Assembly (NCBI GenBank): GCA_046481675.1
Contig: JAWOJJ010000130.1
Span: 656-64,655, forward strand
Length of the DNA: 64,000 nucleotides
Source of the DNA: Bacteroidales bacterium
GTDB lineage: Bacteria > Bacteroidota > Bacteroidia > Bacteroidales > UBA10428
Reading direction: 5' to 3'
The translations under genes were made by a program, and so were the position numbers. Positions 1 to 64,000 of the stretch are shown piece by piece. The notes beneath the pieces are model-generated. The model had not been told where the DNA came from. It worked only from the letters and a program-made list of their open reading frames with translations, and did not search any database. The stretch's first letter is position 1; every line of letters begins with the position of its first letter.

Positions 1-947
1 TTTAATCCCTTGGCATACAATGCCTGGGCCTGCTTGTGATTTTTGTATTTTTTCTCCTGAAGAATGCCTCTTAAAATGGTCAGCTGCGACTGATAGTATG
101 AATTTTTACTTTTATTGTAATGCAACCTGATCATGCTTTCGGCCTCATCATAACGTTTGGCCAGCAACAGGTTCTTAATGTACACTGCTATATAATTGTA
201 ATTATTGGGATAGAGCTGGTGCAATGCTTTACTGAATTGGGAAGCCTTTTGAAAATTCTTTTCGAAACTGATGTATATTCCGGAAAGGAAGGTATAAGCC
301 TCAGCTTTTAACACAATGGCATTTTTTGAAGCAATTTGAAGCTCTATCAGTCCTCTTTCCCGGTTTCCCTTTGGAAATAACAGGGCAAAAGGTTTGTAAA
401 CGGGGTGGGCGTCAGGATAAGCCTCACGGTAGTAATTGTAAAGGCCGGTAAAAAAATAAAAATCGGCATAGGTCCCGGTGTAATTGAATGATTGCTTTAT
501 ATACTGGTATGTGCCTGAAGCCAGCTGAATCACATCCATGCTGAGCTCGTTATCGGCATAAAACAGCAGCAACAAACCCCTGGCGCCCAGGTTTAAAACC
601 AGGTACTCTGCGTCATCGGCCGGGTTGTGCTTTTTCTCACAAAGTTCAATGGCATATCTCAGGTCTTTCTCAAATGACTTCCGGGCCGGTGATGTGGATA
701 TCAGCGGAAAGTTTTCCCAATAGGTAAGCAAACCCCTGTAAACATAAGTCATGGGATGCGACGGATAAGCTGAACTGATCTTCTGATAAACGTTTCTGGC
801 TTCTGCAAACTGAAGATTGTAAATATAATCCACACCCCTGCGTACCAAATGAAATGTAGCCGTATCCTTTAATACCTGTGCCATTCCGCCCGGACTCAGC
901 AGCAATGCAAAAAATAAGATCAATGCTATTTTCAGCTTTTTCCCCAT
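1..947 (-). CDS. Hypothetical secreted helical-repeat (TPR-like) protein, 3' end beyond window edge
   Basis: Own translation of the minus strand. ATG at 947-945 gives MGKKLKIALILFFALLLSPGGMAQ (signal peptide). I checked every in-frame triplet to position 3 and found no stop. Absent from the ORF track because it runs off the window. Product inferred only from helix-rich, Y/L/A-rich repeat-like composition. Confidence 0.6.
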   Translation of the reverse strand, partial: MGKKLKIALILFFALLLSPGGMAQVLKDTATFHLVRRGVDYIYNLQFAEARNVYQKISSAYPSHPMTYVYRGLLTYWENFPLISTSPARKSFEKDLRYAIELCEKKHNPADDAEYLVLNLGARGLLLLFYADNELSMDVIQLASGTYQYIKQSFNYTGTYADFYFFTGLYNYYREAYPDAHPVYKPFALLFPKGNRERGLIELQIASKNAIVLKAEAYTFLSGIYISFEKNFQKASQFSKALHQLYPNNYNYIAVYIKNLLLAKRYDEAESMIRLHYNKSKNSYYQSQLTILRGILQEKKYKNHKQAQALYAKGL

Positions 948-1038
948 CGCTTAATAAAACACAAAACAATAGTGGCATAACAGTTATCATGCCAATTAAC
1001 AGATGCAATGATAGTATTTTTAGATGAAAAAGGGAAGG

Positions 1039-2187
1039 CTAACTCCAGACGCCGGGAATCTTTTCGCCACAGAATCCGCAATTCGCGGCTTTCATGTGAT
1101 TGGCAGTTACTGTATGGCCTTTTCTTTCAATAATCAGCTTTTTGCATCGCGGGCAATATGTGCTTATTTCTTCCGAACCGCCAATATTGCCAATATAAAC
1201 AAATCTGATGCCTGCCTGCTGCGCAATCAATTTTGCTTTCTGCAACACCTGAACCGGGGTGGGGGGCAGCTGACTTAATTTATACATGGGCTGAAAACGA
1301 AGGAAATGAAGTGGCGTATCCTGAAGTCCGCTCTGAACCAACCAGTCACACATTTTCTTAATCATATCCAAATTATCGCTCCAACCCGGTATTACCAGGT
1401 TTGAAATCTCCAGCCAAACTCCTTCTTCCCTGAATATCTTCAATGAATTCAACACCGGCTGTAATTCTCCTGCGTTGAGTTTCAGATAAGTTGTATTGTC
1501 AAATGATTTCAAATCGATGGTGGCCCCGTCAATTACCTTGCACAAATTCCGTAGCGGTTTTTCATTGATATACCCGTTTGAAACAAGGACATTTCTGATA
1601 CCCTTGCTGCGCGCAATTACCGATGTATCGTATACATATTCGTAAAAGGTTACCGGCTCCGAGTAAGTATAAGCAATGGAAATACAGTTGTACTTTGCAG
1701 TTTCCTCAACAACGCGTGGCGGCATCAGGTCGTAATTCCGGGTGTCTTTCGGACTTGCCTGTGAAATCGACCAGTTCTGGCAGTTCAGACACGCAAAATT
1801 ACAACCTGCCGTGGCAATGGAAAAGGATCTGGAACCGGGCAGAAAGTGATAAAAAGGTTTTTTCTCTATGGGGTCTACATGCATGGCACAGGGATTGCCA
1901 TAGGCAATGGAATAGAGCTTATCGCGGTAATTGACCCGGTTTCGACATAAGCTTGTATCTCCGGGTTTTAATATACACTCATTCGGGCATAGCTGGCATT
2001 TCAATCCCCGGGGTGTTACCTCGTAATAAAAGCACTCCTTGCTCCATTTCCAAAGGCTGTCGAGTTCAACCTCATCTACCCTGGGCACAATGGTGCTCAT
2101 GCCTTCCATTTTGTTCATACACGCTGCACCTGCAGCAGTCATAAAGGCACTTTTTACAAAGGTCCGTTTGCTGATTTTTTCATTCAT
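1039..2187 (-). CDS. amrS: AmmeMemoRadiSam system radical SAM enzyme with Tat-like N-terminal signal
   Basis: CNFACLNCQNW (CxxxCxxC) radical SAM cluster motif. N-terminal C-x2-C-x5-C region and a C-terminal CPRC...CGFCG zinc-ribbon-like tail, typical of AmrS. Start chosen at MNEKISKRTFVKSAFMTAAGAAC (2187); the track ORF extends to 2223. Sits in an operon with the Memo/AMMECR1 fusion. Confidence 0.85.
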   Translation of the reverse strand: MNEKISKRTFVKSAFMTAAGAACMNKMEGMSTIVPRVDEVELDSLWKWSKECFYYEVTPRGLKCQLCPNECILKPGDTSLCRNRVNYRDKLYSIAYGNPCAMHVDPIEKKPFYHFLPGSRSFSIATAGCNFACLNCQNWSISQASPKDTRNYDLMPPRVVEETAKYNCISIAYTYSEPVTFYEYVYDTSVIARSKGIRNVLVSNGYINEKPLRNLCKVIDGATIDLKSFDNTTYLKLNAGELQPVLNSLKIFREEGVWLEISNLVIPGWSDNLDMIKKMCDWLVQSGLQDTPLHFLRFQPMYKLSQLPPTPVQVLQKAKLIAQQAGIRFVYIGNIGGSEEISTYCPRCKKLIIERKGHTVTANHMKAANCGFCGEKIPGVWS

Positions 2188-2197
2188 TGTACATGCC

Positions 2198-4372
2198 CTA
2201 AGCAAAGTTAGCATTTTTACCAAATAGTAGCATAATCAGTAAACCGCCCAGTACTATTGCGGAAAGCAACATGCAGGTTGCCCACATCCCCAACAGGGGC
2301 AAAAACAACGTGGACGTCAATAAAATTCCCAATGCTGCTCCGGCCAGGTCAATGGCATAAAGATTTGATGCCGTTGTGATAAATGAACTATTGGCAAGTA
2401 CGGTAGCTCTGTTAAAGGCCAGTCCCGCCATAAAGGCGATAGCTGCAATGAGGATGAACAGGGCTCCCTGAACCGCCCATGAAAGCGCTCCGGAAGAACT
2501 GGTTGCCATAATAAAAACGGCCGGGATCAAAGCTACCAGCACCATTATTGCCACTTGTACCAGGGCATAATAGCGTTTGGCGTTGCTTCCCGGCTTGTTG
2601 CGAATCATGGCACCACAGGTAAGCCCAAGCATGTATAAAGCAATGATAAGCCCTGTCATCTGGTAAATGTTTCCAAATAGCGACTGGTATACCATCAGTA
2701 CAAGGAATTCCGATGATGTACCGGCAAAACCTGTTGTAAACACGCCTGCAGAATATGGATCTGTCTTTCGGGCTGCAAACAATACGAGTGAGGAAATAAT
2801 GATCAGTGATACCCATAAAATTGTCGTCGACTTGCTGCCCTCTGCCATGTAAAGCCAATACCTGATTTGGTGCAGGTAAGCAACCGGGGTCAGGTCGGTA
2901 TTGACTGCTGCAACGGGTTCTGTAATTTCTGCAAGCAGTTGCCGGTTTTTGTAAAGCAGCAATTCATCATCAATAGAGTAGGGGGTTACATAATCGTTTT
3001 CAAGGGTTGTTTGCTGCAATCGGTCCGCAATATTCAGTCCCAACGAATCATCAGAGGCCACGAAAAAATTCCGTCCACCGGGAATGATTTCAACACAGGC
3101 AAAGGCTTTTTGCAGTGTCTGAAATACAACCCGGTTTACCTCACGGGCTTCCGTGCTCATATAGTTTGCTGTTGAAGTCAGCGATATTGAGAAAATGCCG
3201 TGAGGAGTGAGCGCTCTTTTGGCCTGCCTGAAGAAATCAAGCGTGAAATAGCGGTTCATCTGCGCGTTTGAAGGGTCAGGTGAATTGATAATGATGACAT
3301 CATACAGCTCTGTTGAATTACTGATTCGCCGCCGGGCATCATGGGTATATATCTTCAAACCCTCAAAATCCGGTATGTTTGTGAACATTTTTTCTGCCTT
3401 AACAAGCCAGGGATCGATCTCCAGGTAGTGAAGTGTCTCAACCGAATTGTATTTGAATACCTGGGCCGATATGTCGGCAATTCCGCCCGAAACGATAAGA
3501 ACCTTCTCAGGAGCCTGATGTTGTAACAGGGCATAGTGAACAGCTTCTTCGGCATGATATGGGTTGTTCGATGAAAAAAGCAACAGGTTATTTCCGTAAA
3601 AATTAACCTGTGCGTTTGATTCGGTTACGGTGATATGCTGAAACGGGGTGTCGCGGATAAAAAGAATTCGCTCATTTTTGTAGTGCAACGATTTCAACCA
3701 CAAATCTGCCGGCAGCAAAAACAGAAGCACAGCTATAACTAAGACGCTTGCAAAGGCAATGGTTTTTTTAATTCTGTTTTGTATTCCCGGATGAAGTAAA
3801 CAGGCTGCAACAAAATTGCAAAACAGGGCCAGGGCAAGCACCTGAAATGTCCTGAATAAAAAGGCAAACAGCAGACTGAATAGAATTCCGGCCAGCATAC
3901 TGCCAACAGATTCCCAGCCATAAGCAAGGGATACGCAATTCGCATTCCTGCTTTCTGACAGCAATGAAGCCAGCTTTGCAAACAACAATCCGGTTACAAA
4001 GCAACCGGGCAGCAGAAATACCAGGCAATAAACCAGGGCAATGATTAACCCGCGCGTGGTGCCGGGAGGAAACAACAGGCTGTCAACCACACCGAGCAAC
4101 GCCACCACAATTACGGGAACAATTGCTTCCAGAACAAAGAGCCACGAAATCAGCAGATGTTTGTTGACATTGAGAGAAATGCGCCGGGCACATCCTGCCC
4201 CGGCTGCTGTCAACAGCATCCACAGGCAAAAAATAAATCCCACAATGAGTTCATTGCCCTGGAACAGGTTCAGCATTTCGCGGATCACAACAAGCTGAAC
4301 CAGTATGGACGTAAAACCGAGAATAAAAAGTGCGGCAATAATTCTTCGGGACAGCTTATTCTCCGAAAACAT
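2198..4372 (-). CDS. Fused MFS-like/spermidine synthase-like polytopic membrane protein
   Basis: 724 aa. Hydrophobic N-terminal block (about 7 TM by eye), a central aminopropyl/methyltransferase fold with VLIVSGGIAD...LEIDP (SpeE-like dcSAM/SAM-binding signature), and a hydrophobic C-terminal block (about 6-7 TM). Overlaps the upstream gene by 17 nt. Confidence 0.75.
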   Translation of the reverse strand: MFSENKLSRRIIAALFILGFTSILVQLVVIREMLNLFQGNELIVGFIFCLWMLLTAAGAGCARRISLNVNKHLLISWLFVLEAIVPVIVVALLGVVDSLLFPPGTTRGLIIALVYCLVFLLPGCFVTGLLFAKLASLLSESRNANCVSLAYGWESVGSMLAGILFSLLFAFLFRTFQVLALALFCNFVAACLLHPGIQNRIKKTIAFASVLVIAVLLFLLPADLWLKSLHYKNERILFIRDTPFQHITVTESNAQVNFYGNNLLLFSSNNPYHAEEAVHYALLQHQAPEKVLIVSGGIADISAQVFKYNSVETLHYLEIDPWLVKAEKMFTNIPDFEGLKIYTHDARRRISNSTELYDVIIINSPDPSNAQMNRYFTLDFFRQAKRALTPHGIFSISLTSTANYMSTEAREVNRVVFQTLQKAFACVEIIPGGRNFFVASDDSLGLNIADRLQQTTLENDYVTPYSIDDELLLYKNRQLLAEITEPVAAVNTDLTPVAYLHQIRYWLYMAEGSKSTTILWVSLIIISSLVLFAARKTDPYSAGVFTTGFAGTSSEFLVLMVYQSLFGNIYQMTGLIIALYMLGLTCGAMIRNKPGSNAKRYYALVQVAIMVLVALIPAVFIMATSSSGALSWAVQGALFILIAAIAFMAGLAFNRATVLANSSFITTASNLYAIDLAGAALGILLTSTLFLPLLGMWATCMLLSAIVLGGLLIMLLFGKNANFA

Positions 4373-5915
4373 ACGCTTCGTAGGTATATAAATCAGCTTT
4401 TTTCCATCCGTCCCAGCCTATTCCTGCCTTATCACGGGCACAATGACCGAGAAACTCCTCAACAGTCCAGTTTGTTTGACTGGCAACCTGCGGGAGGAAG
4501 GTGCCTCCCCGGTTTCCTTTCTTGATGTAGATCCCGTGCCTGCCCAACACAATTTCATCGGGTGATGCAATCCTTTTCATGGGAGTAAGCACGGAAATTT
4601 CAATATGCGCCTGCTCCAGTTCTTCTTTAGTGAGCTTTGAAAAACGGTAATCACGTGTGGCAGCCGAAACAGCCATTTCCTGAACAATTTTATATAACGG
4701 CTCCTCAGCGTCGAATCTTCCGATGCAGCCCCGCAATCTGCCGTCGATGGTGAGTGTCACAAAAGCCCCTGAGGGTGCCAGCATCTTTTGGGTAAAGCCT
4801 TCTGTTTTAACCGGGGGAATTTCATTGTTGTCAAGATATTGCCTGATGGTTGTCCGCGCCAGTTGCAGCATCTTCTTTTTTTCGTTATCAGTCAGCTTGT
4901 ATTCTGAATCGTCTGTTATAACTTGTTTCTCAGCTACCGGTTCCATAGTTACTACAATGGCATGATAGCCAACCACCCTGTCTTTATCACCCACCCGGGC
5001 ATCCCCGGAATTCATGTACCTGATTTTGTGGTATTGTGTACCGGGAATACTCTCGGTTATTTCCAGCAACGCAAGCGTGCTGGTCCATCCACAGATGCTG
5101 GTGGCCAGGTTTGAAATGGCTTTCGATTCGTTAAACTCAAGTATGTGCCTGAATGCTGCTGATGAATTCTTAACAATAGCATTGGCTGTTGCTTCATCAA
5201 CCCGGCAGGCGTCATCATATACCGGGTAATGCGAAAAATCGGTACTGATAACAAACAGGTTCTTCCCGTTAAAATAGGGTTTCAGTGCCTCGGCTATTTT
5301 TTTGATGCTGGCCGCCCTTTGTGTTCCAATGAGTATGGGAACGATCTGCAGGTTATCGCCATAAAGGTGTTGCAGGAACGGAAGTTGCACTTCCAGGCTG
5401 TGTTCCTGTGCATGAGCTTCCGGCATCGGCCGGAACACATCCGGATTCAGGGCAATCAGCTTTTGCGACAAAGGGACGTTTACTTTCACCGTTCCCGAGG
5501 GCATGATGAAATGGCCCTGGCTGTATAGTGCGGCGCCGTCATAACTGGCACGGTGACTCGATCCGATAAGAAAAACATTGTCGTATTGCGTTTCCCCGGA
5601 AAGCTGGTTAAAGGCCGAGGCAGCAACTACTCCCGAGTAAACATACCCTGCGTGTGGCGAAATTACAGCAACAACATGATTTAGTTTTTTGCCAGGGGTG
5701 GCCTCCGCAAAAAGCCTGCTTATCTCTTGCTCCAATTCAACCCGGTTACCCGGATAAAATGTTCCGGCTACGGCAGGTTTCCGGTTAATCAGGCTGTCGC
5801 TTTCCATGTTTGTAGTTTTTGCATCGGGCAATACATAATTCGGGTGGCGGGTGCTGCATTGTGCCCCAGGTAAAATCAGCATAAGGAATAACAATGTGGC
5901 AGTTCCGGGTTTCAT
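4356..5915 (-). CDS. amrB-amrA: AmmeMemoRadiSam protein B (Memo-like) fused to protein A (AMMECR1-like), with N-terminal signal peptide
   Basis: N-terminal half: AVAGTFYPG, SPHAGYVYSG, EHSLEVQLPFLQ, STDFSHY (Memo/AmrB motifs). C-terminal half: GAFVTLTIDGRLRGCIGRF and GGTFLPQV (AMMECR1/AmrA motifs). Starts with MKPGTATLLFLMLILPGAQC. Confidence 0.88.
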   Translation of the reverse strand: MKPGTATLLFLMLILPGAQCSTRHPNYVLPDAKTTNMESDSLINRKPAVAGTFYPGNRVELEQEISRLFAEATPGKKLNHVVAVISPHAGYVYSGVVAASAFNQLSGETQYDNVFLIGSSHRASYDGAALYSQGHFIMPSGTVKVNVPLSQKLIALNPDVFRPMPEAHAQEHSLEVQLPFLQHLYGDNLQIVPILIGTQRAASIKKIAEALKPYFNGKNLFVISTDFSHYPVYDDACRVDEATANAIVKNSSAAFRHILEFNESKAISNLATSICGWTSTLALLEITESIPGTQYHKIRYMNSGDARVGDKDRVVGYHAIVVTMEPVAEKQVITDDSEYKLTDNEKKKMLQLARTTIRQYLDNNEIPPVKTEGFTQKMLAPSGAFVTLTIDGRLRGCIGRFDAEEPLYKIVQEMAVSAATRDYRFSKLTKEELEQAHIEISVLTPMKRIASPDEIVLGRHGIYIKKGNRGGTFLPQVASQTNWTVEEFLGHCARDKAGIGWDGWKKADLYTYEAYVFGE

Positions 5916-6000
5916 CAGGTAACATCCAATTATTATTAAAATTACTTCAATAATCGTTAAAATTCAAGTAGTTTTTTATGCAATTTTGTCCCGGAAATCT

Positions 6001-6879
6001 ATGGATATGCAGAAGAAAGATGTAAGTTACCGGGTTGAGGCCAACGTACCGCTGATGCAGTACCTGCTGCAAACCCTCAGTGATAGAAGCAGGGACAATG
6101 TAAAATCGCTGTTGCGCAACAAACAGGTATGGGTTAATGGCAAAGCAGTGTCACAGTTCAATCACCCGCTTTTACCCGGTGATGAAGTAGAGATACGGCG
6201 GGTACGGAAAACCGATTTGCCCCCGGCTCATTTACTGAAAATAATTTATGAAGATGAACACTTAATTGTAATCGACAAAAAGTCGGGGTTGCTCTCCGTG
6301 TCAGATGGTCACGATCATGTTACTGCTTTTGGAATCATATCGGAATGGGTAAAACATGAAGACCCTCAAAACAGGATCTATTTGGTGCATCGGCTCGATC
6401 AGCATACCTCCGGTTTGCTCATGTTTGCAAAAAGCGAAGAAGTACAGAATATTTTCAGAAACGACTGGAAGAAATACATCACCGAACGAACCTACATAGC
6501 TATAGTGGAGGGACAGGTGAAAAAGGCAGAAGGGCAGGTTCGTTCATACCTGTTGGAAAACCAGGCGCTGGTTATGATTTCAGGTCAGGATCCCTCAAAA
6601 GGCAAATATGCCATAACCCGTTACAAAACCGTGAAAACCAACAGCAGGTACTCGCTGCTTCACGTTAACCTCGAAACCGGAAGGAAAAACCAGATCCGCG
6701 TTCACATGCAGGATATCGGGCACAGTGTTGCAGGCGACCGGAAATATGGGGCTAAAACCAGTCCTATTGGCCGCTTGAGCCTTCATGCCATGGTGCTGGC
6801 CTTTACACATCCGGTAACCAGCGAACCATTGAGGTTTGAGTCTGCTGCACCCCCGGAGTTTCTTCGGCTGTTTTCATAA
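6001..6879 (+). CDS. RluA-family 23S rRNA/tRNA pseudouridine synthase with N-terminal S4-like domain
   Basis: HRLDQHTSGLLMFAK catalytic Asp motif and GRKNQIRVH motif. The track ORF starts at TTG 5986; I prefer the first ATG at 6001. Confidence 0.9.
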   Translation: MDMQKKDVSYRVEANVPLMQYLLQTLSDRSRDNVKSLLRNKQVWVNGKAVSQFNHPLLPGDEVEIRRVRKTDLPPAHLLKIIYEDEHLIVIDKKSGLLSVSDGHDHVTAFGIISEWVKHEDPQNRIYLVHRLDQHTSGLLMFAKSEEVQNIFRNDWKKYITERTYIAIVEGQVKKAEGQVRSYLLENQALVMISGQDPSKGKYAITRYKTVKTNSRYSLLHVNLETGRKNQIRVHMQDIGHSVAGDRKYGAKTSPIGRLSLHAMVLAFTHPVTSEPLRFESAAPPEFLRLFS

Positions 6880-6931
6880 GCAATTGCCGGTAAGGAATAA
6901 CTACTTTTGTTCATCTGCTACATGAGAAAAT

Positions 6932-8812
6932 ATGATAACCTATCTTAGGGTTGAGAATGCATCCCGGAATTGGGGCGAAGTGAAAATGTTCAGTAACCTG
7001 AGTTTCTGTATTAACGAAGGTGACAAGGTTGCCATTGTGGCACGCAACGGAACCGGCAAAACTACACTGCTGAATATCATTGCCGGTAAGGATAGCTTTG
7101 ATTCGGGTGAGCTTTATCTCAATAAAGACATCAAGGTGGGGTATCTTGAGCAGAATCCCCGGTTCGATTCAACGCTTACCCTGTTTGATGCTGTTTATGG
7201 ATCACCGGGAAAGCTGATGGAAACGGTACGTAATTACGAGCTTGCCTTACATGAACACAATCAGCAGCGCTTGCATGATGCATCTGCCATGATGGATTTT
7301 CATCAGGCATGGAACCTGGAAAACAAGATCAGGCAGATGTTAAGTGTTTTCAAGCTGGAAGATGAAACCATGCTTGTCGGATCACTGTCGGGTGGTCAGC
7401 TTAAACGTCTTGCTCTTGTTGTTGCCCTGATCAGTGAGCCTGATTTTATTATGCTTGATGAACCTACCAACCACCTCGACCTGGAGATGATTGAATGGCT
7501 TGAGGAATACCTCTTGAAATCGCGGATTAGCATGCTTGTTGTAACACACGATCGCTACTTTCTGGACCGGGTGTGTAATGAAATTATTGAAATAGACCAG
7601 GGCGCAGCCTATACCTATATGGGCAATTATTCCGAATTTATTCAGAAACGCGCTGAGCGGATCACAAATAAAGAAATGCAGGTAGAAAGGGCCCAAAACC
7701 TGCTTCGCAAAGAACTTGAATGGATGCGGCGGATGCCTAAGGCCCGAGGAACCAAAGCGAAATACCGCATTGATGCTTTTTATGAACTGAAAACCCGGTC
7801 GGAATACAGGCGAAACGACCAGCAGGTGAATATCCAGGTAAAAGAGTCCAGGCTGGGTAAAAAAATCCTGTTGCTCCGGGAGGTGTATAAAAAATTTGGG
7901 GAGCAGGTTATTCTCGACGGATTTACCTATTCCTTTGCCCGCGGAGAAAGGATTGGCATCATCGGACAAAATGGCACGGGAAAGTCGACTTTGCTGAATA
8001 TCATCACAGGTGTTTTAACTGCTGATTCGGGTGAAATTGAGCAGGGCGAAACAGTGATCTTTGGTTATTACCGGCAACAGGGACTGGAATTCTCACCGGG
8101 TCAGCGGGTTATTGATGTGATTCAGGATATTGCTGAATCTATTGATCTTGGAAATGGGCAGCAATTATCGGCGATGCAATTCTTGAACCAGTTTTTATTC
8201 ACCCCTGAAATGCAACACATTCAGGTTGAAAAACTCAGTGGGGGAGAGCGACGCAGGCTGTACCTCATGACCGTTCTGATGCGGAATCCGAACTTTTTAA
8301 TTCTGGATGAACCTACCAATGATTTAGATATTGCTACACTCCATGTGTTGGAAGAATACCTGGTCAATTTTGCCGGCTGTGTATTGATTGTATCACACGA
8401 CCGTTTCTTTATGGACAAGATTGTGGATCACACATTCATTTTTGAAGGAAGCGGTGTGGTGTATGATTTCCCGGGCAATTACAGTGATTATCGCGCATCG
8501 CAAAAGAAACAGGCTGCGGAATTGAAACAAAGCGAAATGCCCGGAAAAAATAAAACAAGTACTGCCGGTAATCAGGTTAACCCAAACACAGCAAAGAAAA
8601 AACCAACCTTTAAAGAGAAAAGGGAATTTGAACAGTTGACTGCCGAGTTGGAATCACTTGAAGATGAAAAGAAGTCACTTGAAGTGCTGCTTGGCAATGG
8701 CAATTTGGGTTCTGACGAGCTGGTAAAACATGCCAGCCGAATTGCAGAAATCATCACCCTGATTGATCAGAAAACAGACCGGTGGCTCGAATTAAGTGAA
8801 TTTGCAGGTTAA
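6932..8812 (+). CDS. ABC-F family ATPase (Uup/YbiT-like, no membrane domain)
   Basis: Two ABC cassettes (GKTTLLNII / LSGGQLKRLAL and GTGKSTLLNII / LSGGERRRLYL), an inter-domain linker, and a K/E-rich coiled-coil C-terminus. Confidence 0.92.
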   Translation: MITYLRVENASRNWGEVKMFSNLSFCINEGDKVAIVARNGTGKTTLLNIIAGKDSFDSGELYLNKDIKVGYLEQNPRFDSTLTLFDAVYGSPGKLMETVRNYELALHEHNQQRLHDASAMMDFHQAWNLENKIRQMLSVFKLEDETMLVGSLSGGQLKRLALVVALISEPDFIMLDEPTNHLDLEMIEWLEEYLLKSRISMLVVTHDRYFLDRVCNEIIEIDQGAAYTYMGNYSEFIQKRAERITNKEMQVERAQNLLRKELEWMRRMPKARGTKAKYRIDAFYELKTRSEYRRNDQQVNIQVKESRLGKKILLLREVYKKFGEQVILDGFTYSFARGERIGIIGQNGTGKSTLLNIITGVLTADSGEIEQGETVIFGYYRQQGLEFSPGQRVIDVIQDIAESIDLGNGQQLSAMQFLNQFLFTPEMQHIQVEKLSGGERRRLYLMTVLMRNPNFLILDEPTNDLDIATLHVLEEYLVNFAGCVLIVSHDRFFMDKIVDHTFIFEGSGVVYDFPGNYSDYRASQKKQAAELKQSEMPGKNKTSTAGNQVNPNTAKKKPTFKEKREFEQLTAELESLEDEKKSLEVLLGNGNLGSDELVKHASRIAEIITLIDQKTDRWLELSEFAG

Positions 8813-8844
8813 TTGTGCTCAAGGCCGGAAAAATGATCCTGTCA

Positions 8845-9942
8845 CTAATTAAGTGTTAGCTTCTCAATTGCTTTATCCAGAGGTAGGTCTTTGTGCATTA
8901 CTAAAGGTCCCCAATGATCCGGTACATAAAAATCCGGAGTCAATCCGATACCTTCAAGATACCTTCCTTTTGAATCAACCAGCAGACTTCCTTCAGGCGT
9001 ATAAACAACCTGGCCGCCTATGCGAAAACACCAACCATTAGGTAATAGTCTTTCGTTTACCGACGAAAAAGCACCGCAGGTCGTATCGCCAACAGTAAAT
9101 ACACCTTTCTGGCTTTTCATTCCCAAAATAAAATGCTCTGAAGAACTCGCCGTGTAACTGTTCATCAGGATAGCTATAGGTTTATTTTTTAAACAATCGG
9201 CGTGGGGTCGTATCCGATGTTCAAACATTTCTGAGAAATCATTGTGTGATGGGCCATTCCTGTATTTCGACTTCAAAAAAACTTGGGGCTCATTGGCAAA
9301 TCTGTTGAGCGTTTTTACGAATGATTCCGTATTACCGCCGCCATTAAACCTCAAATCAATGATAACCGCATCAAGCAACTGAAAATCATCAACGGCAGAC
9401 TGAATAAATGAGTCCGGAAAATGATCCAGACTGAACGAGGGGAGGTTGATGTAGCCAATTTTCTTCTGGTTCACATATACAGTGCCATAAAAGAACATCC
9501 AACCTTCAACTTCAACGGATGTATAGATGTTATTAAGATAAGATGCTCTTACTGTTATAAAATGCTTTCTGACATCATCCATCGATCGTGTGTAACTGTC
9601 AACATAAAAAGATTTATCACGCCGGTTCCACGATCGGAAAAAGGAACCACCGGAAGTTTTCAGGTCAGTGTGACCATCATTGATTTCGTGAAGCAAGCCG
9701 CACATAGCTCCAAATAGCTCGTTATCTGACGACGAATTGGTTACCCTGCTTCCATAAACTTGCTTTAAGGAGTCCCAGTTCAGGCTTTTCGCAGCCATGG
9801 CCCCATATCCAATATCAAATTCGTGCCAGAGTGTTTCAAAATTTCCCAAAGGGGTATTGGAGAATTCTGTGGTTAACAATGATTTCTCGCATCCCGCTAG
9901 CAAGATGTTGCAAAACATCAGTATGATTACTGCATATTTCAT
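8845..9942 (-). CDS. S41-family (tail-specific/C-terminal processing-like) peptidase, probable lipoprotein
   Basis: DLRFNGGGN and TASSSEHF region typical of peptidase S41. Start set at MKYAVIILMFCNILLAGC (lipobox-like LAGC). Its ATG overlaps the stop of the upstream gene (ATGA, 9939-9942). Confidence 0.8.
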   Translation of the reverse strand: MKYAVIILMFCNILLAGCEKSLLTTEFSNTPLGNFETLWHEFDIGYGAMAAKSLNWDSLKQVYGSRVTNSSSDNELFGAMCGLLHEINDGHTDLKTSGGSFFRSWNRRDKSFYVDSYTRSMDDVRKHFITVRASYLNNIYTSVEVEGWMFFYGTVYVNQKKIGYINLPSFSLDHFPDSFIQSAVDDFQLLDAVIIDLRFNGGGNTESFVKTLNRFANEPQVFLKSKYRNGPSHNDFSEMFEHRIRPHADCLKNKPIAILMNSYTASSSEHFILGMKSQKGVFTVGDTTCGAFSSVNERLLPNGWCFRIGGQVVYTPEGSLLVDSKGRYLEGIGLTPDFYVPDHWGPLVMHKDLPLDKAIEKLTLN

Positions 9943-10862
9943 TGCTGCTGGAATTTGTAAGTTATCCCTACCTGGTAAATGCCACTTACCAATCTTAAAT
10001 TTCTTGGAATTGCATCGTTTATATACCGGAAATTGTAACTGGCATTTATGCATAATTTGTCGCTAAGTTGATTGGTGTATAACAGATTCAGAAAAACACT
10101 TTGTAATGATCTAATCCCCTGTATGCGGGAATTAGATCTGATAAAATCCCATTTTTCATATTTTTCAAAATCCTGAGCAATTACATTTGAGTAGTTCGAC
10201 CTGCAGGTGTATGACAGTAACGATGTTGTGAATGAAAAACCAACCAGGTGCCGGCGCCACACATATTCGCTGTATATACCCGGAGCCAGCGTGCTCAACA
10301 ACAATTCAGGTGTCATCCCGTAATTGGTTACCAAATCGGCCGAGGTGAACCAGTTTAAAGCTGCATATATCGGCAAGCTTTTTCTGATGGTGATCAGATG
10401 AAAACAATGAAAACTGCTGGCTTCAAAATGCAGGTGTTTAATTACCCGCAGCCGGTTATCAGTTTCCAACGGATATTCATTTTCCTTGTTTCCATCAGGG
10501 TATCTTTTGAAAAGTGAAAAGCCCAGGCTGGTGGATGAAAGAATTCTCTTGCGTTTTTCAAATCCTATTGTGGTTATAAATCCGGTACCCGGATAAACCT
10601 GATTTGTATATAATTCATCAATGGAGGCATAGTTAATGAGCCCCGTTTCAATTTTTATTGCTTTGCCAGAATCCTGATCATTATCGGGCACTTGTTGGGC
10701 TGTCAGATTGTGTTCTCCATGGGTCAGGAGCACAAATGTTATTGTTCTTATAATGATTCTAAAGTGCTCGCGCATAAAACTACTCTGAATATATTGCCAG
10801 GTATTTTTGAGAGTTCCCTGAAAAAAAATGCTTTCGAATTTCTGTCTTTTATTAAACATCAA
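9939..10862 (-). CDS. Hypothetical protein, probable outer-membrane beta-barrel
   Basis: Long ORF with alternating hydrophobic pattern ending ...GITYKFQQQ (aromatic-rich C-terminus). An internal Met (MREHFRIIIRTITFVLL) may be the true start. No recognisable catalytic motif. Confidence 0.55.
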   Translation of the reverse strand: MMFNKRQKFESIFFQGTLKNTWQYIQSSFMREHFRIIIRTITFVLLTHGEHNLTAQQVPDNDQDSGKAIKIETGLINYASIDELYTNQVYPGTGFITTIGFEKRKRILSSTSLGFSLFKRYPDGNKENEYPLETDNRLRVIKHLHFEASSFHCFHLITIRKSLPIYAALNWFTSADLVTNYGMTPELLLSTLAPGIYSEYVWRRHLVGFSFTTSLLSYTCRSNYSNVIAQDFEKYEKWDFIRSNSRIQGIRSLQSVFLNLLYTNQLSDKLCINASYNFRYINDAIPRNLRLVSGIYQVGITYKFQQQ

Positions 10863-10869
10863 TAACTGC

Positions 10870-11361
10870 TTACAACGAACCCGTAAGTCGGATATGCCTG
10901 ATGATATCCCCTGATTTGATGAAAGTGCCGTTATGACAGCCGGTTACGTTACAAAATGTAATGGCGTCGTTAAAATCAAGCTCGGGTGTCAATCCGATTA
11001 CCACCATATCGGCACCTTCCCTGCAATTGCAGTTTACAAGCTTTTTAAAAGCTGTGCCGCAGTGCGGGCAAGATAATTCATCCTTTATCCCTTCCTTCAA
11101 CTCACCCGAAAGAACTTTTTTATCGAAATCACCTTCAATGGCCGAAATAACAAATTCTCCTTCCATCCCTTCGCGTTTGAAACCGATACGGAGGCCAGGA
11201 AAACCATTGATTTTATTTTTGGAATCGATAATGCTGCAACCATCCGGACAATAGGCATGATTGATAATGTATCTTACTTTGTCCTCCTCCTTGCGATTGG
11301 CAGCTTTCCTTTCGGTCAGGGGTATCAATAATCGTCCATCCTTATTATATTTCATGATCAA
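10870..11361 (-). CDS. Hypothetical cysteine-rich protein
   Basis: 163-aa ORF with paired Cys motifs (CPDGC, CPHC, CNC, CNVTGC). It is 8 nt upstream of the next gene, so probably first in a three-gene operon. Family not recognised. Confidence 0.55.
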   Translation of the reverse strand: MIMKYNKDGRLLIPLTERKAANRKEEDKVRYIINHAYCPDGCSIIDSKNKINGFPGLRIGFKREGMEGEFVISAIEGDFDKKVLSGELKEGIKDELSCPHCGTAFKKLVNCNCREGADMVVIGLTPELDFNDAITFCNVTGCHNGTFIKSGDIIRHIRLTGSL

Positions 11362-11503
11362 ATGATTTGCCGGTTACATTGAAATTATCCCAAGTTATGA
11401 AATATTCTCAGGATTGTATCGGCTCAATGACAAATTACAGACTTCCCTTAAGGGAAATACTTATAATAAGAATTCTGAATTCTATGATGTCAGTGGAGTC
11501 AAA

Positions 11504-12661
11504 TCAACTTGTCTCATTATCTTCCGCCTGTGGTCCAAGGGAAAATTTCAAAACGCTAAAACCTATGATTCCTGCAAGCGTGGAGGCAACAATAATGGCA
11601 AATTTCAAATTACTGATGAGGGCTTCATCCTCAAATGCAAGCAGGGTAATAAAAATTGACATGGTGAAGCCGATTCCGGCTATAAAGCCCGCGCCGATGA
11701 TGTTTTTCCATTGAAGGTCCAATGGTAATCTGCATATTCCTAAGGCGACTCCCATAAAGGTAAATACAAAGATGCCTAACGGCTTGCCGATAACCAGTCC
11801 GGTTAATATCCCCAGGCTGGCTGGTTCTCCCAATCCTGAGAACCATGTATTACCAATGATGATGCTGGTATTTGCCGCGGCAAACAAGGGGAGAATGAAG
11901 TATGCAACAGGTTTATGCAAGAAATGTTGTAGCAGGTAAGAAGGTGATTTTTCTCCGGCTTTTTTAAAGGGAATTGCAAAGGCTAATAAAACCCCTGTAA
12001 TTGTTGCATGAACTCCTGAATGAAGCATAAAATACCACATGGCAACACCCCCAATCAGGTAGGGGATTAAATTGTATACTTTTAACCGGTTCAACAGGAT
12101 GAGAAAGCCGAAAATTCCCAATGCAATAAGCAAATTTGCAAAAGCAATAGAACCGGTATAAAAAACTGCAATAATCAGAATTGCACCCAGGTCGTCAATA
12201 ACAGCCAGTGCAGTAAGGAATATCTTCAGCGATCCCGGGACACGTTTGCCCAACAGCGATAGAATTCCAATAGCAAAAGCAATATCGGTGGCGGTGGGAA
12301 TTCCTATACCTGATAGCATAGGTGATCCATAATTAAACAACAAGTAAAACCCTGCAGGCACGAGCATGCCGCCTATTGCCCCGAAAATGGGCAATGTGGC
12401 ATTTTTAATATCTGAAAGCTCTCCTTTGAGAATCTCACGCTCCAATTCCAGGCCAATCAACAAAAAGAAAATGGCCATCAGGCCGTCGTTGATCCAATGA
12501 GCTACGCTGTGATCTGCCAGTTTAAACTGCCAGATACGCATATATTCAGTCTGCCACTGCGAGTTTGCCAGCCAAATAGATGCAATGGTAACAAAAACCA
12601 GGATCAGGCCTCCTGTTTTTTCGCTTCTGAAGAATTCGTTATATAATCTGGTTAAAATCAT
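11504..12661 (-). CDS. nhaA: Na+/H+ antiporter NhaA
   Basis: WINDGLMAIFFLLIGLELEREIL and AIDDLGAI motifs characteristic of NhaA. 385 aa, polytopic. Confidence 0.93.
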   Translation of the reverse strand: MILTRLYNEFFRSEKTGGLILVFVTIASIWLANSQWQTEYMRIWQFKLADHSVAHWINDGLMAIFFLLIGLELEREILKGELSDIKNATLPIFGAIGGMLVPAGFYLLFNYGSPMLSGIGIPTATDIAFAIGILSLLGKRVPGSLKIFLTALAVIDDLGAILIIAVFYTGSIAFANLLIALGIFGFLILLNRLKVYNLIPYLIGGVAMWYFMLHSGVHATITGVLLAFAIPFKKAGEKSPSYLLQHFLHKPVAYFILPLFAAANTSIIIGNTWFSGLGEPASLGILTGLVIGKPLGIFVFTFMGVALGICRLPLDLQWKNIIGAGFIAGIGFTMSIFITLLAFEDEALISNLKFAIIVASTLAGIIGFSVLKFSLGPQAEDNETS

Positions 12662-12728
12662 TTATATCCTTATGTTGTTTGGCAACGGGTGATGGCAGCT
12701 GGTATTTATCATTTTCACATATTTTCAA

Positions 12729-12974
12729 TTACTGAGCTATTTCAGAATTTCTGAATCTTAATATAATAATCCCAAAAGAAATCCAAAGTATTGTCTCAAC
12801 AAAAATAGCTACAAAAATAGATGAATTTACCGTTTCCTTAATAAACTCATAACCTCCCATGAAGGACAATCCAAAAAGTGTAATCCCGGCAGCCATACAA
12901 ATTATTTGTCTCGCTTTCGCAGGGTGTAGGTTTCTCGATGCAAACATCAAAACAGACATACCTAACATAAACAT
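12729..12974 (-). CDS. Hypothetical small membrane protein (81 aa)
   Basis: ORF with three hydrophobic segments in AT-rich DNA. No recognisable family. Confidence 0.4.
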   Translation of the reverse strand: MFMLGMSVLMFASRNLHPAKARQIICMAAGITLFGLSFMGGYEFIKETVNSSIFVAIFVETILWISFGIIILRFRNSEIAQ

Positions 12975-13113
12975 GGCTGCTCTTCGAGCAAGGACAGTTG
13001 CTGTTATTGAAGGCTGTAATCTCCATAGGCAACATGAATTCCTCCATAAATACCTCGGTCAAGCACGGTTCCGTGAGAGGCTAAGGGGTGAAACTCCCCT
13101 TTGCCTACTCGAC

Positions 13114-13821
13114 TTATTTAATTAAGTCAATCAAGATTACTATACTTAGCAAAACAAAAATGAAGGTAATCATTCCTAACAAATAGGAAATAAGAGCTTT
13201 TACATAATTTGCAATTTTTCTTTTGTCAAAGAATTGTCCAATTGCATAAGTAGTATAAATAAATCCAACCAATACTTCTACTACAACTAATTTAGTATGA
13301 GTCAGGCCACGAATAATATCAAATGCTGAATAAATTAACATCCCAATACCCATTATAAAGCAAAGAAGTATTAAAACTTCGAAAAAATTAAAGGGATATT
13401 TTCTGAAAAATATTTTCAACCATAATCCAATAAAAAGCGCCATAATGATATTTGCGTAACCATAATTATCTTGTACCCATTTAAAAATCGTATTGTCTAA
13501 AGCATCTTTAGCACCATCTATGATTCCATCTTCGAAATGAAAAATCCTAATTACTATTGTATATATCAAAGAGCTAATTAAAACAAACATAATCGGTTTT
13601 ACCAGGCGATTTCTGTCTTCAGAAATAAATACTCTTATACTTTCTCCCGGTCTTATCAGTAATTCTTTTATCGTGTAGAAAAATCCTTTTTGGAAATTTA
13701 ATACACTTGCAATTTCAGTCACAATATACCGTCCAGTAATCCTTTCTACTTTTGATGGATGTCCGCAATCAGGACAATAAGTACTTTGAAATTCACAATT
13801 GCATTTTTTACATGTAATCAT
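13114..13821 (-). CDS. DUF3667-like zinc-ribbon membrane protein
   Basis: N-terminal CKKCNC...CPDCGH zinc-ribbon followed by several TM segments. This architecture and the RITGRYIVTEI...LLIRPG region resemble DUF3667 proteins. Confidence 0.65.
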   Translation of the reverse strand: MITCKKCNCEFQSTYCPDCGHPSKVERITGRYIVTEIASVLNFQKGFFYTIKELLIRPGESIRVFISEDRNRLVKPIMFVLISSLIYTIVIRIFHFEDGIIDGAKDALDNTIFKWVQDNYGYANIIMALFIGLWLKIFFRKYPFNFFEVLILLCFIMGIGMLIYSAFDIIRGLTHTKLVVVEVLVGFIYTTYAIGQFFDKRKIANYVKALISYLLGMITFIFVLLSIVILIDLIK

Positions 13822-13892
13822 TGGTTCTTATCTTTTTGTCAATCATTTTTAGGTTTTGAACTTTATTGCAAACAGGCTTCTTAAATAACTGC

Positions 13893-14046
13893 TAACGTCA
13901 GTCTGCGCAGTGCGGATTCAAATCGCTAACTTGCCTGCCGGCCGTAACTGAGCGGAGGCGGGTCGTGTTACTGCATGCTTTATTAAAATGAGCTGCACTA
14001 AAACAGGCACAGCACCCCGCATTGCGTATGAGCACCGATTGTTGTA
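13893..14046 (+). repeat. Structured intergenic repeat, copy A (shared termini with copy B)
   Basis: 5' TAACGT..CTGCGCAGTGCGG (13903-13915) pairs with CCGCATTGCGTATG (14017-14030), followed by GATTGTTG. The same terminal motifs occur in copy B. GC-richer than the flanks. Confidence 0.5.
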
Positions 14047-14084
14047 GAAAAAGTATCATGTTAAAATTGGTGTTTATACCAGGT

Positions 14085-14768
14085 TTAAAAAACAATCACA
14101 ACCCCCAAGTTATAGTTGAGGTCAAGATCTAAATGTCGTCTGTCATTTGAAATGAAGCTTTGCCAATCATTATTACCGCTTAAATCATAAGTTTGGTAAC
14201 GCATATTCATTGAAATGCCAATCCCAAAATTTTTCCAGGAGGGATCTCGCATTATATAATCTATCCCAAAACCTGACAATATTCCTACTGTATTTAAATA
14301 ATCCTGAACGGAAACCAATACCACTCCCACGAAATAACTAGCAGATAGTTCGTTAGAATTTGCGAGCCTGGCACTTTTACACAAAGCAATTGACAAGGAA
14401 GAAAAGCCAATAAATTTATTGTTTAAATCAGCGTATGTAATTTCTCCATCTGTTGTTCGTATGAATGAATAATCGAATCTTGCCAATATTTGGAGATAAT
14501 CAAGCCCCGGATGAATTCCAACACCCAGTCCCCAGTCTTTTCCAAAAGTGGCAGTGGTACGAAATCTGTCACTTACCCAATGACCTGGTCCTAAAGCAAT
14601 GCGTAGCTTTATGTCTGGCATGGATAATTCAACTATTGTATCTGATTGTTGTTGATTAACAGAATCATGATTTCGGTCGTTTTCGGTTGAGAATGATAAA
14701 TTTGATTTAATAATGATGCTAAAAACTAGCATTATTTTTAAGATTATTGGCCTTTTCTTCATATGCAA
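14085..14768 (-). CDS. Hypothetical outer-membrane beta-barrel protein
   Basis: Signal peptide MKKRPIILKIMLVFSIIIKS, alternating beta-strand-like pattern, C-terminal ...LGVVIVF (terminal Phe typical of OMP beta-signal). Confidence 0.55.
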   Translation of the reverse strand: MHMKKRPIILKIMLVFSIIIKSNLSFSTENDRNHDSVNQQQSDTIVELSMPDIKLRIALGPGHWVSDRFRTTATFGKDWGLGVGIHPGLDYLQILARFDYSFIRTTDGEITYADLNNKFIGFSSLSIALCKSARLANSNELSASYFVGVVLVSVQDYLNTVGILSGFGIDYIMRDPSWKNFGIGISMNMRYQTYDLSGNNDWQSFISNDRRHLDLDLNYNLGVVIVF

Positions 14769-14931
14769 ACAGTTTATTTATAGATTGATGGATGAGACTT
14801 ATTTGGTGGTTAATTAGTGATCAACACAAGGATTCATCATATTTCTTAATATTAAAACGATCGGCGTTCATTTCATTTTATCCATGCGTTTATCTTTTAT
14901 TTAAAATTTTATATGCCTGCTCAGCATGCCC

Positions 14932-15130
14932 ATAACGTTCACCGGTATGCGCAGTTGCCGATTCATGGGCGCTTTCGTGTCGGGTTACCCACAAGATAAG
15001 CAATTGAACCTACATTAGCAAACCCTCGACCCGGCACCCGACCGGAGGGAGCTCATGAGTTCTGCCCAGATAATCGACCGAAGGAAGTTCATGAGGATTA
15101 GTCGAATAATTGCGTATGACCGGTTGTTGG
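14932..15130 (+). repeat. Structured intergenic repeat, copy B
   Basis: 5' ATAACGTTCA CCGGTATGCGCAGTT (14942-14956) pairs with AATTGCGTATGACCGG (15108-15123), followed by TTGTTGG. Contains an internal 21-nt direct repeat, CGACCGGAGGGAGCTCATGAG (15039-15059) and CGACCGAAGGAAGTTCATGAG (15075-15095). Confidence 0.5.
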
Positions 15131-15172
15131 CTACAGTTGTTTTTATTATCTTGTTTATGAAGTTTAGAAAAA

Positions 15173-15631
15173 TCAAATTACTCCAATACCTAATTGGTTA
15201 CTTAATTTAGCCAAATTTGACTTTGCAGAATCAATATTATCAGATTTTTGAATTGATATAATCTCTCTACCATTTGAATCATAAAGAATCAGCCTATAAT
15301 CATTATTAGCAATATCAAGAGTCCGATTACTCCGACTATATGCTCGCCATACCTTATTTGATTTTTTAATGCCAATTTTCATGTCTGATTGAATATAAAT
15401 CCACTGTCCAATTGGAAAAATACCGAATATATTATTCGAAAATCTCAGTCTCTTTTTTTCAAAATCTATCAACGTGCCTGTTGAAGTAAATCCGACGAAT
15501 GCTCCTATCAGAACTAAAACCAATCCTTTTAATGAAAAAAAGGTTATAATCAATCCAGCAACAAATAGAAATATACCTGCTGAAGTTCCTACCGGACCAA
15601 ATATCTTGTCAAGTTTATTTTTTGTTGTCAT
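15173..15631 (-). CDS. Hypothetical membrane protein (2 TM + soluble C-terminal domain)
   Basis: ORF with start chosen at MTTKNKLDKIF (the track ORF extends to 15682). Two adjacent hydrophobic helices, then a polar roughly 90-aa domain. No family recognised. Confidence 0.45.
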   Translation of the reverse strand: MTTKNKLDKIFGPVGTSAGIFLFVAGLIITFFSLKGLVLVLIGAFVGFTSTGTLIDFEKKRLRFSNNIFGIFPIGQWIYIQSDMKIGIKKSNKVWRAYSRSNRTLDIANNDYRLILYDSNGREIISIQKSDNIDSAKSNLAKLSNQLGIGVI

Positions 15632-16259
15632 TTTTATCAGATTTATCTTGTTGTAAGCGGCACTTACAATTGTAGCCAACATTAGTGTAGACGAACTTTT
15701 GGGGGAAAGTTGGTCTGAATTAACTATATGGGGAGTTTGATTAATGGCTATTTGAGACTATTTTCATACTATCATAATGAAGTTCATCATTGAAGCATCA
15801 AAAGACAAGGCATCAGCATAGAAGTCATTGGCGTTAATGAATTTGCCAGAATATTGTTGTGTTCTTCTTTATAATACCTAATTGTGGTTAACAGAAATAG
15901 CTTTCATTTTTCGGATTCGGTATTTGAGGTTGAAAAATGCGTCTATAGAGTGGAAAAGGGTGGGGTATACGAAATTCATCCTGAGATAAGAGTTTATATG
16001 CCGTAATTCCATATTATGCGTGGTTTTACTAAGCCGCATTAATGCAGATGAATCCATCGCCTTATTGCACACTTCGTGCCCTTCAATCCCATTAAGAACT
16101 TACCTTTCAAAAAATGAGATAGAACGACTGTTGTGCTGATTTCTTTTCCTAAAAATAGTAATTACTTTCATTGTTCCTGCTTCTAAAGGACATTTTTTAT
16201 CCGTTTTTATTGAACAGTTGCAATGATGCATGCTGCGGCATAGTGGCTTACAACAGGGG

Positions 16260-16348
16260 GGGATTACTCGCTGTGCTCGTGATCCCGTGCGACGATTCTG
16301 TATATGATAAAGATTGTATGAGGGATTACTCGCTCCGCTCGTGATCCC
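16260..16348 (+). repeat. Two copies of a 27-nt hairpin repeat
   Basis: GGGATTACTCGCTGTGCTCGTGATCCC (16260-16286) and GGGATTACTCGCTCCGCTCGTGATCCC (16322-16348), separated by 35 nt. Each folds as GGGATTAC/GTGATCCC with one G-U pair on the plus strand. The second is followed by TTTTTA. Confidence 0.7.
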
Positions 16349-16367
16349 TTTTTATAGGTCCTGCAAT

Positions 16368-16488
16368 AAAAAAAGCAATGCCGCGGCAGAGCCGCTTACA
16401 TTTTTTGTTTGCTGCCCGGAGTTTAAGCCTGACGGCTTACTCCGTTCATCAAACAAAAAATGCCCCTTCGGGGGCATTGCTTTTTTTT
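16368..16488. repeat. 121-bp nested palindromic module abutting the tRNA-Lys 3' end
   Basis: Perfect 15-bp inverted repeat AAAAAAAGCAATGCC (16368-16382) / GGCATTGCTTTTTTT (16473-16487). Perfect 13-bp inverted repeat CATTTTTTGTTTG (16399-16411) / CAAACAAAAAATG (16450-16462). Apical hairpin CCGGAGTTTAAGCC-TGAC-GGCTTACTCCG (16416-16444). Confidence 0.8.
16449..16488 (-). terminator. Intrinsic terminator of tRNA-Lys(TTT)
   Basis: On the minus strand, AATGCCCC-CGAA-GGGGCATT followed by TTTTTTGTTTG, directly after the tRNA 3' end. Confidence 0.75.
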
Positions 16489-16490
16489 AG

Positions 16491-16563
16491 TGATCCAGCT
16501 GGGATTCGAACCCAGGACCCCATCCTTAAAAGGGATGTGCTCTACCTACTGAGCTACTGGATC
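16491..16563 (-). tRNA. tRNA-Lys (anticodon TTT)
   Basis: Minus strand folds by hand as GATCCAG-TA-GCTC-AGTAGGTA-GAGC-A-CATCC-CTTTTAA-GGATG-GGGTC-CTGGG-TTCGAAT-CCCAG-CTGGATC-A, a clean cloverleaf with anticodon loop C-T-TTT-A-A. Confidence 0.93.
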
Positions 16564-16629
16564 GGACGCCTTGCTACAGGCCTTCCTGGTTGATTTCCGG
16601 TCTGAAAACCGGCTCTTTTTAAAGAGTTG

Positions 16630-16637
16630 CAAATATA
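16630..16637 (-). promoter_or_regulatory. Candidate Bacteroidota -7 box (TATATTTG) for tRNA-Lys(TTT)
   Basis: Minus strand reads TATATTTG, matching the TAnnTTTG consensus, about 65 nt upstream of the mature tRNA 5' end. I did not find a clear -33 TTTG. Confidence 0.3.
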
Positions 16638-16785
16638 GTATCTAATTTTTAACCATGAAAATAATTCATAGAAATTTTTGTCAACTTATTGAATCACCAG
16701 CAAGTCAACATTTTGGGTAAAACATGGAACAATCCTGCTGTTTTTCCGTAAAATGGTTGATATTTTAACCGAAAAACCTGATAAT

Positions 16786-17886
16786 ATGAGCAAAATTTCT
16801 CATCTCAGATTCTTACTCCTAGTAGCTTTGGCCTTTGTTTCAGGAAATAAAATTCTGGCCCAGGTTGAGGAATTGGGAAATATGATCGCTGCCGGCGAGC
16901 AGGATGCCAAATTGCTGCTTCAGCCATACATCGCACCTGCTATTAACGGGTTCGGTGCAGCCCAGGCAGGAGGGTGGTATAATACTGCTGAACCTCATAA
17001 ACTGGGAGGTTTCGACATAACCTTCACCGCCAACGTGGCCATGGCTCCTAAAAAGTATTCCACCTTTGTAATCAACAATGACGAGCTTTCGTTTCTGAAG
17101 CTTCAGGATCCTGCGCTGAATGAAACCCAGACTGTGGTGGGTGACAATATCGACGGCCCGCAACTGGTATATAATGTGCAGGATGATGAGGGTAATGTGA
17201 TCTACACACAAAATGCTTTCACAATGCCACAGGGCCTTAACATGCGCTTTGTACCTTCGCCCATGATACAGGCCGGAATAGGATTGATCAAAGGCACTGA
17301 AGTGATGGTACGGTTTATGCCCAACATTACTATCGAAGGGAACGAACTGGGCCTTTGGGGTATAGGTGGTAAACACGACATCAAACAATGGATCCCCGGT
17401 TTGAAAAAAGTGCCGGTACTCAAAGTATCTGTGATGTATGGCTATACTAAACTCCATACTTTTATTGGTTTGAATGTATCGCCAGAAGATATCAATGCCG
17501 GAAGCCTTCCCGAAGAACAAGCCAATAACAACTGGGAGGACCAGTATATGAAACTTCGGGTGAAAAGCCATACTGCTAATCTTTTAATTGGTGCCGACCT
17601 GAAGGTGGTGAGCTTTTACGGTGGAATCGGTTTTGTATCGTCTAAATCAACGCTGAAAATGGAAGGCGATTTTCCTTATGTCGGGCTGAATACAGCATAC
17701 GAACCCGTGGTGAAGACCATTACTGACCCTATTGACATGGAAATTGAAAACAAAGACGGCAGCTTTACCAAACCCAGGCTGAACCTGGGAGTCAGGTTTA
17801 AAATGGCCATTGTTACCCTGCACTTCGATTACAGCTGGGCTAATTACAGTGTGCTTACGGCGGGCCTGGGATTTTCGTTCAGGTAA
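16786..17886 (+). CDS. Hypothetical outer-membrane protein (beta-barrel-like)
   Basis: Start at MSKISHLRFLLLVALAFVSGNKILAQ (signal peptide). Gly/aromatic-rich alternating pattern, ends ...LTAGLGFSFR. The track ORF starts earlier at 16753. Confidence 0.6.
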   Translation: MSKISHLRFLLLVALAFVSGNKILAQVEELGNMIAAGEQDAKLLLQPYIAPAINGFGAAQAGGWYNTAEPHKLGGFDITFTANVAMAPKKYSTFVINNDELSFLKLQDPALNETQTVVGDNIDGPQLVYNVQDDEGNVIYTQNAFTMPQGLNMRFVPSPMIQAGIGLIKGTEVMVRFMPNITIEGNELGLWGIGGKHDIKQWIPGLKKVPVLKVSVMYGYTKLHTFIGLNVSPEDINAGSLPEEQANNNWEDQYMKLRVKSHTANLLIGADLKVVSFYGGIGFVSSKSTLKMEGDFPYVGLNTAYEPVVKTITDPIDMEIENKDGSFTKPRLNLGVRFKMAIVTLHFDYSWANYSVLTAGLGFSFR

Positions 17887-17914
17887 TAACAGAAAAGGTT
17901 GTGTATATAAAAAA

Positions 17915-17957
17915 CACCCTTCAAGCGGTCCTCAGACCCTTGAAGGGTGATTTTTTT
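17915..17957. terminator. Bidirectional intrinsic terminator between convergent OMP genes
   Basis: CACCCTTCAAG (17915-17925) pairs with CTTGAAGGGTG (17939-17949), flanked by AAAA upstream and TTTTTTT downstream. Confidence 0.75.
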
Positions 17958-17974
17958 ACTCCTGTGATACCTGG

Positions 17975-18577
17975 TTAATAATAAAACCCAAACTTGAAAA
18001 TTGGGTTGGAGTAGGGTGAAAAATCATTCTGCGTAATATCCCATAAAACATAGATAGCCGCTTTAAACCTGCCGGCAATGGGTTGTATCAGACCTGCACC
18101 CAGCAACAGGTTGTCAATCCATATCCTGTCCCTGGTATAAAAAGTATAAGGTATTGTGCCGGGATCATAATACACGCGCTCAACATTCACCACCTCATTT
18201 TCGGCATGCAGGATAACAGCCCCAAGTCCGATGGCGCCGCCTTCTTCAGGCCCTTTCAAAACAGTAAATGAGGCCACAATTTTACCTCCATAGGTTGAAG
18301 TTTCAAAATTGAAATCCTTGTATTTTTCATATATGTATATGGGACCCAGACCTGCTGAGAACCTGTCGGTAAACCGGTAATTGATCTCGGGAGCAAGCTT
18401 GATGTAGGTAATTGTTCCGAAACTCAGTCCGATATCACCCCCTACAAAGATCCGTTGGCCAAAACTGCCTTTTTCCTTTTCCTGGGAAGGTTTCTGTATT
18501 CTTTCTTCAACCTGGGCGTTGAGGCTTATGAAACAGAATATCAGAGCAAATATCAATAAGAATTGTTTTTGAATCAT
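17975..18577 (-). CDS. Hypothetical small outer-membrane beta-barrel protein
   Basis: Signal peptide MIQKQFLLIFALIFCFISLNAQ, then 8-strand-like alternating pattern ending ...IFKFGFYY. Confidence 0.55.
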   Translation of the reverse strand: MIQKQFLLIFALIFCFISLNAQVEERIQKPSQEKEKGSFGQRIFVGGDIGLSFGTITYIKLAPEINYRFTDRFSAGLGPIYIYEKYKDFNFETSTYGGKIVASFTVLKGPEEGGAIGLGAVILHAENEVVNVERVYYDPGTIPYTFYTRDRIWIDNLLLGAGLIQPIAGRFKAAIYVLWDITQNDFSPYSNPIFKFGFYY

Positions 18578-18640
18578 ACTTCTTTTCTATCTTTAGGTTG
18601 AAAACGGCGTAAAAATACGAATTCAAACTTTTATTTGCAC

Positions 18641-19354
18641 ATGGTAGTTATGATTACAGGAGCCAGCAGGGGAATTGGCTTTGAAACCGCCCGGTACTTT
18701 GCACGGCTTGATAATACTGAAATATTTGCCCTTTCACGCAACCAGGCCGGCCTGGGCCAGCTGGCTTCGGAATGTGCCGGCTTGAATAAATCATCCCAGG
18801 TGCATCCGTTGGTGTTTGATCTGGACCTTTTTACACGGGAACCCGATTCATTGATAAAAAGGCTGCCGGCCTCAATCGGGCATATTGACATCCTGATTAA
18901 CAACGCAGGGGTTTTGGTTAATAAACCATTTCTGGAAACCGACCTGGATGAGATTCAAAAGTTATTTTATACCAATTGCATTGCTCCGGCATTGTTGATC
19001 AGGCATTTGATGCCTTATTTGGGTGGAAAATCAGTGTCACATGTAGTCAACATCAGCAGCATGGGTGGGTTTCAGGGTAGTATGAAATTTCCCGGGCTCG
19101 CTTATTACAGTGCCAGTAAGGCTGCTCTTGCCTGCCTGACAGAATGTTTAAGCGAAGAGTTCAAAGATTCAAAGATGGTTTTCAATTGCCTGGCTCTTGG
19201 GTCGGTGCAAACCGAAATGCTTGAAGAGGCTTTCCCGGGCTACAAAGCCCCATTACAACCTTCGGAAATGGCTGAATTCATAGGCCATTTTGCACGCACT
19301 GCGCACAAGCAAATGAGGGGGAAGATTATTCCGGTTTCGTTGAGTAACCCTTGA
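18641..19354 (+). CDS. SDR-family oxidoreductase
   Basis: ITGASRGIG (TGxxxGxG), NNAG, and YxxxK (YYSASKAAL) motifs. A TTG at 18635 is an alternative start. Confidence 0.88.
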   Translation: MVVMITGASRGIGFETARYFARLDNTEIFALSRNQAGLGQLASECAGLNKSSQVHPLVFDLDLFTREPDSLIKRLPASIGHIDILINNAGVLVNKPFLETDLDEIQKLFYTNCIAPALLIRHLMPYLGGKSVSHVVNISSMGGFQGSMKFPGLAYYSASKAALACLTECLSEEFKDSKMVFNCLALGSVQTEMLEEAFPGYKAPLQPSEMAEFIGHFARTAHKQMRGKIIPVSLSNP

Positions 19355-19358
19355 TAGT

Positions 19359-19428
19359 AGATCTAAGATCTAAGATCCAAGAACCAAGAGCCAAGACATA
19401 AGAACCAAGAACCAAGACATAAGAACCA
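19359..19428. repeat. Tandem heptamer array (AGANCNA x10)
   Basis: AGATCTA AGATCTA AGATCCA AGAACCA AGAGCCA AGACATA AGAACCA AGAACCA AGACATA AGAACCA, counted base by base. Starts 4 nt after the SDR stop codon and ends 8 nt before the buk stop codon. Confidence 0.9.
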
Positions 19429-19436
19429 ACAAATTT

Positions 19437-20591
19437 CTACTCGTAGCTTTTCATCAGTTCGTCTTTTTCGTCATCGCGACAATTCCAGCAGGGAAGTTTC
19501 ACATTTACCATTGAGGTTTCGTCGTATTCCCGCGGCTTGATTTCTCCCTTAAGCACCATCAAACCATTCATGGCCAGCGCGTGCATTTCATCCTCGCCGG
19601 GGTAAATGACCACAGGAGCCATAAAAGCAACCATTTTTTTAATGAATTCCACCACCATGGGGTTATGTGAGATGCCCCCGGTAAGGATGATGGCATCAAC
19701 TTCACCCTGCAACACAGCGCACATGGCTGCTATTTCCTTGCCAATCTGGTACGACATGGCATCCTGGATCAATCGGGCTTTGTCGTCGCCATCCTGGGCC
19801 ATTAATTCAACTTCGTAGGCGCTGTTGGTATTCATGTAAGCCACATAGCCTCCGCCACCGGTGATCATGCGTTTGATTTCGTCGAGGGTGTATTCTCCGC
19901 TGAAACAAAGTTTTGCCAGAGCTCCTGAAGGAAGTGTTCCGGAGCGTTCCGGTGAAAAAGGTCCTTCGCCATCGAGAGCCTGGTTGACATCAATAACCTT
20001 GCCCTTACGGTGTGCGCCCACCGAAACACCACCACCCAGGTGGGCAATCACCAGATTCAGATCTTCGTATTTTCTGTTCATCAGGCGGGCATAAGCACGG
20101 GCAGTAGCCTTCTGATTCAGGGCGTGAAAAATAGAATACCTGTGGAACACCGGATGACCGGCAATGCGTGCCACATCCTGCAATTCGTCTACAACAACCG
20201 GATCGGCAATAAATGCCTTGCAGTTTGGCAGTGTCTGGGCAATGGAATAGGCAATGAGCCCGCCCAGATTACTGGCATGTTCGCCCATTACCCCCTCAAG
20301 CAAATCGTGCCTCAGCCTGTCGTTGATGTGATAAACTCCCGATTCAATCGGATGCACCAGGCCGCCACGACCAACAATAACCTCAACTATTTCAATATTG
20401 ATATGGGAAGCTTTTAATTCCTTGAGGATGATTTCTTTCCGGAACTCGTACTGGTTGCTGATTCTTTCATAATTCGAAAGTTCCTGGGGATCATGCAGGA
20501 TGCTTTTAAGAAACACCGGCTTGGCATTGTGGTAAACCGCAATTTTTGTGGAGGTGGATCCCGGGTTAATGGCTAGTATTTTGTGATTCAT
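19437..20591 (-). CDS. buk: Butyrate kinase
   Basis: MNHKILAINPGSTSTKIAVY N-terminus and ASKHA-fold motifs (HLGGGVSV, ILTGGI). Has about 25 extra C-terminal residues containing CWNC. Confidence 0.9.
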   Translation of the reverse strand: MNHKILAINPGSTSTKIAVYHNAKPVFLKSILHDPQELSNYERISNQYEFRKEIILKELKASHINIEIVEVIVGRGGLVHPIESGVYHINDRLRHDLLEGVMGEHASNLGGLIAYSIAQTLPNCKAFIADPVVVDELQDVARIAGHPVFHRYSIFHALNQKATARAYARLMNRKYEDLNLVIAHLGGGVSVGAHRKGKVIDVNQALDGEGPFSPERSGTLPSGALAKLCFSGEYTLDEIKRMITGGGGYVAYMNTNSAYEVELMAQDGDDKARLIQDAMSYQIGKEIAAMCAVLQGEVDAIILTGGISHNPMVVEFIKKMVAFMAPVVIYPGEDEMHALAMNGLMVLKGEIKPREYDETSMVNVKLPCWNCRDDEKDELMKSYE

Positions 20592-20623
20592 GACCTGAAG
20601 GTTAGCATAGTACTTCGGAATGG

Positions 20624-21523
20624 TTAAGTCATAGAAACGGCTAAAGCTATGGAAAGAAACTTGCTTTTATCCTGATCTGCCCGTGAAGTCAGAACCACAG
20701 GGACTTCTGCACCGGCAACAATGGCGGCACAAACGGCACCGCCCAGGAAATTAAGCGATTTATAGAGCACATTGCCGGTATTGAGATCGGGTGCAACCAG
20801 CACATCTGCATTGCCGGCCACTGCGGATACCAATCCTTTGTGCCGGGCAGCTTCTGATGACACCGCGTTATCCAGTGCCAGGGGCCCATCAATCTCGCAA
20901 CCTTCTATTTGCCCACGTTTTTGCATTTGCGTGAGCATGGCAGCGTGAACGGTTGCCTCCATTTTTGGGTTGACCGTTTCCAGCGGTGCCAAAATGGCCA
21001 CCAACGGATTGGCAATACCAATGCGATGGAGCGTCTTCACTGCATTTCTCACTATGGCAACCTTTTCATCGAAGTCGGGATTGATGTTCAATGCGGCATC
21101 AGTAATACACAGTATTTTATGATAATACGGCGATTCAAAAAAGGCCAGATGACTCAGCAAACCACCCTTAAGCAGGCCGTTCTCTTTATCCAAAATGGCT
21201 CTTACCAACTGGCCCGTGGGTACATTTCCCTTCATCAGAATATCAGCCTGTCCGTCTTTCACCATCTTAACAGCCTTTGTACAGGCAAGGCTTTTATCAG
21301 GCTCCTGAACCACTTCAAAACCGGATGTATCAATTCCTGCCTTAGCTGAGGCAGCAATGATTTCATCTTTGTCGCCAATCAGGATGGGTGTTATCAGCCC
21401 CTTGTCAGCCGCATCGCATACCGCTTTAAGAACATCTTCATCCTGCGCCACCGCAACAGCAAGCTTCCGGTTGCCCTTTTTCAGGGCAGCATCCAGAATA
21501 TTGTTGAGTGATTGAATTGACAT
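20624..21523 (-). CDS. ptb: Phosphate butyryltransferase (phosphate acyltransferase family)
   Basis: 299 aa, Pta/Ptb-fold motifs (ADILMKG, PLALDNAVS, APDLNTGNVLYK). Lies immediately upstream of buk. Confidence 0.85.
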   Translation of the reverse strand: MSIQSLNNILDAALKKGNRKLAVAVAQDEDVLKAVCDAADKGLITPILIGDKDEIIAASAKAGIDTSGFEVVQEPDKSLACTKAVKMVKDGQADILMKGNVPTGQLVRAILDKENGLLKGGLLSHLAFFESPYYHKILCITDAALNINPDFDEKVAIVRNAVKTLHRIGIANPLVAILAPLETVNPKMEATVHAAMLTQMQKRGQIEGCEIDGPLALDNAVSSEAARHKGLVSAVAGNADVLVAPDLNTGNVLYKSLNFLGGAVCAAIVAGAEVPVVLTSRADQDKSKFLSIALAVSMT

Positions 21524-21533
21524 GAAGCAGGGG

Positions 21534-22745
21534 TTATTTTATCAGCTGCGAAACAATCTTTTCGGTATCTTCAGCAATAACAAGTTCTTCATTGGTGGGT
21601 ACAACCATAACCTTTACCCTGGAATTTTCGGTGCTGATGACGGCTTCTTTTGACCGCAGGCCGTTGTTTTTCTTCAGATCAAGTTCGATTCCAAGAAATT
21701 CCATGTCCTTACAGATGTCTTCCCTCGATTCAGGGCCGTTTTCACCAATTCCACCGGCAAATACCACAATATCAACACCTCCCATGGCAGCTGCATAAGC
21801 GCCCAGGTATTTTTTCACACGGTAATGGTACATGTCCAAACCTAAAATTGCCCGTTCATTCTTGTCTTTCATAGCAGCGTCTTCAATTTCACGCATATCA
21901 GACGAAATGCCCGTTATTCCAAGCATCCCGCTTTGCTTATTCACCAGGGTTCCAATCTGCGATATGCCGATTTCTTCTTTGTCCATGATGTAGGTAAGTA
22001 CCCCTATATCGAGGTCACCGGCACGCGTTCCCATGATCAAACCTTCAACCGGTGTGAAACCCATGGATGTATCGATGGATTTACCATATTTTACAGCGGC
22101 CATGGAAGCACCATTTCCCAGATGCACCGTAATGATGCGTTGTTTTTTGATATCCACGTTCAGAATCTCGCAGGCACGTTTACTGATATAATAATGACTG
22201 GTACCATGGTACCCGTATTTTCGTATACCGTACTTTTTGTAAAGAGAGTAGGGAATTGCATACATGAATGCCTTTGAGGGAAGGGTTTGATGAAAAGCTG
22301 TATCAAAAACACCTACCTGGGGCTTGCCCGGCATGAGCATTTTTATAGCATAAACACCTTTCAGGTTGGCCGGGTTGTGCAGGGGTGCCAGGTCAGTGTA
22401 TTTCTCCACAGCAGCCTGAACTTCATCGGTGATCAGAACGCTTGAGTTGAACTTTTCGCCACCGTTAACAACACGGTGACCAACCGCATCAATTTCATCA
22501 AGATTTATGATGCATCCGTGCTTTTTACTTGTAATAATTCCAAGGATGTACTCAATACCAATCTGATGATCGAGGATTTCGCCTTCAAAACGAACTTTTT
22601 CACCGTTACTTTTTTCCAGTTTGATGAACGAACCCTTCATACCTACCTTCTCGGCAATGCCCTTCGTCAGAATTTCCTTCTTTTCCATATTGAATAACTG
22701 GAACTTGATGGACGAGCTGCCGCAATTTAAAACCAATATCTTCAT
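21534..22745 (-). CDS. ackA: Acetate kinase
   Basis: MKILVLNCGSSSIKFQLF, GHRVVNGG, YGYHGTSH, VHLGNGAS, FAGGIGEN, all classic AckA motifs. Confidence 0.95.
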   Translation of the reverse strand: MKILVLNCGSSSIKFQLFNMEKKEILTKGIAEKVGMKGSFIKLEKSNGEKVRFEGEILDHQIGIEYILGIITSKKHGCIINLDEIDAVGHRVVNGGEKFNSSVLITDEVQAAVEKYTDLAPLHNPANLKGVYAIKMLMPGKPQVGVFDTAFHQTLPSKAFMYAIPYSLYKKYGIRKYGYHGTSHYYISKRACEILNVDIKKQRIITVHLGNGASMAAVKYGKSIDTSMGFTPVEGLIMGTRAGDLDIGVLTYIMDKEEIGISQIGTLVNKQSGMLGITGISSDMREIEDAAMKDKNERAILGLDMYHYRVKKYLGAYAAAMGGVDIVVFAGGIGENGPESREDICKDMEFLGIELDLKKNNGLRSKEAVISTENSRVKVMVVPTNEELVIAEDTEKIVSQLIK

Positions 22746-22794
22746 GTTGATAAAATATTATCTGTATTACAATTATAGTTAATAGGTCAAGGAC

Positions 22795-23745
22795 TTAACT
22801 TGATTTTTTTCCTGCTTCATCATATGTATAAAAGCCCACGCCAGTGGAAAGACCATACTGATGTGCCCTTACATGCCGTTTTAAAACAGGTGAAGCTTTA
22901 TACTTTATGCCTCCGAATTCTCCATAGAGGTTGTCCATCCATCTTTCCACCTTATCAAGGCCAACTTTATCGGCAAGTTCGAAGGGACCCAGTGTAAGTC
23001 CAAGACCAATTCTCATGGTATTATCAATGTCGGCTACGGAGCCAACGCCTTCCATAAGCAGCTCACAGGCTTCGTTAACCAGGTTAACAAACATCCTGAT
23101 ACTGATCATGCCGGGAGATTCCTGCACATTCACCATTACTTTCCCGATCATGTGGATGAACTTGCATACCTTGTCAAAAGTTTCTTCGGAAGTATACAGG
23201 CTTCTGACTACCTCAACCATTTTAGCACCGGGAACATTGGAAAGGAAGTGAAGACTCACGCATCTGTCCTTGTATTCCAGATCGGATGCCAATTCCGTTA
23301 TAGTAATGGTAGTGGAATTAGTGGCGATAATGGTTTCACGCGACACATATTTTTCGATATTCTTAAAGACCTCTTTACGGCAGGTGATGCGCTGGTCGCG
23401 ACTTTTGGAGCGGATGGCTTCAATTACCAGGTCGCAACTCCGGAGGTGATCATAACCAACATAACCGTTGATCCGGGCCAGGATGGCCCTTTTCTCACCG
23501 GGCGTCATTCCCCAGCGGTTGATCATGTTTTCCAGTTCCTGTTCAATATTGGTTAAGGCAGCCTGCACCCGCTCTTCCGACAGCTCGATAAAAATAACTT
23601 CCAACTCTTTCTGGCTGATCAGCAGGGCAATATTCTGTCCTACCGACCCGCAACCAACTAGTCCCACTTTCGAGAACAGCGTACGCGATGCTGATTTCTG
23701 ACTTAATCCGTAATTCTCAATTGACTCAACAATGACTTCAGCCAT
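22795..23745 (-). CDS. 3-hydroxyacyl-CoA dehydrogenase family protein (divergent Hbd-like)
   Basis: Rossmann VGLVGCGSVGQNIA. LHFLSNVP...VEVV region aligns with the HFFNP...VE catalytic His/Glu segment. C-terminal GPFELADKVGLD as in the HADH C-domain. Confidence 0.8.
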   Translation of the reverse strand: MAEVIVESIENYGLSQKSASRTLFSKVGLVGCGSVGQNIALLISQKELEVIFIELSEERVQAALTNIEQELENMINRWGMTPGEKRAILARINGYVGYDHLRSCDLVIEAIRSKSRDQRITCRKEVFKNIEKYVSRETIIATNSTTITITELASDLEYKDRCVSLHFLSNVPGAKMVEVVRSLYTSEETFDKVCKFIHMIGKVMVNVQESPGMISIRMFVNLVNEACELLMEGVGSVADIDNTMRIGLGLTLGPFELADKVGLDKVERWMDNLYGEFGGIKYKASPVLKRHVRAHQYGLSTGVGFYTYDEAGKKSS

Positions 23746-23774
23746 AATTAACTTTTTGCTTTATAGTTTATAAA

Positions 23775-24779
23775 TTATTTCGTATCAATAGCCTGGTTTG
23801 CTGTAATTGCAATCAGGTCAACAATATCGTTAACCGAACAACCTCTTGAAAGGTCGTTAATGGGAGCTGCCATTCCCTGCAACACGGGTCCGATTGCTTC
23901 AGCATGACCAAGCCTTTGAACCAGCTTGTAGGCAATGTTTCCGCATTCGAGATTGGGAAATATCAGTACGTTGGCTTTGCCTGCGATGGGACTACCCGGA
24001 GCTTTCTTCAAGCCTATTGATTCCACAATGGCTGCATCAGCCTGCAACTCACCGTCGATTTTCAGAGACGGGTTCATTTCCCGGGCAATTTTTGTAGCAC
24101 TGACTACTTTATCAACCAGCTCGTGGCAGGCACTTCCCTTGGTTGAAAAGCTCAGCATGGCAATCCGGGGTTCAATTTTAGCAATTGCACGGGTAGTTTT
24201 GGCAGTTGCAACAGCAATTTCGGCCAGTTCCTTATCGGTGGGATTGGGATGCACAGCACAGTCGGCAAAAACAATCAAACCGTTATCGCCATATTGTTTG
24301 TCCTTTACAAACATCAGGAAAGCGCCGGAAACAACGCTGATACCAGGAAGTGTTTTTACATATTGGAAGGCCGGCCTGAGCACATCACCGGTGGCATTAT
24401 CGGCACCGGCAACCTCTCCGTCTGCATCACCATATTTGATCATTACTGTGGCAAAATAAAGCGGGTTTTTGAGGAGCTTCAATGCTTCATCCTTTGTGAG
24501 GCCTTTCGATTTCCGCAACTCAACCATCATATCGGCATAGACCTCGGTTTTTTCATAATGATCAGGGTCAATTATCGTTGCCTGGTCAATATTCCTGAGC
24601 CCAAACTCTTTTGCATGGGCACCAATTTCATCCTTTGACCCGATGAGGATGATGTCTGCCGTACCATCAGCAAGAACATAATCGGCCGCTTTTAATGTAC
24701 GTTCTTCATAACTTTCGGGCAGCACGATACGCTGCTTGCTCTTCCGCGCATTTTCCTTGATTAATTCAATCAGATTCAT
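23775..24779 (-). CDS. pta: Phosphate acetyltransferase
   Basis: 334 aa. RIVLPESYEERTLKAA, GADNATGDVLR, MLSFSTKGS, FPNLECGNIAYK, typical short-form Pta. Confidence 0.92.
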   Translation of the reverse strand: MNLIELIKENARKSKQRIVLPESYEERTLKAADYVLADGTADIILIGSKDEIGAHAKEFGLRNIDQATIIDPDHYEKTEVYADMMVELRKSKGLTKDEALKLLKNPLYFATVMIKYGDADGEVAGADNATGDVLRPAFQYVKTLPGISVVSGAFLMFVKDKQYGDNGLIVFADCAVHPNPTDKELAEIAVATAKTTRAIAKIEPRIAMLSFSTKGSACHELVDKVVSATKIAREMNPSLKIDGELQADAAIVESIGLKKAPGSPIAGKANVLIFPNLECGNIAYKLVQRLGHAEAIGPVLQGMAAPINDLSRGCSVNDIVDLIAITANQAIDTK

Positions 24780-25003
24780 TGTAAACCAAATATTTAATGG
24801 TGATTTGTATAATTAAAATTAGCAAAAAAAACAAACTTTTTGCAAAGGAACTATATTTTACGGGATCATAGAGAATACGGGTACAAATTATCTCAATTTT
24901 TTTTAGCAGGCAGTGATAAATGTCAATAAGTAGATTTTTGTTACCGTGCACATTGTTCATGATAATCATTAGTTTTGCAGGATTAATATTTCAAAAGTAT
25001 TGA

Positions 25004-27961
25004 ATGGTTATGAAGACGAATGAGGATAACAGACCGCTGGAACTCCTGAAGCGGGAAATTCATGGTGATTTGTTCACAGATATGACCAACCGGATGCTTT
25101 ATGCTACCGATGCCTCGGCATACCGGGAAGTTCCCAGGGCTGTTGCCAGGCCTGCAGATGAAGAAGACATTCTGAAACTCATCAGGTATGCCGGGGAAAA
25201 CAACACCACATTGATCCCAAGAACTGCAGGTACATCATTGGCAGGGCAGGTAGTAGGAAACGGGATTGTTGTGGATGTATCGAAGTACTTTACCCGGATC
25301 ATCGAAATCAATGAAAAGGAGAATTACGTGCGTTTGCAGCCGGGTGTTGTTTTGGATGAGTTGAACCTGCAACTGGCAAAAAAGGGGTTGTTCTTCGGAC
25401 CTGAAACATCCACTTCAAACCGGTGTATGATTGGCGGAATGGTAGGTAACAATGCCTGCGGAGCTCATTCTCTTATTTATGGAAGCACACGCGATCACCT
25501 GCTTTCGGTTAAAGCTATCCTGAGTAACGGTGAGCAGGTTGTTTTTGAATCACTGGATGATGCTGGTTTTACAGCCAAGCTTGAGGGTGATGGTTTGGAA
25601 AATAAAATATACAGGAACATACATGATATCCTGAATTCTCAAGCCAATAGGGAAGAGATTACCAGGGAATTTCCAGATCCCGAGGTAAAACGAAGAAATA
25701 CAGGTTACGCGCTGGATTTGCTTTTGCAATGCAGTCCGTTTACCCCCAATGGCATACCGTTTAATTTTTCTAAGCTTATTGCGGGTTCTGAGGGTACACT
25801 TGCTTTCATTACCGAAATCAAACTAAATGTGGTTCCCTTGCCACCCAAGGCAAAAGGGCTCATCTGCGTTCATTTCAACACACTTGAAGAAGCCCTGCTG
25901 GCAAACCTCATCTGCCTGAAACACAATCCGGGTGCTGTGGAACTCATGGACAATACCATTTTGGAATGTACGAAATCAAATATTTCGCAGCGGAAAAACA
26001 GGTTCTTTGTTCAGGGCGATCCGGGAGCCATACTGATTGTTGAGTTTGCAAGGCCCTCACTGGATGAGATCAAAGAGATCAAGGAAAACCTTGAAAAAGA
26101 CCTGAGAAATGCCGGTTTAGGGTATCATTTCCCGCTGGTTACTGGTGCCGACATCAATAAGGTTTGGGCTTTACGCAAATCGGGGTTGGGAGTTCTTTCC
26201 AACATTCCTGGCGATGCCAAGCCGGTATCGCTGGTTGAGGACACTGCAGTGCGGCCCGACTCGCTTCCGGGCTATATCAGTGACATCAAGGAGTTGCTGG
26301 CCAAATACGGATTGAGCTGCGTTTTTCATGCCCACGTGGCAACCGGCGAATTGCACATGAGGCCGGTGATCAACCTGAAAGATCCCGAAGGTGTTGTACT
26401 TTTCAGGAAGGTAGCCTCTGAGGTTGCTCAGCTGGTTAAGAAATACAGGGGATCATTAAGCGGTGAACATGGCGACGGGCGTCTAAGAGGTGAGTTCATA
26501 CCCGTCATCGTAGGCAATACCAATTATGAACTGATGCGCCGGGTTAAAAACACCTGGGATCAGCAGGGAATTTTCAACAAGGGCAAGATCACCGATACTC
26601 CCAAAATGGATACCTTCCTGCGTACGCAATGGAAAGAAGGTGAAAGAACGCTCGATACCGTGTTTGACCATTCCTCCACCCGGGGTTTGCTGAGACATAT
26701 TGAACAATGCAACGGCTCAGGCGATTGTCGCAAATCGGTTCTGATGGGCGGAACCATGTGTCCTACCTTCATGGCCACCCGCGATGAAAACATGACCACG
26801 CGTGCCCGGGCAAATGCATTGCGCGAATACATGCTCAATGCATCCAACGGAAAATCAATGTCGATTGAGGCGGTATATGATATTCTGGACCTTTGCCTGG
26901 CTTGTAAGGGATGCAAATCAGAATGTCCGTCCAACGTTGACATGGCCAAACTTAAAGCTGAGTTTTTACAGCATTATTACGACAAGAAGGGTGTTTCATT
27001 GCTTGCCTGGATGGTGGCCCACATTGCACGAATTCATAAAATAAACGCACATTTTCCCTGGCTCTATAACACCCTGATGAAAAACCGGCTGATGGCCTCA
27101 GTGGTAAAAAGCACGTTGGGATTTGCCAGCCAGCGGACGCTGCCGCTTTTGTCAGCCAACAGCTTTGAAAAATGGCTGATGCGGAATAATTACATGTCTG
27201 CAGCCACTCACGATGAAAATTCCGATCGGCCAGTTGTTCAGTTGTTCCTGGATGAATTCACCAATTACCTGGATGCCGAAATTGGTATTGCTGCAGTGAA
27301 GTTGCTGACCAGGCTCGGGTACCAGGTAAGGATCAATCCCTCAAAAGAAAGTGCCCGAACCTTCATATCAAAAGGTTTGCTGCACAAAGCCAGAAAAGTG
27401 GCCAATTATAATGTGAAGCTTTTCAGCCGGCTGGTCGACCAACAGCATGTTCTGGTGGGTATTGAGCCTTCAGCCATACTGGCATTCAGAGATGAATACC
27501 CGGAACTGGTAAGCAGTGAGTTGAAACAGGATGCCTTGCACATTGCAAAGCATTGCATGACGATCGACGAATTCATTTCCGCTGAGTATGAGGCTGGCCG
27601 GATTGACAGAAAACTGTTCACCGGTGAAAAAGCAATGATCAAAATGCATGGCCATTGCCAGCAAAAAGCTGTTGCATCAACTGCCTCAATAATAACCATG
27701 TTGACCATACCTGAAAATTACACTGTCGAAGAGATCAAATCGGGATGTTGCGGCATGGCCGGTGTTTATGGCTATGAAAAGAAACACTATGAATTGTCGA
27801 TGAAAATTGGCGAATTGGTTCTTTTCCCGGCTGTCAGAGATTCAGAACCGGGTGCCATTATTTGTGCTTCAGGCAACAGTTGCCGGCAGCAGATCCTCGA
27901 CGGTACCGGTGTGGTTGCCCTGCATCCTGCAGAAATACTCTATAATGCACTGGTTAAGTGA
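25004..27961 (+). CDS. FAD-linked oxidase fused to Fe-S/CCG domains (YdiJ-like 2-hydroxyacid dehydrogenase family)
   Basis: N-terminal FAD_binding_4-like region (IPRTAGTSLAGQ), ferredoxin-type Cys clusters (CNGSGDCRK..CP; CLACKGCKSECPSNV), C-terminal CCG motif (GCCGMAG). 985 aa. Confidence 0.85.
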   Translation: MVMKTNEDNRPLELLKREIHGDLFTDMTNRMLYATDASAYREVPRAVARPADEEDILKLIRYAGENNTTLIPRTAGTSLAGQVVGNGIVVDVSKYFTRIIEINEKENYVRLQPGVVLDELNLQLAKKGLFFGPETSTSNRCMIGGMVGNNACGAHSLIYGSTRDHLLSVKAILSNGEQVVFESLDDAGFTAKLEGDGLENKIYRNIHDILNSQANREEITREFPDPEVKRRNTGYALDLLLQCSPFTPNGIPFNFSKLIAGSEGTLAFITEIKLNVVPLPPKAKGLICVHFNTLEEALLANLICLKHNPGAVELMDNTILECTKSNISQRKNRFFVQGDPGAILIVEFARPSLDEIKEIKENLEKDLRNAGLGYHFPLVTGADINKVWALRKSGLGVLSNIPGDAKPVSLVEDTAVRPDSLPGYISDIKELLAKYGLSCVFHAHVATGELHMRPVINLKDPEGVVLFRKVASEVAQLVKKYRGSLSGEHGDGRLRGEFIPVIVGNTNYELMRRVKNTWDQQGIFNKGKITDTPKMDTFLRTQWKEGERTLDTVFDHSSTRGLLRHIEQCNGSGDCRKSVLMGGTMCPTFMATRDENMTTRARANALREYMLNASNGKSMSIEAVYDILDLCLACKGCKSECPSNVDMAKLKAEFLQHYYDKKGVSLLAWMVAHIARIHKINAHFPWLYNTLMKNRLMASVVKSTLGFASQRTLPLLSANSFEKWLMRNNYMSAATHDENSDRPVVQLFLDEFTNYLDAEIGIAAVKLLTRLGYQVRINPSKESARTFISKGLLHKARKVANYNVKLFSRLVDQQHVLVGIEPSAILAFRDEYPELVSSELKQDALHIAKHCMTIDEFISAEYEAGRIDRKLFTGEKAMIKMHGHCQQKAVASTASIITMLTIPENYTVEEIKSGCCGMAGVYGYEKKHYELSMKIGELVLFPAVRDSEPGAIICASGNSCRQQILDGTGVVALHPAEILYNALVK

Positions 27962-27973
27962 CAAGTGACCAGT

Positions 27974-28618
27974 TCACACTTCGATCATTTTGTGCTTGAT
28001 GGCATAAATAACCAGGCTGGCGGCGTTACTCGTGTCGGTTTTTGTGAGCAGGCTTGCCCTGTGATGATCAACCGTGCGCTTGCTGATGAAAAGCTTATCG
28101 GCTATTTCCTGGTTTGATAGTCCCTTGCATATCAGTTGCAATACCTCAAGCTCACGATCAGAAAGCACTACCGGTGCATCTACCTGCACGGTTTTGGTTT
28201 TAAACCGGTCAACAAGCCTGTATAGTATTTCTTCGGTGAAATAGTTATTTCCCTGGGCCACGGTAAGGATGGCTTTTTTAACTTCGGAAAATTCGGAGTT
28301 CTTCAACAGGAAACCACATACTCCTGCATCTACCATTTTTTGGAAGTATTCCTCATCACCATACATGGACAGCGCCATGATCTTCAGGTCGGGATTCATC
28401 TCCAGTGCCCTGGATGTTGCTTCTATTCCGTTTACTTTGGGCATTTCAATATCCATCAGCACCAGGTCGGGATTGCATGCTTTGATCATATTAAGAAAAA
28501 CCTCACCATCGGAGGCTTCCCACACTTCGCCAACCTCTTCCAGGTTTGAAAGAAGAAATTTCAACCCTTCCCTGAAGAGTTTATGATCATCAACAATAAG
28601 AATATTAAGCTTTCCCAT
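27974..28618 (-). CDS. NarL/LuxR-family response regulator
   Basis: REC domain (ILIVDDH, DLVLMDIEMP, phospho-acceptor Asp) plus LuxR HTH (LSDRELEVLQLICKGLSNQEIADKLFISKRTV). Confidence 0.92.
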   Translation of the reverse strand: MGKLNILIVDDHKLFREGLKFLLSNLEEVGEVWEASDGEVFLNMIKACNPDLVLMDIEMPKVNGIEATSRALEMNPDLKIMALSMYGDEEYFQKMVDAGVCGFLLKNSEFSEVKKAILTVAQGNNYFTEEILYRLVDRFKTKTVQVDAPVVLSDRELEVLQLICKGLSNQEIADKLFISKRTVDHHRASLLTKTDTSNAASLVIYAIKHKMIEV

Positions 28619-29636
28619 GAGGTGCTATTTTAGGTTTTGTGGTCAGCACAATACTTGTCATCATTCCTTTAGGCAGGATTCTTTTCAGGCTGATTTCTCC
28701 ATCAAGCGCTTTTAAACGTGAATGCATGTTGGATATGCCCATACCTTCGATATTGCCCGGATCATCCGCGTCAAAACCGATTCCGTCGTCAAAATACTGG
28801 ATAATCAGTTTGTTTTCATTGAAGTGAATCAGCAGCGATATGTTGGAGGCTGATGCATGTTTAACCGTATTCTGAAAAAGTTCACAAACAATACGGTAGA
28901 GATTGGTTTCAACCTGGTTCTCAAATCTCAGGTTTTCAATATTATGGCTAAAGGAAACTTCAATTTTACCAAGCCGGTTGATGTTTTCGATAAAGGAATT
29001 CACGGCACTGGCCAGGCCAAAACTCTCGAGAATGTGCGGACTCAGGCTGTTGGAAGTGTATTTGAGTGAATTGATGGATTCATTGATCAGGTTGCTGATG
29101 TTTTCAATAACCGTGAGGTTGAACCCGGCAATCTGGGTTTTGTCAATGGCAGAAACCGACATTTTGATATTTGATAAAAGCGGGCCGATACCGTCATGCA
29201 GGTCTTTTGCGAATTGTCTTCTTTCCTTTTCCTCGGTGCGCATGATGGCGTGCAATACCTTGTTTTCCGATTCTTTTCTGTAATCGTCAATTCTTTTGAG
29301 GAATTTGAACAACCGCCTTATAAATATTACACCGGCAAGAAGCAAAACAGCAATCAAAATTTTGAGCAGCCTGTCGATCAGGAAAATTTCCGATTGCATT
29401 TCCTTATAGTATATGGGAACAAGGTCCAGGATGTTCCTTATGGCAATCAGCAGAAAGGCAAGTGAAATGAGAATCCAGCTGATGTTGAACTTGGTCTGAC
29501 GGGTCAGACTCAAAGCGTAGAATGCAGCCAGGAATTGGAATACTATGGAAATGATTAAAGCTGTTTTCATCAAGGTCACCCTGAAAGTGATGACTGCAAA
29601 AGTAGTTAATTTTATCAGGGTAAAAAGCGGTGGCAT
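28605..29636 (-). CDS. Membrane sensor histidine kinase (HisKA_3/NarX-DesK type)
   Basis: Three to four N-terminal TM helices, H-box FAKDLHDGIGP, HATPase_c motifs (DDGIGFD, GMGISNM). Overlaps the response-regulator start by 14 nt. Confidence 0.88.
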   Translation of the reverse strand: MPPLFTLIKLTTFAVITFRVTLMKTALIISIVFQFLAAFYALSLTRQTKFNISWILISLAFLLIAIRNILDLVPIYYKEMQSEIFLIDRLLKILIAVLLLAGVIFIRRLFKFLKRIDDYRKESENKVLHAIMRTEEKERRQFAKDLHDGIGPLLSNIKMSVSAIDKTQIAGFNLTVIENISNLINESINSLKYTSNSLSPHILESFGLASAVNSFIENINRLGKIEVSFSHNIENLRFENQVETNLYRIVCELFQNTVKHASASNISLLIHFNENKLIIQYFDDGIGFDADDPGNIEGMGISNMHSRLKALDGEISLKRILPKGMMTSIVLTTKPKIAPHGKA

Positions 29637-29750
29637 TTTAAAGAAACCAGTTTGGAAATTATTCCGGCCCCTCTAAAGATCGTTGAAATAATAGCTTGCA
29701 ATTTGTCAGATAATCACTTAAATTTGAATTTAATCAGTAATACATGAACC

Positions 29751-30134
29751 ATGCCTGAAGAAAAGCCTTATACTCTTCAATTTAACCACGGTACTCAGTA
29801 TCTTACCGCAATTGTATCTGGTGAAAAGGATTCGTTGGATGTATCGTTGATGTTCTGGAAAGAAATTTTTGATGAATGTGAATCCAGGGATTATAAGCGG
29901 GTATTGATATCAGAGAACTTCAGGAACGACATTTCTGCTATTGACATGTATATTCTTGGCGAGAAGTTATGCGAAATGGCTCCCAAAGATATTTGTGTAG
30001 CTTTTGTGGATGATCAGTTGCAGCAACTTGAAATGAACCGGTTTACCGAAACGGTTGTTTATAACAGGGGAGGCAAGGGCAAGGCTTTTGCCAATAAGGA
30101 AGAGGCTGAGAAATGGCTCCTTGAACAGGAATGA
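29751..30134 (+). CDS. Hypothetical protein (127 aa)
   Basis: Isolated ORF with plausible coding composition. No motif recognised, though an alpha/beta STAS-like pattern is possible. Confidence 0.45.
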   Translation: MPEEKPYTLQFNHGTQYLTAIVSGEKDSLDVSLMFWKEIFDECESRDYKRVLISENFRNDISAIDMYILGEKLCEMAPKDICVAFVDDQLQQLEMNRFTETVVYNRGGKGKAFANKEEAEKWLLEQE

Positions 30135-30335
30135 AGGCTCCCCAATAAACCACAATTTTAGTATTTTTATAAAACACACGCATTCAATAAGTTCATCCAT
30201 TGAATTTTTGAATGGCACAAATATTGATACCAGGAAGGATAGGTAGTTTAACTTTTCGGGAGAAATGACGTATATACTATCAAATCCTGGAGAAACACAG
30301 ATAAACACCAGATTATCCAATATTTATAAATAAAT

Positions 30336-31361
30336 ATGAGCGACCAAAACATGAAGTACAAGATTCTGCAACCGGTTTTTAGTATTATTTTTTTTACGGC
30401 AATTTTTGGTTCTGTTAATGGATACGGGCAGGAACAAAGCACTTCTAGGATGTTTACAGCAGAATTGAATGTGAAGTTTGATGGTATGGAAATTAAAAAA
30501 CTGGAAAGAGCTGCAAAAATGCTGACGGACGCAGAAGCCATGCTTCAGAGCGCTACCAGTCAGTATGATGCGCTTACCGATTTGCAAAAGAAGGAGCGCA
30601 TTTCATCCGAATATAATGCAGCCATGAAGCTGTTGCTGGCAAGCAGCAAAACCGCCAAGGAAGCCAACGCCATTGTATTTTATGTATTCAAATTAAAGAA
30701 TGAAAGTTTTTGGACCAAGATGAACCGAACCAGGCACCGGGCTGCCGGAATGGAGAAAGCCAGGTACTACCAGGGAACAGCACTGAAAAGCTACAACCGT
30801 TCGCTAATCCGAAGACAACAGGCTGAAGACGCCGACCGGTTTGATTATGCGCTTGCCATTATGAAGGATGCCTTGGGGTATGAAAAGCTGGCTGTGCGCG
30901 ATCAGGGAAGGTCACTGCAAATATGTACCGATTACCCTGTAGAATATAATTACGGATGGGAAGATGACCTTTCACTCGAGGAAGTGGTAAAAATAATGAA
31001 GGATCCGAATGTTCATGAGCCTCCCAAAGATATTTTTGCCACGGTTGACAAGGAAACCCTTGTGGATTCCTCCCTGTTCAAAGAAGTCATCTTCAAGGTT
31101 CAGATTGCAGCGCATACCATGCCATTAAGCGAGGAATACCTGAACCTGATATACAAAGACAAAATTCCCATTGACATGATTTACGAAGAAAACTGGTATA
31201 AATACTCAATCGGGCGTTACAAGACTTTTGAAGAAGCTGAAGCTACCCTGATTGAAACCAATATTAAGAAAGCCTTTGTAGTAGCTTATTCTGAAGGTAA
31301 GAAGATGAGTACCCGCGATGCCATTGAATTAATAGAAAAAAGAAAAGCAGCAAAGGAATAA
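30336..31361 (+). CDS. Hypothetical secreted protein with C-terminal SPOR-like domain
   Basis: Hydrophobic N-terminus (ILQPVFSIIFFTAIFGSVNG). C-terminal FKVQIAAH...YKYSIGRYKTFEEAEATL...KAFVVAY resembles the SPOR peptidoglycan-binding repeat. Confidence 0.6.
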   Translation: MSDQNMKYKILQPVFSIIFFTAIFGSVNGYGQEQSTSRMFTAELNVKFDGMEIKKLERAAKMLTDAEAMLQSATSQYDALTDLQKKERISSEYNAAMKLLLASSKTAKEANAIVFYVFKLKNESFWTKMNRTRHRAAGMEKARYYQGTALKSYNRSLIRRQQAEDADRFDYALAIMKDALGYEKLAVRDQGRSLQICTDYPVEYNYGWEDDLSLEEVVKIMKDPNVHEPPKDIFATVDKETLVDSSLFKEVIFKVQIAAHTMPLSEEYLNLIYKDKIPIDMIYEENWYKYSIGRYKTFEEAEATLIETNIKKAFVVAYSEGKKMSTRDAIELIEKRKAAKE

Positions 31362-31374
31362 GTTGCATGTCAGG

Positions 31375-32409
31375 TTAATGCTCTTCCTGCTCCCGGTGTT
31401 TGGTAGAAAGCATACCGCATGCAGCAAGAATGTCGAGTCCGCGTGATGCCCTGATGGTAGTTAGTATCCCCTTTTCATTGAGCCTTTGTTTGAACCACTG
31501 AATGGTTTCTTCATCAGAACTTTCATAGGGCACTCCGGGAACAGGATGAAACCGGATCAGGTTAATTCTGCACCGAAGTCCGTTCAGCAGCCTGGTAAGC
31601 CCGTTTACATGCCGCGCGGTGTCATTGAAATCTTTGAACATTATATATTCAAAGGAAATCCTGCGTTGTCTTTCAATACTACTCTTCCTGAGTACTTCAA
31701 CAACCCGTTTGATGGGGAAAACCTTTTCAGAAGGCATTAATTGCAGCCGTTCATCTTCAAAAGGGGTATGCAGGCTAACAGCTATATGACAACGGCTTTT
31801 ACTGATAATTTGCTCCAAGCCGGGTATTACACCAATTGTGGAAACTGTAATGCGCGATGGGCTGATGCCAAATCCATAGGGTGAAGTCATGATTTCCAGG
31901 CACTTGAGCAAATTTCCGGTATTGGCAAGCGGTTCGCCCATGCCCATAAACACGTAATTGGTCAGGCTGTCCCTCTCCGGAAGTGATAGGATTTGGTTCA
32001 GAATTTCTCCTGCTGACAGATTGCCATGAAACCCCTGCTTACCGGTCATGCAAAAAACACAACCCATTTGACAGCCCACCTGGGTTGATATGCAAAGCGT
32101 TGATCGATCGTTTTCAGGAATATATACAGCCTCAACAAACCGTTCGCCCTTAACCCTGAACAGGTACTTCCTGGTGCCGTCGGAGGAAGCCTGTACTTTT
32201 TCAGGAGCTGACAAGCCGATGGTGTAAGATTCATTCAGCTTAGCTCTTGCTACTTTGGATAGATTGGTCATTTCATCCAAAGAGGCAATCTTCTTTGCAT
32301 AAAGCCATTCTGCAATTTGTTTTGACGTGTACACAGGCAATTCACATGCGCTCACCAGGGCAACAATTTCATCAAGGGTACTACCAATCAAATCCTCTTT
32401 TTCGGGCAT
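31375..32409 (-). CDS. rlmN: 23S rRNA (adenine2503-C2)/tRNA methyltransferase RlmN (radical SAM)
   Basis: CISTQVGCQMGCVFCMTG cluster motif, GMGEPLAN, and C-terminal DILAACGML with the second catalytic Cys. Confidence 0.93.
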   Translation of the reverse strand: MPEKEDLIGSTLDEIVALVSACELPVYTSKQIAEWLYAKKIASLDEMTNLSKVARAKLNESYTIGLSAPEKVQASSDGTRKYLFRVKGERFVEAVYIPENDRSTLCISTQVGCQMGCVFCMTGKQGFHGNLSAGEILNQILSLPERDSLTNYVFMGMGEPLANTGNLLKCLEIMTSPYGFGISPSRITVSTIGVIPGLEQIISKSRCHIAVSLHTPFEDERLQLMPSEKVFPIKRVVEVLRKSSIERQRRISFEYIMFKDFNDTARHVNGLTRLLNGLRCRINLIRFHPVPGVPYESSDEETIQWFKQRLNEKGILTTIRASRGLDILAACGMLSTKHREQEEH

Positions 32410-32421
32410 TCACTAAAAATG

Positions 32422-35013
32422 TTAGTATTTGACCATTCTCGAAATAAACAGCCGGCTGCCGGTATTTATATTAACAAGATACATACCCGGTTCCAGGAAG
32501 GAAACGTCGAGGTGTATTGCTCCGTTAACAACAGCTACACTTCGGGAGTATACCTGCTGACCGGAGACGCCGTAAACAGAAATTTCCACGTCAGAATTCG
32601 AAAGCTCTTCTCCCTTAATCATTACATAGTCGCTGGCAGGTTGTGGATAAATCTCCAGGTTTTCGGATCCGGATTTCAAGATGCCGGTTGTAAGGTCAAT
32701 AATACTAATATTAAAATCATCAGTAGCTCCGCAAAAACTTCCGTCAACCTGGATCCAGTATGTTTTTCCTGCTGTAACCGGCTGCGATTTAATCAGCGGC
32801 CTGTAATCAGAATCAGAACGGTCATCGTTGGCAGCCATCAGGGTATAGTCGTTGTTATACAATGCTTCAGGTGATTCGGCATCATACAGTGCTATTTGAT
32901 TGTCGTATCCGGTTGATGAAATGCTGATTTTCCCTGTAATTTCGGGCACAAATGTAAACCACACGCTGTTTTGCAAAATTCCGGTTCCGTTCATACATTC
33001 ATCGCACCACGACAACTGTGAGGTGCAGGAGGTGTATGGAGGAACAGGCTCTCCCTCTTCAGTAGTGGCACAAATGTTGGTAAAATAATCACTTCTCCCA
33101 AGATACAGTTGAACTGCATTGCTGATGTCATCATTTACCGGTTTCAGGATTAACATCTGGAACTGATCATTTCCTGTACAGGTGCCTTTTGTTCCGGAGG
33201 CAGTAACGTGAACATAATAATTGCCAGTGGCCTTATAACCGTTTTTTTTGTGCACATATACTGTATCACCGGAATTACTGCTCAAATCCAGCATTTCCTC
33301 AGCGCCTGATGTCAATTCCCAGTTGTATACATCCCCGCCGTTTCCAACCAGCATGATCGAGTCAAAATCACAGTCGCACATTTCTTCAGGTGCCCTGGAA
33401 CTGATGCTTACAGCAATTTCGTTACCCGCTTTAATTGTTTTTGATTCCGTTGATTTGAGCATTCCTCCAACTGAAAGTTCCAGGTTTGCTGTATAATAGG
33501 TGTTGTCATGAAATTCAACAACCGGGTTGGCTGAAGTATCTGAAGTGCCTTCAACAAAAGAAAATGTGGCCGGAGTAAAGTTCCATTTTCTGCTGTAAGG
33601 TCCAAAAACAGAATAGTCTTTGAATTGCACCGGAGTATTGATGCAAACCAGATCCGCTTCCGAAGTGAAAAATGCATCCGGAGAATTATTAACCGGACTG
33701 TAGCCGCTCAATTCCATTAACCCTGTTGAGTCAGGATCGATGAAACTGCGTAATGACGGATAGGTTATGCTTTTGGCTTTATAGGAAGAACTCAGTTTGC
33801 CGAAAAACTTGAAATCTTCATCACCACCGTGCAATTGTCCGATGACCTGGTTAAGCTTGTTAAATAGCGGTCCGCCTGAGGAACCACCAACTGATTTTCC
33901 CAGATCGAAGGAAACCACCCAATGGCTGCCAATGGGAGATGCTGATTTATCATCCCAGGTGATTTCAACAGGGTTTGAGAAGATGCTGTCGTAATCAATT
34001 GATATCTTTTTGGTTTGCCGGTATGGAACATGAACACTGGTTACGTTTATGTCGGCAGAGTCATAAACATTCCATCCGGCATAATAGGGTTGGTATGAAA
34101 CAGGTGGGCTGTCCAATAGCTTGAGCAATGTAAAATCTGAAGACTTACCGGTTGTGAGCAATGCAGCTCCGCCGGTAAGTGTTTTGTAGTCGGCGGTATC
34201 CCCGTTGCAGCCTTCTATCTCGTAATTGAAATAGGTAACCAGGCTGGCCGCTTCAGCAGTGGCACTGATGCAATGATTGGCAGTCAGAAAATAGGGCGTT
34301 TCATCCTGCTTAACATTGTTGATCAGTGCACCGGTGCAGTATGACTGATAACCATCCGACCTGAAAACCATCCGGCATACCGCGTGTTTTATCAGTTGGG
34401 CATCTTTACCAACCGCACAGTTGATGTTGATGAATTCAGAAGCCGCACTTTCTGCCTGAAATGGATCTTCATAGCCCTGTCCCAGGGAACCAATAACCAA
34501 TTGGCCTTCGTATTCCGGGTTGTCAGGTTCAAAATATTCAAGAATTGCGTGATTGCCCCTGAAATCGGCAACCACAAACCGGGAATCATCACGCATGTTG
34601 CGCCTGGTAAAAGCACCTGCAATACGCGTCATCTCCTCATTGTACAGGAATAATTGAGCTCCTTCAGGCACTTTAAACCTGTCAAAAGTAACCTGCAGTG
34701 ATAGCGCATTCTCGTTGCGGATCTTCAGCCTCCATATCCTGCCTTTTCCGCTGATTACGTCAACTTTTGCAACGGCTTTCAGGTCAACTATTGTATCCTT
34801 GTAAATTCCAAAACGGCAGGGCAGGTTATTTTGAACTGCTTCGTTCCGGAGTCTCTCAATATCCAGTTTTTCTAAACTGACCACGGGAACCGGTGCGGTA
34901 CTTTTCAAACTTAAAAGCGATATGGAATGAGGCATACCGCCTTCGGAAATCTGAGCATCCAGATCAACCGTAAATAGCACAAAGGCCATGAATAATAATC
35001 CGATCCGCAACAT
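32422..35013 (-). CDS. Secreted trypsin-fold (S1) serine endopeptidase with PKD-like and PPC-like domains and T9SS C-terminal sorting domain
   Basis: Signal peptide. YFLTANHC (catalytic His) and GGSSGGPLF (catalytic Ser). The C-terminal roughly 80 aa (LEIYPQPASDYVMI...GMYLVNINT...) matches the T9SS type A CTD pattern. Confidence 0.85.
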   Translation of the reverse strand: MLRIGLLFMAFVLFTVDLDAQISEGGMPHSISLLSLKSTAPVPVVSLEKLDIERLRNEAVQNNLPCRFGIYKDTIVDLKAVAKVDVISGKGRIWRLKIRNENALSLQVTFDRFKVPEGAQLFLYNEEMTRIAGAFTRRNMRDDSRFVVADFRGNHAILEYFEPDNPEYEGQLVIGSLGQGYEDPFQAESAASEFININCAVGKDAQLIKHAVCRMVFRSDGYQSYCTGALINNVKQDETPYFLTANHCISATAEAASLVTYFNYEIEGCNGDTADYKTLTGGAALLTTGKSSDFTLLKLLDSPPVSYQPYYAGWNVYDSADINVTSVHVPYRQTKKISIDYDSIFSNPVEITWDDKSASPIGSHWVVSFDLGKSVGGSSGGPLFNKLNQVIGQLHGGDEDFKFFGKLSSSYKAKSITYPSLRSFIDPDSTGLMELSGYSPVNNSPDAFFTSEADLVCINTPVQFKDYSVFGPYSRKWNFTPATFSFVEGTSDTSANPVVEFHDNTYYTANLELSVGGMLKSTESKTIKAGNEIAVSISSRAPEEMCDCDFDSIMLVGNGGDVYNWELTSGAEEMLDLSSNSGDTVYVHKKNGYKATGNYYVHVTASGTKGTCTGNDQFQMLILKPVNDDISNAVQLYLGRSDYFTNICATTEEGEPVPPYTSCTSQLSWCDECMNGTGILQNSVWFTFVPEITGKISISSTGYDNQIALYDAESPEALYNNDYTLMAANDDRSDSDYRPLIKSQPVTAGKTYWIQVDGSFCGATDDFNISIIDLTTGILKSGSENLEIYPQPASDYVMIKGEELSNSDVEISVYGVSGQQVYSRSVAVVNGAIHLDVSFLEPGMYLVNINTGSRLFISRMVKY

Positions 35014-35165
35014 GTTGTGAAAAATGAAATGGTTAACTTCTAATATAATTTCTGAAAAAACCCCGAATGATTTTACCCTGCAAAAATAACAAATGCTTTC
35101 AACTATTAACTCCTTTGGTTGTTATTAATAGAAAGCTCCGAAAAGAACAATTGAAAACCATTATT

Positions 35166-35654
35166 ATGAAACAGCTTGTTTTTTTATTGATACTTCTCAT
35201 GAAAATATTGACAGTGAACGGACAGCAAACCACAAACAACAAAGAAATGGACAAAGTGATTAAAAGCGAAGCCGAATGGGAAAAAAAACTGACTCCTGAA
35301 CAGTACAATATCTGCCGCTTAAAAGCTACGGAGCTGCCGGGCAGTGGAAAATACTACAATTTTTATCAGAAGGGGCATTACCAATGTGTGGCTTGTGGAA
35401 ACCATTTGTTTGATTCGGTTACAAAGTATGATTCTGGGAGCGGATGGCCTAGTTTTTATGATGCTCACAGCCAAAAGAACATCCAGCTGCAAACTGATAA
35501 AAGCCTTGGTATGATGCGTACCGAAGTAGTCTGCGCCCGGTGCGGGTCGCACCTGGGGCATGTTTTTGATGATGGACCGAAACCCTCTGGCCTCAGGTAT
35601 TGTATTAATTCACTTGCTCTTGAATTTGTAGCCGATGAAAAAAAAGACCGGTAG
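35166..35654 (+). CDS. msrB: Peptide-methionine (R)-S-oxide reductase MsrB with signal peptide
   Basis: CVACGNHLF and CARCGSHLGH zinc CxxC pairs, GLRYCINS catalytic motif. Start chosen at MKQLVFLLILLMKILTVNGQ (the track ORF begins at 35067). Confidence 0.9.
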   Translation: MKQLVFLLILLMKILTVNGQQTTNNKEMDKVIKSEAEWEKKLTPEQYNICRLKATELPGSGKYYNFYQKGHYQCVACGNHLFDSVTKYDSGSGWPSFYDAHSQKNIQLQTDKSLGMMRTEVVCARCGSHLGHVFDDGPKPSGLRYCINSLALEFVADEKKDR

Positions 35655-35709
35655 GGCATATTTCTCATCTGGTATTTTTTTTCTACATTGCCGGTTCAAT
35701 AGCTGAACT

Positions 35710-36750
35710 ATGAATTCAAGCATTACACGCGGTTTTGCAAGCGACAACAATGCCGGCATTCATCCTGTCTTGCTTGAGGCAATACAACAAGCCAATGCAG
35801 GGCATGTTGTAGCCTATGGTGATGACATTTACACCCGGAATGCCGAAAAAGCTTTCAGAAAATATTTCGGTGAAGGTATAGATGTTTATTTTGTGCTTAC
35901 CGGTACGGGAGCCAATGTATTAAGCCTGGCTTCGCTTACCAAATCGATAAATTCGGTGATTTGTGCATCAACTTCACACATAAACGTGGATGAATGTGGT
36001 GCACCTGAGAAGTTTTGCAACTGCAAGCTGCTTACTGTTGAAACACCCAATGGGAAACTTACTCCTGATGCGGTGAAACAACACCTGCATGGTTTCGGAT
36101 TTGAACATCATGCGCAACCCGGTGTGATCTCCATCAGCCAGTCGACCGAAATGGGTACGGTTTACACACCTGAAGAAATAAAGACTTTATCGAGCCTGGC
36201 AAAGGAATACGGGCTGTACCTGCATGCCGACGGGGCCCGAATTGCCAATGCGGCAGTAAGCCTGGACATCGGATTCAAAGAATTCACCGCTGAGGCCGGC
36301 GTGGATGTGCTGTCATTTGGAGGCACCAAAAACGGGATGATGTTTGGTGAGGCAGTTGTATTTTTCAACAGTGAACTTGCAAAGGATTTCAGGTACTACC
36401 GCAAGCAAAGCACCCAGCTTCTTTCAAAAATGCGATACATTGGAGCGCAGTTTACTGCTTACCTCGAAAGTAACATCTGGTATGTGAATGCACGGCATGC
36501 CAACAATATGGCACAATTGCTGTACGAGCGCGTAAGGGATTTGACCGGTGTGCAGGTCACCCAAAAAGTACAGTCGAATGCCGTATTCGCTATTGTCCCC
36601 GAAAGAATTATCAAACCATTGATGGAGCAGTACTTTTTTTATATGTGGGATGAAAGCCGGAATGAAGTCAGGTGGATGACCTCGTTTGATACTACCGAAG
36701 AAGATATTGAGAATTTCACATCGTTGCTGAAGGACCTTTTAAACCAATAG
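35710..36750 (+). CDS. ltaE: Low-specificity threonine aldolase (beta-eliminating lyase fold, PLP)
   Basis: FASDNNAG, LTGTGAN, SFGGTKNG (PLP-Lys) motifs. 346 aa. Confidence 0.85.
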   Translation: MNSSITRGFASDNNAGIHPVLLEAIQQANAGHVVAYGDDIYTRNAEKAFRKYFGEGIDVYFVLTGTGANVLSLASLTKSINSVICASTSHINVDECGAPEKFCNCKLLTVETPNGKLTPDAVKQHLHGFGFEHHAQPGVISISQSTEMGTVYTPEEIKTLSSLAKEYGLYLHADGARIANAAVSLDIGFKEFTAEAGVDVLSFGGTKNGMMFGEAVVFFNSELAKDFRYYRKQSTQLLSKMRYIGAQFTAYLESNIWYVNARHANNMAQLLYERVRDLTGVQVTQKVQSNAVFAIVPERIIKPLMEQYFFYMWDESRNEVRWMTSFDTTEEDIENFTSLLKDLLNQ

Positions 36751-36756
36751 CAATCC

Positions 36757-37989
36757 TCAACTGTTGAAGAAAAGCGAGCTGTCGCCATAGCTCAGAAACC
36801 TGAACCCGTTTTCAAGTGCATAGGAATAGGTTTCTTTCCATGATTCACCTATGAACGCTGCAATAAGCAGCAAGAGCGTGCTGCGGGGCTGATGAAAGTT
36901 GGTTATCAGCGTATCTGAAACCCTGAACCGGTATCCGGGTAAAATCATCAGACTTGTGGAAACAATTAATTCCTCAGCTTGCTGCCTGTTGAACCATGCA
37001 GCAAATGCTTCAAATGATTCCTTAAGCGTATAAGAACCATCGAGCTGGTATGCCTCCCATTGATCAAGCTTCAGGTCTGCAGGATCCGGGTTGCCTGTTT
37101 TAATGATTTTTACTCCCAGCCAGTACAAACTTTCAAGTGTACGCACTGTTGTGGTTCCAACACAGGTAACGCGCCCGGGAAGGTTTGAAAGAACGTTCAA
37201 CAGTTTCGAATGAACCACAATGTCTTCGCTGTGCATCCGGTGTTCCGTAATTCTGTCTGTTTTAACGGGCTGAAAGGTACCTGCACCCACATGCAAGGTG
37301 ATTTCATGGCAGGTGATTTCTTTTTGCTGCAGTGTGTCGAAAACCCTGTCGGTAAAATGAAGTCCGGCTGTTGGTGCAGCTACAGACCCGTCAAACCTGG
37401 AATAGATGGTCTGGTATCTAAACCTGTCCAGCTCGGTTGCCTCTCTTTTAATGTAGGGCGGAAGGGGAGTCTTTCCCGCGCAATCGATAATTTCAGCAAA
37501 AGTTACACCGGGTTCATTCCAGGTAAACAGTACTTTTACGATATTACCTTGTTGAAAAGCCTTTTGGGCACTCAGTAAGACCTTCTTTGTGCCTGTATTA
37601 ACTTCCAGCTCTAACGGCTCATTGCCAAAACGTTTCAGGTTACCGACAATGCATTCCCACGAGCATGATCCGGCAGATGACAGTGATTGTGCATAGCCCG
37701 AAGGATGATCGGGTTTCAGGCAGAATATTTCCACCCTGGAACCGGTTGCTTTGGTAAAGATGAGCCGGGCAGGTATTACTTTTGAATTGTTGAAGAACAG
37801 ATTGGTGCCCCCGGGCAACCAGTCAGCGATATTTTTGAAAACATCGTGACTGAGTGCACCGTCGCGGCTTCTTATCAGTAATTTTGAGTGATCCCTTGTT
37901 TCCACCGGAAACAAAGCAATGCGATCATCAGGGAGGTCATAATCATACTGGTCGGGTCGGATATCTTCAAATGGTTTCAATGGAGTCAT
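36757..37989 (-). CDS. queA: S-adenosylmethionine:tRNA ribosyltransferase-isomerase QueA
   Basis: YDYDLPDDRIALFP, SKLL, PLPPYIKR, YQTIYS, GSVAAPTAGLHFT, NFHQPRSTLL motifs. At 410 aa it is longer than the usual about 345 aa. Confidence 0.92.
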   Translation of the reverse strand: MTPLKPFEDIRPDQYDYDLPDDRIALFPVETRDHSKLLIRSRDGALSHDVFKNIADWLPGGTNLFFNNSKVIPARLIFTKATGSRVEIFCLKPDHPSGYAQSLSSAGSCSWECIVGNLKRFGNEPLELEVNTGTKKVLLSAQKAFQQGNIVKVLFTWNEPGVTFAEIIDCAGKTPLPPYIKREATELDRFRYQTIYSRFDGSVAAPTAGLHFTDRVFDTLQQKEITCHEITLHVGAGTFQPVKTDRITEHRMHSEDIVVHSKLLNVLSNLPGRVTCVGTTTVRTLESLYWLGVKIIKTGNPDPADLKLDQWEAYQLDGSYTLKESFEAFAAWFNRQQAEELIVSTSLMILPGYRFRVSDTLITNFHQPRSTLLLLIAAFIGESWKETYSYALENGFRFLSYGDSSLFFNS

Positions 37990-38039
37990 ATTTGGCCCGC
38001 AAAATTAACTATTTTTGCACTTCAAATTATAAGGCAACT

Positions 38040-39107
38040 ATGAAGTTTAAAAAGGGTGACCGGGTTCGTTTTCTCAATGATGTGGGTGGCGGAAGTGTGA
38101 TTCGATATGGTGAGCAGGGACAGGTGCATGTGCTTACCGAAGACGGATTTGAAATACCTGTAAGTGAAAAAGAACTTGTGTTTGCCGGAGGTTTTGCAGT
38201 TAACAGGGAGCAGGATGAGCCACGGCCCATTAAGCCTGAGCCTGTGAAACCCGAACAGCGTAAGCCCGAACAAAAAGAAAAGGCCGTGGTTGTTGAATTG
38301 CCTGCCAACCTGCCTGCCGATACTCCGGTTCATTTTTTGCTGGGTATTGTACCGGAAAACCCCGGTCCGGTTTTTGCAAGCAATCTGGAATGTTATCTGA
38401 TCAACGATTCGGCATACTGCTTGTACTACCAGCTGGGTGAAAAATCATCGGGTGTGCTGCGTTATGTTTCATCGGGCATGATTGAGGCTGATACAAAATG
38501 TTATGTTGCCTCTTTTGACCATACCACGCTTAGTAAAATGAGCGACATGCATGTTCAGGCTCTTTTTCTGAGCCGGGGACGATACATGAAAAAAGAACCT
38601 GTTGATAAACTGATCCGGCTGAACCTGGTTAATTTCAGTAAGGAGAGTTATTTCAGAGAAAACGATTATTTTGAGCAAAAAGCGGTATTGTTCAATTTAA
38701 GCGGTGATGAACTGCCTGAAGTAACAGACGAGATTGTTGTTCCCGACGAGGTGAAAGCATTGAAAAATGAGGCTGATAGCACACGCGAAGGCAGGCAGAA
38801 AAAGAAAGAAGAAAGCCCCGACACACTTGAAGTGGATTTGCACCTGGACGAAATTACCATGAAAAGCACCCAGTTAACCCCGGCAGCGATCTTGTCGCTC
38901 CAAATGAGCCGGTTTCATGGAGCCATTGAAGAGGCCATTGGTAAAAACATGCGACGGCTGGTTGTTATCCATGGTATCGGCCAGGGAACTTTGAAAATGC
39001 AAATCCGAAAGGAACTGCAGGAGAAATATCCAAATTATATATATCAGGATGCATCATTCAGGGAGTATGGTTTTGGAGCTACCATGGTGCATCTGGTTCA
39101 TGAATAA
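38040..39107 (+). CDS. Smr-domain protein (DUF2027-type N-terminal region)
   Basis: C-terminal LEVDLHLDEI...VVIHGIGQGTLKMQIRKEL...GATMVHL is an Smr domain. Start chosen at MKFKKGDRVRF (the track ORF start at 37854 would overlap queA). Confidence 0.8.
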   Translation: MKFKKGDRVRFLNDVGGGSVIRYGEQGQVHVLTEDGFEIPVSEKELVFAGGFAVNREQDEPRPIKPEPVKPEQRKPEQKEKAVVVELPANLPADTPVHFLLGIVPENPGPVFASNLECYLINDSAYCLYYQLGEKSSGVLRYVSSGMIEADTKCYVASFDHTTLSKMSDMHVQALFLSRGRYMKKEPVDKLIRLNLVNFSKESYFRENDYFEQKAVLFNLSGDELPEVTDEIVVPDEVKALKNEADSTREGRQKKKEESPDTLEVDLHLDEITMKSTQLTPAAILSLQMSRFHGAIEEAIGKNMRRLVVIHGIGQGTLKMQIRKELQEKYPNYIYQDASFREYGFGATMVHLVHE

Positions 39108-39497
39108 CAGCAGCAAACCGCTCCATCGCTACGTTCCGGTTTTCCGGAATGGGGAGGAAAGTCCGGACAACACAGAGCACCGCACTTCCGAAATGGAAGA
39201 TGTTCGTGAGGGCATAGTTACGGAGAAGAGAATGACCGCCCCGGTAAGGAATCTGTGGGTTTTACCTGGTAAAATCTGCATCAGTCCGAACCGGAGCAAG
39301 GGTGAGAAGGCAGGGTAAGAGCCTGCCAGTTATGATGGTGACATCATAAGCTGTCCGTCTTGCGGGTTGAAAGATCACGTATACCGGTGCTAAGGGTTGC
39401 TCGCCCGATACCGGGGGGTAGATCGATCAGACAAATGATGGGGATCCTGGTTCTGCAAGGAACCTGGAAACAGAATCCGGCTTACAGGTTTGCTGCT
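39108..39497 (+). ncRNA. rnpB: RNase P RNA, bacterial type A
   Basis: GAGGAAAGTCCGGAC (P4 5' strand), GGTAAGAGCCTGCC, ACAGAATCCGGCTTAC (P4 3' strand). The 5' CAGCAGCAAACC pairs with the 3' GGTTTGCTGCT (P1), followed by TTTTTATT. Confidence 0.93.
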
Positions 39498-39621
39498 TTT
39501 TATTGAAATATTGGCAGAGAATGCATAACTGTGGACTCTGATGCAATACAATTCATCTGAAAAGTACAACCCTTGTTGTTTATTTTCGTATTCAGATAAA
39601 TATTAGTAGTTTAACTACTTT

Positions 39622-41739
39622 ATGTACCTGCAAAAACCCATACTGACAGTTGCTCTATCTGCATTGCTCCTTATACCGGCATGGGGTAAGCCTGCTGATG
39701 ACGGATCGGGAGAGCGCCATATCCTGGCATCTGAAAAAAGGAAATTGGATCTTCTGATCAAGAGGGCTTCCTATCATGCCTCGGTGAAAAGCGACAGCTG
39801 TTTGCTATATGCACGTGAAGCGCTGCTTCTCTCGAAAGCCAACAATTCATTGAATGATGAGGCCGGTGCTATTGAAGTAATTGCCAATTACCAATATGAT
39901 ATTGAGCAATACCCGGAAGCGTTGAAAAACACCAGGCGTTTACTTGAAATATACAAGGAGACAGGAGATTCTTCGAAAAAAGCATATGCACATAACTTAT
40001 ACGGACTTACGGCCTTCAATATGGGTATTTATGACGAGGCAATCAGGTCGTATCATGCTTCTCTGAGACTTGCTATGGAAATTCCGGACAACGCGCTAAA
40101 GGCCCTTTGTTTTCAGAATATCGGCGTGTTTTATGCTGAAATGAACCGGCCTTCGGAAGCCATGGATTATTACCGCAAGGCACTTGATTTATACCGGGTT
40201 GATAGGAACAGGGTGGGCGAAGCTTCCATAATGCAGAACATTGGTATCATTTTAAGTGATGATAAGAAATACCGCGAAGCGCTGGGGTATTACCTTTCAG
40301 CGCTAAAAGTATACGAAGGGATGAAAGACAGCCTTTCAATGGCCATGATGTATCTCAATCTGGGGAGTTCATACGAAGAACAGTCCGATTTCCGCAGAAG
40401 CCTCACCTATTATAAAAAGGCACTGGACATATCAGTAAAGGAGAACCACAAATATGGAATCGCATACAGTCATATAAGCCTGGGTTCGGTGTTCCGGAAA
40501 ACCGGATCCTATGAAAAAGCGCTGGAGCATATTCAGAAAAGCCTTCAATACTCGCGAATGATCTCTCTGGTTGAGAACGAAGCTGATTGCCACCGGGAGC
40601 TTTCTGATGTTTATTTTTCCCTGGGTGATTACAAAAGCGCTTTTGAAGAGCTGAGGGATTATCAGGTCCTGTATGATTCGATGTACAGCAAACGCGTTCA
40701 GGAAAGCGTTGCCGATGTGGAAATGCGGGTTAAAACCGAAATGAAAGACCGGGAAATCAGCAACCTCATGGAAGAAAGGCAGGAAGCTGTGAGAGACATG
40801 ATCCGGCGGACCATCGCACTGGCATCCATTGTGATACTTACCCTGATTGTTATTGGCATAAGCGTTTATTACAGCAGAATTCTGAAAAAAGCAAATGATC
40901 GCCTCACCGGCGAAGTTGATGAAAGGGTTAAAGCGGAACAGGAACTGATCAGTATTAAGGAGAACCTGGAAGAACGGGTTGCTGAAAGAACCCGTGAGCT
41001 GGAGAAAGCCAAGCTGAGAGCAGAGGAGTCCGATCGACTGAAATCGGCGTTCATAGCCAACATGAGTCATGAAATCAGAACACCGCTGAATGCCATTACC
41101 GGATTTTCGGGACTGTTGCTGCGTGATGACATTACACCTGAGAAACGAAAGGAATACAACGAGCACGTTGTAAAGAACAACCGGGTACTGATTAACATGA
41201 TAGAGGATCTGATTGATACCTCCAAAATTGAATCAGGCACCCTGGTGCTGCATCCTTCACGTATGAATATATGGCAATTTCTCAACCAGCTTAATGAACC
41301 CATAATTGAAAACATGGCACGCAAGAACAAGCCATTTATAGACGTGATTATTGATCAGCCCGAAATCAGCCAGGAAACAGTAACGGCCGATCCGGTGCGG
41401 ATGCAACAGGTGATGTGGCATATGCTCGACAATGCCGTGAAGTTCACCCAGGCGGGCTCTATTCATTATGGCTGCCGGGAAAATCATGACTTCATGGTTT
41501 TTTACGTGGAGGATACCGGTATTGGCATTCCCGATGATCTGAAAGAGGTTGTTTTTGAGAAGTTCCGCCAGATTGACGAGTCGGCCAAGAGAAGATTCGG
41601 AGGAACCGGACTTGGCCTCTATTATGCCCGCAAAATTGCTGAGATGATGGGAGGCAGGTTGTGGTTCGAAGGCAAAAAAGAAGGCGGATCGGTCTTCTAT
41701 TTTGCCGTTCCGAAGAATCCTGCTTCAACACCAAACTAA
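39622..41739 (+). CDS. TPR-repeat sensor histidine kinase
   Basis: Signal/anchor sequence, about 8 TPR-like repeats (A..Y...L.....), one TM, a coiled coil, H-box [16 protein letters not shown], and HATPase_c (DTGIGIP, GGTGLGL). Confidence 0.88.
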
Positions 41740-41768
41740 TTCATATAAAACGGTTTGCATAAATATTA

Positions 41769-41803
41769 AAGAGGGTGCTTCAGTGATGAAGCACCCTCTT
41801 TTG
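41769..41803 (+). terminator. Intrinsic terminator after histidine kinase gene
   Basis: AAGAGGGTGCTTCA-GTGA-TGAAGCACCCTCTT followed by TTGG. Perfect 14-bp stem. Confidence 0.75.
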
Positions 41804-42098
41804 GTTGTTATAGATCTAATCGTTAGGGTTAATGCGTAGTAAAAGTATAAAAAATGTTAATATATGCAACACCTGTGCAAGATTTTGTTGATAAAATCTT
41901 TTTATGCAAGCTATAAAATTGATATTCTGTAAATTAAACTGTTAAAAAGAATTGAACGCCGGAATTTCTTCGGACGCATATCGTCATTGTAACAAAGTGA
42001 AGTAATCAAAGAAACTGCTATTATGAAAAACAAATGATCCGTGGGTGGTAACCTACGGAAATTCAAATAGGACACCTTCTATGTATATTCACTTTCAA

Positions 42099-42944
42099 TC
42101 ATTCAAATCCATTCACGGTTTTTCTGATTTTCACCAGCTTGTCAAGCAAATTCTCAAGCAAATCCAGCCTCAGCATATTGGCTCCGTCACTCTTTGCCAG
42201 CATGGGTTCGGGATGGGTTTCCAAAAACAAACCATCAACTCCCACTGCTATGGCAGCCCTGGCCATGGTCTCAATCAGTTCCGGCTTGCCACCCGTTAAG
42301 CCTGTGTTTTGATTGGGTTGCTGCAGCGAATGTGTAATGTCAAGTATTACCGGGTATCCCATCTTTTTCATTTCGGGAATACCCCTGAAATCAACAATCA
42401 AATCATGATAACCATACATAACCCCCCGGTCGGTAAGCATCACCTGGTTGTTGCCGGCCTGAATCACTTTATCGGCTGCAAATTTCATGGATTCAGGTGA
42501 AAGGAACTGTCCTTTTTTTATATTAACCACCTTACCGGTTTTGGCAGCCGCCACCAGGATGTCGGTTTGCCTGCATAAAAAAGCCGGTATCTGAAGCACA
42601 TCGGTATATTGCGAAGCAAAATACGCTTCTTCCGTAGAATGTATATCGGTAAGCACAGGTACTTTCAATTCCCGCCTCAGGTCTTTGAGAATTTCCAATC
42701 CGGCTTTGTCGCCAATTCCGGTGAACGAATCCGATCGAGAGCGGTTGGCTTTCTTGTAAGAACTTTTGAAAATAAACGGAATCTCGAGCCGGTCGGTCAT
42801 CTTAATTATTTTTTCCGCGATTTCGAAACACAAGTCGCGACTTTCAATCACGCAGGGTCCGGCAATGAGAAAAAAATTGCCCGAAGCGGTATGCCTGATC
42901 TGGGGTATTGTTTTGATTGTTTCCATAGGATGCAAAGGGTACAT
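42099..42944 (-). CDS. kdsA: 3-deoxy-8-phosphooctulonate synthase
   Basis: GPCVIES, PFIFKSSYKKANRSS, DITHSLQ, GVDGLFLETHP motifs. The start overlaps the rarA stop (TAATG). An alternative start METIK lies at 42926. Confidence 0.92.
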   Translation of the reverse strand: MYPLHPMETIKTIPQIRHTASGNFFLIAGPCVIESRDLCFEIAEKIIKMTDRLEIPFIFKSSYKKANRSRSDSFTGIGDKAGLEILKDLRRELKVPVLTDIHSTEEAYFASQYTDVLQIPAFLCRQTDILVAAAKTGKVVNIKKGQFLSPESMKFAADKVIQAGNNQVMLTDRGVMYGYHDLIVDFRGIPEMKKMGYPVILDITHSLQQPNQNTGLTGGKPELIETMARAAIAVGVDGLFLETHPEPMLAKSDGANMLRLDLLENLLDKLVKIRKTVNGFE

Positions 42945-44236
42945 TAATACTTATATTTTCCTTTCCAGAATGCAGCCATCCTGTTTCTGATTTCAGCTTC
43001 CCGGGTATTTTCCTGGGGTTCATAAAACACCTTGTTCCTGATTTCCTCCGGCAGGAATTCTTCGCGGGTGAAGTTCCCGGTGTAGTTGTGGGCATATTTA
43101 TAGCCATCGCCATAGCCCAGATCTTTCATCAGCGAGGTGGGGGCATTCCTTATATTTAAAGGTACCGGCAGGTCTCCGGTTTCCCTTATCATGTTCTGGG
43201 CTTCACTAATGGCCTGGTAGGCTGAATTACTTTTGGGTGAAGTAGCCAGGTAAAGGGCGGTTTCCGACAGGATAATTCGCGATTCCGGCCAGCCGATCAG
43301 GTTAATCGCCTCAAAACACGAAGTGGCAAGCAGCAGCGCATTCGGATTGGCCAGTCCGATGTCTTCTGCAGCCAGGATCACCATACGGCGTGCAATGAAC
43401 TTGGGATCTTCGCCACCTTCAACCATACGTGCCAGCCAGTATACAGCAGCGTTGGGATCACTGCCCCTTAATGATTTAATAAATGCTGAAATAATGTCGA
43501 AATGCTGCTCACCGCTTTTATCATAAATGGCAATCTTCTCCTGAATGATTTCCATAACTGATTTGTCGTTGATCATGATTTCTTTGGAATTTCCGGCGGC
43601 AAGCGTGCTTACAATCAGTTCAAGCATGTTCATGAGCTTGCGGGCATCACCACCTGAAAGCTTGAACAGCGCATTGGATTCATCAACCTGAATTTTCAGC
43701 TCTTTGAGGTAGCTGTCTGTTGAAATCGCCCGGTTAAGTATCCGGGTCAGTTCCTCCTTGCCCAATGATTTCAGCACATATACCTGGCAACGCGAGAGCA
43801 GGGGAGAGATGACTTCAAATGAAGGGTTTTCAGTGGTTGCCCCGATGAGCGTAACAATGCCCTGTTCCACTGAACCCAGCAATGAATCCTGTTGCGATTT
43901 ATTGAAGCGGTGAATTTCATCGATGAACAGTATGGCCGAGGGCTTGTTGAAAAACTGTTGCTGTTTGGCTTTCTCAATGGTCTCCCGAACATCTTTCACC
44001 CCGGCATGCACGGCACTGAGCTGAAAGAATGGCCGGTTCAGCTGGTTGGCAATAATTCGCGCCAGTGTGGTTTTTCCAACCCCGGGAGGCCCCCAAAGAA
44101 TGAATGATGGTATGTTGCCACTTGCTATGCTGGTTCTCAAAATGGAGCCTTCCCCAACCAGGTGTTCCTGCCCTACATAGTCATCCAGGTCTTTAGGTCG
44201 CATGCGGTCTGCAAGCGGTTGATTGGTACCGATCAT
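42944..44236 (-). CDS. rarA: Replication-associated recombination protein A (AAA+ ATPase)
   Basis: LADRMRPKDLDDYVGQEHL, LWGPPGVGKTTLA (Walker A), LFIDEIHRFNK (Walker B), MgsA C-terminal domain. Start at MIGTNQP (the track ORF extends to 44311). Confidence 0.92.
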   Translation of the reverse strand: MIGTNQPLADRMRPKDLDDYVGQEHLVGEGSILRTSIASGNIPSFILWGPPGVGKTTLARIIANQLNRPFFQLSAVHAGVKDVRETIEKAKQQQFFNKPSAILFIDEIHRFNKSQQDSLLGSVEQGIVTLIGATTENPSFEVISPLLSRCQVYVLKSLGKEELTRILNRAISTDSYLKELKIQVDESNALFKLSGGDARKLMNMLELIVSTLAAGNSKEIMINDKSVMEIIQEKIAIYDKSGEQHFDIISAFIKSLRGSDPNAAVYWLARMVEGGEDPKFIARRMVILAAEDIGLANPNALLLATSCFEAINLIGWPESRIILSETALYLATSPKSNSAYQAISEAQNMIRETGDLPVPLNIRNAPTSLMKDLGYGDGYKYAHNYTGNFTREEFLPEEIRNKVFYEPQENTREAEIRNRMAAFWKGKYKY

Positions 44237-44357
44237 ATTGTGAATTTTCAAGGGTAAAATTACCATTAAGTTTTCTAATTGACGAGAAAATTCAAATGTT
44301 AACATGAACACTGTTGCTGTTTATTACTATTTTTATGGCCAAATAAGCGAATCCCAA

Positions 44358-45164
44358 ATGAAAGATAAAGTCGTCATTGTCACCGGAGCCTCTTCGGGTA
44401 TCGGGCTGGCTACGGCCGAGGCCTTTGCAAAAGCAGGAGCCAAAGTTGTGCTTGCAGCCCGCAGGAACAATGAGTTAATGAAAATTGAAGAAAATCTCCG
44501 GTCGTTGGGGTATGATGTGTTGGCAGTAACCACTGATGTTACCAGTGAAGAGGCTTGCAGGAACCTGATCGACAAAACCATTGAAAAATACGAAAAGATT
44601 GATATCCTGATCAACAACGCGGGCCTGTCCATGCGTGCTCTTTTTAAGGATGTGGACCTCAAGGTGCTCAGGCAATTGTTTGATGTTAACTTTTGGGGGG
44701 CAGTGAACTGCACCAAGTATGCTTTGCCCCATTTGATCAGCAGCAAGGGATCGGTGGTGGGCGTTTCTTCAGTTGCCGGTTTTGTTGGTTTGCCGGGCAG
44801 AACCGGCTATTCAGCTTCGAAATATGCGCTGCACGGTTTCCTGGAAACACTGCGGATCGAGAACCTGAAAAACGGACTGCATGTGCTGATTCTATGTGCC
44901 GGTTTTACCAAATCCGACATCCGGAAAAAAGCGCTTACCGCAAACGGCTCACCCCAGGGATTTACTCCCCGTGAAGAAGAAAAAATGATGCTCCCTGAAG
45001 ATGTGGCACGTTCCATTATCAAGGCATTGCGTCGCAGGAGAAATTACGTGATTCTCACGCTTGAGGGCAAAATGACCGCACTGGTTAAGCGCATTGCCCC
45101 GCGGTTTTTGGAATACGCCGCTTATGTGAAAATGGCCAATGAACCGGAAAGCCCGTTGAAGTAG
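44358..45164 (+). CDS. SDR-family oxidoreductase
   Basis: VTGASSGIG, NNAG, YSASKYAL motifs. Start chosen at MKDKVVIVTG (the track ORF begins at 44304 and would overlap rarA). Confidence 0.88.
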   Translation: MKDKVVIVTGASSGIGLATAEAFAKAGAKVVLAARRNNELMKIEENLRSLGYDVLAVTTDVTSEEACRNLIDKTIEKYEKIDILINNAGLSMRALFKDVDLKVLRQLFDVNFWGAVNCTKYALPHLISSKGSVVGVSSVAGFVGLPGRTGYSASKYALHGFLETLRIENLKNGLHVLILCAGFTKSDIRKKALTANGSPQGFTPREEEKMMLPEDVARSIIKALRRRRNYVILTLEGKMTALVKRIAPRFLEYAAYVKMANEPESPLK

Positions 45165-45169
45165 GAAAT

Positions 45170-45197
45170 AGAACCAAGAGCCAAGAGCCAAGAGCCA
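45170..45197. repeat. Tandem heptamer array (AGARCCA x4)
   Basis: AGAACCA AGAGCCA AGAGCCA AGAGCCA. Begins 5 nt after the SDR stop codon (TAG 45162-45164). Same unit as the array at 19359-19428. Confidence 0.85.
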
Positions 45198-45219
45198 ATA
45201 TAATAATTATAGATATTAG

Positions 45220-45627
45220 ATGTATAGCAGTGAGACTAAAATCCGTGTTCGATACGGAGAAACAGACCGGATGGGATATATGTACTACGGGCATTACCCC
45301 GAGTATTTCGAAGTGTCACGAACTGACATGATCCGATCTCTGGGACTGAGCTACAGGGATATTGAAGATATGGGCATCATCATGCCCGTAAGAAGCCTGC
45401 ATATAGATTACAAGAATCCGGCCCGCTATGATGAACTGCTGGTGGTGAAATCCATTTTAAATAAGTTTCCGGAAATCAAGCTGGATATAGATTATGAAAT
45501 TTATAACGAGCAAAACCAGCTGGTTTGCACGGGTAATACCGTTCTGGCTTTTGTGGATGCCAAAACCCGCCGGCCCAAACGCGCACCTGAATTTTTCCTT
45601 GAAAAAGTAAGAAAGTATTTCAAATAA
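45220..45627 (+). CDS. Acyl-CoA thioesterase, YbgC/4HBT hot-dog family
   Basis: RVRYGETDRMGYMYYGHYPEYFEVSRTD is the canonical 4HBT N-terminal motif with the catalytic Asp. 135 aa. Confidence 0.88.
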   Translation: MYSSETKIRVRYGETDRMGYMYYGHYPEYFEVSRTDMIRSLGLSYRDIEDMGIIMPVRSLHIDYKNPARYDELLVVKSILNKFPEIKLDIDYEIYNEQNQLVCTGNTVLAFVDAKTRRPKRAPEFFLEKVRKYFK

Positions 45628-45657
45628 AAAAAGCCCCGTATGTTCCGGGGCTTTTTT
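45628..45657. terminator. Bidirectional intrinsic terminator
   Basis: AAAAAGCCCCG-TATGTTC-CGGGGCTTTTT between convergent genes. Confidence 0.75.
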
Positions 45658-45673
45658 AATATGGTGGGTTGAA

Positions 45674-46414
45674 TTATTCACCTTTATAAGTGAAAATATC
45701 ATCTGCAATCTCCTGGTTGATTTCAATCGTATTGAATTTGATGGTCATCCCTGTTTGTCCTCCCATCTTCTGCTCAATGCTGAAAGGCATCATAATGCCG
45801 TCTCCGGCATCACGGTAATCGCTCAGTATGGCATCCACATCTACCATGCCCATGGCGCCGGCATTTGCCTTCTGTTTTATCAATAGGGGTAAATAGGTGT
45901 CACTGTCCAGGTAATAGCTCGACACGCTCTCGGCATCGCTTTGTCCTTTATTCTTGGTAAGCTTCAGAATATAACATTTCACCCCGTCTACATCACCGGT
46001 TCCTTCATAAGTTACTTCATAGCCTTTTTTTGCATAATCAATAAAAGGATCTTCAAACTCAGCCTCTTCCACTATTGAACCAGCTTGCTCGGCAGGCATT
46101 TTCTGCGGTTTGGAATCACCGGTAAAAGGATTCAGCATCCATGCGGTTTGCCCGTCATATGCCTGAGGTATCATTTTTTGTCCCATAATATCCAGTGTCA
46201 TAATCATTTTATCGGGGGCTTTCTGACACATTTCAAAATCAAAATCGCCCTGCGGTGTAGGAAATGTACCTTTCATTTTCAGGGTTTTCATGTCTTTCAT
46301 TTTCTGCATTCCGCCAGCATTTTCGAAATACTTGCCAATAATTTCATCAACGGTTTGCGACCAGGCAAAGGTCATCATCATAGAGAATAAGAGAACTGTG
46401 AATAGTTTTTTCAT
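45674..46414 (-). CDS. LolA-like/outer-membrane lipoprotein-sorting-like secreted protein
   Basis: Start at MKKLFTVLLFSMMMTFAWSQ (signal peptide). Composition and layout (..KMKGTF...DFEM......YILKL..) resemble LolA-fold proteins found beside ECF/DUF4252 modules. Assignment tentative. Confidence 0.55.
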   Translation of the reverse strand: MKKLFTVLLFSMMMTFAWSQTVDEIIGKYFENAGGMQKMKDMKTLKMKGTFPTPQGDFDFEMCQKAPDKMIMTLDIMGQKMIPQAYDGQTAWMLNPFTGDSKPQKMPAEQAGSIVEEAEFEDPFIDYAKKGYEVTYEGTGDVDGVKCYILKLTKNKGQSDAESVSSYYLDSDTYLPLLIKQKANAGAMGMVDVDAILSDYRDAGDGIMMPFSIEQKMGGQTGMTIKFNTIEINQEIADDIFTYKGE

Positions 46415-46598
46415 GGTTGTTAGTTTTGAATTGAATGAATAGATGACAAAAATAATACTTCGCGGAATGATTGCATGAATTATGTCAATTATTTGCAAAA
46501 AATAAAACACTGCTGAAATTATCTGTAATATTTTCCCGGGCATGTCGTCTTATACATACAAACAGATTTTGTTACACAAACATTAAAAACCATCCTAT

Positions 46599-47111
46599 AT
46601 GAAAAAAATAATGCTTGGATTAATTATCCTTTGTTTTGCAGGGGTTGCCTCTGCACAGAAAGACCCGGTAAGTGCCTTGTTTGAAAAATACAACGGTGTT
46701 GCCGGCTTTACCACAGTGAATGTAACCGGAGACATGCTGAAACTAATTTCGCAGGCCGAAGCTCAGCGCAGGGATACCACCTTTGCCTCCACCTTATCGG
46801 AAATCAGAATTCTGGCTATCGAAAAAGGTTGCGACAAGCCTGCCGGTATCAATCTGCGGTCGGAATTGTACGACAAACTCGACAAGTCAGTTTACAAGGA
46901 AATGGTGAGTGTGAAGAAAGAAGGTGAAGATGTGGTCATCATGATGAAGGAAAACAAGGGTCGTATTGCAGAAATCCTGATACTGGCCGGAGGTGATGGC
47001 GAAAATGCACTCATCCAGGTAAAGGGCGATATGTTAATGAGCGAAATGGCCGACATGGCAGGCAAGTACCAGATGCAGGGATTTGAACACCTGAAAAAGC
47101 TGGAAAAGTAA
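46599..47111 (+). CDS. DUF4252 domain protein (secreted)
   Basis: Signal peptide plus FEKYNGVAGFTTVNVTGDMLKL and a late ...ILILAGGDGENALIQVKGDM.. segment, typical of DUF4252. Confidence 0.75.
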   Translation: MKKIMLGLIILCFAGVASAQKDPVSALFEKYNGVAGFTTVNVTGDMLKLISQAEAQRRDTTFASTLSEIRILAIEKGCDKPAGINLRSELYDKLDKSVYKEMVSVKKEGEDVVIMMKENKGRIAEILILAGGDGENALIQVKGDMLMSEMADMAGKYQMQGFEHLKKLEK

Positions 47112-47149
47112 TTATCTTTGTTCAGGCTTTGGTTTAAAAGGCAGGCTAC

Positions 47150-47695
47150 ATGGATGCAAATGATTTTGAAAAGAACATGCTACCATTGAGCGGTAAACTT
47201 TACCGCTTTGCCTGCCTGCTGCTTAGGGATAAAAACGAAGCTGAAGATGCCATCCAGGAAGTTTATTTGAAGCTTTGGAAGATCAGGGATTCGCTGGAAT
47301 CGTTGAAAAGCATTGAAGCTTTTGCAATGAAAATGACAAAAAACTGGTGTCTCGACCGGATTAAAGCAAGAAAACCGGTATATATTGAAAGCTACCAGAA
47401 ATGGTATGACAAACGAACCGAAGATGATGATCCACACCGGATATTGGAAAACACCGATAAACTCGGTCTGCTGCACCGGATACTGGATCAGCTTCCTGAA
47501 CAGCAACGGCACATTGTTCAATTGAGAGAGCTGGATGGACTTGAATTTGAAGAAATAAGCGAAGTAATGGATATGCAGGTTAATGCCGTTAGGGTTAACC
47601 TTTCGAGGGCACGTAACCGGATTAAAGAAGTAATGCAAAAGTATGAATCAGATGGATATAAATCGAATCCGACAACTGTTGGAAAGCTACTTTGA
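47150..47695 (+). CDS. ECF-subfamily RNA polymerase sigma-70 factor
   Basis: Region 2 (AEDAIQEVYLKLW) and region 4 (LPEQQRHIVQLRELDGLEFEEISEVMDMQVNAVRVNLSRARNRI). Confidence 0.9.
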   Translation: MDANDFEKNMLPLSGKLYRFACLLLRDKNEAEDAIQEVYLKLWKIRDSLESLKSIEAFAMKMTKNWCLDRIKARKPVYIESYQKWYDKRTEDDDPHRILENTDKLGLLHRILDQLPEQQRHIVQLRELDGLEFEEISEVMDMQVNAVRVNLSRARNRIKEVMQKYESDGYKSNPTTVGKLL

Positions 47696-48215
47696 GGGCG
47701 CTACCACGCTGGATGAGGAGCGCATACTCAGAGATTATTTTACAGGTGATCAGCAGATTGAAGACGACCTGATCCCCTACAGGTCACAATTCACCCTGCT
47801 CAATAAGGCCTCGTTACCTCCGGATGAAAGTGATGCCCTGGAGGCAAAAATCATGAGCCGGATATTGAGCATGGAGGCCGACGGAGTAGTTAAAATCAGG
47901 AAAATGCCACTCAGGCGTATGCTCATGGCTGCTTCAATTGCGGCTGCAATTGGCCTTTCGGCACTGCTTCTTAACCGTTTCCATAACGGTGAATCAAAGG
48001 ATACTTATGCGGATCCGCATCTGGCTTACCAGGAAACACAGAAAACCTTGCTTTACATTTCGCAGAAAATGAATCATGGTCTTGAACCTTTAAACAACGT
48101 ATCTAAAATAAATACCGGAGCCGACCAACTTCGTAATATCGGTAAAATGGATGAAAGCCTGGGCATGCTGAACCTGGTTTCCATAATCAACCAATCGTCA
48201 AATATGAAAAAATAA
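47643..48215 (+). CDS. Putative anti-sigma factor (single-pass membrane protein)
   Basis: Position directly after the ECF sigma gene. N-terminal IRQLLESYFEGATTLDEERILRDYF motif common in Bacteroidota ECF partners, and one TM (MLMAASIAAAIGLSALLL). Overlaps the sigma gene by 53 nt (or 44 nt if it starts at the second Met). Confidence 0.6.
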   Translation: MNQMDINRIRQLLESYFEGATTLDEERILRDYFTGDQQIEDDLIPYRSQFTLLNKASLPPDESDALEAKIMSRILSMEADGVVKIRKMPLRRMLMAASIAAAIGLSALLLNRFHNGESKDTYADPHLAYQETQKTLLYISQKMNHGLEPLNNVSKINTGADQLRNIGKMDESLGMLNLVSIINQSSNMKK

Positions 48216-48222
48216 TACAGAC

Positions 48223-48747
48223 ATGAAAACAATCCTATTAATCACCTGTACCCTGGTACTTACTGCCGGTTTGCAGGCCCAGAGCATCATGGATAAGCTT
48301 TTTGACAAGTACTCCGGTACTGAAGGATATACATCGGTGTACATTTCCAAGTACATGTTTGATATGTTCCGCAGCAATGATGCCACTGTGAAATCTGATG
48401 ACGACATGAACGAGGTAATCAGTAAGCTCGATTGCATAAAGATTCTGGTTACCGATGACGACCCGGCCACACTGGCTCCGGTAAACCTGTACCAGGAGAT
48501 CATGAAAGTCATCCCTTCATCGCCATATAAAGAAATCATGGTGGTTAAAGAGAAGGATCAGGATATCAAATTCTACGTCAGGGAAGATAAGAACCGGAAA
48601 ATTGCCGAATTGCTGATGGTCATCGGTGGTAAAGATGAGAATGTGCTGATCAGTATTCAGGGTGATATCGATATGAAGAACATCTCGAAACTGGCCAAAA
48701 GCATGAACATTGAGGGAATAGAAAACCTGGAAAAAATGAAAGAGTAG
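48223..48747 (+). CDS. DUF4252 domain protein (secreted), second copy
   Basis: Signal peptide plus FDKYSGTEGYTSVYISKYMFDMF and ELLMVIGGKDENVLISIQGDI, paralogous to 46599-47111. Confidence 0.75.
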   Translation: MKTILLITCTLVLTAGLQAQSIMDKLFDKYSGTEGYTSVYISKYMFDMFRSNDATVKSDDDMNEVISKLDCIKILVTDDDPATLAPVNLYQEIMKVIPSSPYKEIMVVKEKDQDIKFYVREDKNRKIAELLMVIGGKDENVLISIQGDIDMKNISKLAKSMNIEGIENLEKMKE

Positions 48748-48778
48748 GGCATGAGATTGTGAAAAAAGCCAGAAAATT

Positions 48779-48806
48779 AGCGGAGTCTCCTGACTCCGCT
48801 TTTTTT
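48779..48806 (+). terminator. Intrinsic terminator
   Basis: AGCGGAGTC-TCCT-GACTCCGCT followed by TTTTTT. Confidence 0.8.
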
Positions 48807-48822
48807 GACTTCTACAAAGCCA

Positions 48823-49737
48823 CTATTTCTCAAACGGATTTTCTTTTTCAAAATCCGGCCGGTAATTGCCTGAGCTTTCAAAATCCTGTATCCATCCTTT
48901 GTGAAAACCAAGTGCTTCCATCGCATCCAACACCTCCTGATATTCCTGTGCGCTGATCTTTCTGTCCAACTGCGAATGCCGGGCCACTCGGGCAGTGGGA
49001 TAGTATTGCGACATCAGGGAAATGCTTACCTCCGGTGACAATTCTTTCGCAATCCATTTCAAAATACCAATTGAATCGCTTGCCTGTCCGGGTAGTACCA
49101 GGTGCCTGATAATCAAACCTGTTACTGCTTGCCCGTTATCGTTTAACACCACTGTACTTCCCTTTTGCCTGAACATTTCCCTGAGCGCTTCCCGGGCGTG
49201 TCCGGGATAATCTTTCGCACCGGAATACTTCCTGGCTGCTATGGGATCGAGGTATTTGAAATCAGGAAGATATACATCAATTAATCCCTCTAAACTCTTC
49301 AGGATCTCCACTTTATCGTAGCCGTTTGAATTGTAAACGGTGATGGGAGCATACCCCGATTTGTGCAGTTCATGGATGATGGCCCTGACATGAGGCGTGA
49401 AATGGGTAGGCGATACAAACCCCACGGCTTCAATGCCCTGATCGAGGATGGCAATGATCTGCCGGGTGATTTCTTCAAGTGTATATTCCTGGTCTGGTTT
49501 CCGGTTTTTCCGGCAACTGATCTGGTAATTCTGACAATACAGGCACTGTAGGTTGCAACCTGTAAAAAAAACATTACAAATACCTTTTGATCCGCCTATC
49601 GGGGGTTCTTCGCCCTGGTGTATGCATACAGAGGCAACGTGGAAGCCGGCATCACATCCGCAGTAACCAGTTTCACCGGCAATGCGGTTTACCCCGCAGT
49701 TTCTCGGACACAACAAGCAATTACCAAGCCCTTCCAA
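48823..49737 (-). CDS. Radical SAM protein, PflX-like (putative glycyl-radical activase-like family)
   Basis: CNLQCLYCQNYQIS CxxxCxxC motif preceded by an N-terminal Cys-rich stretch (CLLCPRNCGVNR...CGC). 304 aa, standalone. Confidence 0.8.
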   Translation of the reverse strand: MEGLGNCLLCPRNCGVNRIAGETGYCGCDAGFHVASVCIHQGEEPPIGGSKGICNVFFTGCNLQCLYCQNYQISCRKNRKPDQEYTLEEITRQIIAILDQGIEAVGFVSPTHFTPHVRAIIHELHKSGYAPITVYNSNGYDKVEILKSLEGLIDVYLPDFKYLDPIAARKYSGAKDYPGHAREALREMFRQKGSTVVLNDNGQAVTGLIIRHLVLPGQASDSIGILKWIAKELSPEVSISLMSQYYPTARVARHSQLDRKISAQEYQEVLDAMEALGFHKGWIQDFESSGNYRPDFEKENPFEK

Positions 49738-49777
49738 AACAATCTTAAAATAAAACTTGCTTTTTTCGAAATATTAC

Positions 49778-49785
49778 TAAATTTG
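49778..49785 (+). promoter_or_regulatory. Candidate -7 box (TAAATTTG) for tRNA-Lys(CTT)
   Basis: Matches TAnnTTTG 10 nt upstream of the mature tRNA 5' end. A CTTG lies 18 nt further upstream as a weak -33 element. Confidence 0.35.
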
Positions 49786-49795
49786 CACCCGCTTT

Positions 49796-49868
49796 CGGTC
49801 CGTAGCTCAGCTGGTAGAGCACGTGACTCTTAATCATGGGGTCGAGGGTTCGAGCCCCTCCGGACCGA
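49796..49868 (+). tRNA. tRNA-Lys (anticodon CTT)
   Basis: CGGTCCG-TA-GCTC-AGCTGGTA-GAGC-A-CGTGA-CTCTTAA-TCATG-GGGTC-GAGGG-TTCGAGC-CCCTC-CGGACCG-A, folded by hand. Confidence 0.92.
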
Positions 49869-49874
49869 CAAACA

Positions 49875-49909
49875 AACCTGACAGTCACTTACGACGCGTC
49901 GGGTTTTTT
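49875..49909 (+). terminator. Probable terminator after tRNA-Lys(CTT)
   Basis: AACCTGAC ... GTCGGGTT (8 bp including one G-U, 15-nt loop) followed by TTTTTGTTTTTG. Overlaps the last codons of the convergent CDS. Confidence 0.5.
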
Positions 49910-51102
49910 GTTTTTGTATTGCTTCTCATACTTTTCAAAGCCTGGTCAAAATCAGACACCAGGTCGTCAATATGCTCAAGCCCTACTGAAACCCTGATCA
50001 GTCCGTCGGTAATACCTGACTGCTTTCTTTCTTCGGGCGACAATTTCGAGTGTGTCGTGGTTGCTGGGTGCGTAACGGTAGTTCTGGTATCACCCAGGTT
50101 AGAAGAAATGGAAACCAGCTTCAGGTGATTTAAAAAATTCAGGGCATTTTTGGCGCCACCCCTGATTTCAACAGATAAAAGTCCTCCCCCCAGGCTCATC
50201 TGCTTTATCGCCACAGCATATTGCGGATGAGAAGGGAGAAAAGGATATTTAACCCGGGCTACCCCCGGTTTCTTTTCCAGAAAAGAAGCCAGCTTAAGTG
50301 CATTGCTGCAGTGCTTTTCCATTCGTGCTGAAAGCGTTTCAAGGCTTTTTGAAAGAATCCAGGCTATATGAGGCGACATAACCGGCCCGGTTACCTTAGC
50401 CAGCAGCCGTACGTCAGCCATGGTGTCCTTATTTCCCAATACAGCACCACCCATGGTACGGCCCTGCCCGTCGATGAATTTGGTGGTTGAATGAACCACC
50501 AGGTCAGCACCAAAACGGATTGGGTTCTGGATAAGCGGAGAGGCAAAGCTGTTGTCAACAACCAGGTATAAATTATTCTTTTCAGCGATCCGGCCAAGCC
50601 ATTTCAGATCGATGATATCCATACCCGGATTTGAAGGAGTTTCGGCGTAAAGCAGTCGGGTATTAGGAAGGATAGCGTTTTCCCACTCCTGCTTGTTGTT
50701 GATGTCGGCATAGGTATGTGAAATACCCCATCGCGAAAGAATCTGGGTGAGCAGGGTATGGGTGGCGCCAAAAACCTGGCGGCAAGCAAGCACATGATCA
50801 CCGGGTCGAAGTAACGATGCCAGGCTCAGATACACTGCGGCCATCCCGGATGCTGTTGCAACACCATCTTCGGCTCCTTCCAAAGCACATAGCTTGGTGA
50901 TGAGTTCATCGGTGTTGGGATTTGCATACCGGGAATACATATAACCCAGGCTTTCGTCGATAAAAACACCACGGGCTTCCTCTGCACTGTCGAAAACAAA
51001 GCTTGAAGTTTCATAAACAGGCACACTATGCTCCTTGTATTTCGACCGTTGTGCCTGAATCCTGACCGCAAGCGTTTCCTTTCTTACCTGATCCTTCCTC
51101 AT
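49885..51102 (-). CDS. PLP-dependent trans-sulfuration family enzyme (MetZ/MetY/methionine gamma-lyase-like)
   Basis: Cys/Met-metabolism PLP family: YSRYANPN, ASGMAA, DNSFASP, HSTTKFIDGQG (PLP-Lys), SLGDTRT. 405 aa. Subfamily cannot be decided by eye. Confidence 0.85.
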   Translation of the reverse strand: MRKDQVRKETLAVRIQAQRSKYKEHSVPVYETSSFVFDSAEEARGVFIDESLGYMYSRYANPNTDELITKLCALEGAEDGVATASGMAAVYLSLASLLRPGDHVLACRQVFGATHTLLTQILSRWGISHTYADINNKQEWENAILPNTRLLYAETPSNPGMDIIDLKWLGRIAEKNNLYLVVDNSFASPLIQNPIRFGADLVVHSTTKFIDGQGRTMGGAVLGNKDTMADVRLLAKVTGPVMSPHIAWILSKSLETLSARMEKHCSNALKLASFLEKKPGVARVKYPFLPSHPQYAVAIKQMSLGGGLLSVEIRGGAKNALNFLNHLKLVSISSNLGDTRTTVTHPATTTHSKLSPEERKQSGITDGLIRVSVGLEHIDDLVSDFDQALKSMRSNTKTKNPTRRK

Positions 51103-51104
51103 TA

Positions 51105-51452
51105 TTACTTGGTTTCCTTCTTCTTGGGTTTGACTTCTTTCTTGGCTGATACAGCAGCTTTGGCAGGTTTTGCAGTTTCTTTGACCGCCTTAGGTTCTTT
51201 AACCACCTTTTCTGCTTTTTTGGTTTCTTTTACTTCCTTAGGAGTTTCATTAACCTCAACAATTTCAACAGGTTCTATTACTTCTTTCGGAGTTTTTACT
51301 TCTTTCGGAGCCTTAACTTCCTTCACCTCCTTTTTCTTGTCGGCAACAGGCACTACGGGCTTCTTAGCTTTTGCCGACTTTTTTGGCCTTCTAACACCGA
51401 ATGAACCCTGGAATAACTTCCCTTTCTTGGTTTTTTTATCTCCTTTTCCCAT
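51105..51452 (-). CDS. 30S ribosomal protein THX with long Lys/Glu/Val/Pro-rich C-terminal extension
   Basis: N-terminus MGKGDKKTKKGKLFQGSFGVRRPKK closely resembles Thermus Thx ([25 protein letters not shown]). It is followed by about 85 aa of (P)KEVK-type repeats. The stop is 2 nt from the downstream ATG. Confidence 0.75.
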   Translation of the reverse strand: MGKGDKKTKKGKLFQGSFGVRRPKKSAKAKKPVVPVADKKKEVKEVKAPKEVKTPKEVIEPVEIVEVNETPKEVKETKKAEKVVKEPKAVKETAKPAKAAVSAKKEVKPKKKETK

Positions 51453-51581
51453 TTTATTAGTTTTAAGTATTTAATTATGGTTGTTCGTATCAGCAGGAAT
51501 TAATTAATCCTCCTATCTTTGCCGGTCGATTTACGACCGTTTGGACAATTCTGAATCCATAAAAATAGCATATTTACAACA

Positions 51582-52241
51582 ATGTACAAATACAAACATG
51601 TAATTTTTGACCTCGACGGTACTTTGTCTGATTCCCGAAAAGGTATTTACAACGCGTATTACTATACATTTGAAAAACTTGGTTTGTCAGATCCTGGTGA
51701 TGAGCCATTGAAAACACTCATCGGTCCGCCCCTTCAAAAAGGGTTTGCGGATTTGTTCAACCTGCAGGGTGCAGAAATTGAGCATGCTGTTAAAGTATTT
51801 CGCGAGTACTACTCAACTAAAGGCTTGTTTGAGAATGCATTATATGATGGCATCACTGAGTTGCTGGAACAGCTCACACGTGAAGGCGTTTTGCTGTATG
51901 TTGCCACGGCCAAATACCAGGTCTTTGCCAACCAGGTACTTGACCATTTCGGGATCAGCAGGTATTTTCAGGAAATAAGTGGAGCCGATTACCAGGGAAA
52001 CCATGCAGCTAAAATTGATATCGTGGCCGGTATTCTCAGAAGAAATGGCATTCACGATCCGGATTCCGTGGTTGTGGTTGGCGATACCCGTTATGATATT
52101 GAGGCTGCAGCGGAACTTGAAATCGATTCGATTGGAGTGACATACGGGTTCACAACTGAAGCAGAAATTGCCGCTTGCAATCCCGATTATATTGCTTCAC
52201 GGGTAAGTGATTTGTACCCATTGCTGCTGGAATTGAATTAA
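51582..52241 (+). CDS. HAD-superfamily hydrolase (phosphoglycolate phosphatase-like)
   Basis: VIFDLDGTLSDS (motif I), ATAK (motif II region), VGDTRYDIEAA (motif IV). Confidence 0.85.
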   Translation: MYKYKHVIFDLDGTLSDSRKGIYNAYYYTFEKLGLSDPGDEPLKTLIGPPLQKGFADLFNLQGAEIEHAVKVFREYYSTKGLFENALYDGITELLEQLTREGVLLYVATAKYQVFANQVLDHFGISRYFQEISGADYQGNHAAKIDIVAGILRRNGIHDPDSVVVVGDTRYDIEAAAELEIDSIGVTYGFTTEAEIAACNPDYIASRVSDLYPLLLELN

Positions 52242-52261
52242 TTTCCGGATTCTGCCATATT

Positions 52262-52807
52262 TCAGGCAAGCTTCTTCAATATTTTCTTTCCACGGCTTTT
52301 TAATCCAACTGAAAATTCAGGCATCTGCGTTTCAATTAAAACGCCAAGTTCATTTTTGATTTCCGGTATTTCAGTGCTCAAATGGTAAAGGACATCCATG
52401 CTATAGGCTTTGACAGCAATTGAATAGTTACCGGCCAGGTAATCAAAACACAGGTTCAGGAGAATCGACTTATTTCTGTTGCTCAGGTTCAACGGTACTT
52501 CCGAAAAGATCTTAAGAAAATTGCGAAGTGGTCCATCTGATTCCAGTTTGCCTAAGTGATTAATGATTCTGGAGACATGGGGTTTCAGCATTTCAGGAAA
52601 CCTGCAGCAGCAGATGGATACAACCCGGGATGCACGTTGCGACCAGGGTTCGTTGCCGGAGCATGAAATTTCGAGTAAAGGTTCAATTAATTCCGGTTTT
52701 TCGATTACCATATTGACAGTTAACTCAGCCAGGTTTTTACTTGAATCGCCCAGGTGTTCTTTTACTTTTTGCAGCGAAATCTGCTCCGCCGGTTTATTTT
52801 TTGCCAT
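52262..52807 (-). CDS. Hypothetical protein (helical, HEAT/ARM-like?)
   Basis: 181-aa ORF with helical-repeat-like composition. No motif recognised. Confidence 0.45.
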   Translation of the reverse strand: MAKNKPAEQISLQKVKEHLGDSSKNLAELTVNMVIEKPELIEPLLEISCSGNEPWSQRASRVVSICCCRFPEMLKPHVSRIINHLGKLESDGPLRNFLKIFSEVPLNLSNRNKSILLNLCFDYLAGNYSIAVKAYSMDVLYHLSTEIPEIKNELGVLIETQMPEFSVGLKSRGKKILKKLA

Positions 52808-52887
52808 AAATTATAATTGCAAACAAGGCTTATAAAAATACACAAAAAAACTAACTTTGCACCAACCATCTATCAAGAGTGACTTTC

Positions 52888-55086
52888 ATGCCTGCAAAAC
52901 ACCCCGAACATATTCAGAAAACAAGAAACAAGTTTGAGAAGCTCATCCGCCTGATTCGAAAAAGCAAGGAAATCAAAGACTACTCAAAAATCAGGGAAGC
53001 CTATAATGCCATGGTGAATTGCATTGATGGTTTGGATGATGCTGAGGGTCAGCGGCAGGTGATTGCGGCCCTTGATATTTCCGAAATTGCCGTGAGCGAA
53101 ATAGGCTTGGGAATGACTTCTGTGCTCAGCATCTTTCTGTTGCGGGTACTAAAAAAACAGAAAACCAACCTGGCCGAAATTGAGAAAGCTTATGGCAAAC
53201 CGGTGGCCATCATCACTGGCGGACTGAATTCCATACGCACATTCGGGAGTAATGCGTTGGCACCGCAGGCTGAAAATTTTCGCAACCTGCTGCTGAACCT
53301 GGCGGGCGATGTGCGGGTGATCCTTATAAAAATTGCCGGGCATCTTTACGAGATGCGCTCCATGAATAACCTGCCGCAGGAAGAGCAGATCCGCATTGCT
53401 TCAGAAGCTTCATACCTGTATGCACCGCTTGCTCACCGCCTGGGATTTTACATAATCAAATCGGAAATGGAAGACCTGGCACTCAAGGTCTCCGACCGTA
53501 AAACCTACGATTCCATCGCACGTAAGCTGGCCCAAACCATGCGCGATCGCAAACAGTTCATCGGGGAATTCATCAAACCCATTGATGAAGCCCTGAAAAG
53601 CCAGGGATTTACCTTTGAAATCAAAGGGAGACCCAAATCCATTCATTCCATCTGGAATAAAATGATCAATAAGGGGGTTGCTTTTGAGGATATTTACGAT
53701 TTGTTTGCCATCCGGATCATACTGAACAGCGAACTGAAAAACGAAAAGGCCGATTGCTGGCAGGTATACAGCACGGTTACTGATTTGTACCAGCCCAACC
53801 CAAAACGTCTGCGCGACTGGATTTCGGTTCCCAAAACCAACGGGTATGAGTCGCTTCACACCACCGTGGTAGGCTCCGACGGACGCTGGGTTGAAGTTCA
53901 GATCAGAACTGAAAGAATGAACGAAATTGCCGAAAAGGGGTTCGCAGCACATTGGAAATATAAAGGACTCGAAGGCGAGCAGGGCCTGGATGAATGGTTG
54001 AAACGGATCAGGGAAGTGCTGGAAACACCGGAACCCGATGCCGGTGAGTTTCTGGATGATTTCAAGCTGAGCCTGTATTCCAAGGAGATATTTGTGTTCA
54101 CACCCAAAGGCGATTTGAAAAAATTTCCTGCCGGAGCCACGGTACTTGATTTTGCGTATGATATCCATTCCGAAGTGGGTTCCATGTGCACCGGTGCCAA
54201 AGTAAATGCCAAGGTTGTGCCCATCAGGCATGTGATGCAAAACGGCGACCGGGTGGAAGTGCTGACCTCCAAGAACCAGACACCCAAGATGGACTGGCTT
54301 AATTTCGTAATCACCTCCAAGGCCAAAACCAAAATCCGTTTCAAACTCAATGAAGCCCGGGTAAAACAAGCCGAAAACGGTCGCGAAATTCTGATCAGGC
54401 GGCTGAAGAACTGGAAAATACCCTTTTCCGATGAAACCGTACGCAAGCTCCTTAAAGCATACAAATTTAAGACAGCCCAGGACCTCTATTGTCAGATTGC
54501 CAGCGAGGAGATCGATCTGGCGCACATCAAGGAAATACTTCAGGAACCGGTTGAAACCGAAAAGCACCTTGTTGAAACAGAAGCGCCTGTTCAGCAACAA
54601 GCTGTTTCGCTTATCAAATCAGAAGACTTCCTGATCATCGACGACAAACTGGCCAACGTTGATTTCAAACTGGCCAAATGCTGCAATCCCATTTTTGGTG
54701 ATGATATTTTTGGATTTGTTACTGTGGGTGAAGGAATTAAGGTGCACCGGCTGAATTGTCCGAATGCCGCCCAACTGATTTCCAAATACGGTTACAGAGT
54801 GGTTAAAGCGCGTTGGAAATCAGGAGGAAAGGAAGCCTTATTTACAGTTGAGGTTAACATTCAGGGAGAAAACGACCCGAACATTCTCAACAACATTTCC
54901 AATGTGCTCACCAAAGACTTGAAAATCAGCCTGAGGTCAATGAGTTTCGATACGGAATCAGGCATCTTCAGGGGCCGGCTGAAGATAACCATACGGGATA
55001 CTGCCCATCTGGAATCGCTCATGGGAAGACTGGCCTCCATCAAAGGCGTTTTCAAGGTAAGCAGGGTAGAAGGAATAGTTCAGTAA
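52888..55086 (+). CDS. RelA/SpoT homolog (long RSH); synthetase motifs intact, hydrolase HD motif apparently degenerate
   Basis: RPKSIHSIWNKM, DLFAIRIIL, YESLHTTV, EVQIRTERMNEIAEKGFAAHWKYK (synthetase). TGS (VFTPKGD) and ACT-like C-terminus. The N-terminal region lacks the HD..ED signature (see findings). A GTG at 52879 is an alternative start. Confidence 0.9.
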   Translation: MPAKHPEHIQKTRNKFEKLIRLIRKSKEIKDYSKIREAYNAMVNCIDGLDDAEGQRQVIAALDISEIAVSEIGLGMTSVLSIFLLRVLKKQKTNLAEIEKAYGKPVAIITGGLNSIRTFGSNALAPQAENFRNLLLNLAGDVRVILIKIAGHLYEMRSMNNLPQEEQIRIASEASYLYAPLAHRLGFYIIKSEMEDLALKVSDRKTYDSIARKLAQTMRDRKQFIGEFIKPIDEALKSQGFTFEIKGRPKSIHSIWNKMINKGVAFEDIYDLFAIRIILNSELKNEKADCWQVYSTVTDLYQPNPKRLRDWISVPKTNGYESLHTTVVGSDGRWVEVQIRTERMNEIAEKGFAAHWKYKGLEGEQGLDEWLKRIREVLETPEPDAGEFLDDFKLSLYSKEIFVFTPKGDLKKFPAGATVLDFAYDIHSEVGSMCTGAKVNAKVVPIRHVMQNGDRVEVLTSKNQTPKMDWLNFVITSKAKTKIRFKLNEARVKQAENGREILIRRLKNWKIPFSDETVRKLLKAYKFKTAQDLYCQIASEEIDLAHIKEILQEPVETEKHLVETEAPVQQQAVSLIKSEDFLIIDDKLANVDFKLAKCCNPIFGDDIFGFVTVGEGIKVHRLNCPNAAQLISKYGYRVVKARWKSGGKEALFTVEVNIQGENDPNILNNISNVLTKDLKISLRSMSFDTESGIFRGRLKITIRDTAHLESLMGRLASIKGVFKVSRVEGIVQ

Positions 55087-55139
55087 GAAAAACTTACTAT
55101 TTTTGCCTAAATTTCATTATTCATTAACCAATAATTATC

Positions 55140-55886
55140 ATGAAATTACTCGAAGGAAAAACTGCTATTGTTACTGGTGCTGCCAGGGGTATAGGAAAAG
55201 CAATTGCCATTGCCTTTGCTAAAGAAGGTGCCAATGTGGCCATCACCGACTTGCGGATTGATGACAATGCAATTGCCACGGAAAAGGAAGTTAATGCCCT
55301 GGGCGTTAAATGCAAAGTTTATGCATCAGATGCCAGCAATTTTGCTGATACCGATAATGTGGTGAAAAATATCGTAAACGATTTCGGTACGGTGGATATT
55401 CTTGTAAACAATGCAGGTATAACCATGGATGCGTTGCTGATGAGAATGAATGAACAGCAATGGGATACCGTTATTAATGTGAACCTGAAATCGGTTTTCA
55501 ACTTTACCAAAGCAGTTCAGATGATCATGATCAAAAAGCAAAGCGGATCAATCGTCAATATGAGCTCAGTTGTAGGTGTTGGCGGAAACGCCGGTCAAAC
55601 CAATTATTCTGCGTCAAAAGCAGGCATGATTGGTTTCACCAAATCCATTGCCCAGGAACTAGGTTCACGCAACGTTCGTTGCAATGCCATTGCCCCCGGA
55701 TTCATCATCACCGAGATGACGCATAAACTATCTGAAGATGTCAGAAAAAAGTGGGAGGAAAAAATCCCGCTTAAACGCGGTGGTACTCCCGAAGAAGTAG
55801 CCAAGGTGGCCCTGTTCCTGGCATCTGATCTTTCATCCTATGTAAATGGCCAGGTTATTGGGGTTTGTGGTGGTATGAGAACTTAA
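55140..55886 (+). CDS. fabG: 3-oxoacyl-[acyl-carrier-protein] reductase
   Basis: VTGAARGIGKAIA, NNAGIT, SSVVG..GN.GQTNYSASKAG, GGMRT C-terminus, the classic FabG pattern. Confidence 0.92.
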   Translation: MKLLEGKTAIVTGAARGIGKAIAIAFAKEGANVAITDLRIDDNAIATEKEVNALGVKCKVYASDASNFADTDNVVKNIVNDFGTVDILVNNAGITMDALLMRMNEQQWDTVINVNLKSVFNFTKAVQMIMIKKQSGSIVNMSSVVGVGGNAGQTNYSASKAGMIGFTKSIAQELGSRNVRCNAIAPGFIITEMTHKLSEDVRKKWEEKIPLKRGGTPEEVAKVALFLASDLSSYVNGQVIGVCGGMRT

Positions 55887-55890
55887 AGCC

Positions 55891-56871
55891 ATGTTTCGTT
55901 TTCCGGCCTTACCCCTGATATTGTTTTTTCTTGTTGCGCTGATGTGGTCGTGTTTGCCATACAGCGCAACAATAAGTGTGCTGGAACCGGCACAGCATAC
56001 CCTGCCTCAGGCCGTGCAGCGCATTTCAATTTTGCCTGTTCCGGGTTATTTTTCAAGGCCGGGCGTTTTCGACAGCCTCTCACATGTAATCCTGGATCCC
56101 AAAACGGATATAAAAGAAATCAAAATGGGATACCTGCACGGCATGTATGACATCATATCTCAGTCACCCCGGTTTGATAAAGTTGTTTTTGCAGATACTT
56201 CCTATTATAAAAACCGGTTGATGTGGGAGGATGTGGATGAAATTTGCCGGCATGATACAACTGATGCCTTACTCATTTTGAGCAAGGCAGTATCTTATGA
56301 TGCTATAAATAAATATTATTTCTTCGACAATAATGAATCATATTCACACAGCCAGTACAAGATATTAACTAATTCCAAATGGGTACTTTATATGCCCAAA
56401 CGGGAATCAGTTGTTGGTGTCTATGAATTTTCTGACACGTTGAAAGTGGAAGGTTTTTTTGGTCCGTCTAATTTGGAAAGCGTGCTTTATGACGCCTGTT
56501 ATATGAGCGGACAAAGTTCGGCACGAAAACTAAGTCCATATTGGAAAGATGTGCAGCGTTACTTTTACCCGGGTCCGGGAAGCGGCATGAGGAAAGCCGC
56601 CAGGCTGGTTATGAAAGACCAATGGGGAGAGGCGGCCTCTATTTGGAACAGTCTTTCCGAGGGAGATAACAAAACAATTGCCGGCAGGGCATCTTTCAAC
56701 ATTGCATTGGCTTATGAGCGTGACGACATGCTTGACCAGGCCACACTTTGGGCAGCTTATGCCGACAGCCTGGCAAATGATAACAATATGGATATATACA
56801 GAAAGCTGCTGATGATCCGTATGAACATAAGAGACAGGCTCAAAGAGCAAATGAACGGAACTGAAAAATAA
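55891..56871 (+). CDS. Hypothetical lipoprotein/secreted protein with C-terminal TPR-like segment
   Basis: N-terminal MFRFPALPLILFFLVALMWSC. The C-terminal W.EAA..W......N...A..A.FN.ALAYE pattern suggests a TPR-like hairpin. No enzyme motif. Confidence 0.5.
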   Translation: MFRFPALPLILFFLVALMWSCLPYSATISVLEPAQHTLPQAVQRISILPVPGYFSRPGVFDSLSHVILDPKTDIKEIKMGYLHGMYDIISQSPRFDKVVFADTSYYKNRLMWEDVDEICRHDTTDALLILSKAVSYDAINKYYFFDNNESYSHSQYKILTNSKWVLYMPKRESVVGVYEFSDTLKVEGFFGPSNLESVLYDACYMSGQSSARKLSPYWKDVQRYFYPGPGSGMRKAARLVMKDQWGEAASIWNSLSEGDNKTIAGRASFNIALAYERDDMLDQATLWAAYADSLANDNNMDIYRKLLMIRMNIRDRLKEQMNGTEK

Positions 56872-56886
56872 AAGGAACAGGCTGCA

Positions 56887-58113
56887 ATGAATACGGTATT
56901 TTATATCATTATTGCCATCATAACAGTTGATTTTGCACTGGAACGGTATCTTGATTTTTTGAACCGGAAAAGTCTGAACCCGGAGCTGCCGGATGAACTG
57001 AAAGATGTATTTGATGCGGATCAGTATCGCAAACAACAGGAATACAAGCGGGTGAATGACCGTTTTTCATCCATTACCAGTACTTTTAATTTTGTTGTTA
57101 TCCTGCTCATGCTTTCCTTGGGCGGATTTGCACTGGTTGACGTGTGGGCAAGGGACATCACCGCACATCCTGTGTTGCTGGTGCTCGTGTTTTTCGGAAT
57201 TCTGGCCTTAGCAATGGACCTCATTGGCACGCCCTTTTCGGTATATGACACCTTTGTTATTGAAGAGAAATTTGGATTCAACCGCACCACACCGCGTACC
57301 TTTATTATCGATAAAATCAAAGGTTTGTTGCTGGGTGCCGTTATCGGGGGAGGGCTGCTGGCCCTGGTTGTGTGGTTTTACCAGAAAACAGGTTCCCTGT
57401 TCTGGCTTTATGCCTGGGCGCTTGCGGTATTTTTTACTGTGATCATGTCCATGTTCTATTCCTCAATCATTGTACCCCTCTTCAACAAACAAACCCCTTT
57501 GGCCGAAGGTGAACTTCGTGATGCCATCAAGGCCTTCAGCGACAGGGTAGGATTTAAGCTTGTGAACATTTTTGTAATCGACGGCTCCAAGCGATCGGCC
57601 AAAGCCAATGCGTATTTTACCGGACTTGGTCCGAAAAAGCGCGTGGTACTTTATGACACGCTTATTAACGATCTCTCTACCGATGAGATTGTAGCTGTTC
57701 TGGCTCATGAAATTGGGCATTACAAAAAAAAGCACATGCTCTATGGCCTGGCAGCAGGTATTGTGCAAACCGGGATCACACTTTTCATACTTTCATTGCT
57801 GATCAGTAACCCGGCATTGTCGGTAGCATTGGGTGGCAGCGGTCCGAGCTTTCACCTGGGACTCATCGCATTTGGCATTTTATACAGTCCGGTTTCCCTG
57901 CTTACCGGTTTGCTGATGAACCAGGTCTCACGTCGGAATGAATATGCCGCTGACCGTTTTGTAAAGGAGAATAGCAATCCCGCTGCACTGGTCAGTGCGT
58001 TGAAAAAGCTGTCGGCCAACAACCTGAGCAATCTTACGCCGCATCCGGTTTATGTTTTCTTTCATTATTCACATCCCACCTTGTTGCAGCGAATCAGGGC
58101 TCTGATGAAATAA
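56887..58113 (+). CDS. M48-family zinc metalloprotease (Ste24/CAAX prenyl protease-like)
   Basis: Multi-TM N-terminal half, HEIGHYKKKH (HExxH), and downstream NEYAADRF and HP.L..R motifs. Confidence 0.9.
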   Translation: MNTVFYIIIAIITVDFALERYLDFLNRKSLNPELPDELKDVFDADQYRKQQEYKRVNDRFSSITSTFNFVVILLMLSLGGFALVDVWARDITAHPVLLVLVFFGILALAMDLIGTPFSVYDTFVIEEKFGFNRTTPRTFIIDKIKGLLLGAVIGGGLLALVVWFYQKTGSLFWLYAWALAVFFTVIMSMFYSSIIVPLFNKQTPLAEGELRDAIKAFSDRVGFKLVNIFVIDGSKRSAKANAYFTGLGPKKRVVLYDTLINDLSTDEIVAVLAHEIGHYKKKHMLYGLAAGIVQTGITLFILSLLISNPALSVALGGSGPSFHLGLIAFGILYSPVSLLTGLLMNQVSRRNEYAADRFVKENSNPAALVSALKKLSANNLSNLTPHPVYVFFHYSHPTLLQRIRALMK

Positions 58114-58164
58114 GCACCTGCCAACTGCAGGAGGCATCAACCGGTATCTTTTTGTGATCATTTC

Positions 58165-58195
58165 TTTGCTTCGTGCTTAATTATTTATATTTTTG
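58165..58195 (+). promoter_or_regulatory. Candidate Bacteroidota promoter for the tRNA-Thr/tRNA-Gly pair
   Basis: TTTG (58165-58168) and TATTTTTG (58188-58195, TAnnTTTG) separated by 19 nt. The -7 box ends 22 nt before the tRNA-Thr 5' end. Confidence 0.4.
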
Positions 58196-58217
58196 TCACC
58201 CCCGAAAATCATTTCAG

Positions 58218-58289
58218 GCCTCTTTAGCTCAGCGGTAGAGCAGCGGTTTCGTAAACCGCAGGTCGGGGGTTCAAATCCCCTGAGAGGCT
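58218..58289 (+). tRNA. tRNA-Thr (anticodon CGT)
   Basis: GCCTCTT-TA-GCTC-AGCGGTA-GAGC-A-GCGGT-TTCGTAA-ACCGC-AGGTC-GGGGG-TTCAAAT-CCCCT-GAGAGGC-T. Confidence 0.9.
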
Positions 58290-58302
58290 CAAATTGAATA
58301 TT

Positions 58303-58375
58303 GCGGCAGTAGCTCAGTTGGTAGAGCGTGAGCTTCCCAAGCTCAAGGTCGTGGGTTCGAGACCCATTTGCCGCT
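58303..58375 (+). tRNA. tRNA-Gly (anticodon CCC)
   Basis: GCGGCAG-TA-GCTC-AGTTGGTA-GAGC-G-TGAGC-TTCCCAA-GCTCA-AGGTC-GTGGG-TTCGAGA-CCCAT-TTGCCGC-T. Confidence 0.9.
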
Positions 58376-58443
58376 CAGTTGGTAGCCCCGCCGGTGGCGG
58401 GGTCCCAAGCTCAAGGTCGTGGGTTCGAGACCCATTTGCCGCT
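58376..58443 (+). pseudogene. Partial tandem copy of tRNA-Gly(CCC) (D-loop fragment + 3' two-thirds), not a functional tRNA
   Basis: CAGTTGGTAG + CCCCGCCGGTGGCGGGG + TCCCAAGCTCAAGGTCGTGGGTTCGAGACCCATTTGCCGCT. The last 41 nt are identical to 58335-58375. It lacks the 5' acceptor strand and the anticodon-stem 5' strand. Confidence 0.8.
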
Positions 58444-58446
58444 CTG

Positions 58447-58474
58447 GTAGAGACGCATAATCATGCGTCTCTAC
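58447..58474 (+). other. Perfect 12-bp hairpin closing the tRNA cluster (possible terminator/processing signal)
   Basis: GTAGAGACGCAT-AATC-ATGCGTCTCTAC. The 5' arm starts with the D-arm-like TGGTAGAG. It is followed by ATTTGTAT, a weak U tract. Confidence 0.55.
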
Positions 58475-58491
58475 ATTTGTATACCAATAAT

Positions 58492-59739
58492 ATGAATGCA
58501 GAAATTATAACCATCGGAGATGAATTGCTTATCGGGCAGGTTGTTGACACTAATTCTGCCTGGCTGGCCACGCAGCTGAACAAGCTGGGCTTCCACGTTG
58601 TTCAGATCACATCGGTACCCGATAAAAAAGAGCGCATTGTAAAGGCATTGAACGATGCTGCGGAATGGGCAGCATTGATTATTATTACCGGAGGCCTAGG
58701 CCCTACCAATGATGACATCACCAAACACACGCTGGCGGAATATTTTGGTGCAAAGCTGATCAGAAATCAACCGGTGTTGCAGCATATTGAAACCCTGCTT
58801 AAAACAAGAGGTGTTGCCATAAACAACCGCAACATCAGCCAGGCCGACTTGCCCGACAATTGCCAGGTGCTTCACAACAGTGCCGGAACAGCCCCGGGAA
58901 TGTGGTTCAGTAAGAATCAGAAAGAATTCATTTCGCTACCCGGTGTGCCTTATGAAATGAAGGCCGTATATAAGGAATCCATGGAGCAGAAGCTGAAACA
59001 ATGGTTTATACTTCCTGCCATCTTGCACAAAACCATACTCACCTGCGGTATTCCCGAATCGCAAATGGCCGTGATGATCAGCGATTGGGAGAATGCCTTA
59101 CCCGCCAACCTGAAATTGGCCTATTTGCCTTCACCGGGAATTCTGCGTTTGAGAATCACCGGAACCACAACAGGTGATGAGATGGAGCTGAAAACTACAA
59201 TAGAAAATGAAACAGCCAAACTGGAACAAATAATTGGTGAACATGTTTTCGGATATGATGAGGATAAGCTTGAAGTGATTGTAGGTAATTTATTAAAGAA
59301 TAATAATTTATCCTTGTCAACTGCTGAAAGCTGCACGGGGGGTCTCATCAGTTTTCTGATCACTTCCATACCCGGTTCCTCAGCTTATTACCAGGGCAGT
59401 GTGGTGGCCTATTCGAATGATGTGAAAACAAGTCAGCTGAATGTGAGCCCGTATTCATTGATTATGAACGGTGCTGTCAGCCAGCCCGTTGTGGAACAAA
59501 TGGCAGACGGGGCCCGGAATAAATTCAACACCGATTTTGCGGTTGCCGTAAGCGGTATTGCCGGTCCGGCCGGAGCTACAGAAGAAAAACCGGTGGGCAC
59601 CACTTGGATTGCTGTGGCTTCAAAGAAAAGAATTGTTTCGCATCTTCATAACTTGGGTGAAGATCGTGGCCGGAATATGCAAAAAGCAGCCATTTCGGCA
59701 CTTTTCATGCTGCGAAAGGAGATAATGAATTGTTTATAA
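58492..59739 (+). CDS. cinA: CinA-family protein (MoCF-binding domain + nicotinamide-nucleotide amidohydrolase PncC domain)
   Basis: MNAEIITIGDELLIGQVVDTNSAWL N-terminus, GGLGPTNDD, and C-terminal ESCTGGL...GIAGP motifs. The track ORF (from 58294) reads through the tRNA genes and is rejected. Confidence 0.9.
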   Translation: MNAEIITIGDELLIGQVVDTNSAWLATQLNKLGFHVVQITSVPDKKERIVKALNDAAEWAALIIITGGLGPTNDDITKHTLAEYFGAKLIRNQPVLQHIETLLKTRGVAINNRNISQADLPDNCQVLHNSAGTAPGMWFSKNQKEFISLPGVPYEMKAVYKESMEQKLKQWFILPAILHKTILTCGIPESQMAVMISDWENALPANLKLAYLPSPGILRLRITGTTTGDEMELKTTIENETAKLEQIIGEHVFGYDEDKLEVIVGNLLKNNNLSLSTAESCTGGLISFLITSIPGSSAYYQGSVVAYSNDVKTSQLNVSPYSLIMNGAVSQPVVEQMADGARNKFNTDFAVAVSGIAGPAGATEEKPVGTTWIAVASKKRIVSHLHNLGEDRGRNMQKAAISALFMLRKEIMNCL

Positions 59740-59826
59740 ATATTTTTAATTGGATACTTGAATATTTAAAAAAATTTAACGTTCTTTGCAGCCTGTTTTT
59801 AGAAAGCGTATAAACTGATTATAGAA

Positions 59827-60069
59827 ATGTCAAGAATTTGTCAGATTACGGGAAAAACTGCGATGGTGGGCAATAATGTTTCACATTCCAAACGCAGAAC
59901 CAAAAGAACCTTTGATGTCAACCTGTTTGACAAGAAACTTTTCCTTCAGGAAGAGAACCGCTGGGTCAATTTAAGAGTTTCGGCCGCAGGCATCAGATTC
60001 ATCAACAAGGTTGGCTTGAAAAAGGCACTGGAAGAGGCCAGAGCCAAAGGTTTTATTAAAAGTAAATAA
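59827..60069 (+). CDS. rpmB: 50S ribosomal protein L28
   Basis: [29 protein letters not shown], the canonical L28 N-terminus. Confidence 0.95.
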
Positions 60070-60087
60070 CACTAAGCACATCAGGAT

Positions 60088-60270
60088 ATGGCAAAGAAAG
60101 GTAACAGAATACAGGTGATTCTTGAGTGCACCGAACACAAGAATAGTGGTGTGCCGGGCATGTCGAGGTACATTACCACCAAGAACAGGAAGAATACTCC
60201 TGACCGGATTGAGCTGAAGAAGTACAATCCGACACTCAAAAAAGTAACTGTTCACAAAGAAATCAAGTAG
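60088..60270 (+). CDS. rpmG: 50S ribosomal protein L33
   Basis: [18 protein letters not shown]...[21 protein letters not shown], canonical L33. Confidence 0.95.
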
Positions 60271-60276
60271 TAAGTC

Positions 60277-60432
60277 ATGGCAAAAAAAGTAATCGCAACA
60301 TTAAAGACCGGAGCAGGTAAAACTTTTACCAAATGCATAAAAATGGTGAAATCACCTAAAACCGGTTCGTACCAGTTCAAGGAAGAAATGGTGCACGTAG
60401 ACCACATCAAGGACTATTTTGTTCAAAAATAA
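60277..60432 (+). CDS. DUF4295 small protein (51 aa)
   Basis: Own translation: MAKKVIATLKTGAGKTFTKCIKMVKSPKTGSYQFKEEMVHVDHIKDYFVQK, stop at 60430-60432. Below the ORF-track size cut-off. The position after rpmG and the sequence match the Bacteroidota DUF4295 family. Confidence 0.8.
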   Translation: MAKKVIATLKTGAGKTFTKCIKMVKSPKTGSYQFKEEMVHVDHIKDYFVQK

Positions 60433-60456
60433 GATATCTGGATTTATGGATAAATT

Positions 60457-60488
60457 GGCTTTCTTTGCATAAGAAAGCCTTTTTTTTT
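60457..60488 (+). terminator. Intrinsic terminator of the rpmB-rpmG-DUF4295 unit
   Basis: GGCTTTCTT-TGCAT-AAGAAAGCC followed by nine T. Confidence 0.85.
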
Positions 60489-60515
60489 AGGCATAACTCA
60501 AAGTAACCGATCCCC

Positions 60516-61478
60516 ATGGCATTTTTTGGCATATTCAACAAGGCAGACAAAGACGACCTGAACCAGGGTCTCGAAAAGACCAAGGAAAGTGTACTCAAAA
60601 GGCTTTCGCGGGCTGTACTGGGTAAATCTACTGTGGATGATGAGGTACTCGATAACCTGGAGGAGGCATTGATTTCGTCTGATGTGGGCGTCAATACTAC
60701 GCTGCGAATTATCGATCGCATCCAGAAACGGGTGAACCGCGAAAGGTTTATGAACACAGGCGAGCTCAACCTGATCCTCAGGGAAGAGATCTGTGCACTT
60801 CTTGAAGAAAATAAGGCCGGACAGGCTGCTGACTTTTCCGCCGCCATCGAACAAAAACCCTATGTTGTTATGGTGGTTGGTGTGAACGGGGTGGGTAAAA
60901 CCACCACCATCGGCAAGCTTGCCTGGCAGTATAAGAAAGCCGGAAAGAAAGTTCTGCTTGGTGCAGCAGACACCTTCAGGGCAGCGGCGGTTGATCAGCT
61001 TTCCATATGGGCCGAACGCGTGGGTGTTCCCATTGTGAAACAGCAAATGGGCAGCGATCCTGCTTCTGTAGCATACGATACGGTGAGTTCAGCCATAACA
61101 AATGATACTGATGTAGTAATTATTGATACAGCCGGCAGGTTGCACAATAAAGTCAACCTGATGAACGAGCTTACCAAGATCAGAAGGGTGGTCCAAAAGG
61201 TCATCCCCGATGCACCTCATGAAGTACTCCTGGTACTCGACGGATCAACCGGGCAAAATGCCTTTGAACAGGCAAAACAATTTACAGAAGCAACCCAGGT
61301 GAACGCCCTGGCAATTACCAAGCTCGATGGTACTGCCAAAGGCGGAGTGGTCATCGGCATATCCGACCAGTTCAAAATTCCGGTCAGGTACATCGGTATT
61401 GGTGAAAAAATGGAAGACCTGCATCTGTTCGATAAAAGTGCTTTTGTTGAGGCCTTGTTTTCGGGAACTGAAAACTGA
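60516..61478 (+). CDS. ftsY: Signal recognition particle receptor FtsY
   Basis: NG domain: GVNGVGKTTTIGKLA, DTAGRLHN, TKLDGTAKGG. 320 aa. Confidence 0.95.
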   Translation: MAFFGIFNKADKDDLNQGLEKTKESVLKRLSRAVLGKSTVDDEVLDNLEEALISSDVGVNTTLRIIDRIQKRVNRERFMNTGELNLILREEICALLEENKAGQAADFSAAIEQKPYVVMVVGVNGVGKTTTIGKLAWQYKKAGKKVLLGAADTFRAAAVDQLSIWAERVGVPIVKQQMGSDPASVAYDTVSSAITNDTDVVIIDTAGRLHNKVNLMNELTKIRRVVQKVIPDAPHEVLLVLDGSTGQNAFEQAKQFTEATQVNALAITKLDGTAKGGVVIGISDQFKIPVRYIGIGEKMEDLHLFDKSAFVEALFSGTEN

Positions 61479-61616
61479 CCTGATCCGCAACTCAAAACAA
61501 TAGCAGGCAACCCCCGGCAACCTGCGTTAATTTCATTTTTTTTTACTGATCCTGTCTTTATAAATTTCAAGAAAGAATATATTTGATGCGGACAAAGTAA
61601 CCCTAACGCAAAAAGT

Positions 61617-63062
61617 ATGGATTTATTCAGGACAAAACCCATCAGCCAATTGTTGGCTGAAGCCGGTGACAAGGAACATGGCTTGAAGAAAGCACTGGGT
61701 GGTACCAGCCTGGTTCTACTGGGCATTGGCGCCATCATCGGCACAGGAATATTTGTGCTTACCGGAACGGTGGCTGCCAATTATGCCGGCCCTGCACTTG
61801 TGCTTTCATTCCTCATTTCTGCCGTGGGTTGTGTTTTTGCCGGCCTTTGTTACGCCGAGTTCGCTTCCATGATACCCATATCGGGGAGTGCCTATACCTA
61901 TTCCTATGCCACACTGGGTGAGTTTGTTGCCTGGATTATTGGTTGGGACCTGATCCTGGAGTACCTGTTTGCCTCTTCCACAGTTGCCGTGGGATGGTCG
62001 GGTTACATGGTCAGCTTCCTGACCGATTATGGTATTCATATTCCGGCCGCATTGTGCAACGCTCCCATTGATCACATCAAGGGAGAGGGCTGGATATTAA
62101 CCGGAAGCATCATCAACTTTCCTGCCGTGTTTATCATTGCACTGCTTTCCACATTGCTGGTAATTGGTATCAAAGAATCAGCCGGTTTCAATAACGTCAT
62201 CGTGGTAATTAAAGTGATTGTAATCCTGCTTTTCATCGGATTCGGACTGTCTTATATCGACACATCCAACTGGACACCTTTTATTCCGCCAAATACCACA
62301 GGTGAATTTGGGAATTTTGGCATCACGGGCGTACTTCGGGGTGCGGCCGTCATTTTCTTTGCCTATATCGGATTTGATGCTGTGTCTACTGCCGCACAGG
62401 AAGCCAAAAATCCGCAGCGCGATATGCCCATTGGCATTCTGGGATCGCTACTGATATGCACCTTATTGTATGTTTTGGTTTCCGCAGTGTTAACAGGGAT
62501 TGAACATTACTCCAACCTGAACGTACCGGCCCCGCTGGCACTGGCAATAGACAAAACCGGGGAGGCCCTGAAATGGCTGCGACCATTGATTAAACTGGGT
62601 GCAATAGCCGGACTGAGTTCGGTAATCCTGGTAATGCTCATGGGTCAGCCTCGCATTTTCTTTACCATGGCCAATGACGGGTTGCTGCCTAAAAGCTTTT
62701 CCAAAGTACATCCCCGCTTCAGAACACCCTATGTTACCACCGTTGTTACCGGCATTGTGGCCTGTTTTATTGCGGGTTTACTGCCCATCCATATCCTGAG
62801 CGAATTGGTTTCAATTGGCACTTTGCTGGCTTTCACCATTGTCTGCATCAGTGTCATCATTCTGCGAAAGAAAAAACCCGACGTGGAAAGGCCGTTCAAA
62901 ACGCCCTGGGTTCCCTGGATTCCGCTTGCAGGAGCAGCTATATGCCTGTTGCAGATGTTCAGTCTTCCCTGGGAAACCTGGGAGCGGTTACTGATCTGGA
63001 TGGCTGCCGGCTTGCTGATTTATTTCCTGTACAGCCGGAAAAGGAGTAAACTGGCCAGGTAA
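61617..63062 (+). CDS. APC-superfamily amino acid permease (cationic amino acid transporter-like)
   Basis: 12-14 TM. GAIIGTGIFVLTG, FAYIGFDAVSTAAQEAKNPQRDMP, typical of the CAT/YfnA-like APC subfamily. Confidence 0.88.
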   Translation: MDLFRTKPISQLLAEAGDKEHGLKKALGGTSLVLLGIGAIIGTGIFVLTGTVAANYAGPALVLSFLISAVGCVFAGLCYAEFASMIPISGSAYTYSYATLGEFVAWIIGWDLILEYLFASSTVAVGWSGYMVSFLTDYGIHIPAALCNAPIDHIKGEGWILTGSIINFPAVFIIALLSTLLVIGIKESAGFNNVIVVIKVIVILLFIGFGLSYIDTSNWTPFIPPNTTGEFGNFGITGVLRGAAVIFFAYIGFDAVSTAAQEAKNPQRDMPIGILGSLLICTLLYVLVSAVLTGIEHYSNLNVPAPLALAIDKTGEALKWLRPLIKLGAIAGLSSVILVMLMGQPRIFFTMANDGLLPKSFSKVHPRFRTPYVTTVVTGIVACFIAGLLPIHILSELVSIGTLLAFTIVCISVIILRKKKPDVERPFKTPWVPWIPLAGAAICLLQMFSLPWETWERLLIWMAAGLLIYFLYSRKRSKLAR

Positions 63063-63093
63063 GCGATACATTCAGGATTTATCCATTAGTTGC

Positions 63094-64000
63094 ATGAAAA
63101 CGGCAGTAAACGTAATTACCCTGGGGTGCTCGAAAAATGTGGTTGATTCGGAATTCCTGCTCAGGCAAATCGAATCAAACAGGGTAAAGGTGTTTCATAA
63201 TGCTGAAGGTTATGATGCAAAAACCGTGATCATCAACACCTGCGGCTTCATCCAAGACGCCAAGCAGGAATCTATCGACACCATTCTCAGGTATATCAGG
63301 GCCAAGGAGGAAGGACTGATTCACCAGGTTTACGTGATGGGATGCCTTTCCGAAAGATACAAAAAGGAGCTGGAACAAGAAATACCTGATGTCGATAAAT
63401 ATTTCGGAGTAAATGACTTAGAGGTTATTATTGAACATATTGGTTTAAACTACAGGCGCGATCTCTTGGGTGAGCGCTTACTGACCACCCCCGGCCATTA
63501 TGCGTATTTGAAAATCTCCGAGGGATGCAACCGGAAATGTGCTTTTTGTGCCATTCCGTTGATTCGCGGTAAGCATGTTTCGCGCCCCATGGAGTTGTTG
63601 TTGCAGGAAGCCCGACTGCTTGCCCAAAAGGGGGTAAAAGAACTGATCCTGATTGCACAGGATCTTTCGTTTTACGGAAAAGACATTTACAGGAAGCAGG
63701 CTTTACCTGAACTGCTCCGCAAACTCTCGGATATCAAAGGTATTCAATGGATCAGGCTGCATTACGCCTACCCGGCCAACTTTCCGCGCGAGGTAATCCG
63801 GGTTATGAAAGAAAGAGACAACATTTGCAAATACCTGGATATTCCCTTCCAGCATGCCAGTGACGAGGTGCTGAAGCTGATGCGCAGGGGACATACCCAC
63901 AATAAAGACCTTGAGCTTATAGATTTTATCCGAAACGAAATACCGGAGATTACCCTCCGTACTACCTTTATAACAGGCCATCCGGGAGAAACAGTGCGAG
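63094..64000 (+). CDS. rimO: Ribosomal protein S12 methylthiotransferase RimO (radical SAM), 3' end beyond window
   Basis: Own translation: MKTAVNVITLGCSKNVVDSEFLL..INTCGFI (MTTase N-domain Cys triad), ISEGCNRKCAFCAIP (CxxxCxxC), ..FQHASDEVLKLMRRGHT. Open to the window edge and absent from the ORF track. Confidence 0.9.
   Translation, partial: MKTAVNVITLGCSKNVVDSEFLLRQIESNRVKVFHNAEGYDAKTVIINTCGFIQDAKQESIDTILRYIRAKEEGLIHQVYVMGCLSERYKKELEQEIPDVDKYFGVNDLEVIIEHIGLNYRRDLLGERLLTTPGHYAYLKISEGCNRKCAFCAIPLIRGKHVSRPMELLLQEARLLAQKGVKELILIAQDLSFYGKDIYRKQALPELLRKLSDIKGIQWIRLHYAYPANFPREVIRVMKERDNICKYLDIPFQHASDEVLKLMRRGHTHNKDLELIDFIRNEIPEITLRTTFITGHPGETVR

Follow-up and report, generated by a model that had tools for sequence, protein, structure and literature searches.

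The Memo, AMMECR1 and AmrS proteins form a trio that is conserved from archaea to humans and whose human members MEMO1 and AMMECR1 have been linked to disease; to our knowledge, no biochemistry has been assigned to it. The system is captured by three families, AmrA (TIGR04335; eukaryotic AMMECR1), AmrB (TIGR04336; eukaryotic MEMO1) and AmrS (TIGR04337), which together are named AmmeMemoRadiSam. Classical members are described as soluble, in keeping with the TIGR04337 model, which begins at residue 59 of the 382-residue AmrS considered here (residue 71 of the scanned 394-aa ORF). Contexts of Memo, AMMECR1 and rSAM genes were reportedly the subject of Burroughs et al. 2019 (JBC 294:10211), in which parts of the picture presented below may already appear.

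In the window, the stretch of 64,000 nucleotides of Bacteroidales DNA that was analysed as a whole, all three families occur above their cut-offs, but in a form that differs from the classical one: an AmrB-AmrA fusion bears an export signal, a Tat-type signal and linker of about 44 aa precede the sequence LWKWSKE in AmrS, and the cassette adds a fourth conserved module, a 14-TM protein with a SpeE fold. We consider it moderately probable that the locus encodes an envelope-located Amr variant that acts at the outer (periplasmic) face of the inner membrane.

The cassette occupies positions 1039-5915 on the minus strand, to which all coordinates of its features given below refer, and forms one operon of three ORFs in which AmrA, AmrB and AmrS are encoded together, as they are in related loci. 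The initial annotation had described three tightly packed genes with a 17-nt overlap, and a direct reading of the junctions and ORFs confirmed this: the ATG of gene 2 (4372) precedes the TAA of gene 1 (4356-4358) by an overlap of 17 nt, and the TAG of gene 2 (2198-2200) is followed, after a 10-nt spacer, by ATG 2187 of the AmrS gene. To judge from the sequence, this combination of overlap and short spacer is translational coupling of the cassette genes. All sequence motifs quoted in that annotation were likewise found to be present. The presumed promoter region of the operon is the 70-nt divergent intergenic region 5' of gene 1 (5916..5985), where a sigma-70-like match at 5960-5932 is weak and does not exceed what shuffled sequence would give; the divergent neighbor beyond it (5986-6879) encodes an RluA-type pseudouridine synthase. 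At the other end, a terminator-like hairpin with a T-rich tail after it (973..994) lies 45 nt past the AmrS stop codon, and the gene after AmrS (950 to beyond the left window end, minus strand) encodes an unrelated secreted protein.

Gene 1 (4356..5915; 519 aa) is an AmrB(Memo)-AmrA(AMMECR1) fusion, with domain identities that follow directly from the family matches. The Memo domain (aa 45-322; 4950..5783) scores 233.8 bits with TIGR04336 (cut-off 26) and 180.9 bits with PF01875, and the AMMECR1 domain (aa 348-517; 4365..4874) scores 169.7 bits with TIGR04335 (cut-off 99) and 172.1 bits with PF01871. Comparison with homolog N-termini places an export signal at aa 1-20 (MKPGTATLLFLMLILPGAQC; 5856..5915), joined to the Memo domain by a polar linker of ~25 aa. 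An N-terminal hydrophobic signal, mostly followed by a Cys, is present in 81 of 120 AmrB database entries, the remaining entries (about 39) being called from an internal Met, and the signal was found in each of the 39 loci with a readable upstream frame. The earlier designation of this segment as a Sec-type signal holds insofar as it is an export signal (39/39 loci), but the signal may not be a plain Sec one: because its terminal Cys is conserved among close relatives within a sub-clade, it may be a lipoprotein signal instead. The segment ends in P-G-A-Q-C, where Q at position -1 is non-canonical for the lipobox [LVI]-[ASTVI]-[GAS]-C; across the family this position holds S, Q, N or G, the AmrB-AmrA of locus L087 has the canonical I-S-G-C, and some orthologs have no Cys and end their signal in A/S-x-A/S before Q. 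The window protein may thus have either a lipoprotein-like signal or an SPase I site.

Gene 2 (2198..4372; 724 aa) was analysed by Pfam, hydropathy, AF2 and hhalign as a 14-TM protein with an inserted SpeE-fold domain. Pfam Spermine_synth matches aa 275-439 with 70.6 bits, and hydrophobic blocks lie on either side: TM1-TM7 (aa 10-222; 3707..4345) comprise a first six-helix repeat plus an extra helix, TM7, and TM8-TM14 (aa 514-719; 2216..2833) comprise an extra helix, TM8, plus a second six-helix repeat. The internal repeat is directly visible in the alignment of TM1-6 with TM9-14 (hhalign probability 98.6%, E=1e-15), which yields a layout of 6+1 helices, domain and 1+6 helices, with the domain carried on the TM7-TM8 hairpin. 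The AF2 model reaches a pLDDT of 87.9 and, together with hydropathy, Pfam and the fold matches, agrees with the original description of a TM block, a SpeE-fold core and a second TM block. Among 218 homologs, the K+R sums of the two membrane sides are 16.4 and 5.4, and by the positive-inside rule, the SpeE-like domain is predicted to be periplasmic and the termini N-in/C-in; the predicted compartments of this core and of the Amr proteins therefore agree rather than differ. The isolated TM blocks of gene 2 gave no Pfam MFS match, and the sole MFS_1 match was a weak one in a distant relative (P0202, E=0.0012). A database entry 100% identical to gene 2 (P0121) is annotated as “MAG: methyltransferase [Bacteroidales bacterium]”.

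The domain itself (aa 225-510; 2843..3700) was placed by PDB hmmsearch, Foldseek and column statistics. The closest structures are those of SpeE from Thermus thermophilus (1uir/3anx): profile positions 225-495 match 3anx with E=1.5e-38, and Foldseek matches 1uir with a TMt of 0.71. The fold, the E-x3-H motif, the GG loop, the ribose Glu and the adenine Asp are shared with SpeE, and the column statistics show the adenosyl-binding residues to be retained (E318 in 203/218 and D345 in 215/218, with the GG loop kept). The SpeE catalytic Asp and the dcSAM-amine-binding acid of GGG(D/E)G, in contrast, are absent in the window protein, which reads NSPDP (versus D-S-T-D-P) and SGGIAD, and are replaced throughout the family of 218 sequences: at the acid position 298, 95 sequences have I, 38 have V and 33 have L, and at the catalytic position 363, 157 have N and 21 have D. 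New invariant motifs, N373-R374 and N491-x-D493-x-x-P496, are found in the same domain. Taken together, these residues predict a domain that binds an adenosyl ligand but is a non-aminopropyltransferase.

An alternative would be that gene 2 is an ordinary membrane polyamine aminopropyltransferase or transporter of the PRK03612 or NF037959 type, functionally unlinked to the amr genes. Homology to SpeE indeed extends over the whole soluble domain; PRK03612, the long membrane-fused form of SpeE, is matched by 50 of 50 family members and has a seven-TM N-terminal block homologous to that of gene 2; and NF037959 (“fused MFS/spermidine synthase”), which has a TM block and a SpeE-like domain in common with gene 2, is matched by 44 of 50 relatives at E<=1e-3. 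However, gene 2 differs from SpeE and PRK03612 in its second seven-TM block after the domain, in the predicted periplasmic position of the domain and in the two substitutions above, and it scores far below every cut-off (TIGR00417, 78.7 versus 249.55; PRK00811, 91.2 versus 260; PRK03612, 136.5 versus 472; NF037959, 31.7 versus 40 bits). The translational coupling within the operon and the synteny argue in the same direction. Of 59 informative loci, 55 have gene 2 within the flank of the amr genes and 51 have it no more than 1 kb away, in four different arrangements; the association persists at 22-28% identity (L089, L091), and the cassette is conserved although its flanking genes differ, with no other recurring neighbor gene near the cassette loci. 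In favor of the alternative, a homolog in L090 has no amr genes within 7 kb. Overall, we regard a functionally unlinked gene 2 as highly improbable. The initial annotation had treated gene 2 as interrupting the Amr genes, which was mistaken: it is a conserved member of the cassette, and its linkage to amr in related genomes, on which that annotation had staked its interpretation, is plainly observed.

Gene 3 (1039..2187; 382 aa) encodes AmrS, the radical SAM partner anticipated from its cluster motif CNFACLNC (1780..1803). TIGR04337 matches it with 334.8 bits (cut-off 220), and in the homolog alignment, neither the CxxxCxxC cysteines (C129, C133 and C136) nor the auxiliary Cys motifs vary. The residues for SAM binding and for the cluster are likewise invariant, and thus AmrS needs SAM. 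Two possible starts had been offered, of which ATG 2187 stands and the TTG at 2223 is unneeded: because homologs of ~382 aa begin with the same motif, M..[S/N/D/T]KRxF[ILV][KR], the start is, on this comparison, settled at ATG 2187 and does not lie downstream of the signal. The Tat-type signal peptide covers aa 1-24 (MNEKISKRTFVKSAFMTAAGAACM; 2116..2187) and is followed by a variable linker (aa 25-44; 2056..2115), delimited from homologs and AF2, and by the clade-specific mature N-terminus LWKWSKE, which lies outside the TIGR04337 model; among homologs, 22 to 41 residues separate the motif from WKWS. The window signal consists of S-K-R-T-F-V-K plus a short Gly/Ala-rich h-region and, with KR replacing RR, departs from the strict Tat consensus S/T-R-R-x-F-L-K with its two consecutive arginines. 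The motif occurs in 113 of 120 homologs (KR in 111, RR in 2), the other 7 being truncated gene calls from an internal Met, and also in most of 80 metagenomic loci. Orthologs with RR at the identical position are found in L024, L039, L050, L052, L075, L080 and L091, with SRREFLK and RRRF among the forms.

If both signals were artefacts of annotation, translation would in truth begin further downstream (for example at Met24, Met27 or Met30 of AmrS, or at a Met just ahead of the Memo domain) and yield cytoplasmic proteins, like those of classical Amr systems. Such a reading could appeal to the three Mets directly after the h-region of the window AmrS and to the internal-Met calls in the databases (7/120 for AmrS, about 39/120 for AmrBA), but it conflicts with the conservation of motif and h-region at the amino-acid level across orthologs of 54-92% identity, with the signal encoded in 39/39 AmrB upstream frames, with the intact reading frame and motif in close relatives, and with the position of ATG 2187 only 10 nt past the gene 2 stop. 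We give it almost no credence. Conservation of both signals extends over about 200 orthologs, and the signals claimed in the initial annotation exceed chance by a wide margin.

Localization was assigned from motif conservation, hydropathy and the positive-inside rule. AmrS h-regions have a median of 13 uncharged residues, a mean hydropathy (KD) of 1.3 and 21% Gly, and only 3.8% of them reach the TM threshold, whereas the AmrBA signals are more hydrophobic (KD 2.57). In the AF2 model of AmrS, residues 1-44 stand apart from the core and are modelled with low confidence, with a detached helix at residues 7-24 and a pLDDT below 50 for residues 19-42. In two loci, L050 and L080, tatC (PF00902, 194.6 bits) and tatA adjoin the cassette, and these loci are deeply diverged, with a TatC identity of only 37.5% and no nucleotide similarity between the two loci; this adjacency makes sense if AmrS, the only protein of the cassette with a Tat motif, is a real Tat substrate. 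The 64-kb window has no tat genes, which is uninformative either way. The Tat-like KR extension proposed earlier is thus conserved, has a Tat-type h-region and RR variants, and in relatives lies next to tatAC; from its motif and h-region physics we classify it as Tat-type, and from this we infer export. Known Tat-exported Fe-S proteins include hydrogenase small subunits, NapG- and HybA-type ferredoxins, and Rieske proteins with natural KR signals. AmrS resembles them in its N-terminal motif S-x-R-x-F-[ILV]-K, in a short h-region rich in Gly and Ala and in having a passenger with cofactors, but this passenger is a radical SAM enzyme that needs SAM and electrons, and its motif is mostly KR. In the searched literature, we found no precedent for a Tat-exported radical SAM enzyme.

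The cassette may instead be split between compartments, with AmrS at the cytoplasmic face and its KR “signal” a degenerate Tat peptide that serves as a mere tether to the membrane, TatBC or gene 2. The enzyme would then modify either a precursor that gene 2 exports to its periplasmic SpeE-like domain and to AmrB-AmrA, or the AmrB-AmrA precursor ahead of Sec export, comparable to anaerobic sulfatase-maturing enzymes and HXS rSAM. This arrangement would suit the SAM requirement of AmrS, as SAM and reductant are available in the cytoplasm, whereas neither SAM nor low-potential reductants are known from the periplasm. Anaerobic sulfatase-maturing enzymes are one precedent for split-compartment rSAM maturation. 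Another is provided by rSAM enzymes that mature a periplasm-bound protein, where the location of the rSAM enzymes themselves was unassignable (PMC13128918). The KR pair is nearly invariant in the Bacteroidota clade and could reflect a weakened or repurposed signal. Moreover, in L087 and L088 a signal-less AmrS is accompanied by a gene-2-like protein and an AmrBA that is predicted to be exported. Periplasmic AmrS is therefore not universal, and in related cassettes the enzyme can work from the cytoplasm; in L089, the AmrS N-terminus is hydrophobic and non-Tat. The h-region, however, is too short and too weakly hydrophobic for a stable anchor, some orthologs have a genuine RR pair at this position, tatAC adjoin the cassette in two diverged lineages, and KR signals are generally known to be export-competent, as in Salmonella TtrB and the chloroplast Rieske protein. 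On this evidence, we judge the split arrangement unlikely, while taking it far more seriously than the alternatives above.

For an envelope-located Amr set with exported AmrS, SAM and electrons would have to be supplied. Likeness to NosR/NapH-type donors and DsbD/CcdA shuttles is found only in relatives of gene 2: FMN_bind and Fer4_5 modules (with CX3CP motifs) are fused to distant relatives inside Amr cassettes, a 3-TM, 4-His N-terminal module with weak haem-b family matches is present in 57 of 218 homologs, and a DsbD_2 gene adjoins the gene 2 relative in the L089 cassette. The window gene 2 is a short form without a redox module. As a hypothesis, the transporter-like halves of gene 2 could supply SAM and electrons, the electron part being suggested only by the redox-module fusions of relatives.

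The signals, the synteny and the predicted topology support the earlier view that the Amr set is targeted to the envelope and has a dedicated membrane partner with a SpeE fold, and a possible course of events can be outlined. The AmrB-AmrA fusion would be exported via its hydrophobic Sec-type, possibly lipoprotein, signal, with the polar linker as a tether, and AmrS would be folded and loaded with Fe-S clusters in the cytoplasm before Tat export through its KR-type twin-arginine signal. Gene 2, transporter-like with MFS-like 6+6 helices, would display its adenosyl-binding domain in the periplasm on the TM7-domain-TM8 hairpin and link the cytoplasm to the periplasmic enzymes by moving a small molecule, SAM or substrate, across the membrane, while the periplasmic domain would hold an adenosyl ligand. 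AmrS would then act by radical chemistry on a substrate associated with the envelope or the membrane, and Memo/AMMECR1 would process the product afterwards. The most daring version, which we advance tentatively and with more doubt than belief, is that AmrS is an extracytoplasmic, Tat-exported rSAM enzyme to which gene 2 exports SAM and presents it on its SpeE-derived domain in the periplasm, that the same scaffold in sister lineages carries electrons through fused cytochrome-b-like or NosR-like modules, and that the system, with Memo/AMMECR1 likewise periplasmic, modifies an envelope component (for example a lipid, isoprenoid, glycan or protein) by radical chemistry.

Overall, the cassette gives the Amr system a membrane partner and a predicted compartment, the outer face of the inner membrane, and thereby narrows the candidate substrates to envelope or membrane molecules. 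The variant with this partner is widespread: at E<=1e-30, an exhaustive search returned 2,824 representative clusters of the membrane protein. The Tat-type signal of AmrS raises a testable question, namely by which route SAM and electrons would reach the periplasm. If AmrS is truly exported, radical SAM chemistry could no longer be assumed to take place only in the cytoplasm, and delivery of SAM and low-potential electrons to the periplasm would be implied; if the most daring version is true, the system would have a radical SAM pathway outside the cytoplasm and make use of SAM in the periplasm, each the first of its kind.

Between 1039 and 5915, the window carries three closely packed genes, all on the minus strand. 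Gene 1 (4356-5915) encodes one polypeptide of 519 aa with an AmrB/Memo domain (aa 45-322; TIGR04336, 233.8 bits; PF01875) and an AmrA/AMMECR1 domain (aa 348-517; TIGR04335, 169.7 bits; PF01871). Gene 2 (2198-4372) encodes a 724-aa protein that matches Spermine_synth (PF01564, 70.6 bits) at aa 275-439, with a hydrophobic block on either side, and gene 3, starting at ATG 2187, encodes the radical SAM protein AmrS (TIGR04337, 334.8 bits versus a cut-off of 220). The operon belongs to the AmmeMemoRadiSam (Amr) system by every membership test, and the model searches matched all three families that the initial annotation had recognized from short motifs. Genes 1 and 2 overlap by 17 nt (ATG 4372; TAA 4356-4358), while the stop codon of gene 2 (TAG 2198-2200) is followed, after 10 nt, by the AmrS start, both junctions being as first annotated. 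Upstream of gene 1, a 70-nt intergenic region separates it from a divergent gene for an RluA-type pseudouridine synthase, and downstream of the cassette a terminator-like hairpin (973-994) precedes an unrelated secreted-protein gene. Given these tight junctions and boundaries, we predict that the three genes form one operon. Its chromosomal context is confirmed by a class A RNase P RNA (39110-39500, plus strand, 187.6 bits) and four tRNA genes in the window (Lys-ttt, 16490-16563, minus strand; Lys-ctt, 49796-49869, Thr-cgt, 58218-58290, and Gly-ccc, 58303-58376, plus strand). Elsewhere in the window, two minus-strand ORFs (9939-10862 and 10870-11361) matched no Pfam family; the latter, which is rich in Cys (CPDGC … CPHCG … CNC … C), could encode a small metal-binding protein.

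Gene 2 had initially been described as an interruption of the Amr set, a view that the survey of related loci overturned: It lies inside the fetched flank in 55 of 59 informative loci, at most 1 kb from AmrS in 51 of these, and so ranks among the conserved cassette genes. The order AmrB-AmrA, gene 2, AmrS was found in 26 loci, a divergent AmrB-AmrA followed by gene 2 and AmrS in 8, AmrB-AmrA, AmrS, gene 2 in 4, and gene 2, AmrS, AmrB-AmrA in 1. Since the gene order varies, the co-occurrence points to a functional linkage rather than mere inheritance. Likewise, for two distant homologs of AmrS found on long contigs, the order is Memo-AMMECR1, Spermine_synth membrane protein, radical SAM, with unrelated flanking genes. 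No further recurrent neighbor gene emerged near the cassettes, the top clusters (at most 8 loci) being antisense-ORF artifacts or housekeeping genes. An exhaustive search for the large gene 2 family yielded 8,235 representatives at E ≤ 1e-3, of which 2,824 reached E ≤ 1e-30; a single-protein search of genome contigs returned three close relatives from Bacteroidales MAGs, and an identical (100%) database entry is titled "MAG: methyltransferase [Bacteroidales bacterium]". One homolog, in locus L090, had no amr neighbors. L023 is among the four loci that lack gene 2; there, a gene for a PEMT/ICMT-type membrane methyltransferase (3178-3627) lies directly upstream of a Tat-type AmrS, and its product may serve instead as a SAM-using membrane partner.

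According to hydropathy and a confident AlphaFold2 model (pLDDT 87.9, pTM 0.87), the gene 2 protein has an alpha/beta domain (aa 235-483) between seven helices (aa 2-219) and a further helical bundle (aa 514-717). By profile-profile comparison, aa 9-193 and aa 538-714 are homologous segments (98.6% probability, E = 1e-15), so that TM1-6 and TM9-14 are parallel repeats and TM7, the domain, and TM8 constitute an inserted hairpin. This layout resembles a 14-TM MFS-type transporter. Because Pfam searches with the isolated TM blocks found neither MFS nor another family, we use "transporter-like" as an inferred description; among the best 50 Foldseek matches there were only SpeE domains and none that classified the TM part. 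Over 218 homologs, Lys and Arg sum to 16.4 in the loops on the N-terminal side versus 5.4 on the opposite side, 3.4 of which come from the flanks of the large domain. By the positive-inside rule, this asymmetry predicts cytoplasmic termini and a periplasmic SpeE-like domain, on the same side as the Amr proteins with export signals.

The soluble domain has a SpeE fold, with Thermus SpeE as the nearest solved structure (3anx/1uir; E = 1.5e-38; TMt 0.71). The gene 2 family retains the residues holding the adenosyl moiety: E318 in 203 of 218 homologs (Asp in 13 more), D345 in 215, the GG loop, E275, and H279. In spermidine synthases, the acid of the GGG(D/E)G motif binds the aminopropyl amine of dcSAM; in the gene 2 family, I, V, or L takes its place, and Asn replaces the D-S-T-D-P catalytic Asp in 157 of the 218 homologs. 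Two new motifs, N373-R374 and N491-x-D493-x-x-P496, are invariant. The protein scores far under the cut-off of all SpeE equivalog models (TIGR00417, PRK00811, and PRK03612) and falls outside both SpeE and NF037959, the "fused MFS/spermidine synthase" family to which it had first been likened. Judged by these residues and scores, the domain is not a spermidine synthase, and it probably still binds an adenosyl compound.

The export signal first noted on gene 1 is borne out by its homologs. A strongly hydrophobic N-terminal signal is present in 81 of the best 120 AmrB-AmrA homologs, most signal-less entries having been called from a conserved internal Met just ahead of the Memo domain, and in all 39 metagenomic loci with a readable upstream frame (39/39). 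AmrB-AmrA is therefore predicted to be exported. In the protein of the window and in close relatives, a conserved Cys terminates the signal (…PGAQC, …TSC, …AGC), and the window protein may be a lipoprotein with a noncanonical predicted lipobox (Q at position -1); in other orthologs, the signal ends in A/S-x-A/S|Q without Cys. Acidic residues after the lipoprotein Cys mark surface export in Bacteroidota. They occur in only 1 of 70 AmrB-AmrA sequences, which by default leaves the protein facing the periplasm.

For AmrS, we examined the best 120 homologs (59-92% identity, 84-98% query coverage, mostly 375-392 aa). A motif x-[KR]-R-x-F-[ILVM]-x occurs within the first 35 residues in 113 of them, with KR in 111 and RR in 2; S, N, D, or T precedes the pair, and in 106 the motif closes with K or R. 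The other seven start within the h-region and resemble truncated gene calls. The conservation of this motif at homolog N-termini fixes the start at ATG 2187, one of the two starts considered in the initial annotation, from which AmrS begins MNEKISKRTFVK. The same N-terminus was found in 80 further metagenomic loci, which were collected with an AmrS alignment and are thus biased to the Tat-type clade over classical signal-less systems. Some of these carry a true twin arginine at the motif position (SRREFLK in L039, L052, L050, and L080; RREFIR in L075; RRRF in L016, L028, and L041). For the stretch after the motif (n = 186), the median number of uncharged residues is 13 (IQR 12-16), the mean Kyte-Doolittle value 1.3, and the content of Gly 21% and of Ala 14%; only 3.8% of the stretches contain a 19-residue window of at least 1.6. 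The AmrB-AmrA signals of the same operons are far more hydrophobic (best 12-residue window 2.57 versus 1.68 for AmrS). So short and weakly hydrophobic a stretch is a Tat-style h-region rather than a membrane anchor.

A variable linker of 22 to 41 residues separates the motif from LWKWSKE (2035-2055, aa 45-51), an element outside the TIGR04337 model that the Tat-type clade shares without variation (W46, K47, W48, S49, and E51) and that may be a docking element. In an AlphaFold2 model of AmrS, helix 7-24 has a pLDDT of ~60, residues 19-42 lie below 50, and the confident core starts from about residue 45, which makes the first 44 residues an appendage outside the fold. Frame and motif are kept in close relatives, for which codon-level synonymous/nonsynonymous counts were too few to inform by themselves. 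We thus predict that the AmrS N-terminus is a translated, conserved Tat-type signal. Of the KR-type Tat signal proposed in the initial annotation, the motif and the h-region stood, whereas the KR pair of the window departs from the strict RR consensus. A lipobox on this signal was considered, since many sequences have a Cys close to where the h-region ends, and was rejected because not all have this Cys and residue -1 is in most cases V, I, or F.

In two loci, tatC (PF00902, 194.6 bits) and tatA adjoin the Amr cassette and converge on it (L050:11457-12503 and L080:10732-11627). AmrS has the canonical RR signal there and is the only protein of these cassettes with a Tat motif. The two loci differ in GC content (33.5% versus 42.9%) and have no detectable nucleotide similarity, with identities of 62% for AmrS, 45% for AmrB-AmrA, and 37.5% for TatC. 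Genes for Tat components are known to adjoin a dedicated substrate, as in Bacillus subtilis tatAd/Cd-phoD, and adjacency retained over such divergence resembles this arrangement. The absence of tatA and tatC from the 64-kb window is uninformative either way. L050 also contains an AlaX-like gene (tRNA_SAD/alanyl-tRNA editing domain; 9158-9937) between AmrS and AmrB-AmrA.

Transmembrane redox modules have repeatedly been recruited to gene 2-bearing Amr cassettes. An extra N-terminal module of ~120 aa, with three TM helices and four conserved His (HRKxWN … WHVxFGI..H..WH..YY), is present in 57 of 218 gene 2 homologs (e.g., P0132, P0137, and P0160) and absent from the window protein. Its matches, all subthreshold, are to heme-b membrane families only (Ferric_reduct, 2.2e-4; Cytochrom_B561; Ni_hydr_CYTB; DUF4405), and it may be a cytochrome-b-like electron module. 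Two distant homologs within Amr cassettes, P0202 (L087:8001-11696) and P0204 (L088:3381-6932), are fused at the C terminus to FMN_bind and Fer4_5 domains with CX3CP motifs, an architecture known from NosR/NapH, where it conducts electrons to enzymes in the periplasm. AmrB-AmrA is again predicted to be exported in L087 (canonical lipobox ISGC) and L088 (TM anchor). Upstream in L087 lie genes for YcaO, an ArsP permease, and a mechanosensitive channel. A further cassette type (L089:6485-11563) combines a gene 2 homolog (28% identity) with a nitroreductase gene, a stand-alone AMMECR1 with a Sec signal, a DsbD_2 reductant shuttle, and an AmrS with a hydrophobic non-Tat N-terminus, with no Memo gene in view. 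In L091, a gene 2 homolog (22% identity) neighbors a Memo with a Sec signal, an AMMECR1 without a signal, and an AmrS whose N-terminus reads MKRRLFMK; the last third of this gene-2-like ORF (7001-8998, on a 3.98-Mb contig) is His/Arg-rich nonsense, probably from an assembly frameshift. In every cassette that pairs a gene-2-like protein with amr genes, export is predicted for one or more of the Amr proteins.

AmrS itself is signal-less and devoid of LWKWSKE in L087 and L088, as would be expected under the main rival reading, in which AmrS would work at the cytoplasmic face and gene 2 would export a product or precursor. This less probable reading is weakened by the low hydrophobicity of the AmrS signal, the RR orthologs, and the linked tatAC genes. 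In the same two loci, the Gly loop and the ribose Glu are missing from the SpeE-like domain; where AmrS is cytoplasmic, adenosyl-binding residues have thus been lost from the periplasmic domain (n = 2 only).

The best-supported reading, from predicted signals and topology, is hence an envelope-located Amr variant with all catalytic modules facing the periplasm, in which gene 2 would link the cytoplasm to the periplasmic face. Since AmrS retains all residues that bind SAM and the clusters, both SAM and low-potential electrons would have to reach a periplasmic AmrS beyond the cytoplasm. For SAM delivery, the natural candidates in gene 2 would be its transporter-like repeats and its periplasmic domain for adenosyl binding. 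As to electrons, the redox fusions in relatives show that their delivery to the periplasmic side is a recurring requirement; the short-form protein of the window has no redox module. Comparative work on Memo-AMMECR1-radical SAM contexts by Burroughs et al. in 2019 reportedly linked Memo to nucleotide-base and isoprenoid modification. In the literature searched, whose scope did not include this main comparative study, we found no exported Amr proteins, no periplasmic AMMECR1, no exported or Tat-dependent radical SAM enzyme, and no membrane SpeE-like family of the gene 2 type. The cassette is widespread, internally coherent, and surprising for radical SAM biology, and it opens the old question of Amr function to experiment.
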